Of a stretch of 64,000 bases of DNA, positions 1-64,000 are shown piece by piece. Position 1 is the stretch's first letter, and the number at the start of each line of letters is the position of its first letter. The DNA lies in the IMG/VR virus record IMGVR_UViG_3300032294_001887, positions 1 through 64,000 of that record, one strand, 5' to 3'. The position numbers and the translations under genes are program-made. The notes beneath the pieces were generated by a model that saw nothing but the letters and a program-made list of their open reading frames with translations, made no database searches and was not told where the DNA came from. Source of the DNA: a virus.

Positions 1-1
1 A

Positions 2-295
2 CCTGTAACACCAACGGCAACACCTGTAACACCAACGGCAACACCTGTAACACCAACGGCAACACCTGTAACACCAACGGCAACACCTGTAACACCAACG
101 GCAACACCTGTAACACCAACGGCTACTCCTGTGGTACCAACGGCTACTCCTGTGGTACCAACGGCTACTCCTGTGGTACCAACGGCTACTCCTGTAACAC
201 CAACGGCTACTCCTGTAACACCAACGGCTACTCCTGTAACACCAACGGCTACTCCTGTAACACCAACGGCAACACCTATCACTCCAACACCAACA
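2..295 (+). repeat. 21-bp coding tandem repeat, 13 full units plus a degenerate 14th
   Basis: CCTGTAACACCAACGGCAACA with variant blocks (…GCTACT; CCTGTGGTA…) encoding PVTPTAT/PVVPTAT; no spacers. Confidence 0.97.
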
Positions 296-301
296 CCTTA
301 A
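2..301 (+). CDS. 3' end of a truncated CDS with Thr/Pro-rich mucin-like C-terminus (probable virion surface protein)
   Basis: Frame from nt 2 reads (PVTPTAT)n...PITPTPTP then TAA at 299-301; terminator follows; start lies outside window. Confidence 0.8.
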   Translation, partial: PVTPTATPVTPTATPVTPTATPVTPTATPVTPTATPVTPTATPVVPTATPVVPTATPVVPTATPVTPTATPVTPTATPVTPTATPVTPTATPITPTPTP

Positions 302-328
302 TAATATTTAAAAACAATTATATTTTAG

Positions 329-357
329 AAACCCTTCACCTTTGTGGAGGGTTTTTT
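329..357 (+). terminator. Intrinsic terminator
   Basis: AAACCCTTCAC-cttt-GTGGAGGGTTT then T run. Confidence 0.8.
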
Positions 358-383
358 ATTTTTATGTATAAATTATAACATAC

Positions 384-1631
384 ATGAAAATATTCGTTCA
401 GATAGCATCTTACAGAGACCCTCAGTTGGTTCCCACTATTAAAGACATGTTGGCAAATGCCAAAAAACCAAAAAATCTTGTAATAGGTATAGCAAGACAA
501 TTTAGCCCTGAAGACGGATTCGATAATTTAGATGAATTTAGAAATGATAAAAGATTTAGAATATTAGATATTCCATATCAAGACGCTAAAGGAGTGTGTT
601 GGGCAAGACATCAAGTTCAACAATTATATGGTGGAGAAGAGTATACCTTACAAATAGATTCTCACATGAGATTCGTGAAGGATTGGGACGACATTCTAAT
701 TAAAATGATAAAAGGGTTACAAAAAGATGGGTATAAAAAACCATTACTTACAGGATATGTTTCTTCATTTGACCCCGATAATGACCCAGCAGGAAGAGCT
801 CAAGATGCTTGGAGAATGGTATTTGATAGATTTATTCCTGAAGGTGCGGTTTTCTTTTTACCTGAAACAATTCCGGGTTGGAGAGAAATGACGAAACCTA
901 TTACAGCTAGATTTTATTCGGCTCACTTCTGTTTCACTTTAGGTCAATTTTCACATGAAGTTCAACACAACCCTGAATATTATTTCCACGGAGAAGAAAT
1001 TTCAATTGCCGCTCGAGCGTATACTTGGGGTTATGATTTATTTCATCCACACATTCCGGTTGTTTACCATGAATATACTCGTAAGGGTAGAACAAAACAA
1101 TGGGATGACGATAAAACTTGGAGCCAGAAAAATAATTTGTCACATTTAACCAATAGAAAGTTATTTGGAATGGATGGTGAGACACAAGAAGGTCATGACG
1201 GACCTTATGGTTTCGGTTCGGTTAGAACTTTAAGAGATTATGAAAAATATGCCGGAATTCTTTTTGGAAAAAGGTCAGTACAAAAAGAGACTTTAGATAA
1301 AAAGTATCCACCAAATACCTATAATTTTGAAACGGAAGAAGAATGGATTAATAGTTTTTCTCAAATTTTTAAACATTGTATTGATATTAGTTTTAGCCAA
1401 ATACCTGAAATTGATTATGATTTTTGGGCGGTAGCGTTTCATAAAGAAAATGGTGAGACTTTATTTAGAAAAGATGTTAATAAAGATGAGATTACCATGT
1501 TAAAAAATGATAAAGACGGATATTGTAAAATTTGGAGGGAATTTTTAACCACAGAAAAACCATCTTATTGGGTTGTTTGGCCACATTCTGAAAGTAAAGG
1601 TTGGTGTGATAAAATAGAAGGAAAATTATAA
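384..1631 (+). CDS. GT60-like (GlcNAc) glycosyltransferase with C-terminal extension
   Basis: IFVQIASYRDPQL, GVCWAR, LQIDSHMRF (DSH metal motif), FHGEEI, HEY. Confidence 0.8.
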   Translation: MKIFVQIASYRDPQLVPTIKDMLANAKKPKNLVIGIARQFSPEDGFDNLDEFRNDKRFRILDIPYQDAKGVCWARHQVQQLYGGEEYTLQIDSHMRFVKDWDDILIKMIKGLQKDGYKKPLLTGYVSSFDPDNDPAGRAQDAWRMVFDRFIPEGAVFFLPETIPGWREMTKPITARFYSAHFCFTLGQFSHEVQHNPEYYFHGEEISIAARAYTWGYDLFHPHIPVVYHEYTRKGRTKQWDDDKTWSQKNNLSHLTNRKLFGMDGETQEGHDGPYGFGSVRTLRDYEKYAGILFGKRSVQKETLDKKYPPNTYNFETEEEWINSFSQIFKHCIDISFSQIPEIDYDFWAVAFHKENGETLFRKDVNKDEITMLKNDKDGYCKIWREFLTTEKPSYWVVWPHSESKGWCDKIEGKL

Positions 1632-1632
1632 A

Positions 1633-2202
1633 ATGAATTTAGTTGTAGTTATATGTCACTATAATCGAAGTTTAGATTGGGTATCTTCTTTAAGATATCC
1701 TTATGTGATTTATAATAAAAATCCTAAAAATAACGATAAATTTGAAAATAATTTACCAAATGTTGGGTTTGACACTATTGTATATTTAAAATACATAATC
1801 GACAATTATAATAATTTACCTGATTATGTGTGTTTTTCACAGGACTATCCTTTTGACCATTGTCCTTCATTTGTCGATAAAATTAATAATTTTGATTTTC
1901 AATCTGAATTTTACCCTTTAGGTTGTACATATATTCGAGACGGAAGAGAGTTAGACCTCACAATCAATTACGCAAATCAAAACGGCATTTTTTATGAAGA
2001 ACCGATTAAATTTATTAGTTCGGCACAATGTATCGTTTCAAAAAAATTAATATTAAAAAATGAGGTGGATTATTATATTAAGGTAATGAACACCCTTCCA
2101 ACAACTCAAATTATAACACATACAAATTATTGTGTTGAGTACTTATGGCCGACAATATTAAACTTTAATAAAGAATTAAATCTATCGTTACATAATTGTT
2201 AA
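1633..2202 (+). CDS. DUF3431-like protein (putative glycosyltransferase-related)
   Basis: VVICHYN..LDW, LPNVG, YLKYIIDNYNNLPD...F.Q..PFDH. Confidence 0.7.
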   Translation: MNLVVVICHYNRSLDWVSSLRYPYVIYNKNPKNNDKFENNLPNVGFDTIVYLKYIIDNYNNLPDYVCFSQDYPFDHCPSFVDKINNFDFQSEFYPLGCTYIRDGRELDLTINYANQNGIFYEEPIKFISSAQCIVSKKLILKNEVDYYIKVMNTLPTTQIITHTNYCVEYLWPTILNFNKELNLSLHNC

Positions 2203-2218
2203 ATAAAAATTAAAATAT

Positions 2219-3037
2219 ATGAAAAAAGCATTACTTGGACTATCAAATAACATATCCAACAATATCAATAAAATTAAAGTTTGGTCTAAAAGTTTTAGAG
2301 AACATTCTGATGGGGAAGTAATTTTACTTTGTGCGAATTCAAACGAACATGAAATTAATATGTGTCAAGAACTAGGTATTATCACAATACCAGTGTCAAT
2401 CGACGACACTTATCACATTAACCATAAAAGACTTGGAAGTACCTTGGAATTCTTAAAAACAACAGATATTGATTTGTTTTTAATTACGGATGTTTTTGAC
2501 GTTGTATTTCAATCTGACCCATTTATTAAAATGGATTTAAATTATGATATATTTGTAGGTTCCGAAGGGTTAAAACTATCCCAAGAACCATGGAATGTAG
2601 ATGTTATTAATAAAGTGTTTCCTGATTATTTTGGTAAATGTTTAGACCAAGATATTATTTGTTCAGGTGTTATTGGAGGTAAAAGAGAATCTTTAATTAA
2701 ACTATATGATAATTTATATTCGATGTGTGAAAATAGTTCAAATGGCCATAACATAAAAGACCAAGCGGCGTTGATAATATCTATATTTAATAATGAAATT
2801 GAAAATTTAAAAATATTTGAAGTAACGGAAGGATGGACATTACATTGCGCTGTTGCTGGACCAACTCAGTTTTTTGATAGTTGGGGATTTAGAAATAGTT
2901 TAATTAATAGATATGGTGGGATTGCCGAACTGAATGAAGGAAAAATATTTACTCACACCGGATTAAAGTACGATATAGTACATCAATTTAATAGAATTCC
3001 CGAATGGAATGAACTTTTAACTAAAGAATATGAATAA
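2219..3037 (+). CDS. Putative GT-A fold glycosyltransferase
   Basis: FLITDVFDVVFQSDPF, ICSGVIGG, DQAAL, IVHQFNR; inside GT cluster. Confidence 0.65.
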   Translation: MKKALLGLSNNISNNINKIKVWSKSFREHSDGEVILLCANSNEHEINMCQELGIITIPVSIDDTYHINHKRLGSTLEFLKTTDIDLFLITDVFDVVFQSDPFIKMDLNYDIFVGSEGLKLSQEPWNVDVINKVFPDYFGKCLDQDIICSGVIGGKRESLIKLYDNLYSMCENSSNGHNIKDQAALIISIFNNEIENLKIFEVTEGWTLHCAVAGPTQFFDSWGFRNSLINRYGGIAELNEGKIFTHTGLKYDIVHQFNRIPEWNELLTKEYE

Positions 3038-3785
3038 TATACATTGTGTTTGTACAACACCAAATATTTACCCAAGTTATAGTCACAACTGGGAAAATTT
3101 TCCTAAGGATAAAAGAAAATTAACTTGGGTGACCGATATAACAAATGACCCGTCTTTTAATCTTGGTTTTAATTTTACTGAACAAGATATTCGAAAAGAG
3201 TTTAATTTTGATACTGAAGTGAGTAAAAGACACTATTGGAATTGTCAGGGAAATAGAAATATTATTTGGTTTTATGCTCACTTACGGATGTTATATTTTT
3301 ATATTAAAAATCCAAATTATGATTTTTATTGGTTTTTTGATGATGACATTAAAATAAATAATTGGGATGAGTTTTTTATAAAAACTGACAAGGATGATTC
3401 GGATTTTTTATCATATTTTTGTTTTAAAAAAGATGGAGTTACTTCACAAATAAATGTCCCTGTTATTGACGGCAGAACATTCTCTAAAAATCTTTGGTTT
3501 GAAAGATTTCCGGGGGACGGAGATATTCTACCTGAAAATACAAAGGACATGTTTGGTTCATTTTTTCCAACAACAAGATTTTCAAACAAATCTTTATCAA
3601 AGTTATTGGAGATTCATAATGAAGGATTTCATGGGTACTCTGAAGGATTTGTCCCCACTATATTAAACAAATATGGATTTAAATTATCCTCATTAATAAA
3701 CCCGGATAATACTTCAAATTATTTTGACGTAAATGAAGTTGATATCCTACATAAACATATTAAAGTAAATTGGGAATGGATATAA
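3030..3785 (+). CDS. Putative glycosyltransferase
   Basis: YDFYWFFDDD DxD-type motif; overlaps both neighbours in GT cluster. Confidence 0.5.
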   Translation: MNNIHCVCTTPNIYPSYSHNWENFPKDKRKLTWVTDITNDPSFNLGFNFTEQDIRKEFNFDTEVSKRHYWNCQGNRNIIWFYAHLRMLYFYIKNPNYDFYWFFDDDIKINNWDEFFIKTDKDDSDFLSYFCFKKDGVTSQINVPVIDGRTFSKNLWFERFPGDGDILPENTKDMFGSFFPTTRFSNKSLSKLLEIHNEGFHGYSEGFVPTILNKYGFKLSSLINPDNTSNYFDVNEVDILHKHIKVNWEWI

Positions 3786-4573
3786 ATAACCCTGTTATAG
3801 TAATGGCTCTATATGATATTGGTAGAGAAAATTGGAATAATTTTAGAATGTCGTACCATACGTATGGTTGGTGGATGAGAAATACATTATCATTAGATTC
3901 TAATATTGTAATTTACACGGAACCCAAATTTGTTAATGAATTAACAAATTATAGGAAAGAATTTGACCCTAATCTTGAAAAAACCATTTTTGTTGAAAAT
4001 GAATTAAGTGATTTACCAACATATCAAAAATACTACGATTCTTTATCAAATTTAATGTTTTCTGATAATTTTAAATCCAAAGTAAGTTTTCCGGATGTCC
4101 CTGAAATGTGTCAACCTTTATATAACATAATAATGTTTAATAAAGTTTTTTTCCTTAAAGACACCATAGAAAAAAAATATTTTAATAACGATATGGTTAT
4201 TTGGGCAGATGCTGGAGGTTTAAGGGAAGATATAAATTCGTATAAAAACAATAAATGGCCTAATATTTCAAAAATTAAATCTTTAGACCCAAATAAAATA
4301 ACATTTTTTAGTCACAACCAAGACTTTACTATTAACAATAAAGAATTTCATAGTTTATCTCAAATTAGGAATATTCAAGGAACCTCATTTCTGTTACCAT
4401 CACATTTGATTGATAATCTATTAGATTTGGTGATTAACACAATTGATGAATCAATTAATGATGGGTATATTGGTAGCGATGAGAAAATATTTGACATTTG
4501 TTATACTAAAGAAAAAAATTTATTTCACTTAATAAAATCTGACTGGAGAGAATATTTTAATATATTATTGTAA
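3776..4573 (+). CDS. HtrL/YibB (WlaTC)-family glycosyltransferase-like protein
   Basis: VMALYDIGRENW, YNIIMFNKVFFL, WADAG, GSDEKI; ATG 3776 preferred over TTG 3770. Confidence 0.7.
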   Translation: MDINNPVIVMALYDIGRENWNNFRMSYHTYGWWMRNTLSLDSNIVIYTEPKFVNELTNYRKEFDPNLEKTIFVENELSDLPTYQKYYDSLSNLMFSDNFKSKVSFPDVPEMCQPLYNIIMFNKVFFLKDTIEKKYFNNDMVIWADAGGLREDINSYKNNKWPNISKIKSLDPNKITFFSHNQDFTINNKEFHSLSQIRNIQGTSFLLPSHLIDNLLDLVINTIDESINDGYIGSDEKIFDICYTKEKNLFHLIKSDWREYFNILL

Positions 4574-4590
4574 ACTTATATAATACTATG

Positions 4591-4598
4591 TATTTATT
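4591..4598 (+). promoter_or_regulatory. TATTTAT late-type promoter motif
   Basis: TATTTATT before 4611 start; motif recurs before structural genes. Confidence 0.55.
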
Positions 4599-4610
4599 AT
4601 AAAAAGTTTG

Positions 4611-4988
4611 ATGGAATTTTATATTAAACAAAATGCAACATTACCTGTCTTAAAGATGCAAGTCGTAAAAGACGGAAGAGCAGGATATCAACAATTGATG
4701 GAAGATTTAGAAGTTTCCACAATCTTTTTTACAATGATTGATGTTGAAACAGGGATTCCAAAAATAGTTTCAGCCCCTTGTAGTATTGTTCCTCTAATTT
4801 TACCTGAAGGTGCTGCCCCCGAATACTATGTTTACTTTCAGTTCACTTCAAGAGATACAAATACTCCGGGTAGATATGAAGGTCAGTTCCTCATAAGAAA
4901 CGATGAAGGGAATTTAATTTTACCAATTAGAGAAAACTTATACATTAATATCCAACCAAGTTTTATTTCAGAAACAGCTTGTTGTTAA
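4611..4988 (+). CDS. BppU-like Ig-fold virion protein
   Basis: FYIKQNATLPVL ... YFQFTSRDTNTPGRYEGQF pattern; ATG at 4611. Confidence 0.5.
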   Translation: MEFYIKQNATLPVLKMQVVKDGRAGYQQLMEDLEVSTIFFTMIDVETGIPKIVSAPCSIVPLILPEGAAPEYYVYFQFTSRDTNTPGRYEGQFLIRNDEGNLILPIRENLYINIQPSFISETACC

Positions 4989-4989
4989 T

Positions 4990-5017
4990 TTGATTATTTA
5001 AAGTTTTATTTTATATT
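4990..5017 (+). promoter_or_regulatory. Sigma70-like early/middle promoter of DNA polymerase
   Basis: TTGATT-N16-TATATT. Confidence 0.45.
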
Positions 5018-5027
5018 TAGAGAATAA

Positions 5028-5062
5028 GGTAAATTTCACGATGGTGTGAAAGCTAATGAACC
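5028..5062 (+). promoter_or_regulatory. Structured 5' leader of polB (candidate translational operator)
   Basis: TTTCACG-atgg-TGTGAAA hairpin inside outer GGT/ACC pairing; no T tract. Confidence 0.4.
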
Positions 5063-5079
5063 ACTTTAAATTATAAAAT

Positions 5080-7797
5080 ATGATATCAAACGAAGAGATA
5101 GAATCATTCTTGCATGGTAACGACCCTGAAGAATTTATTGTTGCAATTGAATACGATTATCGTGAAAATTGTATCTACAAAATTAAAGAAATCCCCGGAA
5201 AAGGAAAAGAAATCCGTAAAGACACATTTACCCCATTCGCATGGGTGGGAGATTTGCGTGGAATTAAATTCTACAATGACTCCAAAGGTGCTCAGAAAGA
5301 AGCAATGACCAAACATGGTATTGTTATCGAAAAATTAGAAACACATGGTAACGAGAGATTAGAAAAAGGATTAACCTACATCGTTAAATCTCTTAAAGGA
5401 TACCGAGAACTCATTCAGTTTTTTAGAGAGGGTGGTTGTGACCCGTGGGGTGAAAAGACCAAAGATAGGGTTATGATTCTACCTCCGGTGGAACAATACT
5501 TAATTTCCAAAGAGAAAAGACTTTTCAAAGGATTCGAGAATTACGATGAAGTTACCCGACTTGTATTCGACTTAGAGACGACCGCTCTTGAACCAAAGGA
5601 TGGTCGTATATTCATGATTGGAATCAAAACCAATAAAGGATACCACCGAGTTATTGAGTGTATGGATGAGAACGAAGAAAAGAATTCCATAATTGAGTTT
5701 TTCAAGGTAATCAACGAACTTAAACCAAGTATTATCGGGGGTTATAACTCCGCAAACTTCGACTGGCATTGGATATTTGAAAGATGTAATATCTTGGGAA
5801 TTGACCCCAAGAAAATATGTAGGTCATTACACCCCGACCATTCATTTACAAGAAAAGATAGTATGTTGAAATTAGCAAATGAGGTCGAGAATTTTACTCA
5901 AACTTCAATTTGGGGTTACAATGTAATCGATATTATTCATGCGGTTCGTAGGGCTCAAGCAATTAACTCAAGTATCAAGGCTGCGGGTTTGAAGTATATT
6001 ACCAAATACATTAACGCCGAATCACCAAGTCGGGTTTATATTGACCATTTGGATATTGGACCATTCTATGTAAAGAAAGAAGAGTATTGGTTAAACACCC
6101 AAAATGGGAATTACCGAAAAGTAGGACAAGACCTGAAGATTGATGAGATATGTGAAGGTAGAAAAGATGTTTATATCAAAACAACCGGAGATAACCTTGT
6201 GGAGAGATATCTCGATGATGACTTGGATGAAACCTTAAAAGTTGACCAAGAGTTTAATCAAGGTTCATTCCTACTTGCGGCGATGATTCCAACAACCTAT
6301 GAGAGAGTTTCTACTATGGGAACCGCAACTTTGTGGAAAATGCTCTTATTAGCTTGGTCTTACAAACACAACTTAGCAATTCCTGAAAAACAAGGTAAGA
6401 CAGATTTCGTGGGAGGTCTTTCGAGATTACTAAAAGTGGGATATTCCAAAGATGTTCTCAAACTTGACTTCTCGTCTCTATATCCATCAATTCAGTTGGT
6501 TCACGATGTTTTCCCTGATTGTGATGTTACCGGAGCAATGAAAGGAATGTTAACTTACTTCCGTAATACTCGTATTAAGTATAAAAATTTAGCATCAGAA
6601 TATAAAAATATTGATAAAAAGAAATCGGAGTCATATGGTAATAAACAATTACCGATTAAGATATTCATTAACTCGTTATTCGGAGCGTTATCTGCTCCTC
6701 AGGTTTTCCATTGGGGGGATATGTATATGGGAGAACAAATTACCACAACCGGGAGACAATACTTAAGACAAATGTTGTTTTTCTTCAAAAAAAGAGGTTA
6801 TACTCCTCTTGTTTGTGACACTGACGGTATGAACTTTTCTTTACCTGTGGGAGGTGTTGAAGATAGAAGATATATTGGTAAAGGAAATAATTGGTTGGTT
6901 GAGAAAGATAAAGTGTATACTGGTTACGATGCGGATGTTGCCGAATATAATGATATGTTTATGAAAGGTGCTATGGGTCTTGACTGTGATGGGACTTGGG
7001 TTTCGTGTATTAATTTAGCAAGAAAGAATTATGCGACTATGGAACATAATGGAAAAATCAAATTGACGGGTAATAGTATTAAATCTAAAAAACTTCCATT
7101 GTATATTGAGGAGTTTTTAGATAAAGGTATTAAGATGTTACTGGATGGTGATGGTAAAGCATTTGTGGAATATTATTATGAATACTTACAAAAGATTTAT
7201 GATAAACAAATTCCTTTAAGTAAGATTGCTCAAAGAGCTAAGGTGAAGTTAACTATCGAAGATTATAAAAAACGATTAACAGAGAAAACTAAGGCGGGTA
7301 ATAGTATGTCACGCATGGCTCACTTAGAACTGGCAATGCAAAATAATTTGAAAGTAAGTTTAGGTGATGTTATAATGTATGTTAATAATGGTCTTAAAGC
7401 GTCGCATGGTGATGTCCAAAAAAAGGGAGATGGGGTTCAGATAAATTGTTATATGTTGGATAAAGATATTTTGGATAATAATCCTGATTTAACCGGTGAT
7501 TATAATGTTCCTAGAGCGATAGTTACCTTTAATAAAAGAATTGAACCACTTATGGTGGTTTTTAAAGATGAAGTTAGAAATAACTTAATTGTAAATGAAC
7601 CGGAAAAAAGAGGTATATTTACAACTGCTCAATGTGAGTTAATTAACGGATATCCTTTAGGTGATGGAGACCAAGATAGTATTGAGGATTTATTAACATT
7701 ATCCGATGCGGAAATTAAATATTGGGAAAGACGAGGAATGAATTCAAATTATATTTACGACTTTGCTGAGGAAGGATGGGAAGAACATATTAAATAA
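5080..7797 (+). CDS. polB: Family B DNA polymerase with 3'-5' exonuclease
   Basis: ExoI DLETT, ExoII YNSANFD, motif A DFSSLYPS, motif B KIFINSLFG, motif C DTDG. Confidence 0.95.
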   Translation: MISNEEIESFLHGNDPEEFIVAIEYDYRENCIYKIKEIPGKGKEIRKDTFTPFAWVGDLRGIKFYNDSKGAQKEAMTKHGIVIEKLETHGNERLEKGLTYIVKSLKGYRELIQFFREGGCDPWGEKTKDRVMILPPVEQYLISKEKRLFKGFENYDEVTRLVFDLETTALEPKDGRIFMIGIKTNKGYHRVIECMDENEEKNSIIEFFKVINELKPSIIGGYNSANFDWHWIFERCNILGIDPKKICRSLHPDHSFTRKDSMLKLANEVENFTQTSIWGYNVIDIIHAVRRAQAINSSIKAAGLKYITKYINAESPSRVYIDHLDIGPFYVKKEEYWLNTQNGNYRKVGQDLKIDEICEGRKDVYIKTTGDNLVERYLDDDLDETLKVDQEFNQGSFLLAAMIPTTYERVSTMGTATLWKMLLLAWSYKHNLAIPEKQGKTDFVGGLSRLLKVGYSKDVLKLDFSSLYPSIQLVHDVFPDCDVTGAMKGMLTYFRNTRIKYKNLASEYKNIDKKKSESYGNKQLPIKIFINSLFGALSAPQVFHWGDMYMGEQITTTGRQYLRQMLFFFKKRGYTPLVCDTDGMNFSLPVGGVEDRRYIGKGNNWLVEKDKVYTGYDADVAEYNDMFMKGAMGLDCDGTWVSCINLARKNYATMEHNGKIKLTGNSIKSKKLPLYIEEFLDKGIKMLLDGDGKAFVEYYYEYLQKIYDKQIPLSKIAQRAKVKLTIEDYKKRLTEKTKAGNSMSRMAHLELAMQNNLKVSLGDVIMYVNNGLKASHGDVQKKGDGVQINCYMLDKDILDNNPDLTGDYNVPRAIVTFNKRIEPLMVVFKDEVRNNLIVNEPEKRGIFTTAQCELINGYPLGDGDQDSIEDLLTLSDAEIKYWERRGMNSNYIYDFAEEGWEEHIK

Positions 7798-7824
7798 AAA
7801 CCCGACTTTTACTAAAAACTGATA

Positions 7825-7832
7825 TATTTATA
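7825..7832 (+). promoter_or_regulatory. TATTTATA promoter motif of cassette 1
   Basis: Begins 11 nt before ATG 7836. Confidence 0.6.
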
Positions 7833-7835
7833 GAT

Positions 7836-7991
7836 ATGGGAAGACCTAAAAAAGAAGAAACCGATAAAAAAATTAAAATTGGTATAACAATAGACCGAGA
7901 ACTTTATAGTTTAATTAAAAAAGACAACTTAAAACCTTCCCGTATCATTGAAAAATTGGTAAGAGAATATTATGGAAACAAAGATTTGTAG
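7836..7991 (+). CDS. 51-aa ribbon-helix-helix-like DNA-binding protein (not in ORF track)
   Basis: MGRPKKEETDKKIKIGITIDRELYSLIKKDNLKPSRIIEKLVREYYGNKDL; alternating beta strand then two helices; paralog at 39589. Confidence 0.75.
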   Translation: MGRPKKEETDKKIKIGITIDRELYSLIKKDNLKPSRIIEKLVREYYGNKDL

Positions 7992-8625
7992 TAAATGTAG
8001 GGAAGATAAAAATATTTGTAATTTTTATAAAAATAGAAATGAGTGTAAGGAGTGTAAAAAGAAAAAATCTATGTTAGATTATAATTCTAATAAAGAAAAG
8101 TATAGAACATCCCAATTATTATATAGAGAAAGTAATAAGGAAACAATAAATGAGAAAAACCGAATTTATTATTATAATAATCACACCATATTAAGAGAAA
8201 AACAAAAAAAATATAGGGATGAAAATATCGAAAAAGAGAAGGAAAGAAATAAATCATGGAGAATTAATAATAAAAATTTAATTAATAATTATAGAGATAG
8301 TAGGAGAAAAAATGAGCCATTATATAAGATAACAGAAAATATTAGGAGAAGAATCAATAAATTCTTTAAATCGAAAAATATTGAGAAAAATAATAAAACA
8401 TTTGATATTGTAGGGTGTTCTCCCGAATTTCTTAAAGAATATATTGAAAATAAATTTACCGAAGGGATGTCTTGGGTTTTAATGGGTAAACATATTCATA
8501 TAGACCATATTATACCTTTATCTTCTGCTAAGACAAAAGAAGATATTTATAAACTTTGCCACTACACAAATTTACAACCTTTATGGGCTGAGGATAACTT
8601 AAAAAAAAGTTCTAAAATTATCTAA
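7972..8625 (+). CDS. Zn-finger / 15-aa repeat / HNH-type (EndoVII-like) endonuclease
   Basis: CSKC...CKEC; HIDHIIPL...HYTNLQPLWAEDNLKK. Confidence 0.85.
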   Translation: METKICSKCREDKNICNFYKNRNECKECKKKKSMLDYNSNKEKYRTSQLLYRESNKETINEKNRIYYYNNHTILREKQKKYRDENIEKEKERNKSWRINNKNLINNYRDSRRKNEPLYKITENIRRRINKFFKSKNIEKNNKTFDIVGCSPEFLKEYIENKFTEGMSWVLMGKHIHIDHIIPLSSAKTKEDIYKLCHYTNLQPLWAEDNLKKSSKII

Positions 8626-8957
8626 GAACTTTTTAATCCGTCCGAACTGAGGATATACCAGTTACCTGCACAAAATCTAAATTCGATACAAGCGTATTTG
8701 TCGGCAACTACTTCATCAAATTCCTCATCTATTTTACCCACATCGGGTTTTATTGTGACATCGGTCATTGATTTAACTACGATGTGGTCTGTAGTTGTTG
8801 AGTCCAATATTACTACCGATTTCGCAACACTTCTAACCACTATACACCCTTCTCCATTTGTTTTATATTCACTCTCGGATATTACTGCAACCTCAGAGGT
8901 TTCAATAAATTCTCCGTTAATTAATCTTTTTGAAGGTATTGTTCTTAAAATTCCCAT
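8622..8957 (-). CDS. Hypothetical beta-rich protein
   Basis: 111-aa ORF starting 4 nt after the neck gene stop. Confidence 0.6.
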   Translation of the reverse strand: MGILRTIPSKRLINGEFIETSEVAVISESEYKTNGEGCIVVRSVAKSVVILDSTTTDHIVVKSMTDVTIKPDVGKIDEEFDEVVADKYACIEFRFCAGNWYILSSDGLKSS

Positions 8958-8960
8958 AAA

Positions 8961-10082
8961 TTAAATTACATATATTTGACGAGGCATTGCTCTGAATTTC
9001 ATTTGTTTGTTTAAGTTCTCGGCAATTAACGCTTCTTTTTCCATAACTTTTTCAGGTCTTAACCTTGTTAAAAAACCTTCAGGGCCAGTAAGTTCTTCCA
9101 ATAATTTTGTTTTCTCATCTTTACCCTCAGTTAATAAACTTGTATAATCCATCGTGATTTCGGAATCAGGCGTTTTTAAATTACCACTATATTTTCCTCT
9201 AACTCTACCTAAGGTTTCTTTCACATATGCGGTAAACCATCTTCTAACCCATTGTTTCGCAGGAACATTTAAATCAGTCCAAGTTAATTCCTCAAGTGGA
9301 ACATCGCTAGGTAATTTAATTACATCAGGATTATTTTTTAAACAATCCGCTCTACTATCAGGTGTTGTTTCGTAATACCAATACCAAACCGTTTTACCAA
9401 CGTAACTACTATAAGAATTCCAATTAAATTGACTACCAGGTGCGTTATATAACTGTAAATCTTTTTTACCATCAGGTAATGCTGTGATTCTATAAGTTAA
9501 AGAACCGCCAAGAATTCTATTTAAAATGTTTGATTGTTGCATTCTAATTAGATAGTCAAACCCTGACATCATAAAATAAGAACCTTGATATCCCATTTGA
9601 GCAAATCCAGCTTCACTTGCACCAAGACCTATACCTCCAAATCCACCAATACCACCCATACCAAATGCGGTAATAGGTCGATTACTAAACCATAACACTT
9701 CGTTAATTTCACGGCCAGCAGGTATTTCGTAGTTTTGTTTATTCTCTTCAAGAACTATGTAATCTTTTTTTAGAACCCAAGGTCCTTGAGCTTGAAGACC
9801 AACGATTTTAGAATATGAATATGAAAATTGTTGTTCAAAATCCATAGTTCTTGTTATAAGTGCGTTTGCAACTGATTTTTCAGTCATGTTCAAATTAACT
9901 AAATTAACCCATTGACTATCAATTAACCAATTAAGTATGTATTGTTCATAATCTTGAATAGATAGTTCCATTAATGAATCCATCATTTCATCCTCAATCT
10001 CAACACTCCTTATCGGTGCACCTAATAAGTGTTTAACTCTTGTATAAATTTTTGACCTTTCTGGTTCTGGAATAACTGCCAT
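8961..10082 (-). CDS. Neck / head-tail adaptor protein (T4 gp13-like)
   Basis: LGAPIRSVEI, WVRRWFTAYVKETLGRVRGKYSG; late motif upstream. Confidence 0.7.
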   Translation of the reverse strand: MAVIPEPERSKIYTRVKHLLGAPIRSVEIEDEMMDSLMELSIQDYEQYILNWLIDSQWVNLVNLNMTEKSVANALITRTMDFEQQFSYSYSKIVGLQAQGPWVLKKDYIVLEENKQNYEIPAGREINEVLWFSNRPITAFGMGGIGGFGGIGLGASEAGFAQMGYQGSYFMMSGFDYLIRMQQSNILNRILGGSLTYRITALPDGKKDLQLYNAPGSQFNWNSYSSYVGKTVWYWYYETTPDSRADCLKNNPDVIKLPSDVPLEELTWTDLNVPAKQWVRRWFTAYVKETLGRVRGKYSGNLKTPDSEITMDYTSLLTEGKDEKTKLLEELTGPEGFLTRLRPEKVMEKEALIAENLNKQMKFRAMPRQIYVI

Positions 10083-10098
10083 AATACGTTATTTTATA

Positions 10099-10106
10099 TA
10101 TAAATA
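10099..10106 (-). promoter_or_regulatory. TATTTATA motif (minus strand) for neck gene
   Basis: TATAAATA on + strand upstream of 10082. Confidence 0.6.
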
Positions 10107-10118
10107 TTTAAAATATGG

Positions 10119-11651
10119 CTATTGTATATTATATAACAAAGAATCTTTAGGAAAGACAAAATTACCTTTCACAATTTTTGGTTTTCTATTGAAAATTAAT
10201 ACATTTTTTCCTTTTTGGAAAATCATTAAATCTGTATTATAAATCTTAACACTTGCTGTCCCTTCCAAAGTAATCCCATCTTCAGATTCCACCATGTTTC
10301 TAAATGGTTTAATCTGTGCGGTATATTTTTGACCATCCTTGGTTAACTCTAAATCAATTCCTTGTATTGCATCTTTTTTACTACCCAACTCACCAACCAC
10401 CTGAACTTTGGCTTGTTTACCGAAAAATCTTTTAAGTATTGATGCAGTTATTTCTTCTCTTTTAGAGCCTGCCTTATCTTTTTCAGTTAAAGTTCTCAAT
10501 AAATTATGAAGAGTCGTACTATCTGTATCAAATATTCTATATTTGAAATAGTCAATTGTTTTAACAAATCTCTCAACTTCTTTCCTTTGTTCCGAAGGAG
10601 TTTTATCCATGAAATTAATAGGTTTTTTGCCCGGTATTGTTGCAATCACTTGATTCAAATCTTTTAATAAAATACAAAATGCAGTATAATTCGTATTCAA
10701 TTTATTAATTACTGACCTACCCGGACCTTCAAGATTATAAACGCCAGGTAATTGGTTATTTTCAAGCTTTGTAATATAGTTTTCGGAAAACACTTCTTTC
10801 ATGATTTTATTAATACCATTCATGTAAGTCCACTTAACATCCGAATTTACATTGAATAACATTCTGTAAAACTCATTCTCGGATTGAGAACACATTTCGG
10901 ACTTTCCCTCACTTAAAACTTGTTTCATTTTAGTTGATTCCGCCAATTTAGTTTCAATTTTCATTTCATACATCTTACTAACGAAATCCCAATTAACAAC
11001 TTTCCAAAAGTTTGTGATGTATTCATCTCTTTTATTTTTATACTTTAGGTAATATGCGTGTTCCCATAAGTCTAAACCTAGTAATGGGAATCCACCACCT
11101 TCGATTACATTCATTAATGGATTGTCTTGATTTGGAGTAGACATAATCTTTAAAGTATTTTTGGAAGTTAAAACCAACCATACCCATCCGGACCCGAAGC
11201 GTTCTTTGGCTTGTTTTTCAAATTCTTTTTTGAAATTACTAAAAGTTCCCCATTGTTTGGTTATTTTCTTATAAAGTTCACCATCCAATTTTTTTGGTTC
11301 AGGTGTCAACATATTCCAAAACAATGCGTGGTTAAATGCTCCACCGGCATTATTTCTAATGGTTTTGTCGAAACGGCTGATTGTTTTAATTATTTTTTCC
11401 AAATCTAAATCACCATATTTCTTTTTTGATAATGCGGCGTTTAATTTGTCTACATAACCTTTGTAATGTTTATTGTAGTGGAAGTTCATTGTCTCTGCGT
11501 CAATAAATGTCTTCAAGGCTGAATAGGCGTAAGGTAATTTTTCTATCCCTATTTTTTTCATTTCTGTAATCAACAACTCTTTTTCTTTTGTAACTTGTGA
11601 TTCAAGTATTTGTGACTCAAGTTGTTGGATTTTCTCTTGTGTTTTTTTCAT
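10119..11651 (-). CDS. sod: Fe/Mn superoxide dismutase (Mn-type signature) fused to ~280-aa C-terminal domain
   Basis: HYNKH, NNAGGAFNHALFW, FGSGWVWL, NQD, DLWEHAYY. Confidence 0.9.
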   Translation of the reverse strand: MKKTQEKIQQLESQILESQVTKEKELLITEMKKIGIEKLPYAYSALKTFIDAETMNFHYNKHYKGYVDKLNAALSKKKYGDLDLEKIIKTISRFDKTIRNNAGGAFNHALFWNMLTPEPKKLDGELYKKITKQWGTFSNFKKEFEKQAKERFGSGWVWLVLTSKNTLKIMSTPNQDNPLMNVIEGGGFPLLGLDLWEHAYYLKYKNKRDEYITNFWKVVNWDFVSKMYEMKIETKLAESTKMKQVLSEGKSEMCSQSENEFYRMLFNVNSDVKWTYMNGINKIMKEVFSENYITKLENNQLPGVYNLEGPGRSVINKLNTNYTAFCILLKDLNQVIATIPGKKPINFMDKTPSEQRKEVERFVKTIDYFKYRIFDTDSTTLHNLLRTLTEKDKAGSKREEITASILKRFFGKQAKVQVVGELGSKKDAIQGIDLELTKDGQKYTAQIKPFRNMVESEDGITLEGTASVKIYNTDLMIFQKGKNVLIFNRKPKIVKGNFVFPKDSLLYNIQ

Positions 11652-11672
11652 AATTTTGAATTATCCATTGTA

Positions 11673-11680
11673 TATAAATA
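11673..11680 (-). promoter_or_regulatory. TATTTATA motif (minus strand) for SOD fusion
   Basis: TATAAATA on + strand upstream of 11651. Confidence 0.6.
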
Positions 11681-11692
11681 ATCCGTATTTCG

Positions 11693-13444
11693 TTATTTTC
11701 TCAAATGATTAATTCTTTTTAGAATTTCTTCTGCCGCATCGGCAGGGTTTTGATTGTCCCCCATGACAGTTGCAATCACTTGTTTTTTGTTGTTTAAAAT
11801 ATCATAGATGATTCCCTCAATTGTATTTTCGAAGATAGGGTAGTAAACTAAAACATTATTTTTTTGACCATAACGATAACTTCTATCTTCGGCTTGTGCG
11901 TGGTCTGAAGGTAAAAATGATAAATCGTTGAATATTGCAGCTTCACCGGCAGTTAAGGTAATTCCGGTTCCGGCCGCCTTTATGTTCCCAACAAAAACTT
12001 TAATCTTTTCATTTTCTTGGAATTGGTCAACACTATATTGTCTTTCGTGTTGAGACATTGACCCATCAAGTTTAACTGCTGTTTTACCAAAATGTTCTAC
12101 AATTTTATTTAATGAATCGGTAAAATTACAAAAGATGATAACTTTTTTTCCTTGCTCGATAATATTCTCAGCAATTTCAATTGTTTGTTGTATTTTTTCT
12201 TCAGCAATAATTTGTCTTACTTTTGTTAACTTTGAAAATTGAACAGTTAAAGATTTTGACTCTTCAGGATTCTTGTCATACCAATCATAATATTCACCCA
12301 TTACATCTTCATATGCTTTGGATTTCAATTTCAAATAAACCGGAGTTATAATTTTATCAGGTAAGTCAAGAACATTTTCTTTCAATCTTCTCAAAATGGT
12401 TCCCGATGTTCTTTCTCTTAATTCCTCAAGATTTGATGCTCCTGTTATGTTCCAAACTTTTCGGTTTCCGACTTTGAATTGATATCCGGCACAATACCTT
12501 ATCGCATATGCCATCCAGTTTTTACTGACCGGAGAATCAACCAAACTCAATAAATTAAAATAATCCATTGGTCTTGAAGTCATTGGTGTACCAGTTAATA
12601 ACCACAATCTTTCAGTGTTTTTAACAAGGTCGTTAATAAGTTTTGTTCTTTGAGCGGTTGCGTTTTTAATATAGTGAGCTTCATCCACAATCACCAAATC
12701 AAATTTGGAATTAAGAATTAACGACTCCTCTTTATTTTTTGGGTCATGAAAATTTTTGATAATATCATAATTCGCAATTACAAAATCATGTTCGGTTGAG
12801 AAGTTCTTACTTTCGGCAATGAATATTGGTCTATCAGAATAATTTTCAATTTCTCGTTTCCAATTAATCTTCAATGTTGCCGGACAAATAATTAATATTT
12901 TTTTAGACCCAGTTTCCAGTGCTCCGATGATTGTTGAGGTCGTTTTACCCAAACCCATATCGTCAGCCAATATAAATTTTTTATTTTCCAAAAGTTTTTG
13001 GATTGCCTCTTTTTGATGCTCCAATGGAGGTCTATTGGAATATTTTGAATAATCAACTACAACATTTTGAACGGAATTATCTTTTATTATGGCGGCTTTC
13101 GGTAACCAAAAATCGTGGAGTTCCTCATTCTCGAAAACTTTACCCCAAATATGATATGCCTTTTCTTTATCCGCCAATAATTTCTCAACCCAAACTTTTT
13201 GAGGAATTTCAGTGTATAGTTTATCGTCTGCCAATTTTTGAGCAAAATAAGCATCAAGAATCACCCACTTTCTGGCAACCTTTGGTTGTTTGTCGTGGAA
13301 TGAAATTATATAGTCCGATTGGCTCCTTGTAGGGTAAAATTTCTTGTTAATTTGTGACTTACGTCTCAACTCCAACAAATAGTTATTACCACCTTCATAG
13401 GTTTCAAGAATCGTCATTGCTTTTGATTCTAAACTTATTTCCAT
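11693..13444 (-). CDS. SNF2-family (HARP/SMARCAL1-like) helicase
   Basis: LADDMGLGKT, DEAH, LTGTP, QAEDRSYRYGQ. Confidence 0.92.
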   Translation of the reverse strand: MEISLESKAMTILETYEGGNNYLLELRRKSQINKKFYPTRSQSDYIISFHDKQPKVARKWVILDAYFAQKLADDKLYTEIPQKVWVEKLLADKEKAYHIWGKVFENEELHDFWLPKAAIIKDNSVQNVVVDYSKYSNRPPLEHQKEAIQKLLENKKFILADDMGLGKTTSTIIGALETGSKKILIICPATLKINWKREIENYSDRPIFIAESKNFSTEHDFVIANYDIIKNFHDPKNKEESLILNSKFDLVIVDEAHYIKNATAQRTKLINDLVKNTERLWLLTGTPMTSRPMDYFNLLSLVDSPVSKNWMAYAIRYCAGYQFKVGNRKVWNITGASNLEELRERTSGTILRRLKENVLDLPDKIITPVYLKLKSKAYEDVMGEYYDWYDKNPEESKSLTVQFSKLTKVRQIIAEEKIQQTIEIAENIIEQGKKVIIFCNFTDSLNKIVEHFGKTAVKLDGSMSQHERQYSVDQFQENEKIKVFVGNIKAAGTGITLTAGEAAIFNDLSFLPSDHAQAEDRSYRYGQKNNVLVYYPIFENTIEGIIYDILNNKKQVIATVMGDNQNPADAAEEILKRINHLRK

Positions 13445-13467
13445 TGTTTAAATAAAAGTTTGTATTA

Positions 13468-13496
13468 AATATAAGTGAAAATAAAGTATTTATCAA
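13468..13496 (-). promoter_or_regulatory. Sigma70-like promoter of SNF2 helicase
   Basis: Minus strand TTGATA-N17-TATATT. Confidence 0.6.
13487..13494 (+). promoter_or_regulatory. TATTTAT motif for 13500 operon
   Basis: TATTTATC begins 13 nt before ATG; overlaps -35 of the divergent promoter. Confidence 0.55.
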
Positions 13497-13499
13497 TAT

Positions 13500-13817
13500 A
13501 TGAAAATGTCACAAGAAAATTTAGAAACTGCAATTAGAAAAATGTTATCGGTAATTAAACCAACAGAAGTATCATTTGTTGATTTTGATTTAACACCAAT
13601 AGATGAAGATGAGTATTATATGTCAGTTAAGTATGTTGTTCCTGATGATAGTCCGATATTAAAAGTAAAAACAAGTCCAAGAGTATATGATGATTTAAGG
13701 ATGAAATGGAATGAAGAGATGAAAAAAAACCTTAAAAATTTTTTTAATGCGAAAGTAATAATTACTTCAACAGGGTTAAGTTCAGAATCATTCTATAAAC
13801 AAAAAAATTATAAATAA
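13500..13817 (+). CDS. Hypothetical protein
   Basis: 105-aa ORF in operon context. Confidence 0.7.
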   Translation: MKMSQENLETAIRKMLSVIKPTEVSFVDFDLTPIDEDEYYMSVKYVVPDDSPILKVKTSPRVYDDLRMKWNEEMKKNLKNFFNAKVIITSTGLSSESFYKQKNYK

Positions 13818-13822
13818 TTAAT

Positions 13823-14335
13823 ATGGAAAATTTAGTTCCAATAACAAGATTAGGAAAATTTTTTGGGGGTGAGGATTACTCATTAGAGATTGATATGGGC
13901 CAAGAGTGGTTAGAGGGAGACATGAACTTTACCATTGTATTATATCGTATTGATAGATATAAAACAAAGACCGATGATGTTTATGGTGAAGTTTTGGAAG
14001 ATGGTATTCAATTTATGGCACCTATCGAATTAAAAGGTCTTGTTCAGATTATGGCACCAACCGTTAAATTTATTGGTAATTCAAGAGTGGAACAGAAAGA
14101 ACCTGGTAATATGAAATTTTCAATCTATCAAAAACAACTTAATGATTTGGATGTTGAAATATTTTTGGGTGATTATATTGGATATTACGAATCTGAAGAC
14201 CGAGTTAGATATTATGTTGTAAGTGATGACGGATATGTTAAGTCGGACAATAAACATACATATGGGGGTTATAAACCATTCTATCGAACTATTACCGCAA
14301 CCTATGTTAGTGAAAATGAATTTAAAGGTATTTAA
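13823..14335 (+). CDS. Putative head-closure / neck protein (gp14-like)
   Basis: YRID..KTKTDDVYGE motif; between neck and tail genes. Confidence 0.55.
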   Translation: MENLVPITRLGKFFGGEDYSLEIDMGQEWLEGDMNFTIVLYRIDRYKTKTDDVYGEVLEDGIQFMAPIELKGLVQIMAPTVKFIGNSRVEQKEPGNMKFSIYQKQLNDLDVEIFLGDYIGYYESEDRVRYYVVSDDGYVKSDNKHTYGGYKPFYRTITATYVSENEFKGI

Positions 14336-14338
14336 GAT

Positions 14339-14710
14339 ATGCGAGATATTATTCACAAAATTTTAAGAGAGATGGAAAATTCTAATGAGAATAACATCAA
14401 AAAAATTGAAGACAATAAGAAGTATATTAAAAAATTACTACCAAGTATTATTAAATTTTTTAAAGATTCATTCTCCGAAGATTTGCTCGATATTGAGGTT
14501 ACAACTAAAAAGGTTCATTATGGGATGGAAAATTATTCAACAGATGAATATCTTTTAAAATTTTATTTTAATAAAATTCCCAAAGAACACGAATTTAATA
14601 TGAGAAGAACAATTATTAGGAATTTAGATAATATGTTTAATATCAATATTATAAATTATGCGGTTCCTTTAGATTTAGAGATTTATGTAAAAACATGGAA
14701 AAAATTATAA
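14339..14710 (+). CDS. Hypothetical protein with N-terminal I..IL.E motif
   Basis: MRDIIHKILREME; tight spacing to neighbours. Confidence 0.7.
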   Translation: MRDIIHKILREMENSNENNIKKIEDNKKYIKKLLPSIIKFFKDSFSEDLLDIEVTTKKVHYGMENYSTDEYLLKFYFNKIPKEHEFNMRRTIIRNLDNMFNINIINYAVPLDLEIYVKTWKKL

Positions 14711-14714
14711 AATT

Positions 14715-15758
14715 ATGCCATTACCAAAAAATATAGTTAAACCAACCTTACCACTAGTTCCTCGAAAAGAGTTATCGGCTCGTAGACAAGAACTATTGCA
14801 ATATATCAACGAAGATGGAACTTATTTACCCAAATCGGTATTGCATGCGGATTTAGATAGAGGTATGTTGGACTTCGTTAAAAATGAATTGAAGGTCGTT
14901 ACCGCAGGAGAAATAGTTCCAATGGTTGATATTATTATTACCACTCAAAATTGGTCTCAATATGTCGAAACTTATAAATTCATAGACTTAGATTATAACC
15001 CAGACCCACCATATATTACAGTCGTTAGAAGTCCTGAAGTTAAATATGGTTCAAACCCATCACTTCAATATACAATTCCAAATAGAAAACAATTTTATTA
15101 CGCATCTGTTCCAACTTGGAATGGTAATGAACAAGGTATGGATATCTATACAATACCACAACCTGTCCCTGTCGATATCAAATATAATGTTAAAATCGTT
15201 TGTAATAGAATGAGGGAATTGAATCAATTAAATAAAATTGTAATGCAAACATTTGCGTCACGACAAGCATACACCTTTATTAAGGGTCAATATGTTCCAA
15301 TTATTTTAGATAATGTTTCTGACGAATCTCAAATGACCATAGACGCAAGAAAATATTATGTTCAGAATTATGATTTCACAATGTTAGGATATCTGATTGA
15401 TGAGGAAGAATTTGAGGTAAAACCGGCAATCCAAAGAGTTACCCAACTTATTGAAATGGATACCACAACAAGAAAACAAAAAAGAAATCAATTCCCAAAA
15501 AATCCGGACGAATTTAAATTAGATTTCTTATTTGTGACAGGTAATACAACATTGGTAGATATAATTGATTTTAGAGCCAACATGAGTGTTGCAAATTCAG
15601 ATAATGTTGACACATTCGATGTTTATATAAATAACAACTATTATGGTAGTAATGTTGGAGTGATTCAAATTACCACGAATGACATTTTAAGGATTGAAAT
15701 TACTAAAATAGATAATAATAACGAGGCGTTAATTGTCTTCGATAACAAGTTAGTTTAA
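14715..15758 (+). CDS. Putative tail terminator / sheath stabiliser (gp15-like)
   Basis: PQPVPVDIKYNV...ELNQL pattern; upstream of sheath. Confidence 0.55.
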   Translation: MPLPKNIVKPTLPLVPRKELSARRQELLQYINEDGTYLPKSVLHADLDRGMLDFVKNELKVVTAGEIVPMVDIIITTQNWSQYVETYKFIDLDYNPDPPYITVVRSPEVKYGSNPSLQYTIPNRKQFYYASVPTWNGNEQGMDIYTIPQPVPVDIKYNVKIVCNRMRELNQLNKIVMQTFASRQAYTFIKGQYVPIILDNVSDESQMTIDARKYYVQNYDFTMLGYLIDEEEFEVKPAIQRVTQLIEMDTTTRKQKRNQFPKNPDEFKLDFLFVTGNTTLVDIIDFRANMSVANSDNVDTFDVYINNNYYGSNVGVIQITTNDILRIEITKIDNNNEALIVFDNKLV

Positions 15759-15916
15759 TCCTCACCATAGATATCTTTCTTCTCTTTACAATTTTCTATA
15801 ATTAAATTTTCCAAAAATTTATAAATTTTAATTCCTCGTTTATCACAATACTTTTTAAGGATATTGTGTGATTCGGGGGATATTTTAATGTTTTTAATTT
15901 GTTTCTTAGTTTTCAT
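15755..15916 (-). CDS. 53-aa ribbon-helix-helix-like regulator (not in ORF track)
   Basis: MKTKKQIKNIKISPESHNILKKYCDKRGIKIYKFLENLIIENCKEKKDIYGED; fills gap; own TATTTATA motif. Confidence 0.75.
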   Translation of the reverse strand: MKTKKQIKNIKISPESHNILKKYCDKRGIKIYKFLENLIIENCKEKKDIYGED

Positions 15917-15950
15917 GGTGAGAAAAAAGGCAGAATTAATTCATACCATT

Positions 15951-15958
15951 TATAAATA
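15951..15958 (-). promoter_or_regulatory. TATTTATA motif (minus) for small regulator
   Basis: TATAAATA on + strand. Confidence 0.55.
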
Positions 15959-15995
15959 CTTATTCAAAAGTAAAGTTTTTTCATAAAATATCGAA

Positions 15996-16003
15996 TATTT
16001 ATC
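15996..16003 (+). promoter_or_regulatory. TATTTAT motif for sheath gene
   Basis: TATTTATC upstream of 16037. Confidence 0.55.
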
Positions 16004-16036
16004 TATAAAATAAATCTGTAATAGAATTAATAAATA

Positions 16037-19000
16037 ATGGCAACAGCACAAGCAAACCAAAAAGTATTCGTATCTCCGGGTGTGTATACATCAGAAACAG
16101 ACCTATCTTTCGTAGCCCAAAGTGTGGGTGTTACGACATTAGGTTTAGTGGGAGAAACAATTAAAGGACCGGCCTTTGAACCGATATTTATAACTAATTA
16201 TGATGAGTTCCAAGCCTATTTCGGAGGAACAGAACCTGTCAAATTTTATAATACCCAAATTCCAAAATATGAAGCAGCATACATTGCTAAATCATATTTA
16301 CAACAATCAAATCAATTATTTGTAACAAGAATTCTTGGATTATCGGGATATGATGCAGGACCATCTTGGTCACTTACTGTTACTGCTAATGTAGACCCAA
16401 CAACAATTGGTAATCCATCTACGGGAACATCATTCACGGCAAATTTTACAGGTAATTCATTAAATGATACTGTTGAGTTTATTGGGGGCGCATTACCTTC
16501 TTTTGTGTCGGCAAATTTAAATACTCAATATAGACTACAAGATGGTTCGATATCGACATTGCAAACTGATTTTAATAATTACATAAATTCTATTGTAAAT
16601 TCACCATCAACTTCAGCAACAACTGCAATTATATATGGAGCAATACCTCAAACCGATTATAATTCGGTAACAGGTCAATATACAACAATTAGAAATCCGT
16701 ATGGGTGTGTAAACAATTTTGATAACAATGATTTAACTGCAGGTTCAAATGACAGTTGGTATTATGCAAATTTTGAATTTGCAAATAATGATTCTACATT
16801 AGGTTATACAGGATATTCATTTAATTATGCGGTTTCTAGTTTAATTACAGGTGCGTCAAATACATTCACGGGTACAGTAACCGGTAATTCATATACATTC
16901 ACAGGTACGGCATATAGTGAGTTCAATAATATGGTTGTTGCAACCATTCGTTCAAGAGGTATTTCACTTTACACAAATCAAACTTCAAGTATTAACCATG
17001 GTCCGGTTTATCAAGTAGGAATAGATTATGATAATGGAGGAACTTCAGCACTAAATAATTTACAATTGATTTGTACTGGACAATATTCTGATATTTCAAA
17101 ATCACCTTTCTCAACATTTTTATTATCAGGGGTAACCAAAGATAATGATGTATTCTCATTCGAAACTTCAATGTTAGCGTCATCGTCAAAATACATTACA
17201 AAAGTTTTAGGAGTTGATAATTTTGGAAAATCAAGATTTGAAGTCCCAATTTATGTTGAGGAAGCTTATCAAGGTTCATTAAATTACGCATATAATCAAG
17301 GTTATATAAGAGGATTAGCGTGTGACTTAATTGCATTACCAGGTGCTAGAAGTCAAAACCCAACATCAATTGCTTATAATTTAGAAAGATATCAATCACC
17401 TGAAACACCATATTTGGTTTCGGAATTAAGAGGTAATAAAGTTTATAACTTATTTAAATTTATATCAATTTCTGATGGAGATTCTGCAAACACTGAAATA
17501 AAAGTGTCAATCGCAAATCTTTCATTTAACAATATGTCATTTGATGTGTTAGTTAGAAATTTCTTTGATACTGACTCAAATCCTGTGGTAATTGAAAAAT
17601 TCACAAATTGTAATTTAGACCCATTATCAAATAATTTTATAGCTAAAAAAATTGGTTCATCTGATGGAGAATACGCGTTAATCTCAAGATATATCATGGT
17701 TGAGATGTCTCCAGAAGCACCAATAGATGCTTTACCATGTGGATTTTACGGATATACTCAAAGAGAATATTTGGATTATGACACTTATCCTTCACCGTAT
17801 CCTAAATTTAAGACAAAATATTATTTCCCTGGTGAAGTTATTGCAAATCCACCATTTGGTGTAAATGCTGGAGGAGCACCTATAGAATCCTCAGGAGATA
17901 TTGTACGAAGAAGTTATTTAGGATTTTCAACACAATTTGGAATTGACGAATCTTTCTTAACATATAAGGGTAAACAAACACCTTCAAATTGGATATCCGA
18001 CCCGACGGCTGAAGGTCAACCTTGGAATGTAAGAAGTAAAGGATTCCACATGGATTCAGGTGCAACGGTTGTTACAATCGGAATCAGTTCTAAATCAAGC
18101 GGAGAAACAGCGTTTGAATGTGGTGTGGCTAATTTCACTAGCGACCCTGATACACAAGAAAGTCCATATTATTTCATATATTCAAGAAAATATACGGTAT
18201 GTTTCGCAGGAGGTTTTGACGGGTGGGATATCTACAGAGAATGGAGAACTAACGAAGACAGATTCCAATTAGGAGCAACAGGTTATTTAGCAGGAGCTTA
18301 TCCGGGTTCAAGATACCCAAATGCTACAGGAGACGGATTATTTAAAAGAATTGTTGTTCAAAATAATACTCAAGATTTCGCTAATACAGACTACTACGCT
18401 TACTTACTTGGTATTTTAACATTCGCAAATCCTGAATCTACAAACATTAACGTTTTTGCAACAACTGCGATTGATTATGTTAATAACTCAAACTTAGTAG
18501 AAGAAGCAATTGATATGATTCAATTCTCAAGAGCGGATTCAGTTTATATTGCAACAACACCTGACTATAGAATGTATACACCGGATGCGACTAACTCTCA
18601 AGACATTATTTATTCTCAAGAAGCGGTTGATAATCTAGACAACACAGGAATTGACTCTAACTATACCGCAACTTATTATCCTTGGATATTAGTTCGTGAT
18701 ACCGTTAACAATACACAAATTTATTTACCACCGACAGGTGAAGTTTGTAGAAACTTAGCATTGACTGATAATATATCATTCCCTTGGTTCGCATCAGCGG
18801 GTTACACGAGAGGTCTTGTAAGTTCAATCAAAGCTAGACAAAAACTTACACAGACAGATAGAGATACCTTGTATCAGGGTAGAATTAACCCTATCGCAAC
18901 TTTCTCAGATGTTGGAACTGTAATTTGGGGTAATAAAACTTTGCAAGTTGCTGACTCAGCACTTAACAGATTGAATGTAAGAAGATTATTACTTCAAGCT

Positions 19001-19276
19001 CGTAAATTGATTTCGGCGGTAGCGGTAAGATTATTATTTGAACAAAATGACCAAATCGTTAGACAACAATTCTTGGATAGTGTTAACCCAATCTTGGATT
19101 CAATCAGAAGAGATAGAGGTTTATATGATTTCCGTGTAACTGTATCTTCAACACCTGAAGATTTAGACAGAAATACATTAACAGGTAAAATATATTTGAA
19201 ACCTACTAAGGCGTTAGAGTTCATCGATATCGAGTTCTTCATAACTCCAACAGGTGCTTCATTTGAAAATATCTAA
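16037..19276 (+). CDS. Contractile tail sheath protein (large, with insertions)
   Basis: FVSPGVYTSETD N-terminus; PWFASAGYTRG, RINPI, WGNKTL, LNVRRLL, LFEQND, KPTKALEFI. Confidence 0.95.
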   Translation: MATAQANQKVFVSPGVYTSETDLSFVAQSVGVTTLGLVGETIKGPAFEPIFITNYDEFQAYFGGTEPVKFYNTQIPKYEAAYIAKSYLQQSNQLFVTRILGLSGYDAGPSWSLTVTANVDPTTIGNPSTGTSFTANFTGNSLNDTVEFIGGALPSFVSANLNTQYRLQDGSISTLQTDFNNYINSIVNSPSTSATTAIIYGAIPQTDYNSVTGQYTTIRNPYGCVNNFDNNDLTAGSNDSWYYANFEFANNDSTLGYTGYSFNYAVSSLITGASNTFTGTVTGNSYTFTGTAYSEFNNMVVATIRSRGISLYTNQTSSINHGPVYQVGIDYDNGGTSALNNLQLICTGQYSDISKSPFSTFLLSGVTKDNDVFSFETSMLASSSKYITKVLGVDNFGKSRFEVPIYVEEAYQGSLNYAYNQGYIRGLACDLIALPGARSQNPTSIAYNLERYQSPETPYLVSELRGNKVYNLFKFISISDGDSANTEIKVSIANLSFNNMSFDVLVRNFFDTDSNPVVIEKFTNCNLDPLSNNFIAKKIGSSDGEYALISRYIMVEMSPEAPIDALPCGFYGYTQREYLDYDTYPSPYPKFKTKYYFPGEVIANPPFGVNAGGAPIESSGDIVRRSYLGFSTQFGIDESFLTYKGKQTPSNWISDPTAEGQPWNVRSKGFHMDSGATVVTIGISSKSSGETAFECGVANFTSDPDTQESPYYFIYSRKYTVCFAGGFDGWDIYREWRTNEDRFQLGATGYLAGAYPGSRYPNATGDGLFKRIVVQNNTQDFANTDYYAYLLGILTFANPESTNINVFATTAIDYVNNSNLVEEAIDMIQFSRADSVYIATTPDYRMYTPDATNSQDIIYSQEAVDNLDNTGIDSNYTATYYPWILVRDTVNNTQIYLPPTGEVCRNLALTDNISFPWFASAGYTRGLVSSIKARQKLTQTDRDTLYQGRINPIATFSDVGTVIWGNKTLQVADSALNRLNVRRLLLQARKLISAVAVRLLFEQNDQIVRQQFLDSVNPILDSIRRDRGLYDFRVTVSSTPEDLDRNTLTGKIYLKPTKALEFIDIEFFITPTGASFENI

Positions 19277-19286
19277 TAAATTTAAT

Positions 19287-19309
19287 GGGGATACAAAAGT
19301 ATCCCCTTT
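19287..19309 (+). terminator. Hairpin/terminator after sheath
   Basis: GGGGATAC-aaaa-GTATCCCC-TTT. Confidence 0.7.
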
Positions 19310-19320
19310 AATCGCCAAAT

Positions 19321-20148
19321 ATGGAAAGACAACTTAAAGAAGGATTTAAACTTGAAGGGACACCAGATATGAAATATTACGCATTCGATTGGGATGATAA
19401 TATTGTTCATATGCCAACTAAAATTATGTTAAAAACTGAAGATGGTGAGGAAATTGGTATGAGTACCGATGACTTTGCAGAGTATAGACATGATTTAGGT
19501 AAAACCCCTGTTCAATATAAAGGAGATACTATTGTCGGTTTTGCGGACAATCCATTTAGAAATTTTAGAACGGAAGGTGACAAAGATTTTTTAGTTGATG
19601 CGATGAGAGCAAAAAAAGGACCGGCATTTGATGACTTTAGAGAAGCAATTAACAATGGGTCTATTTTTTCAATAATTACCGCAAGAGGGCATAATCCTGA
19701 AACCTTAAAACAAGCTATTTATAATTACATTATAAGTGGTTTCAATGGAATAGATAAAAACATGTTAATTAAAAATTTAAAAAAATATAGAACATTTGTG
19801 GATGAAGATGAAATGAGTGACGATGAATTAATTAAATCATATTTAGAGTTAAATAAGTATCACCCTGTTAGTTTTGGTGATGAAGAAGGTGCTGCAAATC
19901 CCGAAGAATTAAAAGTTAAAGCGATGGAAGATTTTGTATCTTATATAAAAGGAATGGCAGGAATACTTAATAAAAGAGCCTTTATTAAAAATGATATCTC
20001 AAATAATTTCATACCAGACATTAGTATTGGTTTTTCAGATGATGATATGAAAAATGTAGAAGTAATGAGTAAACATTTTAAAGATAAACCAGATAATATA
20101 GTTAAGACTTATTCTACTGCTGGAGGTATTAAAAAGTTATATAACTAG
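19321..20148 (+). CDS. HAD-superfamily phosphatase-like protein
   Basis: AFDWDDNI (motif I), ITARGH (II), K (III), GFSDDD (IV). Confidence 0.7.
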   Translation: MERQLKEGFKLEGTPDMKYYAFDWDDNIVHMPTKIMLKTEDGEEIGMSTDDFAEYRHDLGKTPVQYKGDTIVGFADNPFRNFRTEGDKDFLVDAMRAKKGPAFDDFREAINNGSIFSIITARGHNPETLKQAIYNYIISGFNGIDKNMLIKNLKKYRTFVDEDEMSDDELIKSYLELNKYHPVSFGDEEGAANPEELKVKAMEDFVSYIKGMAGILNKRAFIKNDISNNFIPDISIGFSDDDMKNVEVMSKHFKDKPDNIVKTYSTAGGIKKLYN

Positions 20149-20199
20149 AGAATAATTTCTTAAAAAATAAAGTAAATAGAAAAATTTTCATCGAGACTA

Positions 20200-20207
20200 T
20201 ATTTATT
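20200..20207 (+). promoter_or_regulatory. TATTTAT motif for tail tube
   Basis: TATTTATT upstream of 20243. Confidence 0.55.
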
Positions 20208-20242
20208 AGATATAAACACAAAAAAAACAAAATTGAAATAAC

Positions 20243-20731
20243 ATGGCTGATTTATTAATGAAAATGCCGATACCTTACGAACCGAAACGACAGAATCGTT
20301 TTATTTTAAGGTTTCCATCAAGCTTAGGAATAAATGAATGGTTCGTAGAAACTGCGGCAAGACCATCAATTAAAATTGGTTCAACTGAAATCCAATTTTT
20401 AAATACATCAACATTTGTTGCGGGTAGATTTAATTGGGACCCAATTTCGGTTAAATTCCGTGACCCGATTGGTCCTTCAGCGGCTCAAGCACTTATGGAG
20501 TGGGTTCGTCTACATGCAGAATCTGTTACCGGTCGTATGGGTTATGCCGCGGGTTATAAAAAAGATATCGACCTTGAAATGTTAGACCCAACAGGAGTTG
20601 TTGTTGAAAAATGGATATTATATGGAACTTTTTTAACTGATGTAAATTTTGGTCAATTAAGTTATAGTCAAGACGCATTAGCGGATATTACCGCACAACT
20701 TCGTATGGATAGATGTGTGTTAGTTTATTGA
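20243..20731 (+). CDS. Tail tube protein (T4 gp19-like)
   Basis: EPKRQNRF, W..I.V.FRD, EW, YKKD..LEMLDPTG..VEKW.L.G; follows sheath. Confidence 0.9.
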   Translation: MADLLMKMPIPYEPKRQNRFILRFPSSLGINEWFVETAARPSIKIGSTEIQFLNTSTFVAGRFNWDPISVKFRDPIGPSAAQALMEWVRLHAESVTGRMGYAAGYKKDIDLEMLDPTGVVVEKWILYGTFLTDVNFGQLSYSQDALADITAQLRMDRCVLVY

Positions 20732-20772
20732 TTTACATTTAACATTTACAATTATTTTTATTTAACTTATAT

Positions 20773-20810
20773 TTAACCGTAAAGCAATAAACTTTACGGT
20801 TAATTTTTTT
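20773..20810 (+). terminator. Intrinsic terminator after tube gene
   Basis: TTAACCGTAAAG-caataaa-CTTTACGGTTAA then T7. Confidence 0.8.
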
Positions 20811-20814
20811 ATAT

Positions 20815-21558
20815 ATGGACACACAATCAAGAGACTACGGTCAAGAAAATTTTACATTACCACACGACGTGGTGTTATTACCTTCACAGGGAATTTTTTA
20901 CAAAAACAAAAAGAAATCATTAAAAATTGGTTATCTTACGGCATCTGACGAAAATATTATAATGGCAGGAGCAAATGATTTAACTCTCAATTTATTAAGA
21001 GCAAAAATATATGAACCCGATATTAAAGTTGAAGAACTTATTGAGGGTGATGTTGAGGCTATCCTAATATTTTTGAGAAATACTGGGTTTGGACCTGAAA
21101 TTACTCTAAATTTAACTGACCCTGTTACAAAAAAACCTTTTCAATCAAATGTATTGTTAGACCAGTTACCTGTTATTAGTGGTCAAAAACCAAATGATGA
21201 TGGAACTTTTGTGATTACTCTACCAAAAACGCAATCATCAATTAAATTAAAACCATTAAACTATGGAGAGATTATGGAGATTAGTAAATTGGCGGATTCA
21301 TATCCTCAAGGTAGGGTTGTTCCAAAAATTACTTGGAGATTACAAAAAGAAATTGTTGAGGTTGATGGTTCTACCGATAAATCAGTTATTTCTAAGTTTG
21401 TTGAGTCCATGCCAATTGTGGATTCAAAACACATTAGAAAATTTATGAATGAAAATGAACCAAGATTAGATATGACTAAAACAATTATGGCCCCGTCCGG
21501 AGAAAAGCTAATAGTGAATGTTGGCTTTGGGGTGGACTTTTTTCGCCCTTTCTTCTGA
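20815..21558 (+). CDS. Tail/baseplate-hub assembly chaperone (T4 gp26/gp51-like)
   Basis: V.LPSQG.FY, LTASDENI, GD..AILIFLR; between tube and tape measure. Confidence 0.7.
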   Translation: MDTQSRDYGQENFTLPHDVVLLPSQGIFYKNKKKSLKIGYLTASDENIIMAGANDLTLNLLRAKIYEPDIKVEELIEGDVEAILIFLRNTGFGPEITLNLTDPVTKKPFQSNVLLDQLPVISGQKPNDDGTFVITLPKTQSSIKLKPLNYGEIMEISKLADSYPQGRVVPKITWRLQKEIVEVDGSTDKSVISKFVESMPIVDSKHIRKFMNENEPRLDMTKTIMAPSGEKLIVNVGFGVDFFRPFF

Positions 21559-21697
21559 TTATAGGAAAAGTCAGATAGATGAATTTTACTATCTGAACAC
21601 ATTGATGAAGATTACTTATCAAGATTTTGAAAGAATGCCAATATTTGTTAGAAAATATTTATTGGATAAATGGATAGAAGATAATAAGAAGGACTAA
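21542..21697 (+). CDS. +1-frame extension / small chaperone partner ORF (not in ORF track)
   Basis: FALSSDYRKSQIDEFYYLNTLMKITYQDFERMPIFVRKYLLDKWIEDNKKD*; open from ATG 21518; overlaps upstream gene at TTT TTT CGC. Confidence 0.65.
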   Translation, partial: FALSSDYRKSQIDEFYYLNTLMKITYQDFERMPIFVRKYLLDKWIEDNKKD

Positions 21698-21713
21698 TTT
21701 TTTAGTCCTTCTT
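21686..21713 (+). terminator. 12-bp perfect hairpin overlapping the small ORF stop
   Basis: AAGAAGGACTAA-tttt-TTAGTCCTTCTT. Confidence 0.65.
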
Positions 21714-21714
21714 C

Positions 21715-21722
21715 TATTTATA
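21715..21722 (+). promoter_or_regulatory. TATTTATA motif
   Basis: Upstream of 21742. Confidence 0.6.
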
Positions 21723-21741
21723 TATAAAGTTAAAATTAATT

Positions 21742-23589
21742 ATGGCAGATTATAATCCAGAAGACCAAGGTAGTTTTGACGAGGCTAAAAAAAGTTTAGA
21801 AGCTTTTAGTGACCTCGCTAACCAAACAGTACTTTCTATTTTTAAGATGTATGAGGGTGCTGATAAGATTAACAACGCCTTTCTACAAGGAAGAACTCGT
21901 TTAGACGAGATGAGTGACGCTGTTGCAAAATCGGCAGCCGGTGTCCTTCGTTTGGGTGGGAATCTTGGTGATGTTAATACCACTATGATAGGTATTGCTG
22001 ATGGTGCTAGAAGGAATGTAATTGCGACAGAAGACCAAGTTAGTAAGTTATATGCGGCATCTACAATTCTCAATACTACCTCAAGTTCCTTAGTTGAAAA
22101 TTTTGCGGAAGCGGGGTACGAGGTATCTCAAGTTGGAGTTAATTTACAGGATTCTATTCAGTATGTTCAAAGTGTCGGTCTTAACGCCAAAACAGTTGTA
22201 AAAGATGTTGCGAATAACATGGAGTTGATGAATAGATTCAACTTCAGTGACGGTGTTCAAGGATTGACAAAAATGGCTGCTCAAGCTTCAATGTTGAGAT
22301 TTGATATGCAAAACACTGCTAATTTCGCAGATAAAGTAATGAGTCCTGAGAAAGCAATTGAAGCGGCTGCCGGGTTCCAAAGACTAGGTGTTAATATTGG
22401 TAACTTGGTTGACCCATTTGCGTTAATGAATGACTCAATTAATAATCCTGGTGCATTACAAGATAGTATTATTAAAGCCACAAAAAAATATACAGAGTTT
22501 GACGAAAAAACAAAATCATTTAAGATAAACCCACAAGGTATTTTGATGTTAAAAGAATTGTCGGATGTTACTGGAATTAGTGCAAGAGAACTTTCAAAAA
22601 CCGCATTAGCTGCCGCCGATTTAGATAAAAGGTTATCGGCTATTAGTCCATCATTGAAATTTGAAAAAGAGGAAGACAGACAGTTGTTGGCTAATATGGC
22701 AACAAAGAAGGATGGTGAATATGTTATACAAATTAAAGATGACCAAGGGGCGATTGAATACAAAAAACTTGGAGATATTACGGCAGATGAATTTAAAGAG
22801 TTAAGAAAAAAACAAGATGAGGCACCTAAAACACTTGAAGAAATTCAAATTAGTCAATTAGATTATTTAAAAGACTCAAGTTCATCATTAAGGTCAATAC
22901 TTGCAAAAGGGACTTTTGGGGCTGCAGGGTCTGCATTCGTTAGGGGAAATTTTTTAGGCGCCGAAAGAATTAGTAGGGGATTTACGGGTTCACTTGATGA
23001 AAATATTCCTAAAAGTGCTGAAATAATAAAAGATATTAATAGTTCTATGGAGAAAATGAAGGAACTTTTTAATATAAAAGAACTTGGTAAAATAAGTGAT
23101 GCTGACTTTGCAACTAAACTCTCAAAACTTGAAAGTGAAGTTAAAAGTAAAGTAAATACTCTTGGTGAAAAAGGTATTGAAAAGTTAATAAAAACTTTTG
23201 AAGATACTAATAAAAAAATTGATGGAACAAGTGGGATTGAAGAAAAATTTAAAAAATATAGTTCAGATATGTTAGCCGAGATTGGAAGACCACAACAATC
23301 ATCTAATAAAATTTCTGGTACTGTAACCAAATCACCAATATCAAGAAATAGTTTTTTAGGTCAACAAAATGTTAACCAAACATCCGCAACAGGTTCTTTT
23401 GTAAAAGAAATTAACCAAAATATTAAGGTTGAAATTGACTACAAAACCCCGACAGGTGGAGATAGTGAACAAAAAATGAAAGATTATTTTGACAAACAAT
23501 TTAAACTAATGACTCAAACAGAAGAATTTAAAAGGATTAATTATGAATATCAGTTACAAATGAAAAAAGAACTTGGATTAAAAAGGTAA
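21742..23589 (+). CDS. Putative tape measure protein
   Basis: Ala/Gln/Lys-rich helical sequence after tube and chaperone genes. Confidence 0.7.
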   Translation: MADYNPEDQGSFDEAKKSLEAFSDLANQTVLSIFKMYEGADKINNAFLQGRTRLDEMSDAVAKSAAGVLRLGGNLGDVNTTMIGIADGARRNVIATEDQVSKLYAASTILNTTSSSLVENFAEAGYEVSQVGVNLQDSIQYVQSVGLNAKTVVKDVANNMELMNRFNFSDGVQGLTKMAAQASMLRFDMQNTANFADKVMSPEKAIEAAAGFQRLGVNIGNLVDPFALMNDSINNPGALQDSIIKATKKYTEFDEKTKSFKINPQGILMLKELSDVTGISARELSKTALAAADLDKRLSAISPSLKFEKEEDRQLLANMATKKDGEYVIQIKDDQGAIEYKKLGDITADEFKELRKKQDEAPKTLEEIQISQLDYLKDSSSSLRSILAKGTFGAAGSAFVRGNFLGAERISRGFTGSLDENIPKSAEIIKDINSSMEKMKELFNIKELGKISDADFATKLSKLESEVKSKVNTLGEKGIEKLIKTFEDTNKKIDGTSGIEEKFKKYSSDMLAEIGRPQQSSNKISGTVTKSPISRNSFLGQQNVNQTSATGSFVKEINQNIKVEIDYKTPTGGDSEQKMKDYFDKQFKLMTQTEEFKRINYEYQLQMKKELGLKR

Positions 23590-23614
23590 TTTTTAAAAAA
23601 AAATAACATTAACC

Positions 23615-23622
23615 TATTTATA
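23615..23622 (+). promoter_or_regulatory. TATTTATA motif
   Basis: Upstream of 23640. Confidence 0.6.
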
Positions 23623-23639
23623 GGTAAAGAAAAAGATAG

Positions 23640-26600
23640 ATGGGTAGTCCCTTAGATTTTATTAGTAGTGAAGGTTTTAGGAAAAAACTTATATCGAGAA
23701 ATTTAGTACCATATGCTAAATCTCCGACTAAAGTTACTCCTCCAACAACATACGAGATTGTTCAATCAGACCTAACACCCGTTGATAGTCCTGATTTTTT
23801 AATTGATACACCGTATTATGCGGATTTACTATACCCGTTAAATAAATGGGGTAATGATGGTGGTTATGAACAAGTACCTGCCTTATCAACAAATTTAAAC
23901 TCGGTATCAAATCAAGGGGAATATGGTCCTGGCCAACAAGACGCTAAATTATTAAATGATGCTCAAATCGCCGCTAAACTCGGATTTCCGGGGATTGCGC
24001 CACCATGGCAACCATTAAATGCTTATGGTCCTAATAGTTTACAACAATTAGACGCGGGAGATTATATAACAACACCTGACTCAATAAATAATGGTGTTAC
24101 AGGTGGGATACCAAATTTGTATAATAATCAACCATACCCCACAACATTTAACGCATCATCATATTCCCCACTATCTATTCTTTTAAATCCAGACCCCCAA
24201 GGTAGTAATGGATTACTTAGTTCTGATTCATTTATTGCTCGATTGGGTGCTAAAACTCTAAAGAGAGAATTTGAAGAAAGAATTGGAAGAGCCATTATTA
24301 GAGAAACGGTAGGACGAGCTAATTTTTTAAATATTAATAGTAGTACTAATGTTGTTAATATACTAACTGGCCGAGTTCCGTTAATTGAACCAAATTATCA
24401 GATTACAGTTCCTGCAAATCCAATAACAGCCGCTGCCGATTTTTCACTTAGATTGGCAGGAAGTTTACTACCATTTTCATTAATACCCGGTTCATATTTT
24501 GACCCAAACATTAATCCTCCAAGACCTTCAACAATTGCTCAATCATTACTCGCTAATCCAATTGCCGCGGTAGGTAACTTTGTTTCTAATTTATTAGGTG
24601 CGGGAAAAACAGGGTCTCAAATATTCTACAACAATACAGGTGGAGGACAAAAGTCTATATTGTGGAAAAATATTAACTTTAACAAGTATAAACCAAATTA
24701 TGATAGAACTTTACTTGATAGATTAGGGGGAGCTATCGTAGGTACCGAAACAAACAATGCTAATTTTTATGTTGGTTCAACAACATCAGACCCATCAAGA
24801 GTATTTTCTCCAAGTAGAGAGTTACCGGTTGATGCTTTTGGTAATGAACAACAATCACCAGTTTATGGACCTCAAGAATTGGCTCAATTATATGAAGGAC
24901 CAAGCAAGGAAATTCGTTTAGGCGCTAACGGTCCGACATATAGTAATGGTGGTGGTATTGAAGGAGGGTTTACATGGGTTTCTCCAAAATATAAAGGAAA
25001 CGCCGGTAAGAAAGTAGGTATTGGTGGTGAAATCATGGACCAAGATTCTGATTTTAAACCATCATCATATAACACAACGGAATCAACCGAAAGAACATTT
25101 AGAGAAGGTTCAATTCTTGATGATACCCAAAGAATTATTAATAGTCAACCACAAGGGGGTAAAAGACTACAACACGTTGGTAATGCAATTGACCAAGTTA
25201 GTAAAGTGTTTCATGATGGTTATAAAGAATTAACTAAAGGTTCAAGGGTTATTAGATATACTGGTTCAATTGGACAAGAAGTCGGGACTGAATATTGTAG
25301 AGTTTTTGCAAAAGATTTACCATACTTACAATACAATGATTTACAAAAAACAGATGGAATTGTTACTGAAGGTAGAAGATTTTCATATTCGGTATTAGAT
25401 AAAACATATAATCTTAACATTGCCCCAAATAAACAAGAGGGAGGACAAGATTCAACAAACTTAATTGGTTCAACAAATAATGCGTACGCTAAAAAATATA
25501 TGTTTTCTTTAGAAAATTTAGCGTGGAGGACATCTAACTCACCTGGATTTGCGGTGTCTGATTTACCGGTATGTGAGAGAGGACCTAATGGTGGTAGAGT
25601 TATGTGGTTTCCACCATATGGTTTAACTTTTAGTGAGAGTGTACAAGCTAATTGGCAACCAACCGATTTTATAGGTAGACCCGAACCAATTTATACTTAC
25701 AAAAATACTAGTAGAACAGGTAGTTTAACTTGGAAAATAGTTGTCGACCACCCATCAGTTTTAAATGTTATTGTTAATAAAGTTTTGGCGAACGAAACTA
25801 ATAAAACTAGAATTGATAGTATTTTAGAATCATTTTTTGCGGGATGTAGAAAATATGATTTATATGAATTGGCTAAGAAATATTATACAATACCACCAAA
25901 TGATTTATTTCAAATACAACAAGCAATTAGCTCCAAAGAATTAACTAAAGAACAGTTGGAATATACTATTTCAACAATAACCACGGCCCCACAAGTATCT
26001 AGTGATACGGGTACTGGTGGTTCTCCTGAGGTAACATTAAAAAAGTTTGAACAAGTTGGGTTTTATTTTGGCAATAATTTACCGCGAGAATTTAATGAAA
26101 ATTTTGGTAATCTATATGGTCCATATGTTGGACAAAAAACTTACTATGAAGAACAATCAAAGGGAACTGAAACTACCTCATTTTTTGATAATGTAATTAC
26201 TCCAAATAAAGATACAATTGATGAATTAATTAATGAAATTAAAAAACAATTTATAAGTAATACTGATGCGGAAGGTAATATAAACGGCACTATAACAATA
26301 ACATTTAATGCTAGTACATCTGCCAAGGCCAGCCAATCTTCTAATAATATTTTGGCAGCAAAAAGAATTAACTCCGCAATAATATACATTACAGGTGACA
26401 CGAGAGTAAGACAATATGTTCAGAATCAAAAATTACTTATAAAAATTGATGAAACATTAGGTGAAAATTCTCAAACACTTGCGTTTGATAAAACAACTAA
26501 AACTCTCACACCTAATACTCCGGTTTTTTGTGGTGATAGGGATGGAGATGGTCAAAATGAAAATAACGAAATTTATACGACAAAGGCAATGGCATGTAGA

Positions 26601-28664
26601 AGAGCATATATTTCTAATATCAAGTCAACATTAAAGGCACCTCCTGCGGTATTACCACCAAAAACTACAACAGTTGCAACTGGAAGGGTTGTAACAAAAA
26701 CCGAGACGACACCCGTTATTGAACCTAAAATAGTAGAAAGAGATAATATTAGTAAACGAGTATTACGTGCGTTATTATCAGAGTGTGATTATTTTGAAAC
26801 AATCAAAGAAGAGACTCCTATGGTTTACGATAATCTTAGAGATAAGTTAAAATTTTTCCAACCAGGGTTTCACTCAATGACTCCGGAAGGTCTTAATTCT
26901 AGATTAACGTTCTTACAACAATGTATGAGACCTGGAGACACAATACCAACAATTAAAACAGTTAATGGTACTCCTACACCTGATTATAGTAATGCTACAA
27001 ACACCTCTTTTGGTGCTCCACCTGTATTAATACTAAGAGTGGGAGATTTCTATAATACTAAAATAATTCCAACTAGTTTACAATTAACTTATGAGGAGTT
27101 AGATATAAATCCTGAAGGTATTGGTGTTCAACCTATGATTGCCAACGTAACTTTGGCATTTAACTTTGTTGGTGGTAGTGGATTAAAAGAATCTGTTGAT
27201 AAATTACAAAACGCGTTAACATTCAATTATTATGCTAATACTGAAATATATGATGATAGGGCCGATTCAACAGATTTAAGTTATAAAGTAATTGATAATG
27301 AGTTTATAAAGGCGGCTCAAAGTAATGTTGCTCCACCAACTGTTAATCAAGCACAAGTAAATAACGGACAAAGTAATGATAATACTGTAGGTAGTGTTAC
27401 AAGTAATATTGTTAGTCAATCGGGTCAAACAGGAACTCTTAATTATAGTTCGTTCATGGATAAATTAGTTGAAGAAACTCAATCATATTTTACTAACGTT
27501 GTTAATAAGAATAGAGAATCACTTAATCAGTATAATAATGCTGTTCGTCAACAATGGATGTTAGAAAGAATTTATCAAAATGGTAAATTTGAATTAACTA
27601 AAGATTCGGATACCGTTTTATTCGGTAAACCATATAATTTGGAACAAAGGACTGATGACATATTTGCTCAATTGGTTAAAGATATTAAAAACGAAGACGA
27701 AGGATTTATCAAATATCTTATCGACTCAAAGACATTTACAAATCGTTTAGTTAAACAAGTCCAAGAGAATTATTCAAATTTTGTTAGAAATAAAAGAAGT
27801 TCATTCCAAAGTGCAATAACTAACATCACAAATGGTATTGTTACAACTCAACAAAATTACATAAGTAATATTGGAAAAGTTAATACCATAACTTATAATG
27901 TTCCGGCATATCCTAATACAGGGACTGATGGGTATCAAACAAAAGATGGTAAAATTGTTTCATATATCACATCAGGAACCACTGAAGTTGACTCAAACTC
28001 ACAAGGTGTAACTAATACTTTAGATGAATTACAAAATGATATTTTAAAAATTAAGAGCGGTATTACCGATTTCAACAATGTTATTTGGACACCAACTGAA
28101 TTTACATATTCGGCGGATAAACAAAAATATACGGGAATTTTAGTATTTGAACCAAATTATAAAATTCCTACTAATAATGTATTCAACCCTTTTAGTTTTA
28201 ACACATTATTTGATAGTAAAAATGGGTATGTATTTAGAAGAGTATATATGATAGTATCAGACGATGTAACTGATACTAAAAAATATGAAACATTTAAAAA
28301 TGCATTAATTGGTAATATACTTAGTAATACAGGATTAATAGGTACAAGTACTGGTGATATTAGTAAATCATTTGATGAATATTGGATAACAACTGCAAAA
28401 CCTGCATTTGTGGAAGAAAACAATATCACTAAAGAGTTTATTGATTATATGGAAAAAGAAAAATTAAAAAATTTCTTAAAATACACTCCATTTAATTTAA
28501 AGAAGAAAAGAACATTTACCTATGATACTGAAGGTGCTAACACTGACGCTCAACAAAAATTAATTAAAGGTTTAGGTTGGGTTGAAAACCAAAACACAAA
28601 TAAAAAAACATGGAATGACGAAAGTCCTGCGAATGTATTTATATCAAAAGCAAAACTTAACTAA
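23640..28664 (+). CDS. Large baseplate / tube-initiator-like protein with OmpA-like insert
   Basis: FSESVQANW.PTDFIGRPEPIYTY..TSR and APPVLILRVGDFY tube-like motifs; position after tape measure. Confidence 0.6.
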   Translation: MGSPLDFISSEGFRKKLISRNLVPYAKSPTKVTPPTTYEIVQSDLTPVDSPDFLIDTPYYADLLYPLNKWGNDGGYEQVPALSTNLNSVSNQGEYGPGQQDAKLLNDAQIAAKLGFPGIAPPWQPLNAYGPNSLQQLDAGDYITTPDSINNGVTGGIPNLYNNQPYPTTFNASSYSPLSILLNPDPQGSNGLLSSDSFIARLGAKTLKREFEERIGRAIIRETVGRANFLNINSSTNVVNILTGRVPLIEPNYQITVPANPITAAADFSLRLAGSLLPFSLIPGSYFDPNINPPRPSTIAQSLLANPIAAVGNFVSNLLGAGKTGSQIFYNNTGGGQKSILWKNINFNKYKPNYDRTLLDRLGGAIVGTETNNANFYVGSTTSDPSRVFSPSRELPVDAFGNEQQSPVYGPQELAQLYEGPSKEIRLGANGPTYSNGGGIEGGFTWVSPKYKGNAGKKVGIGGEIMDQDSDFKPSSYNTTESTERTFREGSILDDTQRIINSQPQGGKRLQHVGNAIDQVSKVFHDGYKELTKGSRVIRYTGSIGQEVGTEYCRVFAKDLPYLQYNDLQKTDGIVTEGRRFSYSVLDKTYNLNIAPNKQEGGQDSTNLIGSTNNAYAKKYMFSLENLAWRTSNSPGFAVSDLPVCERGPNGGRVMWFPPYGLTFSESVQANWQPTDFIGRPEPIYTYKNTSRTGSLTWKIVVDHPSVLNVIVNKVLANETNKTRIDSILESFFAGCRKYDLYELAKKYYTIPPNDLFQIQQAISSKELTKEQLEYTISTITTAPQVSSDTGTGGSPEVTLKKFEQVGFYFGNNLPREFNENFGNLYGPYVGQKTYYEEQSKGTETTSFFDNVITPNKDTIDELINEIKKQFISNTDAEGNINGTITITFNASTSAKASQSSNNILAAKRINSAIIYITGDTRVRQYVQNQKLLIKIDETLGENSQTLAFDKTTKTLTPNTPVFCGDRDGDGQNENNEIYTTKAMACRRAYISNIKSTLKAPPAVLPPKTTTVATGRVVTKTETTPVIEPKIVERDNISKRVLRALLSECDYFETIKEETPMVYDNLRDKLKFFQPGFHSMTPEGLNSRLTFLQQCMRPGDTIPTIKTVNGTPTPDYSNATNTSFGAPPVLILRVGDFYNTKIIPTSLQLTYEELDINPEGIGVQPMIANVTLAFNFVGGSGLKESVDKLQNALTFNYYANTEIYDDRADSTDLSYKVIDNEFIKAAQSNVAPPTVNQAQVNNGQSNDNTVGSVTSNIVSQSGQTGTLNYSSFMDKLVEETQSYFTNVVNKNRESLNQYNNAVRQQWMLERIYQNGKFELTKDSDTVLFGKPYNLEQRTDDIFAQLVKDIKNEDEGFIKYLIDSKTFTNRLVKQVQENYSNFVRNKRSSFQSAITNITNGIVTTQQNYISNIGKVNTITYNVPAYPNTGTDGYQTKDGKIVSYITSGTTEVDSNSQGVTNTLDELQNDILKIKSGITDFNNVIWTPTEFTYSADKQKYTGILVFEPNYKIPTNNVFNPFSFNTLFDSKNGYVFRRVYMIVSDDVTDTKKYETFKNALIGNILSNTGLIGTSTGDISKSFDEYWITTAKPAFVEENNITKEFIDYMEKEKLKNFLKYTPFNLKKKRTFTYDTEGANTDAQQKLIKGLGWVENQNTNKKTWNDESPANVFISKAKLN

Positions 28665-28987
28665 TGGCATATCAATATTGGAATCGATATAGTGACTTTT
28701 TAATTAACGGTGAACAAACTGTCGTACCTTTTGTACAAATACCTCAAAAGACGACAGATAAAACATTCATCTACAAAGTTGGTAGAAGTAGATTAGATGT
28801 CGTGTCTCAAGAGTTCTACGATTCACCATACTTTGGATGGTTAATTCTCCAAGCAAATCCTGAATTTGGTGGTTTGGAAAATTACATATATGATGGTGCA
28901 GTATTGATTATTCCGTATCCTCTATTACCTTCTTTACAAGACTATAAAACTTCATTAGACAATTATTTTTATTATTATGGCAGGTAA
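28664..28987 (+). CDS. LysM-like / gp53-like baseplate wedge protein
   Basis: RLDVVSQEFY.SP.FGWLILQANP...G.VL.IP; TAATG overlap. Confidence 0.75.
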   Translation: MAYQYWNRYSDFLINGEQTVVPFVQIPQKTTDKTFIYKVGRSRLDVVSQEFYDSPYFGWLILQANPEFGGLENYIYDGAVLIIPYPLLPSLQDYKTSLDNYFYYYGR

Positions 28988-31900
28988 CTTGGTGGGGGAT
29001 AATAGTGGTAATATTTTAGTAGAATTTGATTACAATAATATTATTGTTGTTGACCCTAATAAAACTATTGACAATTTAAGGAATATTAGAGAAAGATTGG
29101 TTGACCATGAAAATTTGGTTATGTTTGCCAATCTTGAAGCGGAGGTTGTACCTAGAACCAAATTGTCTGTTGGAGGAAGCCCTGAAGATAGAAATAGGAC
29201 CATATCTGTTGCTAAAATGAATTTTTTAAGACCAACCGAAGAAAAATTCTTAACTACTGGTTATTATGATGAGTTAACAGGTAAAGACACTAAAAATGGT
29301 TTGGGGGTTAATCAGTTACAAGAACAAATTATTGACCCTAAAGATGGGACTAAACCATATTCAAAAATGGTGGTTACCGACCCCGGAGGAACCGCAACTG
29401 ATAATGGACTATTAGGTATTACCAGTATTAGTGTGAGGACAAACAGTTCATTTGTCCCAAGTGTTAGTATGACTCTTGAAGATATTCAAGGAAGGGCGTT
29501 GTTTCAACTTGGAGATAATTCACCATATTCCGCATTTTTTAACTTACCTTATTGTCCATTTTATTTAACTTTAAAAGGTTATTATGGTCAAGCTATCAGA
29601 TACCAATTAAATCTTAAAACATTTAATGCTAGATTTAATACTTTTAGTGGTAATTATCTAATTGAATTAGAATTTGTGGGATACAAGTTTAATATTTTGA
29701 ATGAAATATCAATGGGGAGTTTACTTGCGACTCCACACATGTATAGTAAAAGATTTAATATATCGAAGTCGCCGACATCGCCTGAAGGAGGTTCTAACAA
29801 AAATATTGAAGCTCAATCAAAAAGTAATGCAATTTCTAAAGAATCAACAATATCATCAGATAATGTTACAACTGAATTAGTTACGGAAAAAGGATATCAA
29901 AAAATTATTGAAGTATATAGTGAATACAAAGCCAAAGGATTAATTAGTCCTGATTTTCCTGAACTTACATTAACTCAGTTAATGAATAAACTTTTAACTT
30001 TTGAACAATCAGTTATTGACAGATACACTAAAGTTGATGTTGAACCTTTAACTAATATCAGAGCTTATAATGAAACTTTGGTGAACTATTTTAATGAAAT
30101 TTATGGAAATAAAGATTCGTGGTTTAATATATATATGAATCCAAATCCAATCATATTAAATGGTAGTGGTCAAGAAGTATACGTGTTTAAACAAGAATTT
30201 ATTAATAATCCAACAAAAAAAGAAGAAGCTAAAACACTATTAAGTGGATATACTACAGAGTTTAATAAACTATTGGCGGATAACCCAACATTAGGGATAT
30301 CAAGTCAAACACCTATTAAGAATAGTATTACTTACAATACTATGGTTAAAAATGTTATCTTTTCAGAAATAGATTTAGTAAAAACTACAACATCTCAAAC
30401 CGGTGTATTACAACCGACAAGTGAGGATATTAAACGAATTAATGAATTACTAACAAGTGCGTTTACTCCATCGCTGGAAAAGGAAGCATCAAATTCTAAA
30501 TTGGAAACTTCAGTAGGTAATGTTGTTAACCCCCCAATATTTTATTTCAGTGAATTTCAAACTTTATTGTCTAAAATGGAAGCGGAATCTAATAAAAAAT
30601 TATCTGAAGTTGAGACAATATTAACGGCTGGATTGGCTAAAAAAATACAAGAAAATATTGGATTTAGTCCAACAGTTCGAAACATTTCTGCGGTTATTAT
30701 GGCATCGGCAGAAGCATTTATTAGACTTTTAGACGATGTACACACTAATGCTTGGAATGTAAAATATGACCCAATAAGACAACTTGCTATATTAGACAAT
30801 CCATCATCGGCACCTGGTACTGATACGGTAGATAATTTTAAGATATCTGAAACCGCTCAATCATCTAATCAAGGATTAGTGAACGGTAAAATTCCCGTTT
30901 ACCCATGGCCTCAATTTTTCGTGGAAACTCCTGACGATAAAAAAGGTAGATTTCAATTGAAATATCTTGCAGACCCATCTGTAGTTAATATAACTAAGGG
31001 GTATCTTTATGAAAAATGGCCTGAAGTTGAATTTGTTGAAGAATATATGAAAGGATTAACACAAAAATTTAATCCTCCAATATCTCAACCACCAACAGAC
31101 GCTCAAAACACTACAAATATAATTAACGTAAACGCGATTGAATATCCGTCTCAAGGTATTGCATACGTTAATAAAGAAGAAGTTAAGTTTTTTTATGAGA
31201 TATGGGAAAGACAATTTTTAACTTCAAATTATTCGGGATTCATAAGAGGTAATAGTAATCAATTAAATCAATTAACTAATTTAATTGTTAGTGCGGAAAC
31301 AAATAATATTGTGACCGGATTAGGGGTTAGTTCTCCATTTTTAGCCCTAAAACTTAGAAATTATAACTTAACTTCTCAAGATTATCCTTCATTCTTATCG
31401 AGCATTTCAAATCAAGGAACCGGGCGAGCCTACCAAGACTATATTCGAGATTTTTATGTCACACCATATATTAGAAATTTAACTTCAAATTCTTTTAATA
31501 TTTTAAGTTTAACTGATTTGGGAAGAGAACCTCAAACAAGTACAAAGTCTCAAGGTCTTTTACAATTAGTTAATAATGCCCCTAATGAACCATTAGTTAT
31601 TGATACATATCCATTTACAGACCCAACATGGGTATCGACAAATATGGCGAATAGTACAACCAACACTAAAAATTTTGTATATAATACGAATAGAGTGTTA
31701 ACGGTGTTTGAAGATAGGGATGTTATTTCAAACTTCAATAGTGTTTACGATTATAGTAAAAATAGACCAGTCACAAACTTTTCATATTTAAAGGTTTCTA
31801 ATCCGACAAATCAAATAACCTCTATTGGTTTATCAGGATTTTATAACATAAGAAAAGACCCAACATTTTTTATTCCTACCGAAGGATTCGTAAATTACTT

Positions 31901-34900
31901 TTCACCAAGTAAGAACTTATCAGTCGAAACCACAACTTCAATGTTGAACACACCATATTTTATTAATGCAATTCAAAATGGGGTGTATAATTGGAGAAGA
32001 AAGGACCCACATCCATACACACAAGCGGCTTACTTATTTATTAATTCATTACCATTAGCGTCCTTAAAAGAAAAATATAAGACATTAGACGCTTCAAGTG
32101 ACTTAGATTATATCGCTACTTGTTTTAAAAAGTTTGGCGCGATACATAAGATGCCATACGCTTGGGTTTTGAAGATGGGTTCAATATGGCATAGATATAA
32201 AACATATAAGGCAAGTAATGTTGATATTTTAGATTCTGTTTGGAAAGACTTTAATTATAAAGAAAACTTTGACCCAATAGCCAGTGCCGATACAAAAACA
32301 TATACTTTTAATTTTGACGGAACAAATAATATAACACTACAAAACACTTCAAACAATATTAATAGGATTCAAACAGGATTTTATCCAAAAGTTATAAATG
32401 ACTTTAACGTATTTTACAATGGGTATGATTTGTATAGTGGATACACAAATGATGAAATACAAAAAAGTGTGGATAATGGTGTTAAAGTTTATAATTTTAC
32501 GGATTCAAATATTAATATCCAAAGTGGGACATCATATTCAAATATTCAAACATGGTCTGTAGTAATACCTAACGGTATTTTTAGTCTAACAAATGTTGGG
32601 TCGGTTTGTAATCCAAGTAATAACACTCTTTCTGATACATATTATATTGCTCCATCGTTTGGAACTCAACTTAACCAAGTAAGTGTTGAATGTATTAGTA
32701 ATAATGTTCAGGTTTGTCCTTTCATTAATAATCCTTCAATATATAATGGTTCTGTTAGATTACTATGGTCAGCACCGAACTATGGATATTTTAATAATAG
32801 TGAAATCTCAAAACCACAACCGGATTCATATGTTAATAAAATTAAAACTGGTTCAGAACAACAATCTTCGTTTAGGTTATTGATGGACAAAGATTATTCT
32901 AATATAGAGGAGATATTTTCAGTTTTCAGTAAAGATATTTTGGATAAATTTGAACAAGAATTCTTAAATTTCTCTAAACCGGTTGCTAATATTGATTTAG
33001 GTCCTCAAGTCGTTGTTCCTATTGGTGTATCACCTACTGACCCAAATGGGTTATTTAAAAACTTCCAATATCTTTTTAGAAATTTAATGGAAGTTAATTC
33101 CAATAATCCTTCAGTTACAACCGCAGAGTATTTTAAAACAATTGGAGAGGCCCAACTAACGGTATTTTCAAATACCATAAAATCGTTTTTAGAGTATGAT
33201 GTTATTTTAAAATATGGTAACCCCGCACAATATAACCGAAGAGTAATGGATTCTTATCTCGCTCAAGGAGGAGGTAATAATCCAATTGTTGACCCAATAG
33301 TTTTTAACCCATATGTTAGAAATAGTTTACCGTCTAAATTAAATACTACTACTCTTGCGGCATCTAAATCTAGTAATCCACAAGCTTGGTTTGAATTGGA
33401 AACTCAAGTCGGGTTCTCAACAATTACTAATTTAAAATATACTGATTCTGGTTCGTATATTACAGACTTTTTCATTGATAATGATATTGAATTTACTCAA
33501 AACAATGTAATATTATTGGTACCAATCATTAAAATGTTTGCAACTCAAAAATTATATACACCAACTTTATCAAGAAATGAATTTAAAAATAGATTACAAA
33601 TTTATCTAAATTCGACAACTGAGTTTCAAAGTAATCTCTTAAACTTGATATTAAGTCAAGTTAGAGGTAACTTACCTGACCAACAAGAATTACCTGAAAG
33701 AGTTATTCAAAGTTCAATTGATGGACAACAAAGTAAAGTTGAAAATTATGAGGTATTTAAGGCATTAAATGATAAGTGGGTTGCTGGTTCTGATTATACA
33801 TCTAAAACTTTATTTGAGGATGTTATGTTCTTAGATAGGGCATCAAGAAATATTGGAGACACAATTCTTGTTGATATATTTGATTTGAAAGACACATTAA
33901 GTGAAAATTCTCTTAATATGGAAATGAGTGTGTTCACATTTTTAAGCGGTATTTTAATTAAAAATAAATTTAATATCATGCCACTTCCGGCGTATGTTAA
34001 TTTTTATAATATACAGGAAGTTGACGGAACAACAACGGCACAAGCTGACGGAAGTTTAGAATTTGCTGACAATATGTGGGGAACATTTTTGAATGTTGAT
34101 TATAGAAAATCGGGACCTAAAATGATTTGTTTTTATGCTGGAATGCCTTCATCTTACTTGGCATTACCAAAAGGTAATTCAAGATTTAGAGACGACGCTT
34201 TTGATTTAAGAAGAGCCTCGGATAATCCTTTAATTGAAAATCAAACAAATAAAAAAGATTGGGCGGTATCAAACAAGTGTGTTGGATTTAATGTCGATTT
34301 TGGTATTAGAAATCAAAATATTTTTACGTCACTTCAAGTTTCTATGGATAGTGGTAAGGCAACATCGGAAACTATTGAAACTCAGTTAAATATGGTTAAT
34401 CAAGCTTCAGGTAGAAATGTTGCAACACAAAATGTTGGTCTATATAACTTGTATAAACAGAGAAGTTATGGTTGTCAAGTTCAATCTTTAGGTAATGCAT
34501 TATTACAACCTACAATGTATTTTAATTTAAGACACGTCCCAATGTTTAACGGGCCTTATTTTATAACTGAAGTTAATCATAACATTACTCCCGGTAATTT
34601 TGAAACAACATTCAATGGAGTTAGACAAGGTATTTATGATTTACCATCAATTGATAGTTTCTTACAGAGTGTTAATCAAAATTTATTAACTCAAATTGAA
34701 ACTATAGTTAAGAATAGAAAAGATAGTGTCACCGGAAAAGCAATTACCAATATAGATAAATCTAAATACATAACCCAAACTGCTAATAACACTGCGGCCG
34801 CTCAAAATTCATGTATTGTAAATTTACAAGGAACTCCATATGTTACTTGGGCTGACGTACAAACATCAGTTAGTACGACCATAACTCCACAAGAATTTGC

Positions 34901-36569
34901 TAATGAACTTATAAAGAAAACTAGTAACGTGGAATTACAACAACTAATTTACTCAATATGTTATGTTAATACGTTCCCTCAGAAAGGTGCTAAGTTTGAA
35001 GGGTATAACAACAATTATGCTAATATAACATTAACTAATGACTATGGGTATAGTGCGGGTGATTTCATACAAAAAAAATGTGCGTGCGTTAATATCTCAA
35101 ATTCAACTGGTAACCCAACATCACAACCAATTGCCATTTTTGAAACAATTGGTAAGTTTTTTGATTTTATGATTGCTAGATTAAGGGCAAATGTTAATAG
35201 AGTTTATGGTGAAACCAATATTGGTGTTCCTAAATATTATGTATGTTATTGGCCGGTATCAAAAATTTCGGAATCATATTACGATAGTCATTTGAGTGAA
35301 TATAGTGAATTAATAAAAAGATTTAATGCTTCTTTTGATGCTGCCAAAGAAGTTGGAATAAATGTTGCAAAACCTATAACACCAACCACCCCAACCACAA
35401 CACCAGTACCAAATAATTTAAATACAACCACAACGGTTGTTCCATCTTGTCCTTCACCTACCATAACATCATTCTCACCATTAACAGGTATTAGTGGAAC
35501 TATATTAACAATAGTTGGTAAAGATTTAGACCAAATAACGGGAGTTACAATTAATAATGTTACAACAAATAGTAACATAACGATTAATAATCCATTTAAT
35601 ATTAGTGTTGTAGTACCATTTAGTAATACACCGGTTCAACAACAAAATCCAATAATAGTTAGAGGAGTTAATGGAAATGCTACGAGTCAAAGTGGATTTA
35701 CATATAATCCAGCTCAGGTTACACCAGTCCCAAGTAATTCTACGAATACAAATGTACAACCACAACAATCCGGGCCTGTTACTTTAAATGCTCAGACACA
35801 AACATCTCCGGGTGGAGTCACTCAACAATTAACGGTTTCGGTTAACCCACAAGCTGCGGCATTAAACACATGGGTTTTAGAACAAAATGTCACAATGATT
35901 ATTTCTGTTTACAATAATTCCGTTGTTAACAATGTTACAACGCAAACATTAAATAGAACGGTAACAACAACGGTATCTAATTATGTTTCGGGTAATGTGT
36001 TCACCATGACTTATAATAATGTTGCAGATATGTTAGTTAATAACCCAATACCTCAATTCCAAACAGCACCTATTGAAGATGGTCAAACCGCTAATATTAA
36101 ATTTACGGTTACTGCGGTTCCTGTGGATAAAGTTGAAAACCCTCAAAATGTGTCACAAACATTTAATTTCGCATTTACACCAATATCCTCAACAACACAA
36201 ACAAAACCAGGTGCATTATTTAAAGTTTCCGAAACATATGGAGGAAATGTACCAAATTTTAATGGTAGTGATTACTACAATATTAAAAAACCTACTGGAG
36301 GATACATTACATACCAATTTACTTGTACAAAACTAATTTCTAAGGGAAAAGTTGAAGTATATTCAATACCTGACCTTGTTAAACAAAATATTACGATAAC
36401 CAATAACTCAGGCACAAAATACACAAATGTTATTGAATTTAATACTTTAGGAACATTCCAACTTTCGGTTGAGTACACATCAGAAGATTATGTGGGAACC
36501 AATACAACTTTATTAAGCTTTGGTAAACCAATTTCTGTATTTGCAACATCACCACCATTCACTTTATAA
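28977..36569 (+). CDS. Giant baseplate hub-like protein (2530 aa) with C-terminal IPT/TIG-like domain
   Basis: LGNALLQP...GPYFITEVNHNI...FETTFNG hub motif; PTITSFSPLTG..GTILTIVG. Confidence 0.6.
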   Translation: MAGNLVGDNSGNILVEFDYNNIIVVDPNKTIDNLRNIRERLVDHENLVMFANLEAEVVPRTKLSVGGSPEDRNRTISVAKMNFLRPTEEKFLTTGYYDELTGKDTKNGLGVNQLQEQIIDPKDGTKPYSKMVVTDPGGTATDNGLLGITSISVRTNSSFVPSVSMTLEDIQGRALFQLGDNSPYSAFFNLPYCPFYLTLKGYYGQAIRYQLNLKTFNARFNTFSGNYLIELEFVGYKFNILNEISMGSLLATPHMYSKRFNISKSPTSPEGGSNKNIEAQSKSNAISKESTISSDNVTTELVTEKGYQKIIEVYSEYKAKGLISPDFPELTLTQLMNKLLTFEQSVIDRYTKVDVEPLTNIRAYNETLVNYFNEIYGNKDSWFNIYMNPNPIILNGSGQEVYVFKQEFINNPTKKEEAKTLLSGYTTEFNKLLADNPTLGISSQTPIKNSITYNTMVKNVIFSEIDLVKTTTSQTGVLQPTSEDIKRINELLTSAFTPSLEKEASNSKLETSVGNVVNPPIFYFSEFQTLLSKMEAESNKKLSEVETILTAGLAKKIQENIGFSPTVRNISAVIMASAEAFIRLLDDVHTNAWNVKYDPIRQLAILDNPSSAPGTDTVDNFKISETAQSSNQGLVNGKIPVYPWPQFFVETPDDKKGRFQLKYLADPSVVNITKGYLYEKWPEVEFVEEYMKGLTQKFNPPISQPPTDAQNTTNIINVNAIEYPSQGIAYVNKEEVKFFYEIWERQFLTSNYSGFIRGNSNQLNQLTNLIVSAETNNIVTGLGVSSPFLALKLRNYNLTSQDYPSFLSSISNQGTGRAYQDYIRDFYVTPYIRNLTSNSFNILSLTDLGREPQTSTKSQGLLQLVNNAPNEPLVIDTYPFTDPTWVSTNMANSTTNTKNFVYNTNRVLTVFEDRDVISNFNSVYDYSKNRPVTNFSYLKVSNPTNQITSIGLSGFYNIRKDPTFFIPTEGFVNYFSPSKNLSVETTTSMLNTPYFINAIQNGVYNWRRKDPHPYTQAAYLFINSLPLASLKEKYKTLDASSDLDYIATCFKKFGAIHKMPYAWVLKMGSIWHRYKTYKASNVDILDSVWKDFNYKENFDPIASADTKTYTFNFDGTNNITLQNTSNNINRIQTGFYPKVINDFNVFYNGYDLYSGYTNDEIQKSVDNGVKVYNFTDSNINIQSGTSYSNIQTWSVVIPNGIFSLTNVGSVCNPSNNTLSDTYYIAPSFGTQLNQVSVECISNNVQVCPFINNPSIYNGSVRLLWSAPNYGYFNNSEISKPQPDSYVNKIKTGSEQQSSFRLLMDKDYSNIEEIFSVFSKDILDKFEQEFLNFSKPVANIDLGPQVVVPIGVSPTDPNGLFKNFQYLFRNLMEVNSNNPSVTTAEYFKTIGEAQLTVFSNTIKSFLEYDVILKYGNPAQYNRRVMDSYLAQGGGNNPIVDPIVFNPYVRNSLPSKLNTTTLAASKSSNPQAWFELETQVGFSTITNLKYTDSGSYITDFFIDNDIEFTQNNVILLVPIIKMFATQKLYTPTLSRNEFKNRLQIYLNSTTEFQSNLLNLILSQVRGNLPDQQELPERVIQSSIDGQQSKVENYEVFKALNDKWVAGSDYTSKTLFEDVMFLDRASRNIGDTILVDIFDLKDTLSENSLNMEMSVFTFLSGILIKNKFNIMPLPAYVNFYNIQEVDGTTTAQADGSLEFADNMWGTFLNVDYRKSGPKMICFYAGMPSSYLALPKGNSRFRDDAFDLRRASDNPLIENQTNKKDWAVSNKCVGFNVDFGIRNQNIFTSLQVSMDSGKATSETIETQLNMVNQASGRNVATQNVGLYNLYKQRSYGCQVQSLGNALLQPTMYFNLRHVPMFNGPYFITEVNHNITPGNFETTFNGVRQGIYDLPSIDSFLQSVNQNLLTQIETIVKNRKDSVTGKAITNIDKSKYITQTANNTAAAQNSCIVNLQGTPYVTWADVQTSVSTTITPQEFANELIKKTSNVELQQLIYSICYVNTFPQKGAKFEGYNNNYANITLTNDYGYSAGDFIQKKCACVNISNSTGNPTSQPIAIFETIGKFFDFMIARLRANVNRVYGETNIGVPKYYVCYWPVSKISESYYDSHLSEYSELIKRFNASFDAAKEVGINVAKPITPTTPTTTPVPNNLNTTTTVVPSCPSPTITSFSPLTGISGTILTIVGKDLDQITGVTINNVTTNSNITINNPFNISVVVPFSNTPVQQQNPIIVRGVNGNATSQSGFTYNPAQVTPVPSNSTNTNVQPQQSGPVTLNAQTQTSPGGVTQQLTVSVNPQAAALNTWVLEQNVTMIISVYNNSVVNNVTTQTLNRTVTTTVSNYVSGNVFTMTYNNVADMLVNNPIPQFQTAPIEDGQTANIKFTVTAVPVDKVENPQNVSQTFNFAFTPISSTTQTKPGALFKVSETYGGNVPNFNGSDYYNIKKPTGGYITYQFTCTKLISKGKVEVYSIPDLVKQNITITNNSGTKYTNVIEFNTLGTFQLSVEYTSEDYVGTNTTLLSFGKPISVFATSPPFTL

Positions 36570-36579
36570 CATAACGATA

Positions 36580-36587
36580 TATTTATA
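36580..36587 (+). promoter_or_regulatory. TATTTATA motif
   Basis: Upstream of 36603. Confidence 0.6.
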
Positions 36588-36602
36588 TATAAAAATAATT
36601 TT

Positions 36603-36827
36603 ATGAATTTAAAAGCAACATTAGACAACTATCTTGGAAAATCGGTTAGATATTCTGAAGAGGACAATGGAGACGGAACTAAACAAGTTTGTGATTTAGA
36701 TACTGGTGATTGTTATGTGGTTAGAGAAAGAGACGGTCTGATTGAAAGAGCCGGACATCAAACAACTGCCAATAGAAGAGTTAGAGTTGAAACTTCAAGA
36801 GGAATTAAACAATTATTAAACGGATAA
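36603..36827 (+). CDS. Hypothetical protein
   Basis: 74-aa ORF with own promoter motif. Confidence 0.7.
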   Translation: MNLKATLDNYLGKSVRYSEEDNGDGTKQVCDLDTGDCYVVRERDGLIERAGHQTTANRRVRVETSRGIKQLLNG

Positions 36828-36831
36828 TAAA

Positions 36832-37482
36832 ATGAGTTTAGATAAAAAAATATTAGAAGAAATCCAAAGATATAAAAGTATTAATAACTATATCTCAGAA
36901 CAGGATGCAATTGATGATTTAACTGCACCATTACCTGGAGCTGAAACAGCACCGGCACCCGGAGCAGAAGCAACACCACCGGCATCCGGAGCAGATACAA
37001 CACCACAACCAATTGATGTTGAAACTGACCCTGATGTTGAAAAAATTGATGATGAAGGAAAATCTGAAGAAGGTGAAGAATCTGATTCGGAAGAATTGGA
37101 CATCACCGAATTGGTCGATGCTCAAAAAAATATCTCAACCAAACAAGATGATTATTTTGAAAATTTATTTAATCAATTAAATAGTTTGGAACAAAAATTG
37201 GGTGAGATGGATACCATTATGAATAAACTTAATTCACTTGAAAATAAAATTGAGAAATACAGAGAAAAAACACCTCAAGAAAAATTAGAATTAAGAAGTT
37301 ATGACTCATACCCATTCAATCAAAAACTATCACAATTTTTTGATGACAAACAAGAGGAGATGGAAAAAACAGGAAAAAATGATTATGTTTTAACATCAGA
37401 TGATGTGACAGACATAAATGTAAGTGATATCAAAAATTCATTTCAAGGTGGAGGATTTAAAGACGATTTAAAATACAGATAA
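36832..37482 (+). CDS. Acidic coiled-coil protein (possible head core/scaffold-type)
   Basis: KKILEEI...ISEQ N-terminus, P/A linker, acidic tract, heptad region. Confidence 0.6.
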   Translation: MSLDKKILEEIQRYKSINNYISEQDAIDDLTAPLPGAETAPAPGAEATPPASGADTTPQPIDVETDPDVEKIDDEGKSEEGEESDSEELDITELVDAQKNISTKQDDYFENLFNQLNSLEQKLGEMDTIMNKLNSLENKIEKYREKTPQEKLELRSYDSYPFNQKLSQFFDDKQEEMEKTGKNDYVLTSDDVTDINVSDIKNSFQGGGFKDDLKYR

Positions 37483-37502
37483 AGAGAAAAAAAATAAATG
37501 AG

Positions 37503-37529
37503 AAAACCACCCAAAAGGTGGTTTTTTTT
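37503..37529 (+). terminator. Intrinsic terminator
   Basis: AAAACCACC-caaaa-GGTGGTTTT plus T run. Confidence 0.85.
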
Positions 37530-37531
37530 AT

Positions 37532-37560
37532 TTGACAAAGAGACTAATTTCAGTTATTAT
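37532..37560 (+). promoter_or_regulatory. Sigma70-like promoter of replication block
   Basis: TTGACA-N17-TATTAT. Confidence 0.7.
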
Positions 37561-37596
37561 TAACTTAATTATTATAACATTTAAAATTTAAAACAC

Positions 37597-38460
37597 ATGA
37601 TGAGTTCATTAGACGCCGTATTGGCACAGTACGAAAAAGCACAACAAGCAGGGGGCGGGGCCCAAAGTAAAATGTCTCAAGATGAAAGAATGAAAAAGTA
37701 TTTCGCTCTTATTCTTGGGGAAAAAGAAAAATCAGGACAACGAAGAGTTCGTATCCTACCAACACAAGATGGTAGTTCACCATTTAAAGAAGCTTGGTAT
37801 CACGAAATCCAAGTAGGTGGACAATGGCAAAAATTCTATGACCCGGGAAAGAATGACAATGAGCGTTCTCCATTAAACGAAGTTTATGAGGAGTTGATGT
37901 CTACGGGTAAAGAGTCTGACAAAGAATTAGCAAAACAATATAAATCTCGTAAATTTTACATCGTTAAAGTTATCGATAGAGATAATGAAGCAGATGGACC
38001 AAAATTTTGGAGATTCAAACATAACTATAAAAATGATGGTATCTTGGATAAGATTATTCCTATTTGGAGAAACAAAGGAGACATCACAGACCCTGAAAAA
38101 GGTCGTGACCTTATCATTGAACTTGCAAAGTCTAAAACACCGGCAGGTAAAGAATATACAAGTGTGTCGACGATTATGTATGATGACCCGACTCAGGTTC
38201 ATGAAGAAAAAGAACAAGCTAACTCTTGGATTAATGATGAATTGACTTGGTTGGATGTTTATTCTAAAAAACCTGTTGAATATCTTGAAGCTATCGCTCG
38301 TGGAGAAACTCCAAAATGGGATAGTGAGAAAGGTGGATATGTTTATGGTAATGATACAGAATCTACCACAACTATGGGTGGCTCTAAAAAAACAGAAACA
38401 AAAACAACAATCGTTGACCCTCAAGTAAATGATGTGGTCGATGGTGATTTACCATTCTAA
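37597..38460 (+). CDS. Single-stranded DNA-binding protein (T4 gp32-like)
   Basis: RVRILP, PF...WYH, KGRDLII, acidic tail ending DGDLPF. Confidence 0.8.
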   Translation: MMSSLDAVLAQYEKAQQAGGGAQSKMSQDERMKKYFALILGEKEKSGQRRVRILPTQDGSSPFKEAWYHEIQVGGQWQKFYDPGKNDNERSPLNEVYEELMSTGKESDKELAKQYKSRKFYIVKVIDRDNEADGPKFWRFKHNYKNDGILDKIIPIWRNKGDITDPEKGRDLIIELAKSKTPAGKEYTSVSTIMYDDPTQVHEEKEQANSWINDELTWLDVYSKKPVEYLEAIARGETPKWDSEKGGYVYGNDTESTTTMGGSKKTETKTTIVDPQVNDVVDGDLPF

Positions 38461-38473
38461 TAACTCATCGAAG

Positions 38474-38513
38474 ACATTCTCAAAGACATTTTGTCCTTGA
38501 GAATGTTTTTTTT
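38474..38513 (+). terminator. Intrinsic terminator after SSB
   Basis: ACATTCTCAA...TTGAGAATGT plus T run. Confidence 0.75.
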
Positions 38514-38530
38514 AAATAAAAACAAAAATT

Positions 38531-39538
38531 ATGGCAATAAAGAAAAATGATTTCAGTTCGTTGAAGAAAAAGTTCTCAACATCTGCAAAATATAAACCAC
38601 AAAGATTTTTTGATTTGGGTCCTGACTTCTTGGATGCGGTAGGATTACCAGGTCCGGCAATTGGACATTTGAATATGTTATTGGGTCACTCTGATACGGG
38701 TAAAACAACGGCATTAGTTAAAACTGCGGTTGACGCTCAAAAGAAAGGTATTCTTCCTGTATTCATTATTACAGAACAGAAATGGAGCTTTGAACATGCT
38801 AAACTTATGGGATTCCAATGTGAAGAAGTTGTTGATGAAGAAACAGGTGAACTTGATTGGGATGGATTCTTTATAATAAACAATAATTTTGAGTATATTG
38901 AACAGATTACAGATTACATAAATGAATTATTAGATGCTCAAGAGAAAGGTGAGTTAGATTATGATTTGTGTATAATGTGGGATTCGGTAGGTTCAATTCC
39001 GTGTAAAATGACTTATGACGGAAAGGGAGGTAAGCAACATACGGCAGGTGTTCTATCAGATAAAATTGGTATGGGAATCAACCAAAGAATATCAGGTTCT
39101 CGTAGAGCAGATTCAAAATATGAAAACACTTTAGTAATTGTTAACCAACCATGGGTGAGTTTACCTGATAACCCTTTTAGTCAGCCTAAAATTATGTCTA
39201 AAGGAGGTAATGCGGTTTGGCTTAACTCATCTTTAGTTTTCCTATTTGGAAATCAAAAAGATGCTGGTACTTCTAAAATTACCGCTACAAAAGATAAACG
39301 CTCAATTAAATTTGCAATACGAAGTAAGGTGTCTGTCTTAAAAAATCACATATCAGGATTAGGTTATGATGATGGTAAAATAATTGTTACGCCACATGGA
39401 TTTTTGGCTGGTAAAGATTCTACTGAAGAAAAATCTAATATTGAAAAATACAAAAAAGAGTATGCGGAATATTGGAAAGACATTATTGGTGTTGATGGTG
39501 ATTTTGATTTGAAAGAAGAATTTGAGGAAGATAAATAA
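38531..39538 (+). CDS. recA: RecA/UvsX-like recombinase
   Basis: Walker A GHSDTGKT, Walker B IMWDSVG, VIVNQ, KGG. Confidence 0.85.
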   Translation: MAIKKNDFSSLKKKFSTSAKYKPQRFFDLGPDFLDAVGLPGPAIGHLNMLLGHSDTGKTTALVKTAVDAQKKGILPVFIITEQKWSFEHAKLMGFQCEEVVDEETGELDWDGFFIINNNFEYIEQITDYINELLDAQEKGELDYDLCIMWDSVGSIPCKMTYDGKGGKQHTAGVLSDKIGMGINQRISGSRRADSKYENTLVIVNQPWVSLPDNPFSQPKIMSKGGNAVWLNSSLVFLFGNQKDAGTSKITATKDKRSIKFAIRSKVSVLKNHISGLGYDDGKIIVTPHGFLAGKDSTEEKSNIEKYKKEYAEYWKDIIGVDGDFDLKEEFEEDK

Positions 39539-39577
39539 AAAAAGTTGTAATTATTCTACTTTTATTATATTTGCAGA

Positions 39578-39585
39578 TATTTATT
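39578..39585 (+). promoter_or_regulatory. TATTTAT motif of cassette 2
   Basis: Begins 11 nt before ATG 39589; TATATTTG (Bacteroidota -7-like) at 39566-39573. Confidence 0.55.
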
Positions 39586-39588
39586 AAT

Positions 39589-39741
39589 ATGGGAAGAAAG
39601 AAAAAAGAAGAAATTGAAAAAAAAGTTAAGATTGGAGTTTCGGTTGACCCCGAGCTTCCACAATACTTTAAAGACAAATCTATTAATCTATCTTCTCTTG
39701 TTAATAAGTTGTTAAAAGAATATATTAAAAATGGAAACTAA
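39589..39741 (+). CDS. 50-aa ribbon-helix-helix-like protein (not in ORF track)
   Basis: MGRKKKEEIEKKVKIGVSVDPELPQYFKDKSINLSSLVNKLLKEYIKNGN; paralog of 7836-7991. Confidence 0.78.
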   Translation: MGRKKKEEIEKKVKIGVSVDPELPQYFKDKSINLSSLVNKLLKEYIKNGN

Positions 39742-40348
39742 AGTTTGTAGTAAATGTTCTGTTGATAAACCACTATTGAAATATAATGTATGTTCTAGAG
39801 TGAAAGATGGGAGGAAAGCTGAATGTAGAGAGTGTCAAAGACTTGGAACTAAAGAATATAAGTTTAAAAATAAGGAAAAAATAAAAGAATATAATTCTAA
39901 ATGGAATTCCGAAAACAAATCCTATTATCAAGAATATCGTAAAATATGGGAGGTTAAAAATTATGATAAAGTTTTAGAAAAAAGAAAAAGATTCAAAGAA
40001 AAAAATCCTAGTTATATTAACAATTATAATAAACAAAGGAAAAAAGAAGATATCTTATTCAGGCTTATATCTGATATGAGAAATTCTGTTAATCGATACC
40101 TGAAATATAGGTCAAAAAAAACTTTCGAAATCGTTGGATGTACTCCGGAATTTCTTAAGGAACATTTAGAAAAACAATTTGTTGATGGCATGACTTGGGA
40201 GAATAGGGGTGAATGGCATATTGACCACAAAATTCCATTATCTTCTGCGAAAACAGAAGAAGAACTTTACAAGTTGTGTCATTATACAAACCTTCAACCA
40301 TTATGGGCTGAAGAAAATTTGAAAAAAGGTAACAAAATTATTGTCTAA
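39731..40348 (+). CDS. Zn-finger / 15-aa repeat / HNH-type endonuclease
   Basis: CSKC...CREC; WHIDHKIPL...HYTNLQPLWAEENLKK. Confidence 0.85.
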   Translation: METKVCSKCSVDKPLLKYNVCSRVKDGRKAECRECQRLGTKEYKFKNKEKIKEYNSKWNSENKSYYQEYRKIWEVKNYDKVLEKRKRFKEKNPSYINNYNKQRKKEDILFRLISDMRNSVNRYLKYRSKKTFEIVGCTPEFLKEHLEKQFVDGMTWENRGEWHIDHKIPLSSAKTEEELYKLCHYTNLQPLWAEENLKKGNKIIV

Positions 40349-40365
40349 CCAATAAATGAAAAAAA

Positions 40366-41367
40366 TTGAAAAAAACATTATTAGTCGATGGAAACAATGC
40401 TCTTTTAATAGGGTTCTACGGGGCTAGAGATTTATACAACAATGGTGAACACTTAGGTGGAATTTACCATTTTATTAATACCTTAAGAAAATTTCTTGAA
40501 GAACATAATCACGATAAGGTTATCGTCTTTTGGGATGGAGAATCAAACTCATCCATTAGAAAGTCCATTTACCCCCAATATAAAGCGAACCGAAGACAAG
40601 ATATGAACGAGTTCAAATACGAGTCGTATCTTCAACAAAAAGTTCGTGTAAAACAATACTTGGAAGAAATCTTTGTTAGACAGGTTGAGATGGTTGATAA
40701 CGAAGCCGATGACCTCATGGCATTTTACACACAAATCGCAACCGATGAGGATATTATAATCTTCTCTGCGGACAAAGACCTCACCCAACTTATTTCCGAA
40801 CGAGTAACCATTTATTCACCAATTTCAAAACAATATTACAAGAATGGTGATATGATATCAATTAATAAAGTTGATATTCCCCACTATAATGTGTTGTTAA
40901 CCAAAATCTTTACTGGTGACAAATCCGATAACATTTATGGTATTGAAGGATTGGGAGAAAAAACATTGATTAAATATTTCCCTCAAGTGCAGGAGAAACC
41001 ATGCACTATCGAAGAAATCTTGGACTACGCACGAAATATCGAGCAAAAGAAACCTATTAAAACTCTGAATAATATTTTGACTGGTAAGACAAAATTGTCT
41101 ATACTTGGAGAAGAGTTCTATAATACGAACAAAAAAATTGTTGACCTTAAAAACCCCCTAATTACAGATGACGGAAAAGACTTAGTAGAACAGATTTTAA
41201 CAGACGATATAGACCCTACAGATAGGGGATATAAAAACTTAATGAGAATGATGATGGAGGATGGTCTCTTTAAGTATTTACCAAAAGACGATGACGCTTG
41301 GGTAAATTTCCTCAAACCATTTATGAAATTAACAAGAAAAGAAAAAAGAAACACAAACAAAAATTAA
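40366..41367 (+). CDS. 5'-3' exonuclease (PolI N-terminal / T4 RNase H-like)
   Basis: LLVDGN, WDG, YKANR, EADD, SADKDL.QL, GDKSDNI.GI.GLGEKT; TTG start. Confidence 0.92.
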   Translation: MKKTLLVDGNNALLIGFYGARDLYNNGEHLGGIYHFINTLRKFLEEHNHDKVIVFWDGESNSSIRKSIYPQYKANRRQDMNEFKYESYLQQKVRVKQYLEEIFVRQVEMVDNEADDLMAFYTQIATDEDIIIFSADKDLTQLISERVTIYSPISKQYYKNGDMISINKVDIPHYNVLLTKIFTGDKSDNIYGIEGLGEKTLIKYFPQVQEKPCTIEEILDYARNIEQKKPIKTLNNILTGKTKLSILGEEFYNTNKKIVDLKNPLITDDGKDLVEQILTDDIDPTDRGYKNLMRMMMEDGLFKYLPKDDDAWVNFLKPFMKLTRKEKRNTNKN

Positions 41368-41372
41368 AAATT

Positions 41373-41825
41373 ATGGCAGAACAAGAAAGCACAAAAATTG
41401 AATTTTTATTGAAATTGAATGATAACATTATTGTTCAAAGATTTTTCAATGTGAGGGGGTTTAACCCAAAAGCAAAGAATTCGTTGGAATTACATTATTT
41501 TATGAAATATTTTAAAGATGAACTCCAATATCATTTGAAAATGAAAACCGTAACTTATATGATGGACAATCAAGATTTAATATCAAATGACCCAACAGTT
41601 ATGAATACATCGTTTACCGATGGTCCGGAAATCTTCAATATGTATATAAAAATTGGAGAACAGACAATTTGTCATAGAATGTTTGATGGAAAATTATTTC
41701 CGCCAAAAGTTCGTTATACGGTTGATATACGACCTATTTTGAAAGATGCCCTTCGTGAATTGACTGACATTTTTTCCTCAAAAAAATTAAATTTTAATTA
41801 TTTGGAGTTTGACTTGAGCAAGTAA
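41373..41825 (+). CDS. Hypothetical protein in replication block
   Basis: In-frame ATG 41373 after A-rich leader preferred over 41298. Confidence 0.7.
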   Translation: MAEQESTKIEFLLKLNDNIIVQRFFNVRGFNPKAKNSLELHYFMKYFKDELQYHLKMKTVTYMMDNQDLISNDPTVMNTSFTDGPEIFNMYIKIGEQTICHRMFDGKLFPPKVRYTVDIRPILKDALRELTDIFSSKKLNFNYLEFDLSK

Positions 41826-41860
41826 CTATTTAATAAAACAGGTAAACTTACAAACGATAT

Positions 41861-43237
41861 ATGAACAAGAATTTTGACTACTTAGGTAATACATTTCAAA
41901 TACAACTTTTAAATCAGATTATAGTAGATAAAGAATTTTCAATGACAATTATGGATGTTATTGAAAGCTCTTATTTTGACAACAAATACTTCAAAATCAT
42001 TTTACAAATGGTTAAAGAGTATTATGTGAAATATCAATCAACACCTAATTTTGATACTCTTGAGCAAATCGTTAAATCAGAAATCTCACAAGAATTGGTT
42101 GCAAAAATCGTTCTTGATACTATTACACAAATTAAAGACGCTCCATTTGAAGGAACAATGTTCGTTCAAGAAAAGGCGTTGAAGTTTTGTAAACAACAAG
42201 AACTCCAAAAGGCGATGGATAAGGCTCAAAAGATTATCACTGAAGGTGATTTTGAATCTTATGATAAGGTCGAAGGATTGGTTCGTGAAGCATTACAAGT
42301 TGGAGAAAGAGAAACCGGCTTAACCGATATCTTCTCCAATCTTGATAGTGTTTTGGATGAGGATTTTAGACACCCAATACCTATGGGAATACCTGGTATT
42401 GATAAGTTATTAAAAGGTGGTTTGGCTAAAGGTGAGATTGGGGTTATCCTTGCTCCAACCGGAGTTGGTAAGACGACCATCTTAACTAAAATTGCAAACA
42501 CTGCATTTAATCTTGGGTATAATGTTCTTCAAATATTTTTTGAAGACAACCCAAAGATTGTTCAAAGAAAACATTTTACCCTTTGGACTGGTATTGAACC
42601 GGATAATTTGGTTCAACATAAAGAAGAGGTTATGGGTAAAATTACTGAGATTAAGGAAACAATGAAGAATGAGTTAATCTTGAAAAAACTCCCTTCAGAT
42701 TCAATAACAATGAGTCATATCAAAAATCAACTTAGAAAAATGATTGCTGATGGAACTAAAATTGATTTGGTCTTGTTAGATTATATTGATTGTGTGGTTC
42801 CTGAAAGTTCAAGTAAGGATGAGTGGAAAGCTGAAGGGTCGGTAATGAGAGGTTTTGAAGCAATGTGTCATGAACTTAATTTGGTTGGTTGGACTGCAAC
42901 ACAAGGGAATAGGTCTTCAATCTCATCTGAGGTTGTAACGACAGACCAAATGGGTGGGTCAATCAAAAAAGCACAAGTTGGGCATGTTATTATATCTGTT
43001 GCCAAAACATTGCAACAAAAAGAAATGAATTTGGCAACAATTGCAATCACCAAGTCACGTCTTGGTAAAGATGGTGTCGTTTTTGAAAATTGTAAATTCA
43101 ATAACGAATTACTTGAAATAGATACTGAAAGTTCTGTAACATTCTTGGGATTTGAAGAACAACAAGAAGAAAGAAAGCGTGATAGAGTTAAAGAACTTTT
43201 GGAAAAAAGAAAATTAAGAGAACAACAAAATAATTAA
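41861..43237 (+). CDS. dnaB: DnaB/gp41-like replicative helicase
   Basis: APTGVGKT, LLDYID, WTATQGNR, KSRLG. Confidence 0.9.
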   Translation: MNKNFDYLGNTFQIQLLNQIIVDKEFSMTIMDVIESSYFDNKYFKIILQMVKEYYVKYQSTPNFDTLEQIVKSEISQELVAKIVLDTITQIKDAPFEGTMFVQEKALKFCKQQELQKAMDKAQKIITEGDFESYDKVEGLVREALQVGERETGLTDIFSNLDSVLDEDFRHPIPMGIPGIDKLLKGGLAKGEIGVILAPTGVGKTTILTKIANTAFNLGYNVLQIFFEDNPKIVQRKHFTLWTGIEPDNLVQHKEEVMGKITEIKETMKNELILKKLPSDSITMSHIKNQLRKMIADGTKIDLVLLDYIDCVVPESSSKDEWKAEGSVMRGFEAMCHELNLVGWTATQGNRSSISSEVVTTDQMGGSIKKAQVGHVIISVAKTLQQKEMNLATIAITKSRLGKDGVVFENCKFNNELLEIDTESSVTFLGFEEQQEERKRDRVKELLEKRKLREQQNN

Positions 43238-43247
43238 ATTATAAAAA

Positions 43248-44195
43248 ATGGAAAAAATATTAAAAGAAAATCCCAACCGATTTGTTATCTTCCCAATAGA
43301 ACATGATGATATTTGGGAGTATTATAAGCAACACCAAGCAGCTTTCTGGACGGCAGAAGAAGTTGATTTAACAAATGATATCCGTGATTGGGAAAATTTA
43401 TCGGATAATGAGAAATACTTCGTTAAGAATGTTTTATCGTTTTTTGCTGCATCAGATGGAATCGTTAATGAGAATTTAGCGGAAAACTTTTTGAAGGAAG
43501 TTCAATATCCTGAAGCGAAATTCTTTTATGGATTTCAACTTATGATGGAGAATATTCACTCGTTAATGTATTCACTTTTGATTGATACATATGTTTCAAA
43601 TCCTAAAGAAAAAGATGAGTGTTTCCATGCGATTGATAGATTACCGGCGGTTCAGAAGAAAGCATCATGGGCTCTCGATTGGATTAAGAATGCATCTTTC
43701 CAAGAAAGATTGGTTGCGTTCGCCGCGGTTGAAGGTATCTTCTTCTCAGGTTCATTCTGTTCAATCTTCTGGTTGAAATCAAGAGGAATCATGCAAGGAT
43801 TATGTAACGCTAATTCATTAATCTTTAAAGACGAGAACTTACATTGTGATTTTGCAATTCACTTGTTAAATAATCACATAGAGGATAAACCAAGTGAAAA
43901 AAGAATTAAAGAAATCTTATTATCTGCTTTGGAAATTGAAAAAGAATTTATCACAGAATCTTTACCGGTTTCACTTATTGGTATGAACTCAAACTTGATG
44001 AAACAATATCTTGAGTTTGTTGTTGACGGACTTTTGGTTAAACTTGGATGTAAAAAAGAGTTTAATGTTGAACAACCATTTAAGTTCATGGAACAAATTG
44101 CGGTTGAGACCAAAGGTAATTTCTTCGAGTCAAGAACGATGGAATACCAAAAGGCAAAATTGAACGAAACAATAACATTTACAGAAGATTTCTAA
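43248..44195 (+). CDS. nrdB: Class Ia ribonucleotide reductase beta subunit
   Basis: [45 protein letters not shown]. Confidence 0.96.
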
Positions 44196-44207
44196 ACCAT
44201 ATAAATT

Positions 44208-46628
44208 ATGATGTCATTAAGAATTAAAAAAAGAGGTGGAGAGGATGCTCCCTTTAATCCTCAAAAAATTTACAATAGAATTAAAAGAGCGGCAAAAGGA
44301 TTAAATGTTAATTCTGACGAGATTTTTATAAAAGTAATAACTTCAGTTCCAACTGAAGGTTTGATTACAACTAAAGAATTGGATAAACTTGTTTATGAAA
44401 TCGCTGCGGCATATACGGGTAGTCACCACGACTACTCAAGACTAGCATCATCAGTTGCTATTTCAGCGTATCATAAGGAAACTAAAGATAGTTTTTCAGA
44501 GACAATGATGGAACTCCATGAAACGGGGGTGGTTAATGACAAGTTTATTGAGACTATCAATAACTACGGACCGGAAAAAATTGATGAAGTTATTAATCAT
44601 GAGAATGATTATAATTTCGACTATTTTGCTTGGAGGTCATTACAGGAAATGTATTTGTTAAAAACACCACAAGGTAAAGTGATTGAAAGACCTCAACATA
44701 TGTATATGAGGGTTGCGATATGGGTTACAAATTCATTTGAAGAAGCGATGGATTATTACAATTCATTATCGAACCAATTAATATCACCAGCAACTCCAAT
44801 TATGATTAATTCGGGGACTAAAGTTCCTCAATTGGCTTCTTGTGTATTACATTACAACAATTCAGATTCTCGTAATGGTTTATTACAAACTTTGAATGAT
44901 ATCTCAACTTATTCTTCGGATGCTGCGGGTATTGGATTATCAATGTCTAATATTAGAAGTAAAGAAAGTAGAATTAATTCATCAGGTGGATTTGCCGGTG
45001 GATTATTGAAATACCTTAAGATTGTTAATGAGTCATTGAGATTTTTTAACCAACAAGGAAGAAGACCTGGTAGTGCGGCGATTTACCTTGAACCATGGCA
45101 TAAAGATATTATTGACTTACTTGAAATTAAAAAGAATACAGGTGCTGAGGAGTTGAGGGCAAGAGACTTGTTCACGGCATTATGGATACCGGATAATTTT
45201 ATGAGAGCGGTTAGAGAAGGTGGAGATTGGTATCTATTTTGTCCTAATGAAATTATTAAGGCGGGAATTAAACCACTACAAGAATGTTATGGGGATGAAT
45301 ATGAATCAAATTATGATAAAGCTGTTGAAATGGGACTTGGAAAAAAAATCAAGGCTCAAGAGATTTGGACAAAAATTGTAGAGTCTCAAATTGAAACAGG
45401 AGTTCCATATCTATGTTCAAAAGACAATGCTAATAGAAAGACAAATCACCAAAACATTGGAGTAATCAAACAATCTAATCTTTGTAATGAGATTTACCAA
45501 TATACGGATGAGAAAACTACTGCAATTTGTACCCTATCATCAATGGTGTTAAAGAATTTCATTAAGGATGGTAAATTCGATTATAACTTGTTAATCAGTG
45601 AAGTAAGGAAAGTTGTTAGAGCGTTGAATAATGTGGTTGATAAGAATAACTATTCAACAGAAAAAGGTTTAAAAGGTGGTCTTGAACAAAGAGCAATTGC
45701 AATTGGAACACAAGGATTGGCGGATGTATTCTACTTGATGGATTATATTTTCACTTCAGAAGATGCGAAAACTTTAAATAAAAACATTTTTGAAGCAATT
45801 TATTTCGCAGCGGTTACTGAAAGTATGGAATTATGTAAGTCAGGAGTTAGAACTCCTTATAAGTTTTTTGAAGGTTCTCCGATGTCTAAAGGTATTCTTC
45901 AATTCGATATGTGGGGATTAAGTGAAACTGATTTATTTTTGGATTGGTCATTACTAAAAGAAGATGTTAAAAAATATGGTGTTTGTAATAGTTTGTTCAC
46001 TGCTCAAATGCCTGTGGCGTCTTCAGCTAAGATTACAGGTTCATTTGAAATGACCGAACCAGCTCACTCTGCCTTATTTAATAGACGAGTTGTTGGAGGG
46101 GAAATATTAATCGTAAACAAATACTTAATTAATGATTTTGAGAAGATGGGTATTTGGAGTGAAGATTTGAAAAATGAAATCATTATGAATGAAGGGTCTA
46201 TCCAAAATATTAATTTTAACAACTACCTTGACCCGGAAGATAAAAATTATCTTAAGAAAGTTAAAAGAGCTGAACACCTGATTAGTAAGTATAAAACAAT
46301 TTGGGAGATATCTCAAAGAGAATTGATTGATATGGCGGCAGACAGAGCACCATTCGTTGACCAATCACAATCAATGAATATCTATATGGCTAATCCAACA
46401 TTATCAAAAATTACATCATCACATTTCCATTCATGGGAAAAAGGTTTGAAAACTTTATGTTATTATGTAAGAACTAAAGCGATTTCAACAGGAGCAAAAC
46501 ACTTGGCGGTTGATGTTTCAAAAATACAACAAGTTAAAAATAAAGTCGAAATACCTAAAGTGGATATTATTAATACATCGGTTAAACCCGAAGATAGTCC
46601 ATTTGAATGTTTCGGTTGTTCTTCTTAA
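44208..46628 (+). CDS. nrdA: Class Ia ribonucleotide reductase alpha subunit with ATP cone
   Basis: ERPQH, SPATP, QLASC, SNLCNEI, MPVASS, KTLCYY, C-terminal CFGC. Confidence 0.96.
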   Translation: MMSLRIKKRGGEDAPFNPQKIYNRIKRAAKGLNVNSDEIFIKVITSVPTEGLITTKELDKLVYEIAAAYTGSHHDYSRLASSVAISAYHKETKDSFSETMMELHETGVVNDKFIETINNYGPEKIDEVINHENDYNFDYFAWRSLQEMYLLKTPQGKVIERPQHMYMRVAIWVTNSFEEAMDYYNSLSNQLISPATPIMINSGTKVPQLASCVLHYNNSDSRNGLLQTLNDISTYSSDAAGIGLSMSNIRSKESRINSSGGFAGGLLKYLKIVNESLRFFNQQGRRPGSAAIYLEPWHKDIIDLLEIKKNTGAEELRARDLFTALWIPDNFMRAVREGGDWYLFCPNEIIKAGIKPLQECYGDEYESNYDKAVEMGLGKKIKAQEIWTKIVESQIETGVPYLCSKDNANRKTNHQNIGVIKQSNLCNEIYQYTDEKTTAICTLSSMVLKNFIKDGKFDYNLLISEVRKVVRALNNVVDKNNYSTEKGLKGGLEQRAIAIGTQGLADVFYLMDYIFTSEDAKTLNKNIFEAIYFAAVTESMELCKSGVRTPYKFFEGSPMSKGILQFDMWGLSETDLFLDWSLLKEDVKKYGVCNSLFTAQMPVASSAKITGSFEMTEPAHSALFNRRVVGGEILIVNKYLINDFEKMGIWSEDLKNEIIMNEGSIQNINFNNYLDPEDKNYLKKVKRAEHLISKYKTIWEISQRELIDMAADRAPFVDQSQSMNIYMANPTLSKITSSHFHSWEKGLKTLCYYVRTKAISTGAKHLAVDVSKIQQVKNKVEIPKVDIINTSVKPEDSPFECFGCSS

Positions 46629-46632
46629 AATA

Positions 46633-46665
46633 AAAATCCCAACATATGTTGGGATTTTCTTTTTT
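46633..46665 (+). terminator. Intrinsic terminator after nrdA
   Basis: AAAATCCCAAC-atat-GTTGGGATTTT plus T run. Confidence 0.85.
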
Positions 46666-46669
46666 AATC

Positions 46670-46703
46670 TATTTATAAGAAAAAACAGAAGAGTATATTT
46701 ATA
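46670..46703 (+). promoter_or_regulatory. Tandem TATTTATA motifs for baseplate operon
   Basis: 46670-46677 and 46696-46703. Confidence 0.6.
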
Positions 46704-46706
46704 GTT

Positions 46707-47177
46707 ATGGCTAATGGTGTTACATATGGTATTAATTTTCCGTTTAGAGATTCTCTAAGAGGAGACTACTTACAATTAACAGAATTACAATCAGAAGAAA
46801 TTAAAGCTGATTTAATTCATCTATTGTTAACTAGAAAGGGTTCGAGATATTTTCTACCTGAATTTGGAACAAGATTATATGAATTTCTTTTTGAACCATT
46901 TGATGGATTAACATTTAATGCTATTGAATCTGATATAAGAGATGCGATTGAAAACTTTATGCCAAATTTATTGGTTAATAGTTTAAGTATAACACCGGCC
47001 GACCCACAAGAAGAAGTTGATATTGCAACAGGTCAAAATTTTGTGGGAACAAGTGAATCGTCAGTATATCGATTTCCGGGAAAAGGAACTTCAGAATATA
47101 CTGCAAAAATAAGGATAGATTACTCAACCAATGGTTCTACTTTTGGTCAAAGTGATTTTGTGATTATTAATATTTAA
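46707..47177 (+). CDS. Baseplate wedge protein (gp25/GPW-like)
   Basis: LLLTRKGSR...PEFGTRLYEFLFEP. Confidence 0.88.
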   Translation: MANGVTYGINFPFRDSLRGDYLQLTELQSEEIKADLIHLLLTRKGSRYFLPEFGTRLYEFLFEPFDGLTFNAIESDIRDAIENFMPNLLVNSLSITPADPQEEVDIATGQNFVGTSESSVYRFPGKGTSEYTAKIRIDYSTNGSTFGQSDFVIINI

Positions 47178-47182
47178 ATAAG

Positions 47183-49021
47183 ATGGCAAACAACAGAATA
47201 TCATACGCTAGTAGAGATTATCAGTCGATTAGAACTGAACTTTTAAATTATACTAGAACATATTACCCTGAATTAATCCAAGACTTTAACGACGCTTCGG
47301 TATTTTCGGTATTTCTTGATTTAAATGCTGCGGTTGCAGATAATTTACATTATAATATTGACCGAAGTATTCAAGAAACGGTTCTACAATATGCTCAACA
47401 AAGGTCGTCAATTTATAACATAGCAAGAACCTACGGGTTAAAATTACCGGGACAAAGACCGTCTGTTTCATTGGTAGACTTCTCAATCACAGTCCCTGCT
47501 TTTGGGGATAAAGAGGATGAGAGATATCTTGGAACATTGGCTCGAGGGTCTCAAGTTGTTGGTGCGGGTGTTGTATTTGAGAATGTTTACGATATTGATT
47601 TTGCGTCACCATATAATGCTCAAGGATTCCCAAATCGTTTAAAGATTCCAAACTTCAATGCTAATAATATTTTAATAAATTACACAATAACAAAGAGAGA
47701 AATTGTTGTGAATGGTATTACTAAAGTTTTCAAGAAGGTTATTGGTGCGAATGATGTTAAACCTTTCTTTGAATTATTTTTACCTGAAAAAAATGTTTTA
47801 GGAATTACAAGTGTATTATTGAAGAATGGAACGAACTATACCAATACTCCTACAGTCGCAGAATTTTTAGGTTTGGATAATAGATGGTATGAGGTTGACG
47901 CATTGGCTGAAGATAGGGTATTTGTTGAAGACCCGACAAAAGTATCTGACCAACCGGGTATTAAAGTTGGTAGATATATTCAAACCCAAAATAGATTTAT
48001 TACTGAATATACACCAGAAGGATTTAAAAAAATGACATTTGGAGGAGGAACCAATACTGCTCAAGACCAATTGAATCAATTTACAACTTTAGGTACTACA
48101 TTAGAATTACAAAAATATTCAAATAACTTTTCATTGGGGTCAACTTTAACTCCAAATTCGACATTATTTATTCAGTATAGAGTTGGAGGAGGATTGGCAA
48201 CTAACTTGGGAACAAATGTTATCAATCAAATTGGAACCGTATCGTTTTTTGTTAATGGTCCGTCAGAAACAACTAATTCATCTGTTGTTAACTCATTGAG
48301 ATGTGTCAATGTAACCGCAGCGGTTGGAGGGGCAGGTATTCCATCATTGGAAGAAATTAGAAATTATGTTTCATTTAACTTCTCAGCACAAAAAAGAGCG
48401 GTAACCGTTCAAGATTATGAATCATTAATTCGAAATATGCCGGCTCAATTCGGAGCGCCAGCTAAAGTATCAATTACAGAAAATGATAATAAAATTTTAA
48501 TTCAAATATTATCATATGACACTTCAGGTAAGTTAACAAACATTGTTTCAAATACTTTGAGACAAAATATTGCAAATTATTTATCAAACTATAGAATGAT
48601 GAATGATTATATTTCAATCTTTAGTGCTGAAGTTATTGATTTAAGTTTGGATGTCTCAATAGTGTTAGATTCGGCTCAAAATTCAGGACAAGTAATTTCA
48701 AGTGTTGTTGATAAAATATCTGCATATTTTAATGCACAAACAAGACAATTAGGACAGAATGTTTATTTATCTGAACTTAGAAGTTTAGTTCAAAATACTA
48801 ATGGGGTATTAACGGTTGCAAGTATGGATGTATTTAATGAGGTTGGAGGACAATACTCGTCAGCAGAAACTTCAATGACTTATAGGGACGAAGCGACAAG
48901 ATTAATTGAACCTGTTGATGATACAATTTTTGCGCAACCTTCACAAGTTTATCAAGTTAGATATCCGAATAAGGATATTAGAGTTTCAGTTAAAAATTTC
49001 CAATCAGTTACTTTTTCATAA
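47183..49021 (+). CDS. Baseplate wedge subunit (gp6 / baseplate J-like)
   Basis: YASRDYQSIR, AQQRSSIYNIA, YRVGGG...N, AQKRAVTVQDY. Confidence 0.88.
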   Translation: MANNRISYASRDYQSIRTELLNYTRTYYPELIQDFNDASVFSVFLDLNAAVADNLHYNIDRSIQETVLQYAQQRSSIYNIARTYGLKLPGQRPSVSLVDFSITVPAFGDKEDERYLGTLARGSQVVGAGVVFENVYDIDFASPYNAQGFPNRLKIPNFNANNILINYTITKREIVVNGITKVFKKVIGANDVKPFFELFLPEKNVLGITSVLLKNGTNYTNTPTVAEFLGLDNRWYEVDALAEDRVFVEDPTKVSDQPGIKVGRYIQTQNRFITEYTPEGFKKMTFGGGTNTAQDQLNQFTTLGTTLELQKYSNNFSLGSTLTPNSTLFIQYRVGGGLATNLGTNVINQIGTVSFFVNGPSETTNSSVVNSLRCVNVTAAVGGAGIPSLEEIRNYVSFNFSAQKRAVTVQDYESLIRNMPAQFGAPAKVSITENDNKILIQILSYDTSGKLTNIVSNTLRQNIANYLSNYRMMNDYISIFSAEVIDLSLDVSIVLDSAQNSGQVISSVVDKISAYFNAQTRQLGQNVYLSELRSLVQNTNGVLTVASMDVFNEVGGQYSSAETSMTYRDEATRLIEPVDDTIFAQPSQVYQVRYPNKDIRVSVKNFQSVTFS

Positions 49022-49089
49022 AAAGTTCACTTTATTTTTCTTTAGTTTATTATTTAGTGGTGTGAGCGTTTTAAAAATCTCTCATAAAC

Positions 49090-49097
49090 TATTTATA
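49090..49097 (+). promoter_or_regulatory. TATTTATA motif
   Basis: Upstream of 49113. Confidence 0.6.
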
Positions 49098-49112
49098 AAT
49101 TAAAGTAACTTG

Positions 49113-52100
49113 ATGGGTCAATCATATAGAATAAGAACTGAATTAGGGGTTAATAAATCGATTAACGTACAACTAGACCAAGAGTTTGAATTTTTAGAGA
49201 TTTTATCTTTAAAACTTCAACAAGAAGACATCTATACAAAAAGTTGTGCCGAATATGGGGTAGTTGTAGGTAGAGTAACTGCAAATAATGGATTCGGAAT
49301 ACCTAATGCTAGAGTTTCAATTTTTATCCCAATAGATTCGGTAGACGAATCAAATCCTATAATTTCAAGTATATATCCATATAAATCACCAAGTGATAAA
49401 AATGAAGATGGTTATAGATATAACTTACTTCCGTATGAAAAATCATATTCAACTCATGCTGCAACAGGGACATTACCATCAAGATTAGATGTTTTGACGG
49501 GTGGTACCGCAGTTGAAATTTATGACAAATATTACAAATTTAGTGTAAAAACTAATGAAAGTGGTGACTATATGATAATGGGAGTCCCACAAGGAGAACG
49601 GACTATAGTTATGGATGTTGACTTATCCGATATTGGAGAATTTTCTTTAACACCTCAAGATTTAATTAGAATGGGATTAGCAACCGAATCCCAAGTTGCC
49701 GGAGGAAGATTTAGAACATCAAATGATTTAAATTCTTTACCTCAAATTATTAATCTTGTTAAAAATTTAGAAGTATCTCCATTATGGGGAGACCCTGAAT
49801 TATGTACTATCGCAATTAACCGAGTTGATTTTGATTTGAGAGATGATGCAAATGTCGACATCCAACCAACATCGGTATTCATGGGGTCAATTTATTCTAC
49901 TGCTGACACATATAGAATTAGACCAAACGCAAAACCTGCGGATGATATGGGTAATCTTTGTGCATTAGTTGCGGGACCCGGACAAATTTTGGCGATTAGA
50001 CAAACAATTTACCAAGATAATGATGGTAATCCTGTGTTAGAACAACATCAGTTAGAACAATCCGGAAATATTATCGATGGGAATGGAGTTTGGTTAACTG
50101 AATTACCTATGAACTTGGATTATTTCATTACCAATGAATTTGGTGAAAAAGTTTTATCTAATGACCCAACAATTGGTATACCAACTAAAGCAAAATATAG
50201 GTTTAAGATAAAATGGCAACAATCACCTGGTTTAACTGAACAGGTGAGGAGACCATACTATTTAGTTCCAAATATTAAAGAATATGGTTGGTCATCAGGA
50301 GGTGGAGGAATAAGTGATGTTAATGAGCAGCAAAGTTCATATTATTTTGGGTTGGCGTGGAGTGGATACACCAATGGATTTACAGGGACTCAAAAAAATA
50401 ATAGACTAAACGAAATCATTAATTGTGAGGATACTTTTTATGAATTCCAATTTAACAAAGTTTACACAATTGCGGGATTAATTGATGAATTTAAAAATGG
50501 TGGAAGAGGAAACTTTATTGGTATAAAAGAAATTGATAGTCCGGATTGTGCGAACACAATTAATAAATTCCCGGTTAACGATGGTTTTAAAAATTTTGAT
50601 TTAATTTACTTTATTTTTGCAATAATTCTTCAAATAATACAAATACTTGGAATCCCTTTATTAATAGTGTTTCATTTTTTAGCTTTTCTTTGGAATAATT
50701 TTGCCACACCAATTTTATTATTTTTTATTGGGTTGTTAGTTAAAGCTGCGGTTCAACAAGGAATTTTAGTTATTGCGGCAATTGCGGGTTCCGCGGCATT
50801 TGGTGCGACGCTTGCAATGATTGCGCCACACGCCTTACTTGCAATTTTATATAGCGTCAGTGCAATTTTCTTAACAATTAATTTTAGACAAATTGTAAGT
50901 TATACATTTGGTCGACTTAAATTACCTATGATGACATATCCTGATTGTCAATCTTGTGAGTGTGACCCTGAAACTACTGCTCCGGGAGGAGGAGACCAAG
51001 AGAGTGTGCCACCATCAGGATTTTTGACACAATTATCTAATGGGGGATTATATATTGATAATCTTGAGGTTAATTTTTTTGACCCTAGTGGAACTAATGA
51101 AGATAATGAAGATAACGCTCAATTAAGTGCGGTTACAATTTCACAAGCAATTTCGGGAAAATTTAGTAGGAAAACACCCACGATATATAAATCAACCTTT
51201 ACAGAGCCATTTACTTTTCCTGACCCAATTCCGGATAGTAGTGGTGGTAAAAAGCTCATTGCCGCAGGTATTACCTTACCTCCGGGAGAAAGAGTTAATA
51301 AGTATAATACAAGAAAAAAATATTTTGATAATGTTAACAAAATAAAAGTAACGTTTAATTATCCAAGTAATATTGGAAAATCTCACGACGATAACACATT
51401 AACCGTTTTGGCGTCACAAGCTCTTGAACCAGGAACTCTATTAACTTTTATTGACCCTCTTAAAACTAAAGACGTTAATTTTTTATGGACAGGAACAACC
51501 TCAATCGGAGCTAATAAATTAACCGGAATTAATGGTATTATAAAAAATAATCAATTTAATGCGGATGTCATATATGCGAAAACACAGACAACTTCCGATA
51601 TGGTTTCATATATCATACCATCAGGTAATTCAACTTGTTTTTTATCAATAACATTTGATGTGGTGTCTACGGGAACCACAACTTATTTTAGTTGTGCCAA
51701 CGAAAAAGTAACGGTAACCGCGACAACAACTGGTTCTAAAACAATAACCAATGCAAATGGTATAGACATCACAACATTAGGAGGAACCGCCGAAATAAGT
51801 GGAATTACTTATGGACAGGCTTGTCAAAGATATATTTATCCTTCAGACCTTGAATATTATCAAGTATTAACTGCAATCACCATTAACACAAATGTTGACC
51901 CTGGCACCGGCAAGACAATTTATTCATTACCCGGTCAAGGAGACCCAACAAAAGGATTTTGGAATGATTTAATAGCGGATAATAAAATGTTTTTATTAGC
52001 AAACTGGGCTTTAGATGGTTATGAAAATTATGGATATGTTAAAGGAACGGATGCAGGAAATTTGATTGGTCGTTACACACCACCAAATACCCCTAGTTAT

Positions 52101-54593
52101 AGTTTCCCCACATCAATACTTGACGGATTTAGTGAACAAGTTGTGTTGATTCTGCAAAGAGGGGTTGACCCATACTCACCAAAATTACCAAATAGTTATG
52201 GTATTGGAAGAATATTGGGTCACTCAAGTGAAAATGCGGTGGTGATATCGGGAATGACGAGAATGAATACACCAATTCAGCCATTACCTCCGACTTCAAC
52301 TATTTCAGTACAAAACCATAAAAATGTTAATGAAATATTCTCGGGGTCACATTTTTATACTCCGGGAATTCCGAACAGTATAATACCAAATGCGTCATCA
52401 ACTCCAGGTCTTGCTTTTTCATCCTATACTACGAGTAATGTAGGGTATTACGGAGCGTTAGATAGTCGATATACGACGACAACACCACCTCGATTAACTA
52501 TCAAATCAGTTTTAAATCAAGTGTTTTATGGAAATGGAATCAATCAAAGTACTTTTGGTGAACAGAAAGCTGGAACTTTTGGGTTTAAAGCAGGTACGAC
52601 AACTAGAAGTACTAATTATGGTGTCTATCCTATTTCTGTTGGAGGTCCCACAACCATGAAAGGGGTTGCGGTAACCCAACCATCACAAAATGTTTTTGGG
52701 GTTCAAACCACAACATTTACAAATAATATTACGTCTGTTAGTTATGGTGGAAATACTCTTTTAAACCCAAGTACTAGATATCGTTTGGATGAGGATTTAT
52801 CCGGTGCTGCATATATGTTTAGAGGACCTTTGGAAGTGTTCCTTGCGGAATATAGGGTTGCTAAAACTGATTTTTATGGTTATAAAGCAACTGAAGGTCA
52901 ACCTTTTAGTCTATATTTTAGTCCATTATTATTACCTGAATTTACAGGAGGTACCACAGGACCTAATGCCGGATTAACTATTAGTAACCCAACAACTCAA
53001 ATGGTAATGAGGACTGACCGATTACCATCTTCTGATGAATTTGATGTTCAGAGAAGAGCAACAGATTTTGCGTTTTTAAATGGTAGTGTTGGATTATTGC
53101 AACAAAATTTGTCATTTGCGGTTTATTCTACCGAGGTTGGTTTAAGTTTTGGTGCACCTAGCTTTTCAACAGGTGCGGAACAAGTTACGGCGGATATTCA
53201 AGGTCAAGTATTACAAGCAACCGTTTTTGAAACTATGAATGATTGTGAAAAAATGGTTGGACTTGATTATTATGAAGGTAATGGTTCCACATTTAGAGTA
53301 AAACCTGGAGCATTACAAAATGATAATGTTGAAAACGGGTGTTATGTGATGATGAATAGACCATTATTAGATTTAACAAAAGATTTAGATACATTTGGAG
53401 AGTGGGGATATAGATTTAGATTTTATTATGGATTATGTAGGGGGGTTTTATCTCAATCATTTGTTAATAATTGGGTAAATGGGTCATTATATATGTTCCC
53501 GATGCAAATTGACACTTATTTCGACACTAATAATCAACCATTAAGACCTAGATTTGCTGAAGAAATTGTTTATTTTGATGATAAAACAAATAATTTCTAT
53601 TATAGGAGTTCACCATATATAAATTCTATTAGTAACCCAAGATTTGTTGGTGCACCCACAAATAGCACTGCGGTAAATAAACGCAACTTATTGTTTCCAA
53701 CAACGATAATAAATTTAGGATATAAGGATGATTTTTACGGGGAAGTATTATTCGACCCAGCAGCTAAAGGGTATATTATGAAAAGTTTATCACCAACGAC
53801 ATATTCAGATACTTCAGATTTGGTTAATTTATTTGTTATTAGTAGAATTACGGATAGTGGATTTTTAACTAGAATTTTATCCGGTTTAAATAGTTCACTT
53901 AATATCTTATTCTCAAGAAAACAACTTAGAATTGATGGTGATTTAGCTCAAGCTATGTCAATTAATTCAGAGTATGGTGTTATACCATTCTCACCACAAT
54001 ATTATAGTCCTGAAAGTGGTTCTGTTGTGGTATTACCGGGTCCAACTATGGGAGTTTTCTTTTCATCTACCACAATTGATTTACAAAATAAAGATTTTTT
54101 AAGTCCGGGAATTATTAATTTTAGGTCACCATTTAATTCTAATGTAAACACATATGAATATGGGATAAAATCACAAGTTGTCCCATTTTATCAATGGGGA
54201 TTATTTACTGGTAACACTACAAATACAATATTTGGGAGTGAAAGAAATGATTGGGATACAAGTCAGAGTGCCTCGAATCTTAGTGAAGGTATTTTTAGTG
54301 AAAGATATCAATCCTTGAATAGAAGAAATCCTGATGTTCCGGGAAATCCAAGTTATTTTATGACTTCAAATGTGATAAGCTCTAGTGTTAGTGATATATA
54401 TAAACGAGGTTATATCTTTGCGGTTAATTCGAATGGGGGTTATGCATATAGTCTTAACCCAAGTCTCTCAAATTATGCTGGAGGTACAACACCTAAATTT
54501 TTAGTTGGAGCTCCTAATCATTTTTATTTTGGTATAATCCAAGGTGAAACTGCATTGGATAAATTTAAAACAAAATATTCGGTTGATGAATAA
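49113..54593 (+). CDS. Large baseplate-associated protein with N-terminal beta-sandwich and internal hydrophobic segment
   Basis: GVVVGRV...GIPNARVSI...TNESGDY.I.GVP.G; follows gp6-like gene; ATG at 49113. Confidence 0.6.
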   Translation: MGQSYRIRTELGVNKSINVQLDQEFEFLEILSLKLQQEDIYTKSCAEYGVVVGRVTANNGFGIPNARVSIFIPIDSVDESNPIISSIYPYKSPSDKNEDGYRYNLLPYEKSYSTHAATGTLPSRLDVLTGGTAVEIYDKYYKFSVKTNESGDYMIMGVPQGERTIVMDVDLSDIGEFSLTPQDLIRMGLATESQVAGGRFRTSNDLNSLPQIINLVKNLEVSPLWGDPELCTIAINRVDFDLRDDANVDIQPTSVFMGSIYSTADTYRIRPNAKPADDMGNLCALVAGPGQILAIRQTIYQDNDGNPVLEQHQLEQSGNIIDGNGVWLTELPMNLDYFITNEFGEKVLSNDPTIGIPTKAKYRFKIKWQQSPGLTEQVRRPYYLVPNIKEYGWSSGGGGISDVNEQQSSYYFGLAWSGYTNGFTGTQKNNRLNEIINCEDTFYEFQFNKVYTIAGLIDEFKNGGRGNFIGIKEIDSPDCANTINKFPVNDGFKNFDLIYFIFAIILQIIQILGIPLLIVFHFLAFLWNNFATPILLFFIGLLVKAAVQQGILVIAAIAGSAAFGATLAMIAPHALLAILYSVSAIFLTINFRQIVSYTFGRLKLPMMTYPDCQSCECDPETTAPGGGDQESVPPSGFLTQLSNGGLYIDNLEVNFFDPSGTNEDNEDNAQLSAVTISQAISGKFSRKTPTIYKSTFTEPFTFPDPIPDSSGGKKLIAAGITLPPGERVNKYNTRKKYFDNVNKIKVTFNYPSNIGKSHDDNTLTVLASQALEPGTLLTFIDPLKTKDVNFLWTGTTSIGANKLTGINGIIKNNQFNADVIYAKTQTTSDMVSYIIPSGNSTCFLSITFDVVSTGTTTYFSCANEKVTVTATTTGSKTITNANGIDITTLGGTAEISGITYGQACQRYIYPSDLEYYQVLTAITINTNVDPGTGKTIYSLPGQGDPTKGFWNDLIADNKMFLLANWALDGYENYGYVKGTDAGNLIGRYTPPNTPSYSFPTSILDGFSEQVVLILQRGVDPYSPKLPNSYGIGRILGHSSENAVVISGMTRMNTPIQPLPPTSTISVQNHKNVNEIFSGSHFYTPGIPNSIIPNASSTPGLAFSSYTTSNVGYYGALDSRYTTTTPPRLTIKSVLNQVFYGNGINQSTFGEQKAGTFGFKAGTTTRSTNYGVYPISVGGPTTMKGVAVTQPSQNVFGVQTTTFTNNITSVSYGGNTLLNPSTRYRLDEDLSGAAYMFRGPLEVFLAEYRVAKTDFYGYKATEGQPFSLYFSPLLLPEFTGGTTGPNAGLTISNPTTQMVMRTDRLPSSDEFDVQRRATDFAFLNGSVGLLQQNLSFAVYSTEVGLSFGAPSFSTGAEQVTADIQGQVLQATVFETMNDCEKMVGLDYYEGNGSTFRVKPGALQNDNVENGCYVMMNRPLLDLTKDLDTFGEWGYRFRFYYGLCRGVLSQSFVNNWVNGSLYMFPMQIDTYFDTNNQPLRPRFAEEIVYFDDKTNNFYYRSSPYINSISNPRFVGAPTNSTAVNKRNLLFPTTIINLGYKDDFYGEVLFDPAAKGYIMKSLSPTTYSDTSDLVNLFVISRITDSGFLTRILSGLNSSLNILFSRKQLRIDGDLAQAMSINSEYGVIPFSPQYYSPESGSVVVLPGPTMGVFFSSTTIDLQNKDFLSPGIINFRSPFNSNVNTYEYGIKSQVVPFYQWGLFTGNTTNTIFGSERNDWDTSQSASNLSEGIFSERYQSLNRRNPDVPGNPSYFMTSNVISSSVSDIYKRGYIFAVNSNGGYAYSLNPSLSNYAGGTTPKFLVGAPNHFYFGIIQGETALDKFKTKYSVDE

Positions 54594-56277
54594 GTACACA
54601 ATTATTCCAAGTAGTTTACAATTTAAGTCGGCACCATTTGTTGACCAAGAAATTTCATTGTCTTTGGAACAACAAAGTCAACAGATTACTGAATATGATA
54701 GAAGTCAGAGTATTAGTTTGGCTCAAATATTTGACAATGAAAGACAGACCTGTTCAATATTTAGACCTACATTTAAATTAAATTATTTGTACGCCAACAC
54801 TTATACAGGAACTACTGAATATATTCCATTTAGAAATACCTTATATTATGTTCAACCCGAACAATCTTCTTTTAATAATGTTTGGTTTGGGTACCCACAA
54901 TATTATGAGTTTGATTTTTATAGACCTGATGTTAGTGACCAACATATTAGATATCAAGCAAAAAGTGCTTATACTTACAATTGGACTTATTATGTTAGTT
55001 ATGCTCACCAAAACAATTATAATAAGAAATTATTTTATGAATTAAATAACACTAGTTTAACATGGACTGCTTCCGAAGGAATCCCATTCTCAATTTTTAA
55101 CACAACCCAAAATGGAAATAGTGTTATTGGATTCCAATGTATTGCACCACACGGATTAAATGTTGGAGAATATGTTGAGTTGTCATTTGATTATGACAAA
55201 ATAAAATTATTCCAAGTTTATTCATTAGGAAATGGTTTATTGGATAGTGATGAATATATTTTTAATATTTATAATGTTGGTTACCGCGGAGGAACATTCT
55301 CAAATCAAAAAACAGGTACATTCAAGAGAGTTATAAATCCTGAAAATATTTTGGAAACAAAATCAAAATATTATGTGAGAGAACATAAGATTTTAACAAA
55401 TCTTGAGGATTGTGTTATGACAAAAAATGCGTTTGAAAAAAATGTATTTAATGAGGAAAGACAACTTGAATTAAGTTCAATTACACCAAATAAAATTACT
55501 AGAATTTCTCAAAAAACAAGTAGTAATTCATATAACATCACAATTAAACGTGACTTAGACCTTGCAAATGTATTGGATAATCAGAAAAGACCTGTTAGTG
55601 AGTTATTTTTAACCATAATAAATAAAGGTTATACGGGATATTTTAATTACCCGACAAATGGTAACATTGCGTTAAAACAAGGTTGGAAATTTAATTTAAC
55701 TAATTCACCAAATTCTTGGTGGGACAACACTAATCCGGAATCAAATACTAAGATTCCAACATCAAGTTATTCATTAAGTAATAAAACATTTTATTATAAT
55801 CAAAATTTAATTTCGGGAGATACCATAGATGGAGATTTTTGTGAGTGGAACGACTATGAACAATTGGAAAGGGTTATTTCTCCGTATTATCAAAAAATTA
55901 AATATAACCAGAGTGTATTTCAATCGTCTGACATTCCGGGTGATACTAATTCACCAGGGTTCTATTACCAACCACATACACCAATGACTATTAGAGTGTT
56001 TTCGGATTATATTGAAACAGGTGATTTAGAATTTATTGAAGGAATACCAAACTATGCCTATTTCTCCAATTCAGACCAACAATTTAGATGGAGAGATTTG
56101 TACACTTATGGGTTTAATGATAATTTAGGTAGAGGTGTTGATTATCCTTTTTTAAATTTTGCTCAATACCCATTTAAGGATGTTCAATTTAGATTGATAC
56201 CTGAAGGAATAAACTATAACTCCGTAATAACTGGAGTTGATTTCCCAATAAAACCTTTGATAGATGGATGTGAATAA
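54586..56277 (+). CDS. Hypothetical structural protein
   Basis: In-frame ATG 54586 overlapping previous stop preferred over GTG 54544. Confidence 0.6.
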   Translation: MNKYTIIPSSLQFKSAPFVDQEISLSLEQQSQQITEYDRSQSISLAQIFDNERQTCSIFRPTFKLNYLYANTYTGTTEYIPFRNTLYYVQPEQSSFNNVWFGYPQYYEFDFYRPDVSDQHIRYQAKSAYTYNWTYYVSYAHQNNYNKKLFYELNNTSLTWTASEGIPFSIFNTTQNGNSVIGFQCIAPHGLNVGEYVELSFDYDKIKLFQVYSLGNGLLDSDEYIFNIYNVGYRGGTFSNQKTGTFKRVINPENILETKSKYYVREHKILTNLEDCVMTKNAFEKNVFNEERQLELSSITPNKITRISQKTSSNSYNITIKRDLDLANVLDNQKRPVSELFLTIINKGYTGYFNYPTNGNIALKQGWKFNLTNSPNSWWDNTNPESNTKIPTSSYSLSNKTFYYNQNLISGDTIDGDFCEWNDYEQLERVISPYYQKIKYNQSVFQSSDIPGDTNSPGFYYQPHTPMTIRVFSDYIETGDLEFIEGIPNYAYFSNSDQQFRWRDLYTYGFNDNLGRGVDYPFLNFAQYPFKDVQFRLIPEGINYNSVITGVDFPIKPLIDGCE

Positions 56278-57106
56278 AATACAAATAAGGAAAGACGGAT
56301 TTACAAATAAAGAATTGGTTATACCTATTCAATTAACTTGGGATTATCTTGGGTTAGACCAAAGTATTGATGAATATGAAGCTGAAATCATTAAACAAGT
56401 TACTGGCGATTATGGTGATTTTGAAGTTGATAGATTCGCTCATGCTCCAATAACCATTCAAGACCCGTTAAGTAATACACCTTTTGAGTTTACTGACATT
56501 CAGTATGAATTTAATTTTTGGTCAGGAGGGTCTTTAAATACTCCATTAAGTTGGAGCGGTACATACCTTTACGAAGGATTCACCACTCAAGAAATATATT
56601 ATTACACAAATAATTTCTCAAATTCTTTTTTCAAGTTAGATTTATACGATAGTGTTGATGAAAAACAACAAACGAACTATATTACAATAATAATACCAAC
56701 ACAACAAGGGTTAACTCAGGATGCTTTGCTGGATAGGACTCCCGTTAAAATTAAAAGACCTTATTTTGTTTTGGATTATGTCGGAGATAAAGAAGGGTTT
56801 TTTATCTATTGGTTAAAGAAAAGAAATTTCTTGGACATATCAACATTCTATATGACCGCAAAATTTTATGATGCTAGACTAGGGTTTTTCACAAAAATGA
56901 TGAACATGCCTCAATCATCAATATCGGGAGATAAATACGTTTTTGATTATAAAAATTATTTCTATTATAGAGTTGACTTAGATTATGAAAAACAAAACTA
57001 TCAAGTTTTTAATATAAACAAATATCAGAATATATATAGTAACTTAAATAACAGGGCGGGTGCGACTATACCCATAAAATGGTATGAATATGTTAATCCT
57101 CAATAA
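56264..57106 (+). CDS. Hypothetical structural protein
   Basis: 280-aa ORF overlapping both neighbours. Confidence 0.6.
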   Translation: MDVNKIQIRKDGFTNKELVIPIQLTWDYLGLDQSIDEYEAEIIKQVTGDYGDFEVDRFAHAPITIQDPLSNTPFEFTDIQYEFNFWSGGSLNTPLSWSGTYLYEGFTTQEIYYYTNNFSNSFFKLDLYDSVDEKQQTNYITIIIPTQQGLTQDALLDRTPVKIKRPYFVLDYVGDKEGFFIYWLKKRNFLDISTFYMTAKFYDARLGFFTKMMNMPQSSISGDKYVFDYKNYFYYRVDLDYEKQNYQVFNINKYQNIYSNLNNRAGATIPIKWYEYVNPQ

Positions 57107-58215
57107 TGGAAGATTTTTATAAAATAATAGTTTCACCTGAGACAATAAAAGGTGATTTATTTTTAGTAAATTTACAAGGAAACAATGTAAGTGGTAGTTC
57201 TACCGGACAAACTGTCGGTGTTTACTCTGCAATGACCCAAGTTCTTAGTTCCGGGCCAAACGGGTCTTCATTATTAACGGGGTTAACGGTTCCAATACTA
57301 ATTAGACAAACCGCAATAGATGTAGGATATTATAGTCCGTTTGACGGAGCGGTATTACAAAAAGATGTTGTTACGAATTTTATATTCTCATCAACAACTT
57401 CAAATCCTTATAGATATAATATCTATAATACTTCAAGTGAATTTCAAAAATTTTTGGACTTATCTTCATATCAGGTAGATTGGGGTGATGGCTCACCAAA
57501 ACAACGCATAACGACATATACACCAAATTCCCTAAATCATACATATCCTACGGCAAATAAAACATATACAATTACATTAGAACAGACAAATCCTTGGGGG
57601 ATTACAAGAGTAAGTAAAACGATTACAACACCTTATACTAATGTTGTCCCAACCAATCCAAACGGTGAAGCATTTTTCACACCTGCTGGCGGTAACTGGG
57701 TTCAGACCCCTGTTAGTTACGATTATATATTTTCGGGTGACTCGGTTAATGAAGTTCAACCTCAAACATCAATTAATTATGTGACCATACCATATACGGT
57801 TTCCGGAATAACAAAATCAAGTATTACTGATTTGGCGTTATATGGGTCGGTGAAATATCAGGTTAATACACCTGTAATTAAGAACGGACAAATTTGGGGT
57901 GTAATTACAGATATAGACGATATTTTTACCGCCTATACTATTAACTCCGTTAATTACGTTGATTATATTGATGGGACAACAATATTTTTTGAACAATCTT
58001 CAGGTTTTACCGATAGTAACTTAACTGCAGTTCCTATTACTAAAGATGAGGTTTTGTTAAAAGTTGTTGCTCAGGCACAAATACAATCCGATATTTTTAT
58101 TGAACGCGGAAAGAATTCTGCATATGAAAGAATTCAAAGATTAGGAGAAGTTGATAATTTAGGTGATATGATAAACTATGGGTATGGATTTTTTAATGTT
58201 GAAAAAAAGAACTAA
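57106..58215 (+). CDS. Structural protein with PKD-like domain
   Basis: YQVDWGDGS...HTY...YTITL. Confidence 0.65.
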   Translation: MEDFYKIIVSPETIKGDLFLVNLQGNNVSGSSTGQTVGVYSAMTQVLSSGPNGSSLLTGLTVPILIRQTAIDVGYYSPFDGAVLQKDVVTNFIFSSTTSNPYRYNIYNTSSEFQKFLDLSSYQVDWGDGSPKQRITTYTPNSLNHTYPTANKTYTITLEQTNPWGITRVSKTITTPYTNVVPTNPNGEAFFTPAGGNWVQTPVSYDYIFSGDSVNEVQPQTSINYVTIPYTVSGITKSSITDLALYGSVKYQVNTPVIKNGQIWGVITDIDDIFTAYTINSVNYVDYIDGTTIFFEQSSGFTDSNLTAVPITKDEVLLKVVAQAQIQSDIFIERGKNSAYERIQRLGEVDNLGDMINYGYGFFNVEKKN

Positions 58216-58217
58216 AC

Positions 58218-58225
58218 TATTTATA
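58218..58225 (+). promoter_or_regulatory. TATTTATA motif
   Basis: Within palindrome TATTTATAAATA upstream of 58240. Confidence 0.6.
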
Positions 58226-58239
58226 AATAAAAAGACAAA

Positions 58240-59148
58240 ATGGCAATTGGAAGCTACGGCACGATAAGACCTTCAGACGTAAGTCCTGAAGATGTTCAAA
58301 TCATAATGAACTATACACCATCAAGGGATGTTACGGATAATTTCATCCTAACAGAACTTGATGCTCAAACATTACTAAAACCATATTTTAATAATACAGA
58401 AACAGGTGGGAATGCGAATGTTGAAATTTTGGGGGGGTTATATAATTTAACATTACCTGCCGAACAATTTAACGCTCTTGGAATTTATACTTTATATCTA
58501 AGACCTGCTCAAATTAGAACCGTAATAACAGATTGTGGTGTGTTAAGTGCATTACCAAATGTTAAAGGTATTGTAATTGACATTACAAATGTACCGGTTC
58601 AATATCAGAATAAATTTGTTCCACAAGGTTTGGTTGGATTTAGAATTGAATATTTGAATCCAGATGGCTCAAAAATACCAAATTTCTTTAGAGTTGTGAC
58701 TTCATCTTTCTTTTGTGAGCCGGTTGTATCTAATGAAGTAAATACAACTCAAAAGTCAATAAGATATAGATATGTTGATGGTAGTTCAAATTTAATTTTT
58801 TTAACACTATCACCATCATCTTCTCCGACAAATAAACCAAATGCAACACCTTTTATTGGACAACCTGACCAAAATATTATAATCACAAATACATTTTTCA
58901 ATCCGGTTACATTAGAGGTTGAAATGGTTGAATATGACATATCATCTCTTGCAATTGCTCTTTATGGTAATCAGACTAAATCTATTGATGATGGTATCTA
59001 CACAATTTACGATTCTGAAAATAATATTTACAGACAATACAATCTATACGAAATTAGAGACCAATTTAACGCTCTTCTTTATGAGGTTAGACAAAGTAGA
59101 GGAAATAATATTGATTTTAGTAAAAACTTCACAACAATAACGAGTTAA
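58240..59148 (+). CDS. Hypothetical structural protein
   Basis: 302-aa ORF, late motif upstream, TAATG coupling downstream. Confidence 0.6.
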   Translation: MAIGSYGTIRPSDVSPEDVQIIMNYTPSRDVTDNFILTELDAQTLLKPYFNNTETGGNANVEILGGLYNLTLPAEQFNALGIYTLYLRPAQIRTVITDCGVLSALPNVKGIVIDITNVPVQYQNKFVPQGLVGFRIEYLNPDGSKIPNFFRVVTSSFFCEPVVSNEVNTTQKSIRYRYVDGSSNLIFLTLSPSSSPTNKPNATPFIGQPDQNIIITNTFFNPVTLEVEMVEYDISSLAIALYGNQTKSIDDGIYTIYDSENNIYRQYNLYEIRDQFNALLYEVRQSRGNNIDFSKNFTTITS

Positions 59149-62100
59149 TGGCGGTAGAGATAAAAAATACTAAATACTTTTATCCGCCGCGTCCTGGTAA
59201 TGGCGCGGGGACTTTTTCTGACAACATTGTAGGATTACAAACCGTTGAAGGAGGAGGACTTACGCAAGGTAATTTTGAGTTTACTACGGGTGTAACGGAA
59301 AAGGTGAACAGAACCTTCAATGTCGGAGCTTTCTCCGAACCAATATCGTTAGACATGTTGGGTGTAGACAGTTTGGAACAAAGTAGACTAATACTTGCAA
59401 CACAATTTAGAGTTTATCCTAATTACGATATTTCCCAAGTTCTTAATTTTTCAATGTATGGTTCACTATCTAAAAGATTTAGTGTGTCGATAACAAAAAT
59501 TATTAATTACTTTCCGGCATCATTAGATGTAATGTTCACTAATGATGACTATGTTACAGGTAATACCGCTTATGATATTGTGTATGATAGGGAAGCTGAT
59601 GAAACTTATTTTAAAGTAAATGTGGATAGAATTAGTAACCCTTTTGATATTGATTATTCTATAAACGCTACAACTAATTTAAACATCAGAGAGATTAGTG
59701 TATCACCATATAGAAATCTATATAATACTTACTTGGATTATTGTGTTAGTATTAATGATAATATTTTTAATATATTGGCGTTTGTTCCATCAGAAACATT
59801 ATCATTAGGATACATTCAACTTTACGCTTCAGGGGCACCATTCGGAACCACCGCAACAACAATTAATGATGAGTTCCAAGTTAGACCCAACGACTATATC
59901 GTTGATAAAACTTTCCAAGAATCTTTTGACGAAGTTGAAAAATTCTTGGTTAATAGATTAGTAAGACCTGAATATACTGCAGTATTCCAAGTCCCACAAC
60001 AAAATGAATATGGTCAAACATATACTGAATACAAACAAGTTACTTGGCCGAAAAAAGGACCTTGGAATTTAGATATTAGTTCATTTCTATTCGACAACTA
60101 TCTTGAAGAAATTCAGGCAATTGCGATTAATTTAGATTCTTTCAAAACAAACTTAATCTCAAGATTTTTAGTTACAGATTCTTTAAAAGAATTTGATACT
60201 TTAGGTCAAAAAGTTGAAAAAATATTTCAAATCTATGGTAGAAGTTTTGACCAAGTAAAACAATTCATTGACGGATTAGCTTATATGAATTCGGTTAACT
60301 ATAACCCTTCAAATGACATCCCTTCAGAATTGTTGGTGAATTTGTCAAGAACATTAGGGTGGTCATCAAACTTTTCTCCAATAACAAATGAGGATTTTTT
60401 AAGTTCAGTTTTTGGTAATACCTCAACTCCAACATATCCTGGATATGCAAGAGCCCTGACTCCAACAGAGTTAAATTATGCTTATTATCGTAATTTAATT
60501 CTCAATGCTTCCTATCTTTTTAAATCAAAAGGAACAAGAAGGTCAATTGAGTTTTTATTAAGATTAATCGGAGCACCTGATTCATTAATCGAATACAATG
60601 AGCACATCTATTTGGCTGACCAAAAAATTAATCTTGAACAATTCGATACTCAATGGGCGGCTATATCAGGTGGAACTTATGTTAATAATGTTCCTAGTTA
60701 TTTACCAAATGACACATACAAGATTCAAGGAAATTTATATACCGCATTTACATCAAGTGCGATATACCAAGATGTTAATGTAAATTTAACTGATTACCCT
60801 ATTGATACTGAAGGGTATCCAAAAGCACCTCAAAATACGGAAACATTCTTTTTTCAAATTGGTGCAGGTTGGTATGAAGTAACACCACAACATAGAAGTC
60901 CTGATGCTGTCCAAATAACCGGAAATGTATACACAGGGCAAAATTTTAATGTCCAAACTCAACTAACACCGTTCACTTATGGTCAGACTTATCTTAACCG
61001 ATACCGAAACTTTCCATATATGAGTGAAGGTTTCAAATTACAAAAAGTTGTTGATAATAATAAATCTTGGTTATCTAGCGACGATAAAATAAGAATATCG
61101 ACTCAAGGGGATTATAACGCTTATTATTTTGTGGATAATGAAAAATTAGTGTTGAATGTTAAAAATGTTGATATTTTCTTAAATCCCGCGCAAGGTCTCG
61201 TATATGATGTTTGGGACCAATCAAGACAATATGATTATCCAATACCTGAATCGGGATTAACGGTGGGATATCCGGTACCTGGAGGAGTCGATTGGACATA
61301 CATTAATCCTGAACCAAAGAAAAAAACATTCTTTGAATTTTCTCAAACATTTTGGGAGAATATGATTAACACAAGAAATAGACAATATATTTCAGATGGA
61401 AAAACCGGAGGATACCCAACACTCCAATCAATCTTTTGGAAATATATCGAATCGGAACAAACAGTTGGATTACCAAATAACCAATATACTTATCAAAAGT
61501 TAATTGATTATGTAAATGGAATTGGACCATATTGGACAAAGTTGGTGGAACAAATGGTTCCTGCAACTACAATATGGAATGGGGGAGTTAGATTGGAAAA
61601 TTCTATTTTCCACAAACAAAAGTTGGCGTATAGACGACAACGAGGTTGTGAATTTATTTTAGTTCCTGTCAATCCATGTTATATAAATTCAGGTATTTTT
61701 GATTACACTTGTAATTCAGAAGAGGCTACCTTTAACATTTATCCATGGTTTAATCAGGATATAAAAGTTTCAAACTTCAGTAGTATCTTAGGTTATACAC
61801 TTAATAATATGTTATCACAACAAGGTTTAACCCTAAATGATTGTAACCAAAATTCAGTATTAACTGAATGGTATGTAGATTTAGTTATTGATGGGCAACA
61901 AATAATAAAAGAACTTTTTTATACTGGATACGGTATATTAGATGTCCCAACTCCAAATCAATGGAGATTTGCATTGCTTAATTATTTACCACAATTAATA
62001 AATTATGGATATTCTTATTCGTTTAATAGTGACAATTTAGTAAGTGGTAATATATTAACAATAACGAATTTAAATTGTTTGAATAATACAACAATTAGTT

Positions 62101-62150
62101 CAGTTTCACTCTATGTAGGAATAAACATTAATATTAATTGTGCTCGATAA
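59148..62150 (+). CDS. Baseplate wedge protein with P2 gpI/gp7-like domain
   Basis: LLVNLSRTLGW ... YLFKSKGTRRSIEFLLRLIG. Confidence 0.65.
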   Translation: MAVEIKNTKYFYPPRPGNGAGTFSDNIVGLQTVEGGGLTQGNFEFTTGVTEKVNRTFNVGAFSEPISLDMLGVDSLEQSRLILATQFRVYPNYDISQVLNFSMYGSLSKRFSVSITKIINYFPASLDVMFTNDDYVTGNTAYDIVYDREADETYFKVNVDRISNPFDIDYSINATTNLNIREISVSPYRNLYNTYLDYCVSINDNIFNILAFVPSETLSLGYIQLYASGAPFGTTATTINDEFQVRPNDYIVDKTFQESFDEVEKFLVNRLVRPEYTAVFQVPQQNEYGQTYTEYKQVTWPKKGPWNLDISSFLFDNYLEEIQAIAINLDSFKTNLISRFLVTDSLKEFDTLGQKVEKIFQIYGRSFDQVKQFIDGLAYMNSVNYNPSNDIPSELLVNLSRTLGWSSNFSPITNEDFLSSVFGNTSTPTYPGYARALTPTELNYAYYRNLILNASYLFKSKGTRRSIEFLLRLIGAPDSLIEYNEHIYLADQKINLEQFDTQWAAISGGTYVNNVPSYLPNDTYKIQGNLYTAFTSSAIYQDVNVNLTDYPIDTEGYPKAPQNTETFFFQIGAGWYEVTPQHRSPDAVQITGNVYTGQNFNVQTQLTPFTYGQTYLNRYRNFPYMSEGFKLQKVVDNNKSWLSSDDKIRISTQGDYNAYYFVDNEKLVLNVKNVDIFLNPAQGLVYDVWDQSRQYDYPIPESGLTVGYPVPGGVDWTYINPEPKKKTFFEFSQTFWENMINTRNRQYISDGKTGGYPTLQSIFWKYIESEQTVGLPNNQYTYQKLIDYVNGIGPYWTKLVEQMVPATTIWNGGVRLENSIFHKQKLAYRRQRGCEFILVPVNPCYINSGIFDYTCNSEEATFNIYPWFNQDIKVSNFSSILGYTLNNMLSQQGLTLNDCNQNSVLTEWYVDLVIDGQQIIKELFYTGYGILDVPTPNQWRFALLNYLPQLINYGYSYSFNSDNLVSGNILTITNLNCLNNTTISSVSLYVGINININCAR

Positions 62151-64000
62151 TGAATTATAATCTATTAATAACTGGAGATTGTCAAAGTAACGGTTCAGGC
62201 GCAATATCTCTTTCAATTAATGGTGGTAATGAACCATATATTGTCCAATGGACATTACTTACTACTCCTCCAACAAGTTTGGGGACAGATACAATAACAT
62301 CTCTGTATCCATCAATAAGAACTTCATTAAGTTCCGGTAATTACCTAGCCACCGTTAGTGATAGTACTGCACCTGTTCAACAAACTTTAAATATTAGTAT
62401 ACCTGTATCATCAGGAGTATGTGCTAGTATTCTTGGAGTCCAAGGGACAACCTGTTCTTTAGATAATGGTTCGGTTACAGGAACCTCATCCTCAAATTTT
62501 TCAACTACACAATTTTATTTATATGATTCTAATGATAACGAAATCACGAATCAAAGTACTAATATAAATGTCAATGATGTTATTTTTGGTACTTTAAGCG
62601 CCGGAACGTATTATATGAAAGTGGTTGATATTGGAGGTTGTACAGGATATAGTCAAAATTTCATTATTGAAGACTCAACTCCTTTAGATTTTGGAATATA
62701 TAATGTGCCAAATTCTTCTTGTGGAGGAACACCTATAGGTAAACTTTTTGTTACAGGAGTCACTGGGTCTCCCCCGTATAGTTATATTTGGTCTAATGGA
62801 GCGACAGGGTCTACGATAACTGGTCTAACTTCGGGAGCCTATTCGGTAACTGTTACGGATTCTTTAGGGTGTTCACAAACTAAAGGGGTAAATGTGGTTA
62901 ATGTACCTCAAGTGGGTTTAGGTGCATTTACTGCAGTACCGCCAAGTTGTTTTGCCGCGGATGGGTCATTGACCATTCAAATTACAGGAGGTACTGCACC
63001 ATTCTACTATTCTGCGTCCACAGGAGAAGTATCAATTCAATATGGGACATCTTGGACTTTAAATGGATTATCACCCGGGTTTTATTCTATCCAAGTTACA
63101 GATGCGGCACTGTGTTCATTTGTAGCAGGTACCACATTAATATCTCCTCAAGGAATGGTCTCCGTCACTATTGATACGAGTGGGTCAACTTGTTCAAGTT
63201 CTGACGGGTCAATAAAAGTATCTGTGGTTGGAGGTGTTACACCATACACATATACTTTAATTTATCCTAATGGTAATACAAAAAACATTGGCGGAAATAA
63301 TACGGTTCAAATATTCCCAAATTTAACGTCAGGGACTTATTCAGTCGCGGTTCAAGATTCTTCGTCTTGTTATTACATGGAAGAGGTTACTTTATTTGCA
63401 ACAGATACTTACACAATCTCAACAAATACGACTGGAACAACTTGTAATTTAAACAATGGAATTGTCTCGGTAACAAGAACTAATGGTGGAGTATCACCAT
63501 ATAATTACTCTTTGGATGGAATTCAGAATGTTCCAAATACCGCGTTATCTGCGGTTACATTTTCAAATGTTAGTTCAGGACAACATACCGTAACCGTTAC
63601 GGATGCCGCGGGTTGTGTTCAAACCACTCAAGTTTATGTTAATCCAAGTAGTTCTTTAGATTTTAGTTTGTATAGTACATCTTGCGGAAATGGTTCTAAT
63701 GGGATGATTAATGCTTTAATATCTTCAGGAACACCACCATTTACGTTTTATTGGTCAAATAATGTTATTGGCAATCCTCAAGAAATTCAAGTTGAAGGAT
63801 TAAGTGCCGGTACATATACTCTAAGAATAGTTGATGATATAGGATGTTCTTTAGAAAGGTCAACAACTATAAATTGTGATAAACTCTATGTTTCCTACCA
63901 GAGATATCTTATGGGTGGGGAAAACTTTACAATAAATAGTCAAACCAAGTTTGGGTTAGTTCAAATGTTAAATGAAGGGTTTAAAGATTTGACAGTAGGA
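62150..64000 (+). CDS. SprB-repeat-like adhesin / tail fibre protein (3' truncated; not in ORF track)
   Basis: ATG 62150 (TAATG), MNYNLLITGDC...; repeated GG..PY.Y.W...GL..G.Y.V.V.D..GC units; frame spot-checked to window end. Confidence 0.8.
   Translation, partial: MNYNLLITGDCQSNGSGAISLSINGGNEPYIVQWTLLTTPPTSLGTDTITSLYPSIRTSLSSGNYLATVSDSTAPVQQTLNISIPVSSGVCASILGVQGTTCSLDNGSVTGTSSSNFSTTQFYLYDSNDNEITNQSTNINVNDVIFGTLSAGTYYMKVVDIGGCTGYSQNFIIEDSTPLDFGIYNVPNSSCGGTPIGKLFVTGVTGSPPYSYIWSNGATGSTITGLTSGAYSVTVTDSLGCSQTKGVNVVNVPQVGLGAFTAVPPSCFAADGSLTIQITGGTAPFYYSASTGEVSIQYGTSWTLNGLSPGFYSIQVTDAALCSFVAGTTLISPQGMVSVTIDTSGSTCSSSDGSIKVSVVGGVTPYTYTLIYPNGNTKNIGGNNTVQIFPNLTSGTYSVAVQDSSSCYYMEEVTLFATDTYTISTNTTGTTCNLNNGIVSVTRTNGGVSPYNYSLDGIQNVPNTALSAVTFSNVSSGQHTVTVTDAAGCVQTTQVYVNPSSSLDFSLYSTSCGNGSNGMINALISSGTPPFTFYWSNNVIGNPQEIQVEGLSAGTYTLRIVDDIGCSLERSTTINCDKLYVSYQRYLMGGENFTINSQTKFGLVQMLNEGFKDLTVG

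Follow-up and report, generated by a model that had tools for sequence, protein, structure and literature searches.

A cassette of a ribbon-helix-helix-like protein and an HNH endonuclease as a putative mobile homing element in freshwater jumbo phages

The window analysed here is a stretch of 64,000 nucleotides (64 kb) from the IMG/VR record IMGVR_UViG_3300032294_001887, the source of which is an uncultured freshwater jumbo phage. It harbors two paralogous copies of a cassette composed of a ribbon-helix-helix (RHH)-like gene and an HNH nuclease gene, at 7805-8625 and 39558-40348, and no third copy was found in the 74.8-kb record. The features of the two loci are as follows.

5080..7797, + strand: family-B DNA polymerase gene (polB), left flank of cassette 1; Pfam DNA_pol_B and exonuclease domains
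7798..8621, + strand: inserted DNA relative to the empty site, spanning the entire gap from the polB stop to the stop of the convergent 111-aa ORF
7805..7810, + strand: ACTTTT box of leader 1 (-31), cassette-specific; candidate operator
7824..7832, + strand: ATATTTATA box of leader 1, late-promoter-like, ending 3 nt before the ATG
7836..7991, + strand: RHH1, gene for a 51-aa ribbon-helix-helix-like protein
7972..8625, + strand: HNH1, 217-aa endonuclease with Zn ribbon, helical repeats and HNH motif; PHROG_1035, E 1.1e-13
8622..8957, - strand: 111-aa ORF of unknown function, right flank of cassette 1, kept in 80/80 polB loci
38531..39538, + strand: UvsX-like recombinase gene, left flank of cassette 2; PHROG_97, E 1.4e-11
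39558..39563, + strand: ACTTTT box of leader 2 (-31)
39577..39584, + strand: ATATTTAT box of leader 2 (-12)
39589..39741, + strand: RHH2, gene for a 50-aa ribbon-helix-helix-like protein
39731..40348, + strand: HNH2, 205-aa endonuclease with Zn ribbon, repeats and HNH motif; PHROG_1035, E 9.5e-21
40366..41367, + strand: 5'-3' exonuclease (FEN/RNase H-like) gene, right flank of cassette 2; Pfam 5_3_exonuc_N, E 9e-31

The initial annotation had named the genes preceding the two cassettes polB and recA. The former was confirmed by Pfam, and 531 relatives of this gene were found among viral contigs, while the label recA is only approximate, as the gene matched PHROG_97 and no Pfam RecA match was obtained for it. 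On the other side of cassette 1, the HNH1 stop codon overlaps that of the convergent 111-aa ORF. The leader described as common to both copies was reproduced: its 40-nt pattern occurred exactly twice in the window (7805-7844 and 39558-39597) with 0 mismatches, when 100 dinucleotide shuffles gave an expectation of 0 even with three mismatches allowed. From both ATGs, the ACTTTT box starts at -31 and ATATTTAT at -12, the same spacing as originally noted. The two small ORFs of 50-51 aa, listed before as unannotated, were present and related to each other (44% identical, E 3e-7), and each overlaps its nuclease gene in the +1 frame as claimed, with the HNH1 ATG (7972) located 20 nt inside RHH1 and the HNH2 ATG (39731) 11 nt inside RHH2. 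The C-terminal likeness of the nucleases, counted by hand as 54/76, came to 54 identities over the last 75 aligned residues. The middle of the proteins was less alike, with 24/92 residues identical, and identity between HNH1 and HNH2 was 43% overall.

The assignment of the small protein to the RHH class, which had been proposed from its residue pattern, was supported by beta-alpha-alpha sequence features, by Pfam and PHROG matches of RHH type and, moderately, by the fold. RHH1 on its own had no Pfam or PHROG match. Among the 22 members of its homologue profile, Pfam CcdA was matched by 10 (best E 1.2e-5), BrnA by 10 and RHH_3 by four. RHH2 matched Pfam CcdA (E 1.3e-4) at profile positions 1-37 of 71 only, and a PHROG Arc-like repressor (E 9e-4). 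The alignment displayed the strand pattern K-x-K-x-G/A/S-x-S/A/T-x-D together with D/N20, and the fold-typical positions K12, K14, S35 and L41 were invariant. The profile search against the PDB gave a weak full-length match to the RHH protein 2kel (E 0.23), and the AF2 monomer contained two helices (21-29 and 34-46) at a pLDDT of only 62. The Atlas clusters nearest to RHH1 are hypothetical proteins of approximately 51-55 aa, one cluster being annotated as CcdA, and the whole RHH family comprises 1637 clusters, some carrying the JGI names CopG/Arc/MetJ or CcdA. A tblastn search of RHH2 against 50,697 cultured-phage records gave no match. Genes this short escape the usual ORF length cut-offs, and annotations that do include this one name it an antitoxin.

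Strong purifying selection acts on the small ORF. The dN/dS values of close pairs were 0.014-0.21 at dS 0.65-1.4, including 0.11 for RHH1 against its counterpart in the relative L182 and 0.014 at dS 0.71 for RHH2 against that in L091, indicating that the ORF is translated. The ORF might be supposed to be a mere translated leader, which brings ribosomes to the nuclease start in a host not using Shine-Dalgarno (SD) sequences and encodes a functionless protein. The conserved +1-frame overlap would agree with such a role, as would the fact that no SD-like sequences were visible upstream of genes in the window, but an amino acid sequence so strongly conserved, the invariance of fold-typical positions and the RHH-family profile matches make it extremely improbable.

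Seen from the RHH side the pairing is obligate: all of the 79 sampled RHH relatives had a nuclease of the family starting inside the RHH 3' end, in line with the two-gene unit proposed initially. The length of the overlap was 20, 23, 11 or 29 nt, the relative frame (+1) was identical in 68 distinct cassettes, and the nuclease started with GTG in four of these 68. A programmed frameshift from RHH into HNH was ruled out, as the nuclease possesses its own ATG or GTG, slippage on the A-run at the junction would lead into the wrong frame, and only one in-frame RHH-HNH fusion was found (the singleton P0123), such fusions being otherwise essentially absent among 5.8 billion proteins.

Both insertion sites were found precisely empty in most relatives, as expected from the mobility that had been postulated. 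The site between polB and the 111-aa ORF was empty in 69/80 loci. In L007, the closest polB relative (97% amino acid identity), the site is empty with 1 nt from the polB stop to the stop of the 111-aa ORF, and the blastn alignment with this relative breaks at 7797 and 8615. The site between the recombinase and the exonuclease was precisely empty in 58/76 loci, where the FEN-like gene follows the recombinase gene at 16-43 nt. Matched pairs of empty and filled UvsX/FEN junctions (L103 vs L090; L087-089 vs L091/L094) agreed base for base, and the nuclease that L090 carries at this site shared 84-85% identity with HNH2. The family as a whole occupies at least 10 insertion contexts, and the complete relative genomes (309-326 kb) contain 1, 4 and 5 RHH cassettes. 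The position directly after a core replication gene thus holds in the window and not family-wide, since cassettes also lie beside SOD, SNF2, NUDIX, SmpB, methylase and glycosyltransferase genes.

No clean signal of co-conversion was obtained at the polB 3' ends: identity to the gene of the empty relative L007 fell from 90-97% upstream to 87 and 89% over the final two bins of 300 nt, amid general mosaicism of the gene in many relatives. The search of genome contigs gave one match, on a short contig that had been assigned to a Lac Pavin MAG; a second match was spurious, located inside a histidine kinase.

From the empty sites, the at least 10 other contexts and the one to five copies per genome, the sequence comparison identifies the cassette as a mobile free-standing homing-endonuclease element. 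Like free-standing homing endonuclease genes, it is intergenic, has precise empty sites and paralogues, varies in copy number and is accompanied by decayed copies, namely frameshifted nucleases in L174, L191 and L222, a truncated ORF in L180 and solo RHH remnants in L285/L305. These observations also bear on the proposal that phages have domesticated the cassettes as weapons or defences against competing phages, and keep them because the carrier profits when markers of relatives or satellites infecting the same cell are excluded. Copies adjoin essential replication and recombination genes in the window, several copies occur per genome, and homing endonucleases mediate marker exclusion in T-even phages (PMC2988022). 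Occupancy, however, is patchy even among close relatives, the decay is typical of selfish elements, and PADLOC found no match to a defence family; we consider this proposal quite unlikely. It is compatible with a regulatory role of the RHH protein.

Both nucleases matched PHROG_1035, annotated as 'endonuclease VII', and Pfam HNH was matched by 16 of the 22 nuclease members below the gathering score (best E 6e-4). By sequence, HNH1 and HNH2 carry the catalytic motif of HNH (His-Me finger) nucleases, W-H-I-D-H...N-L-Q-P-L-W...N, in which H176, D178, H179, N200 and N209 were invariant in 22 sequences. The AF2 model of HNH1 (pLDDT 86) places a strand at 176-179, a helix at 189-196, a strand at 201-204 and a helix at 206-212. 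No strong structural match of this model was found by Foldseek or VIA-align: the top Foldseek match was the Cas9 HNH domain (E 0.35), in a search dominated by the helical repeats, and VIA-align gave a weak match to CAD nuclease (Z 4.4, residues 103-217). The sequence profile gave a weak match to the Zn ribbon of Hpy99I in the PDB (E 0.12). Alongside the Zn ribbon, the middle of the protein is a variable array of about six 14-residue helices, which, judging from the model, is likely to be the DNA reader of the nuclease. This array was swapped while the RHH protein remained near-constant: RHH2 was 98% identical to the RHH protein of L091, whereas the paired nucleases were only 47% identical.

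Such an exchange is difficult to reconcile with the RHH protein as a DNA-binding accessory that helps the nuclease find or cut the homing site, or shields the carrier by covering the resident leader or junction. The strict pairing from the RHH side, the conserved overlap with its probable fixed stoichiometry and the singleton fusion P0123 speak for an accessory of this kind. On the other hand, the nuclease has a Zn ribbon and a likely DNA reader of its own, nucleases at 10 or more different insertion sites share a single RHH family, nucleases without RHH persist at the same site, and fusions are otherwise essentially lacking. We regard the accessory role as unlikely.

The leader was conserved far beyond the two copies in the window. 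TATTTAT was present in 69/73 distinct leaders; the end of this box lay 4-5 nt before the RHH ATG in 60 of these 69, and the ACTTT box was located 14-15 nt upstream of it in 64. The second box equals the recurrent motif TATTTATA of the phage, which agrees with the claim that the cassette has its own promoter-like leader. In the window, about 10 structural genes have this motif 14-21 nt upstream of their ATG, and in relatives it precedes unrelated genes too; the ACTTT box was absent before the other genes headed by the motif. Because the motif stands upstream of many structural genes, the second box is probably a late-type promoter. As in T4-type late promoters, it is a short A/T octamer at a fixed short distance before structural genes, although the motif of T4 is TATAAATA and differs from TATTTATA. 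Were the transcript to begin at the spacing known from T4 late promoters, the distance of 4-5 nt from TATTTAT to the ATG would make the mRNA leaderless or might even deprive it of the RHH start, which obscures the timing logic and counts against control by an RHH repressor. A leaderless RHH message, if the promoter fires there, would be a regulatory design undescribed for homing elements.

The inverted-repeat search of the leaders against shuffles yielded no statistically supported candidate for an RHH operator. The inverted repeat AAAGT-N3-ACTTT was recurrent in many subfamilies, mostly with p > 0.05 against shuffles of this AT-rich DNA; in the window it was missing in copy 1 and differently spaced in copy 2. 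Hairpin control of expression was ruled out, as the z-scores for RNA structure in leaders and RHH/HNH junctions were about 0 (-0.12, 0.31 and -0.08) and the lone value of -2.2, at the copy-2 junction, was not conserved.

The pairing is not obligate for the nuclease. Intact nucleases lacking RHH were found in L098, L108 and L139/L154, nested inside RHH-bearing clades, and this phylogenetic placement corresponds to at least three independent losses of RHH with the nuclease still intact. Homologous nucleases of cultured phages are also without RHH. In L139/L154, the TATTTATA box directly precedes the intact GTG-start nuclease, so a repressor would not be indispensable even in the presence of the promoter box. 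Conversely, the RHH gene with its leader heads a NUMOD3/TnsA-like nuclease in L303 and an unclassified 288-aa protein in L259, which shows, at the level of gene order, that RHH and leader are portable to another nuclease class. In phage 16-3, an Xre-HTH gene (p099) overlaps p100, encoding a homologous nuclease, a further point in favour of a regulator over a partner protein.

These exceptions weigh on the toxin-antitoxin-like alternative raised in the initial annotation, in which the RHH protein binds and neutralises the HNH protein as an antitoxin, immunity or addiction factor, with or without transcriptional repression. The top Pfam matches are indeed antitoxin families (CcdA and BrnA), the gene order is that of type II TA operons with a small upstream gene overlapping a potentially toxic nuclease, and Perez-Hernandez et al. 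name the small proteins CcdA/HicB-like antitoxins (PMC12619734). The CcdA match, however, covers the DNA-binding RHH part only, and the protein ends at residue 50 without a toxin-binding tail. A CcdA-type system would have both a C-terminal toxin-binding region and a toxin untenable without its antitoxin, and neither feature was seen here, as intact RHH-less nucleases arose at least three times. The same RHH and leader also head a nuclease of a different catalytic class, near-identical RHH proteins accompany nucleases of 47% identity, and neither PADLOC nor NCBIfam gave a match. The alternative was thus disfavoured, and we consider it improbable. The late-type box, the intact RHH-less nucleases and the RHH-leader unit on the NUMOD3/TnsA-like nuclease together favour, by comparative sequence evidence, a portable Arc-like repressor over an antitoxin, with repression as its predicted activity.

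The best explanation, to which we give somewhat better than even chances, is a free-standing HNH homing element with its own leader and an RHH repressor that limits the nuclease. The cassette would pass from one related phage to another during co-infection: alleles without it are presumably cut by the nuclease close to the insertion point and would then acquire a copy through recombinational repair. The expression module carried along would consist of the bipartite leader, including the late-type motif of the lineage, TATTTAT[A/T], followed by a minimal Arc/CopG-like RHH protein. This protein most likely binds the leader, the region of the cassette-specific ACTTT box being the candidate operator, and would repress the promoter, giving a short, self-limiting pulse of nuclease. 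Given that the 3' end of the RHH gene contains the nuclease ATG, without exception in the +1 frame, synthesis of the nuclease is probably coupled to RHH translation and kept below the RHH level. We infer DNA binding by the RHH protein, repression, translational coupling and the cleavage specificity from these arrangements. A bolder extension, possible but rather doubtful in our estimation, is that leader and RHH form a portable 'expression adaptor', complete in itself and open to acquisition by any homing nuclease, with a lineage-wide late promoter, a repressor to shut it off and a landing pad for translation; the family would then reach new sites by replacing the nuclease body or its central helical array behind a near-constant RHH protein.

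Homing endonucleases must be expressed highly enough to spread and weakly enough to spare the carrier. The solutions of T4 are promoter-less cassettes, RNA hairpins and an endonuclease that doubles as its own repressor. The cassette of these uncultured and abundant freshwater jumbo phages suggests a third solution, a repressor-like gene of roughly 50 aa and a conserved leader moving with the nuclease, and this RHH module can be lost, left behind or joined to other nuclease types. Where the small gene is labelled 'antitoxin', tallies of phage counter-defence genes can go wrong. The family also comprises dozens of natural nuclease variants with exchanged helical-repeat arrays at known insertion sites, useful material for studies of target change.

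Among known systems, the C proteins of type II restriction-modification are encoded by a small DNA-binding gene directly upstream of a potentially toxic nuclease gene, often co-translated with it; by acting on their own promoter they set the timing and restrict the level of nuclease expression once the system has entered a new genome. They are Xre-type HTH proteins, whereas the cassette encodes an RHH protein and has no methylase partner; their closest structural analogue in our data is p099 of phage 16-3. Type II RHH antitoxins (CcdA, ParD and BrnA) resemble the cassette in operon order and in having a DNA-binding RHH domain at the N terminus. In contrast to them, the cassette RHH protein has no C-terminal toxin-binding region, its partner is a homing nuclease and no known TA toxin, and it is dispensable for keeping the nuclease gene intact.

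An Arc RHH protein binds and represses IS605-family transposon promoters, and the same authors also mention arc genes that neighbour genes for homing endonucleases (Moon, Zedaveinyte, Wiegand & Sternberg 2026, bioRxiv 10.64898/2026.09.24.754181). It is likewise an RHH protein of roughly 50 aa within a mobile element and beside a nuclease, but belongs to bacterial transposons with TnpA/TnpB, not to phage HNH cassettes, and no gene overlap is described. Its link with the cassette RHH protein is the weak PHROG match to an Arc-like repressor mentioned above.

The RHH-nuclease pairing itself is already in print, briefly, for moraphages, as modules of a CcdA/HicB-like antitoxin and a PacI-like putative homing endonuclease (Perez-Hernandez, Aldaroub, Barth & Aylward 2025, Arch Virol 170:253, PMC12619734), for which the authors propose I-TevI-like regulation as one reading. 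By the published description, moraphages are similar freshwater jumbo phages (approximately 200-307 kb) with predicted Bacteroidota hosts and T4-like structural and replication genes, and carry several copies per genome of a small RHH-type gene with a Zn-containing HNH-type nuclease. As the association was published before, the value of the present analysis lies in the anatomy and the population evidence rather than in a new principle: the leader, the gene overlap, the empty sites, the selection analysis, the loss of RHH and the exchange of partners are described here and not in the single paragraph of that paper.

The free-standing HNH genes of T4 (mobA-E) likewise occupy intergenic positions next to conserved genes and are present in some relatives and absent from others. 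In T4, I-TevI represses its own late promoter, and mobE and segC overlap upstream ORFs (Edgell, Gibb & Belfort 2010, PMC2988022). The cassette resembles these elements in its late-type motif, in the nuclease start overlapping an upstream ORF and, as predicted, in the limitation of the nuclease by repression at the element's own late promoter. In T4, however, the endonuclease I-TevI itself is the repressor and most free-standing genes lack a promoter, whereas in the jumbo phages the nuclease moves together with a conserved bipartite leader and an RHH gene distinct from it.

Both ribbon-helix-helix (RHH) plus HNH nuclease cassettes described in the initial annotation were present in the window, with the following features.

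7805-7844, leader of cassette 1
7836-7991, small ORF RHH1, 51 aa
7972-8625, nuclease HNH1, 217 aa
39558-39597, leader of cassette 2
39589-39741, small ORF RHH2, 50 aa
39731-40348, nuclease HNH2, 205 aa

The left flank of cassette 1 was the family-B DNA polymerase gene (polB), and that of cassette 2 was the gene of a UvsX-like recombinase (PHROG_97) giving no match to Pfam RecA. The 40-nt leader pattern matched exactly twice in the window and never in 100 shuffles, even with three mismatches allowed. The observation as a whole is real and non-random. RHH1 and RHH2 shared 44% identity, and the nucleases 43% overall (54/75 in the C-terminal domain, 24/92 in the middle), with the start ATG of HNH1 lying 20 nt and that of HNH2 11 nt inside the respective small ORF. 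No third copy was found in the 74.8-kb IMG/VR source record, whose completeness is rated 25%.

The occupancy of the two insertion sites was investigated by scanning viral contigs for polB and for the recombinase. Relatives numbered in the hundreds, and for either gene the best 80 were retained and mapped by tblastn. Among these best 80, polB directly abutted the convergent 111-aa ORF (ORF-111) in 69 loci, while the cassette was present in eight and other small genes in three. The closest relative (L007, polB 97% identical in amino acids) had an empty site, and comparison with it defined the inserted DNA of cassette 1 as 7798-8621, in place of one base. The recombinase site was empty in 58 of 76 loci, with a gap of 16-43 nt before the 5'-3' exonuclease gene; six carried RHH and HNH (the RHH of L133 was frameshifted and two other copies were cut by contig ends), five the nuclease alone and seven methyltransferase genes. 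Matched pairs, such as the empty L103 and the filled L090, had identical junction bases on either side. These comparisons supported mobility; the earlier proposal, a mobile unit of two genes that brings its own promoter, is supported overall.

Other genes were also seen at these junctions. Between polB and ORF-111, L011 (~6712-7185) and L015 (~6504-7038) carried an unrelated 106-aa ORF, and L079 (~3597-3955) an unrelated 72-aa ORF. The recombinase/exonuclease junction was an insertion hotspot among relatives, in some of which methyltransferases of the C-5 cytosine (PF00145, E 1.6e-56) or FkbM type (L092 3620-4615, L157/L160, L109 3384-3947) replaced the nuclease cassette. The polB gene itself was mosaic: L009 and L010 were 94-99% identical to window 5400-7797 over ~900 nt and then ~70-85%, a pattern pointing to frequent recombination within the gene.

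A scan with an RHH profile provided 80 further loci. In 79 of 79 RHH ORFs, including contig-truncated, nuclease-frameshifted (L174, L191, L222) and truncated-ORF (L180) copies, the family nuclease began inside the 3' end of the RHH ORF. The loci covered at least ten gene contexts, among them polB, SNF2 helicase/SOD, NUDIX, SmpB, DNA methylase and glycosyltransferases, and complete relatives of 309, 326 and 318 kb had five, one and four RHH copies, respectively. Patchy occupancy, many contexts and variable copy number are together what a homing element shows across a population. One short contig (L250, JAPLJE010000793.1, 2226 nt), assigned to a 'Deltaproteobacteria' MAG from Lac Pavin, encoded an RHH 100% identical to RHH2 over residues 16-50, and is most likely a phage contig in the wrong bin.

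Both nucleases matched PHROG_1035 (E 1e-13 and 1e-20), with an N-terminal CxxC...CxxC ribbon and invariant DH...N...N. In the AF2 model (pLDDT 86), a Zn-ribbon hairpin was followed by six helices of 14 residues each and, at the C-terminus, by a strand-helix-strand-helix core; fold searches gave weak matches to Cas9 HNH (E 0.35) and CAD nuclease (Z 4.4). Homologues in many cultured phages, labelled 'endonuclease VII' or HNH, lacked the RHH. The six consecutive helices were predicted at HNH1 residues ~26-114 (window 8040-8310), where they separate the Zn ribbon from the HNH domain; array length and sequence differed greatly between cassettes with near-identical flanks. Comparison of cassette 2 with L091 gave 90-92% DNA identity for RHH2 and leader, 30-56% for the middle region of the nuclease and 80-88% for the catalytic domain, showing that the helical repeat array is exchanged while the front end stays constant. 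The variation among cassettes suggests that the helices are a swappable DNA-reading array.

In an alignment of 22 RHH homologues, the N-terminal arm was basic and was followed by a K-x-K-x-G/A/S-x-S/A/T-x-D strand and two helices; K12, K14, S35 and L41 were invariant. RHH2 matched the PHROG 'Arc-like repressor', and a PDB profile search found the viral RHH protein 2kel with full-length but weak similarity. The AF2 monomer showed two helices at low confidence (pLDDT 62), as expected of an obligate dimer. The pairwise dN/dS on the 43 codons outside the nuclease overlap was 0.014 (RHH2 versus L091, dS 0.71), 0.024, 0.07, 0.11 and 0.21, with a value of 0.11 for RHH1 versus L182, indicating that the ORF is translated and its protein constrained. 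Pfam matches were to CcdA (10/22, N-terminal RHH part only), BrnA (10/22) and RHH_3 (4/22), and some of the 1637 family clusters in a 5.8-billion-protein set were JGI-named CopG/Arc/MetJ regulators or CcdA antitoxins. Such names would suit a toxin-antitoxin pair of RHH and nuclease, the alternative raised initially, but the CcdA similarity ended before the toxin-binding half and the defence and toxin-antitoxin models searched gave no match; this role is thus disfavoured.

Among 73 distinct leaders, TATTTAT was present in 69, ending 4-5 nt before the ATG in 60 of them and 14 nt in four, and ACTTT was located 14-15 nt upstream of this box in 64. Within the window, TATTTATA also occurred 14-21 nt ahead of the start codon in about ten genes, most of them structural, at the following sites.

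10099-10106, minus strand
11673, minus strand
21715, plus strand
23615, plus strand
28636, plus strand
36580, plus strand
46670 and 46696, plus strand
49090, plus strand
58218, plus strand

In relatives, unrelated genes were headed by GATATTTAT followed by 4-5 nt and ATG. This recurrence marks the downstream box as a putative promoter element shared across the lineage, probably of late type by analogy to T4 TATAAATA. TATTTATA reads as the reverse complement of T4 TATAAATA. The ACTTT box was not found at other genes headed by TATTTATA or GATATTTAT, the nearest being an ACTTTA variant, and this restriction to the cassettes makes it the best operator candidate. It was often the right arm of AAAGT-N3-ACTTT, a repeat that was not significant and not intact in the window; no RNA structure was predicted for the leader. 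The variant belonged to a cassette-like bipartite motif, ACTTTA-N12-ATATTTAT (36561-36586), before a 74-aa ORF (36603-36827) that had no family match and directly followed a 2530-aa gene; the motif was kept at the equivalent place in the complete relatives G001 and G002.

L098, L108 and L139/154, which lack the RHH, grouped in the nuclease tree as sisters of the RHH-bearing L244, L091 and L114/L133, indicating at least three losses of the RHH with the nuclease intact. In L098 and L108 the leader had gone as well, and the nuclease started 2 nt past the recombinase stop. A partner-blind DNA-pattern scan for leader and RHH start found 53 RHH ORFs, 48 followed by the HNH family and one cut by a contig end. 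Two were solo remnants at the recombinase site (L285, 3602-; L305, 875-), where the nuclease body was deleted and the RHH ORF ran into the apparent last nuclease residues, with the exonuclease gene directly after. The other two headed a Zn-finger, NUMOD3 and TnsA-like PD-(D/E)XK nuclease (L303, 13750-14836) and a 288-aa protein with no Pfam match (L259, 7127-8145). In Rhizobium phage 16-3 (L247, 1293-2253), a 69-aa Xre-type HTH gene overlapped a homologous Zn-ribbon HNH nuclease by 47 nt, the same layout with a different DNA-binding fold. In the archaeal Methanosarcina virus MetMV (L249, 1305-2199), an upstream 65-aa ORF with no family match overlapped such a gene.

The RHH-less nucleases, the other partners and the phage 16-3 layout speak for a regulator that is portable and against a partner specific to the nuclease. 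Together with the truncated CcdA match and the lack of defence or toxin-antitoxin matches, they make an Arc-like protein acting as autorepressor on the promoter of its cassette the preferred reading, which we regard as somewhat probable; autoregulation is a plausible hypothesis. The RHH would repress the promoter, and translation of the nuclease would be coupled by means of the conserved +1 overlap, measuring 20 nt in 52 of 68 distinct cassettes, 23 in nine, 11 in six and 29 in one. As caveats, L139/154 kept the promoter box without the RHH, and the very short box-to-ATG distance is compatible with more than one transcript architecture.

For T4 endonuclease genes, control by late promoters, repression by I-TevI of its own gene and coupling through overlaps have been described (Edgell et al., PMC2988022). 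An Arc RHH of ~50 aa was shown to repress IS605 element promoters, and arc genes were remarked as neighbours of homing-endonuclease genes too (Moon et al. 2026, bioRxiv 10.64898/2026.09.24.754181). In the 'moraphages', freshwater jumbo phages of Bacteroidota, CcdA/HicB-like antitoxin genes are associated with multi-copy PacI-like putative homing endonucleases, for which I-TevI-like regulation was suggested (Perez-Hernandez et al. 2025, PMC12619734); this pairing is very probably the same module as the RHH and HNH cassette. The pairing has thus already been noted in the literature, and the cassette described here is a well-documented further instance.

Follow-up and report, generated by a model that had tools for sequence, protein, structure and literature searches.

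The window analysed here is the 64,000-nucleotide stretch of phage DNA that makes up positions 1 to 64,000 of IMG/VR record IMGVR_UViG_3300032294_001887. It has a sheath gene at 16037-19276 and, from 20243 to 20731, a tail tube gene (phrog_4542 tail tube, E 2e-24); from the tube gene onwards all of the features described are on the plus strand. A terminator-like hairpin with a 12-pair stem followed by a T run (20773-20803) lies in the interval between the tube gene and the next open reading frame (ORF), which runs from 20815 to 21558 and encodes a protein of 247 aa with the C-terminus GVDFFRPFF*. Downstream, an ORF of 615 aa (21742-23589) occupies the position of the annotated tape measure in phages immuto, SP-15 and LIS04. 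Its Atlas features point to the PF10145 and TMP_3 clusters (0.90-0.91), and it had no match by Pfam, by PHROG, by tblastn against phages, or by BLASTP against T4 gp29. Its identification as the tape measure is a lead only.

The 247 aa gene ends GAC (21535-37), TTT (21538-40), TTT (21541-43), CGC (21544-46), CCT TTC TTC, and TGA (21556-58), as read in an earlier note on this DNA, which had proposed a programmed +1 frameshift at this point. The +1 frame has a TGA at 21515-17 and an ATG at 21518 and is then open until the TAA at 21695-97, so that the two frames overlap by 41 nt only; the -1 frame closes after 6 codons. A slip from 21541-43 to 21542-44 would add 50 sense codons and a stop (21545-21697), giving a predicted fusion protein of 293 aa, join(20815..21543, 21545..21697), with the junction GVDFF/ALSSDYR and the junction peptide GVDFFALSSDYR. 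The stretch from 21538 to 21558 would be dual-coding, read as FFRPFF* in frame 0 and as FFALSS(D) in frame +1. The 12-bp hairpin that had been placed at the end of the +1 ORF is indeed there (21686-21713; 12 pairs, -17.3 kcal/mol, fold z-score -4.2). It is terminator-like and sits 3' of the +1 ORF, not 3' of the frame-0 stop, so that the transcription unit would end beyond the +1 ORF.

In a genome of 32% G+C, the chance of 50 open codons in the +1 frame is approximately 0.037, and thus the window by itself is weak evidence for a frameshift. The layout is beyond chance because it is kept among relatives. A set of 191 loci from IMG/VR and GenBank, with 27-100% identity to the window protein, was compared. 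The +1 frame extends 44 to 86 codons beyond the stop in 189 of the 191 (at a criterion of at least 35 aa), the two exceptions being truncated contigs; the -1 frame does likewise in one. The shift site is shared by phages whose hosts are Bacteroidota, Cyanobacteria, and Firmicutes. Two other arrangements were seen: Xanthomonas phage Xoo-sp13 has its homologous extension in the -1 frame, 3' of T_TTT_TTT, and in LR756511 the extension is likewise in the -1 frame, with an ATG present.

The position of the frame-0 stop is also conserved. Homologues number 4,527 when clustered at 90%, and the best 120 of these are nearly all 247 aa. An exhaustive search of representatives gave 1,273 matches. Among the best 150 of these, nearly all that reach the C-terminus of the query stop within a few residues of their own protein end, which shows that the stop position is conserved, and this is so even in homologues with long N-terminal additions. 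The frame-0 tails have the pattern ..FF[RWYFL]P.. followed by the stop. Beyond it, the extensions belong to a single family that has the consensus FF[AVG]LSS.YR...[DE]EFYYL......[ST]Y.DF..MP.F.R[KR]Y.

The pattern of substitution changes frame at the T run. Among 51 unique close sequences, variable sites 5' of the run fall on frame-0 codon positions 1, 2 and 3 in the numbers 39, 24 and 68, and those 3' of the stop fall on +1-frame positions 1, 2 and 3 in the numbers 23, 14 and 43, with the switch of codon phase placed exactly at the T run. The ratio of synonymous to non-synonymous differences in the extension is 511:310 when it is read in the +1 frame, compared with 94:815 and 174:734 for the two remaining frames. 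The extension is therefore under purifying selection as +1-frame coding sequence. In the dual-coding stretch only 3 of the 21 sites are variable among these close sequences, versus more than half of the upstream sites.

By its sequence matches, the 247 aa protein belongs to the T4 gp26/gp51 family of tail-assembly chaperones (PF12322, phrog_150), and the phage, an uncultured giant aquatic phage, would thus carry a member of this family between its tube gene and its candidate tape measure. The protein scores 27.7 bits against PF12322 (T4_baseplate; cut-off 24.5) and matches phrog_150, 'baseplate hub', with E 5.5e-11 over profile positions 18-233 of 282. Databases label the whole gp26/gp51 family 'baseplate hub'. 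When the fused read is used instead, the phrog_150 score rises from 43.4 to 50.7 bits (E 3.3e-13), and the alignment crosses the junction and reaches residue 265.

The AlphaFold model of the short form (pLDDT 87, pTM 0.82) has as its four top VIA matches 3fgx (Z 6.1), YqbN (Z 5.7), the HK97 tail-assembly chaperone (TAC; Z 4.8), and PLE ORF19 (Z 4.6), the next and unrelated row being at Z 3.2. Over short- and long-form models together, Z is 6.1-7.1 for 3fgx_B, 5.4-5.7 for YqbN (3klu), and 4.8-5.3 for the HK97 TAC (2ob9), all of these matches falling below the VIA caution line of Z 8. With Foldseek, 2ob9 was found at probability 0.54 and E 1.3, there was no match below E 1e-3, and a sequence search of the PDB gave no match. 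When a natural long form was modelled, residues 2-102 matched 3fgx and HK97 and residues 130-222 matched YqbN, which suggests that the body of the protein is two tandem chaperone-like (TAC-like) domains. These modest Z-scores are support, not proof, for a TAC-like predicted fold. The earlier note had placed the gene among tail chaperones of the G/GT kind; the chaperone assignment stands, through the gp26/gp51 family and the predicted fold, but the protein is not of the lambda-G-type sequence family.

Some relatives encode the long form in a single frame. In P0206, P0229, and P0269 (304-324 aa) the extension is in frame, and these proteins align with the fused window protein free of gaps across the junction. 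The model of P0206 (AlphaFold pLDDT 93) has the extension region as helices (256-270, 277-282, and 285-318; pLDDT 83-98), and the extension of the window protein is accordingly predicted as a C-terminal helical module. By VIA, the extension module of the long form had generic helix-loop-helix and coiled-coil matches only.

Other phages have two family genes. In L196, a metagenomic relative of P0206, a short gene (278 aa) and a long gene (347 aa) of the family are adjacent; the short protein ends ..LFYPDAEL, resembling the frame-0 tails, and the long one bears the extension. In T4, gp26 (208 aa) matches phrog_150 over positions 14-235 and gp51 (249 aa) over positions 13-280, and both are PF12322 proteins. 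Only one PF12322 gene was found in the record of the window (74.8 kb), in a relative of 321 kb that is 100% complete, and in the 484-kb LR756508.1. Phages therefore carry either two family genes or one gene plus an extension in the +1 frame, an argument that both forms are required and that recoding gives access to the extension.

The zones in which a shift is permitted intersect, over all clades, at the T run and the approximately 15 nt 3' of it. Within this zone, every one of the 103 unique versions of the junction keeps a TTT in frame with C or T as the next base. The codon after the TTT is CGT in 44, CGC in 22, CTT in 17, CGG in 9, CTC in 5, TAA in 3, TGG in 2, and CTA in 1. Cultured Flavobacterium phage immuto has TTT_CTT, Mel-JY01 has TTT_TTT_TGG, Streptococcus phage GXN1 has TTC_TTT_CGT, SP-15 has TTT_TTT_CAC, and LIS04 has TTT_TTT_AGT. 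The UUU_CGN motif originally proposed is present in the window, as TTT TTT CGC at 21538-21546, but what relatives conserve is UUU with C or U after it and not UUU_CGN as such. The site falls short of being universal, since in a small subclade (L083, L084, L085, and L087) the two Phe codons are TTC TTC; in these four the shift site may lie elsewhere, at TTT_TAA (L085 and L087) or at CTT_T.

The codon after the TTT is an unusual one for this genome. Over 35 ORFs and 19,194 codons, CGC accounts for 8 of 659 Arg codons (1.2%) and AGA for 71%, which bears out the earlier description of CGC as rare; CGG stands at 0.6%, CGT at 7.4%, and AGR at 83%. Where the shift site has Arg (75 unique versions), the codon is always CGN. 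The site in the window is the sole in-frame TTT_CGN in the 35 ORFs, where 4.5 would be expected, and TTT_C is depleted overall, with 51 observed and 90 expected. Judged by its rarity, CGC in the A site is probably a slowly decoded codon. No tRNA gene was found within the window. [quoted passage not shown]

The reading to which we give a probability of about 0.7 is that +1 ribosomal slippage at UUU_Y yields a short and a long form of the chaperone. Normal decoding would end at 21556-58 and give the 247 aa form. With tRNA-Phe in the P site on the UUU at 21541-43 or at 21538-40 and the A site awaiting the very rare CGC, the tRNA, which would read UUU by wobble, would re-pair one base on, from UUU to UUC or, at the first TTT, from UUU to UUU. 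A slip at either TTT would give the identical product, ..GVDFF-ALSSDYRK. We infer that a minority of ribosomes would then read on through the 50 codons of the +1 frame to give the 293 aa form with its helical C-terminal module, and that the two forms would serve as a hub and tape-measure assembly chaperone, being counterparts of T4 gp26 and gp51 and, functionally, of lambda G and GT. The comparative data support the +1 reading put forward in the earlier note, in that TTT_Y is kept, no start codon is conserved, and single-frame long forms exist.

A shift made by RNA polymerase instead, dropping one U or adding two in the T6 so that some mRNAs are single-frame, would give the same protein, and is an unlikely explanation, if the least unlikely of the alternatives. 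A run of T6 or T7 is present in 81 of the 103 unique versions, including the T6 of the window, and the title of Vladimirov et al. (2022) can be counted in favour. Six T make a short run for efficient polymerase slippage. The other 22 versions, and cultured immuto, keep the layout with T runs of 3 to 4 (TTT_CTT and TTT_CTA), and polymerase slippage leaves unexplained why the next codon starts with C or U and why it is so often a rare CGN. These clades without a homopolymer favour the ribosome over RNA polymerase, and we infer the ribosome to be the shifting agent.

An independent small gene is more doubtful still. The +1 frame would then be a 59 aa ORF starting from the ATG at 21518, or a shorter one from the ATG at 21605, with no fusion protein made. 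The ATG at 21518 is present in the window and its closest relatives, there is an ATG in the overlap of locus L001 too, and in GenBank the extension fragments of Mel-JY01, immuto, and SP-15 are annotated as small 'hypothetical proteins'. However, the comparison that had been suggested between the site and this ATG speaks for a frameshift: TTTTTTC, or TTT_C/T in distant clades, is present in 103 of 103 unique versions, while the overlap has no ATG, at 21518 or elsewhere, in 52, and no ATG, GTG or TTG in 15. Stop codons also fall between the position of the ATG and the T run, with a TAG one codon 5' of the run in L048 and L182 and a TAA or TGA two codons 5' of it in the P0128 clade, where the 26-nt overlap has no start codon. 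The +1-frame residues 5' of the T run vary freely (W/S/L/Q/R/stop and T/N/S/I) and those 3' of it are conserved; LSSDYRK..EFYYL precedes the sole Met conserved across clades, that of the MP.F motif late in the domain. Homologues with the extension segment fused in frame also speak against a separate gene.

A -2 ribosomal frameshift on the T run would reach the same frame with one extra Phe (DFFFALSS rather than the DFFALSS of a +1 shift). The A-site tRNA-Phe can re-pair two bases back on U_UUU_UUC, but a shift of this kind is impossible in the clades with AAA TTT CTT and AAC TTT CTA, and the natural long forms align without an extra residue, which leaves it very improbable. A single-frame gene broken by a homopolymer sequencing error or by pseudogene formation, for which the position of the break within an error-prone T6 run can be cited, is negligible, since the same stop and layout recur in hundreds of independently assembled contigs, including the 191 loci examined, and in finished genomes of cultured phages, and since the short tail ...FF.P..* is conserved and has its match in the short genes that stand alone in L196 and T4. 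Reassignment of the stop codon was rejected, as the frame-0 stop varies between TGA, TAA, and TAG among relatives and in the window the TGA is followed in frame 0 by a TAG and then another TGA.

It is an even call whether the +1 frameshift at UUU_Y extends beyond this phage to become the usual route to a gp26/gp51-type long form in many myophages of large or jumbo size that infect Bacteroidota, Cyanobacteria, and Firmicutes, with the tandem pair of L196 and the T4 genes 26 and 51 being hard-wired versions of the same output.

Possible stimulators of +1 slippage were sought around the site. The G-rich GGGGTGG noticed earlier just 5' of the site is at 21529-21535, 2-5 nt 5' of the T run. Its GGG Gly codon is invariant in the 51 close unique sequences, GGG being 12% of Gly codons, and the element is missing from the P0128 and P0137 clades and from L001. 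It may act as a Shine-Dalgarno-like stimulator. The likely Bacteroidota host is of a kind that rarely relies on Shine-Dalgarno pairing. The predicted hosts of these phages are Bacteroidota (PMC12619734). No 3' stimulator is obvious at the window site.

Three hairpins were rejected as candidates. One, which is terminator-like, encloses the shift site at 21529-21549 (GGGGTGGA/TTCGCCCT and a U-rich tail); over 43 unique junctions 84.6% of its cells pair, with zero double-sided changes and with shuffles scoring equally, so it is without covariation support. The downstream hairpins CTTTCTTCT/AGGAAAAG and CAGATAG/CTATCTG are unconserved beyond the close clade and overlap conserved residues. Other stems at the position of the shift site, in L112, GXN1, and the P0137 clade, are anecdotal.

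In the GenBank records examined, neither slippage nor a long form is annotated at the family gene. Among the papers searchable in full text, which do not include Vladimirov et al. (2022), none was found to describe a +1 frameshift in the gp26/gp51 family, and the moraphage paper makes no mention of one. The long form will escape gene callers, and also frameshift predictors built around -1 heptamers.

The frameshift of tail chaperones is a textbook case of conserved recoding in phages, with T4 as the listed exception: the G-T frameshift is described in review as conserved 'except T4' (PMC5009743). The present data link the two. They suggest that the T4 chaperone family recodes in most of the lineages examined, by +1 at UUU_Y, and that T4 has swapped the shift for two genes. 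If this is true, T4 would no longer be an exception to the rule, and bacterial viruses would have in these loci their first large natural family of UUU_Y +1 sites that do not depend on a stop. So many natural +1 sites of bacterial type without a stop would be useful for learning how P-site slippage and rare codons set the ratio of products.

The nearest comparison is with T4 itself. T4 gp26 and gp51 are both listed as hub assembly chaperones; assembly requires gp51, which is not present in the particle (Leiman et al. 2010, PMC3004832). Vladimirov, Gautam & Davidson (2022; Virology 566:9) are reported to have recognised the two as the tail-assembly chaperones of T4-like phages and, according to a paper that cites them, to have found one short and one long gene in place of a frameshift. 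T4 gp26 and gp51 share a family with the window protein and come as a short and a long form with a common N-terminal body. On the profile, the frame-0 product of the window ends with gp26 and the fused product runs on like gp51. In T4, however, the two are separate and divergently transcribed genes without recoding, whereas the window phage has one gene and a +1 extension. The likeness of the gp51 tail to the window extension is positional only: by hhalign the extension profile did not match gp51 (E 0.11) or gp26 (E 0.13) significantly, the best stretch of the former, non-significant alignment lying on gp51 residues 222-243.

The gpG/gpGT pair of lambda exemplifies the frameshift that long-tailed phages conserve in their tail chaperones (Levin 1993; Xu, Hendrix & Duda 2004; review PMC5009743). 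Like G, the window gene lies between a tube gene and a candidate tape measure gene, the second ORF lacks a separate start and prolongs the first from a point close to the 3' end, the short form is expected to be the major product and the long form the minor one, and the predicted fold is TAC-like. It differs in that the shift is +1 rather than -1, there is no XXXYYYZ (X_XXY_YYZ) heptamer, and the body is approximately 245 aa with two tandem TAC-like domains, as opposed to approximately 100-140 aa.

The prfB gene, which encodes RF2, likewise combines an upstream G-rich element with a +1 slip in the P site while the A site is slow; in the window GGGG is 5 nt before the first TTT. The A site of the window is, by contrast, CGC and no stop codon, the spacing is 5 nt versus 3 nt in prfB, and the G-rich element is missing in several clades.

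Recoding by +1 rather than -1 has precedents in the structural modules of tailed viruses, namely the +1 frameshift of a tail chaperone in the haloarchaeal myovirus HSTV-2 (PMC5009743) and the +1 frameshifts reported for capsid and tail genes of Listeria phage PSA (Zimmer 2003, as cited in PMC9024508). Both concern other protein families and other shift sites, and neither is in the gp26/gp51 family. The +1 site of PSA is a proline codon before a stop.

In the site itself, the closest parallels are influenza A PA-X, with UCC_UUU_CGU, and the bacterial UUU_Ynn site of Yersinia YopN-TyeA (PMC5009743). The PA-X parallel drawn in the earlier note is apt for the window, and the bacterial site is the closer of the two. 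As in these, the window has UUU in the P site followed by a pyrimidine, tRNA-Phe would gain a G:C wobble pair after the slip, the A-site codon is slow or rare, here CGC, and a 3' stimulator is not obvious. The E-site codon UCC of PA-X is absent. What sets the window site apart from both is that it would serve a structural-assembly pair, and that it is conserved across phages of three host phyla.

The +1 extension of the chaperone gene is represented in three phage records by fragments that are each annotated as a 'hypothetical protein'. These are immuto26A_233 of phage immuto (36 aa; L193:3327-3437), SP15_046 of phage SP-15 (39 aa; L199:2294-2413) and WWT39326.1 of phage Mel-JY01 (78 aa; L194:3228-3464), all of them pieces of the extension belonging to the chaperone gene upstream. 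The first two share their end with the extension stop codon, whereas WWT39326.1 and the chaperone gene overlap at the 3' end of the latter. None of the three records has an annotation for the long form. A homologous extension is found in the -1 frame in Xanthomonas phage Xoo-sp13 (L200) and in LR756511.1 (L201). The Xoo-sp13 extension comes after a classic -1 heptamer, which reads GC T_TTT_TTT A in its context. The conserved part of the LR756511 extension starts with ATG, therefore this extension may be a separate gene.

At the junction in relatives L083, L084, L085 and L087, the Phe-Phe position reads TTC TTC TGG, without the UUU_Y of the proposed shift site, and in L085 and L087 TTT_TAA is directly 5' of the frame-0 end. 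The shift site may have been relocated in this subclade. Across all 35 long ORFs of the window, in-frame TTT followed by C is under-represented (51 observed against 90 expected), as is in-frame TTT_CGN (1 against 4.5). This pattern fits the idea that a shift-prone dicodon is avoided.

The T run is within the loop of a terminator-like hairpin (window 21529-21549; stem GGGGTGGA/TTCGCCCT), and TTCTTCT comes after the hairpin. No covariation was found in this hairpin by a fixed-register pair count. Other stems are present at the same position in relatives, these being CTGTAG/TTACAG in L112, GGGAC/GTCCC in phage GXN1, and GCCAAA TTTC TTTGGC in the P0137 clade.

The 615-aa ORF 3' of the chaperone gene (21742-23589) has no match in Pfam, PHROG or tblastn. 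Its position is that of the tape measure in immuto, SP-15 and LIS04, and its features in a language model are suggestive of tape-measure clusters (0.90-0.91), making it a candidate tape measure. The moraphage paper reported that the tape measure was not identified in moraphage genomes; if the window genome is of that lineage, this ORF is a candidate for it. Between the sheath and tube genes, a 275-aa ORF (19321-20148) is without a match in Pfam or PHROG.

In the predicted structure models of the chaperone (m770d31f4458b and m46f737e45d83; window 20815-21558), residues of about 2-102 match 3fgx and HK97 gp10, and those of about 130-222 match YqbN. The modelled body thus looks like two tandem TAC-like domains, which may be the reason that it is twice as large as the lambda-type chaperones.

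Metagenomic phage IMGVR_UViG_3300018080_000237 has adjoining gp26/gp51-family genes, a short one of 278 aa and a long one of 347 aa (L196:4081-5966). This pair is a hard-wired counterpart of the frameshift pair, although its genes are in tandem, whereas genes 26 and 51 of T4 are divergent.
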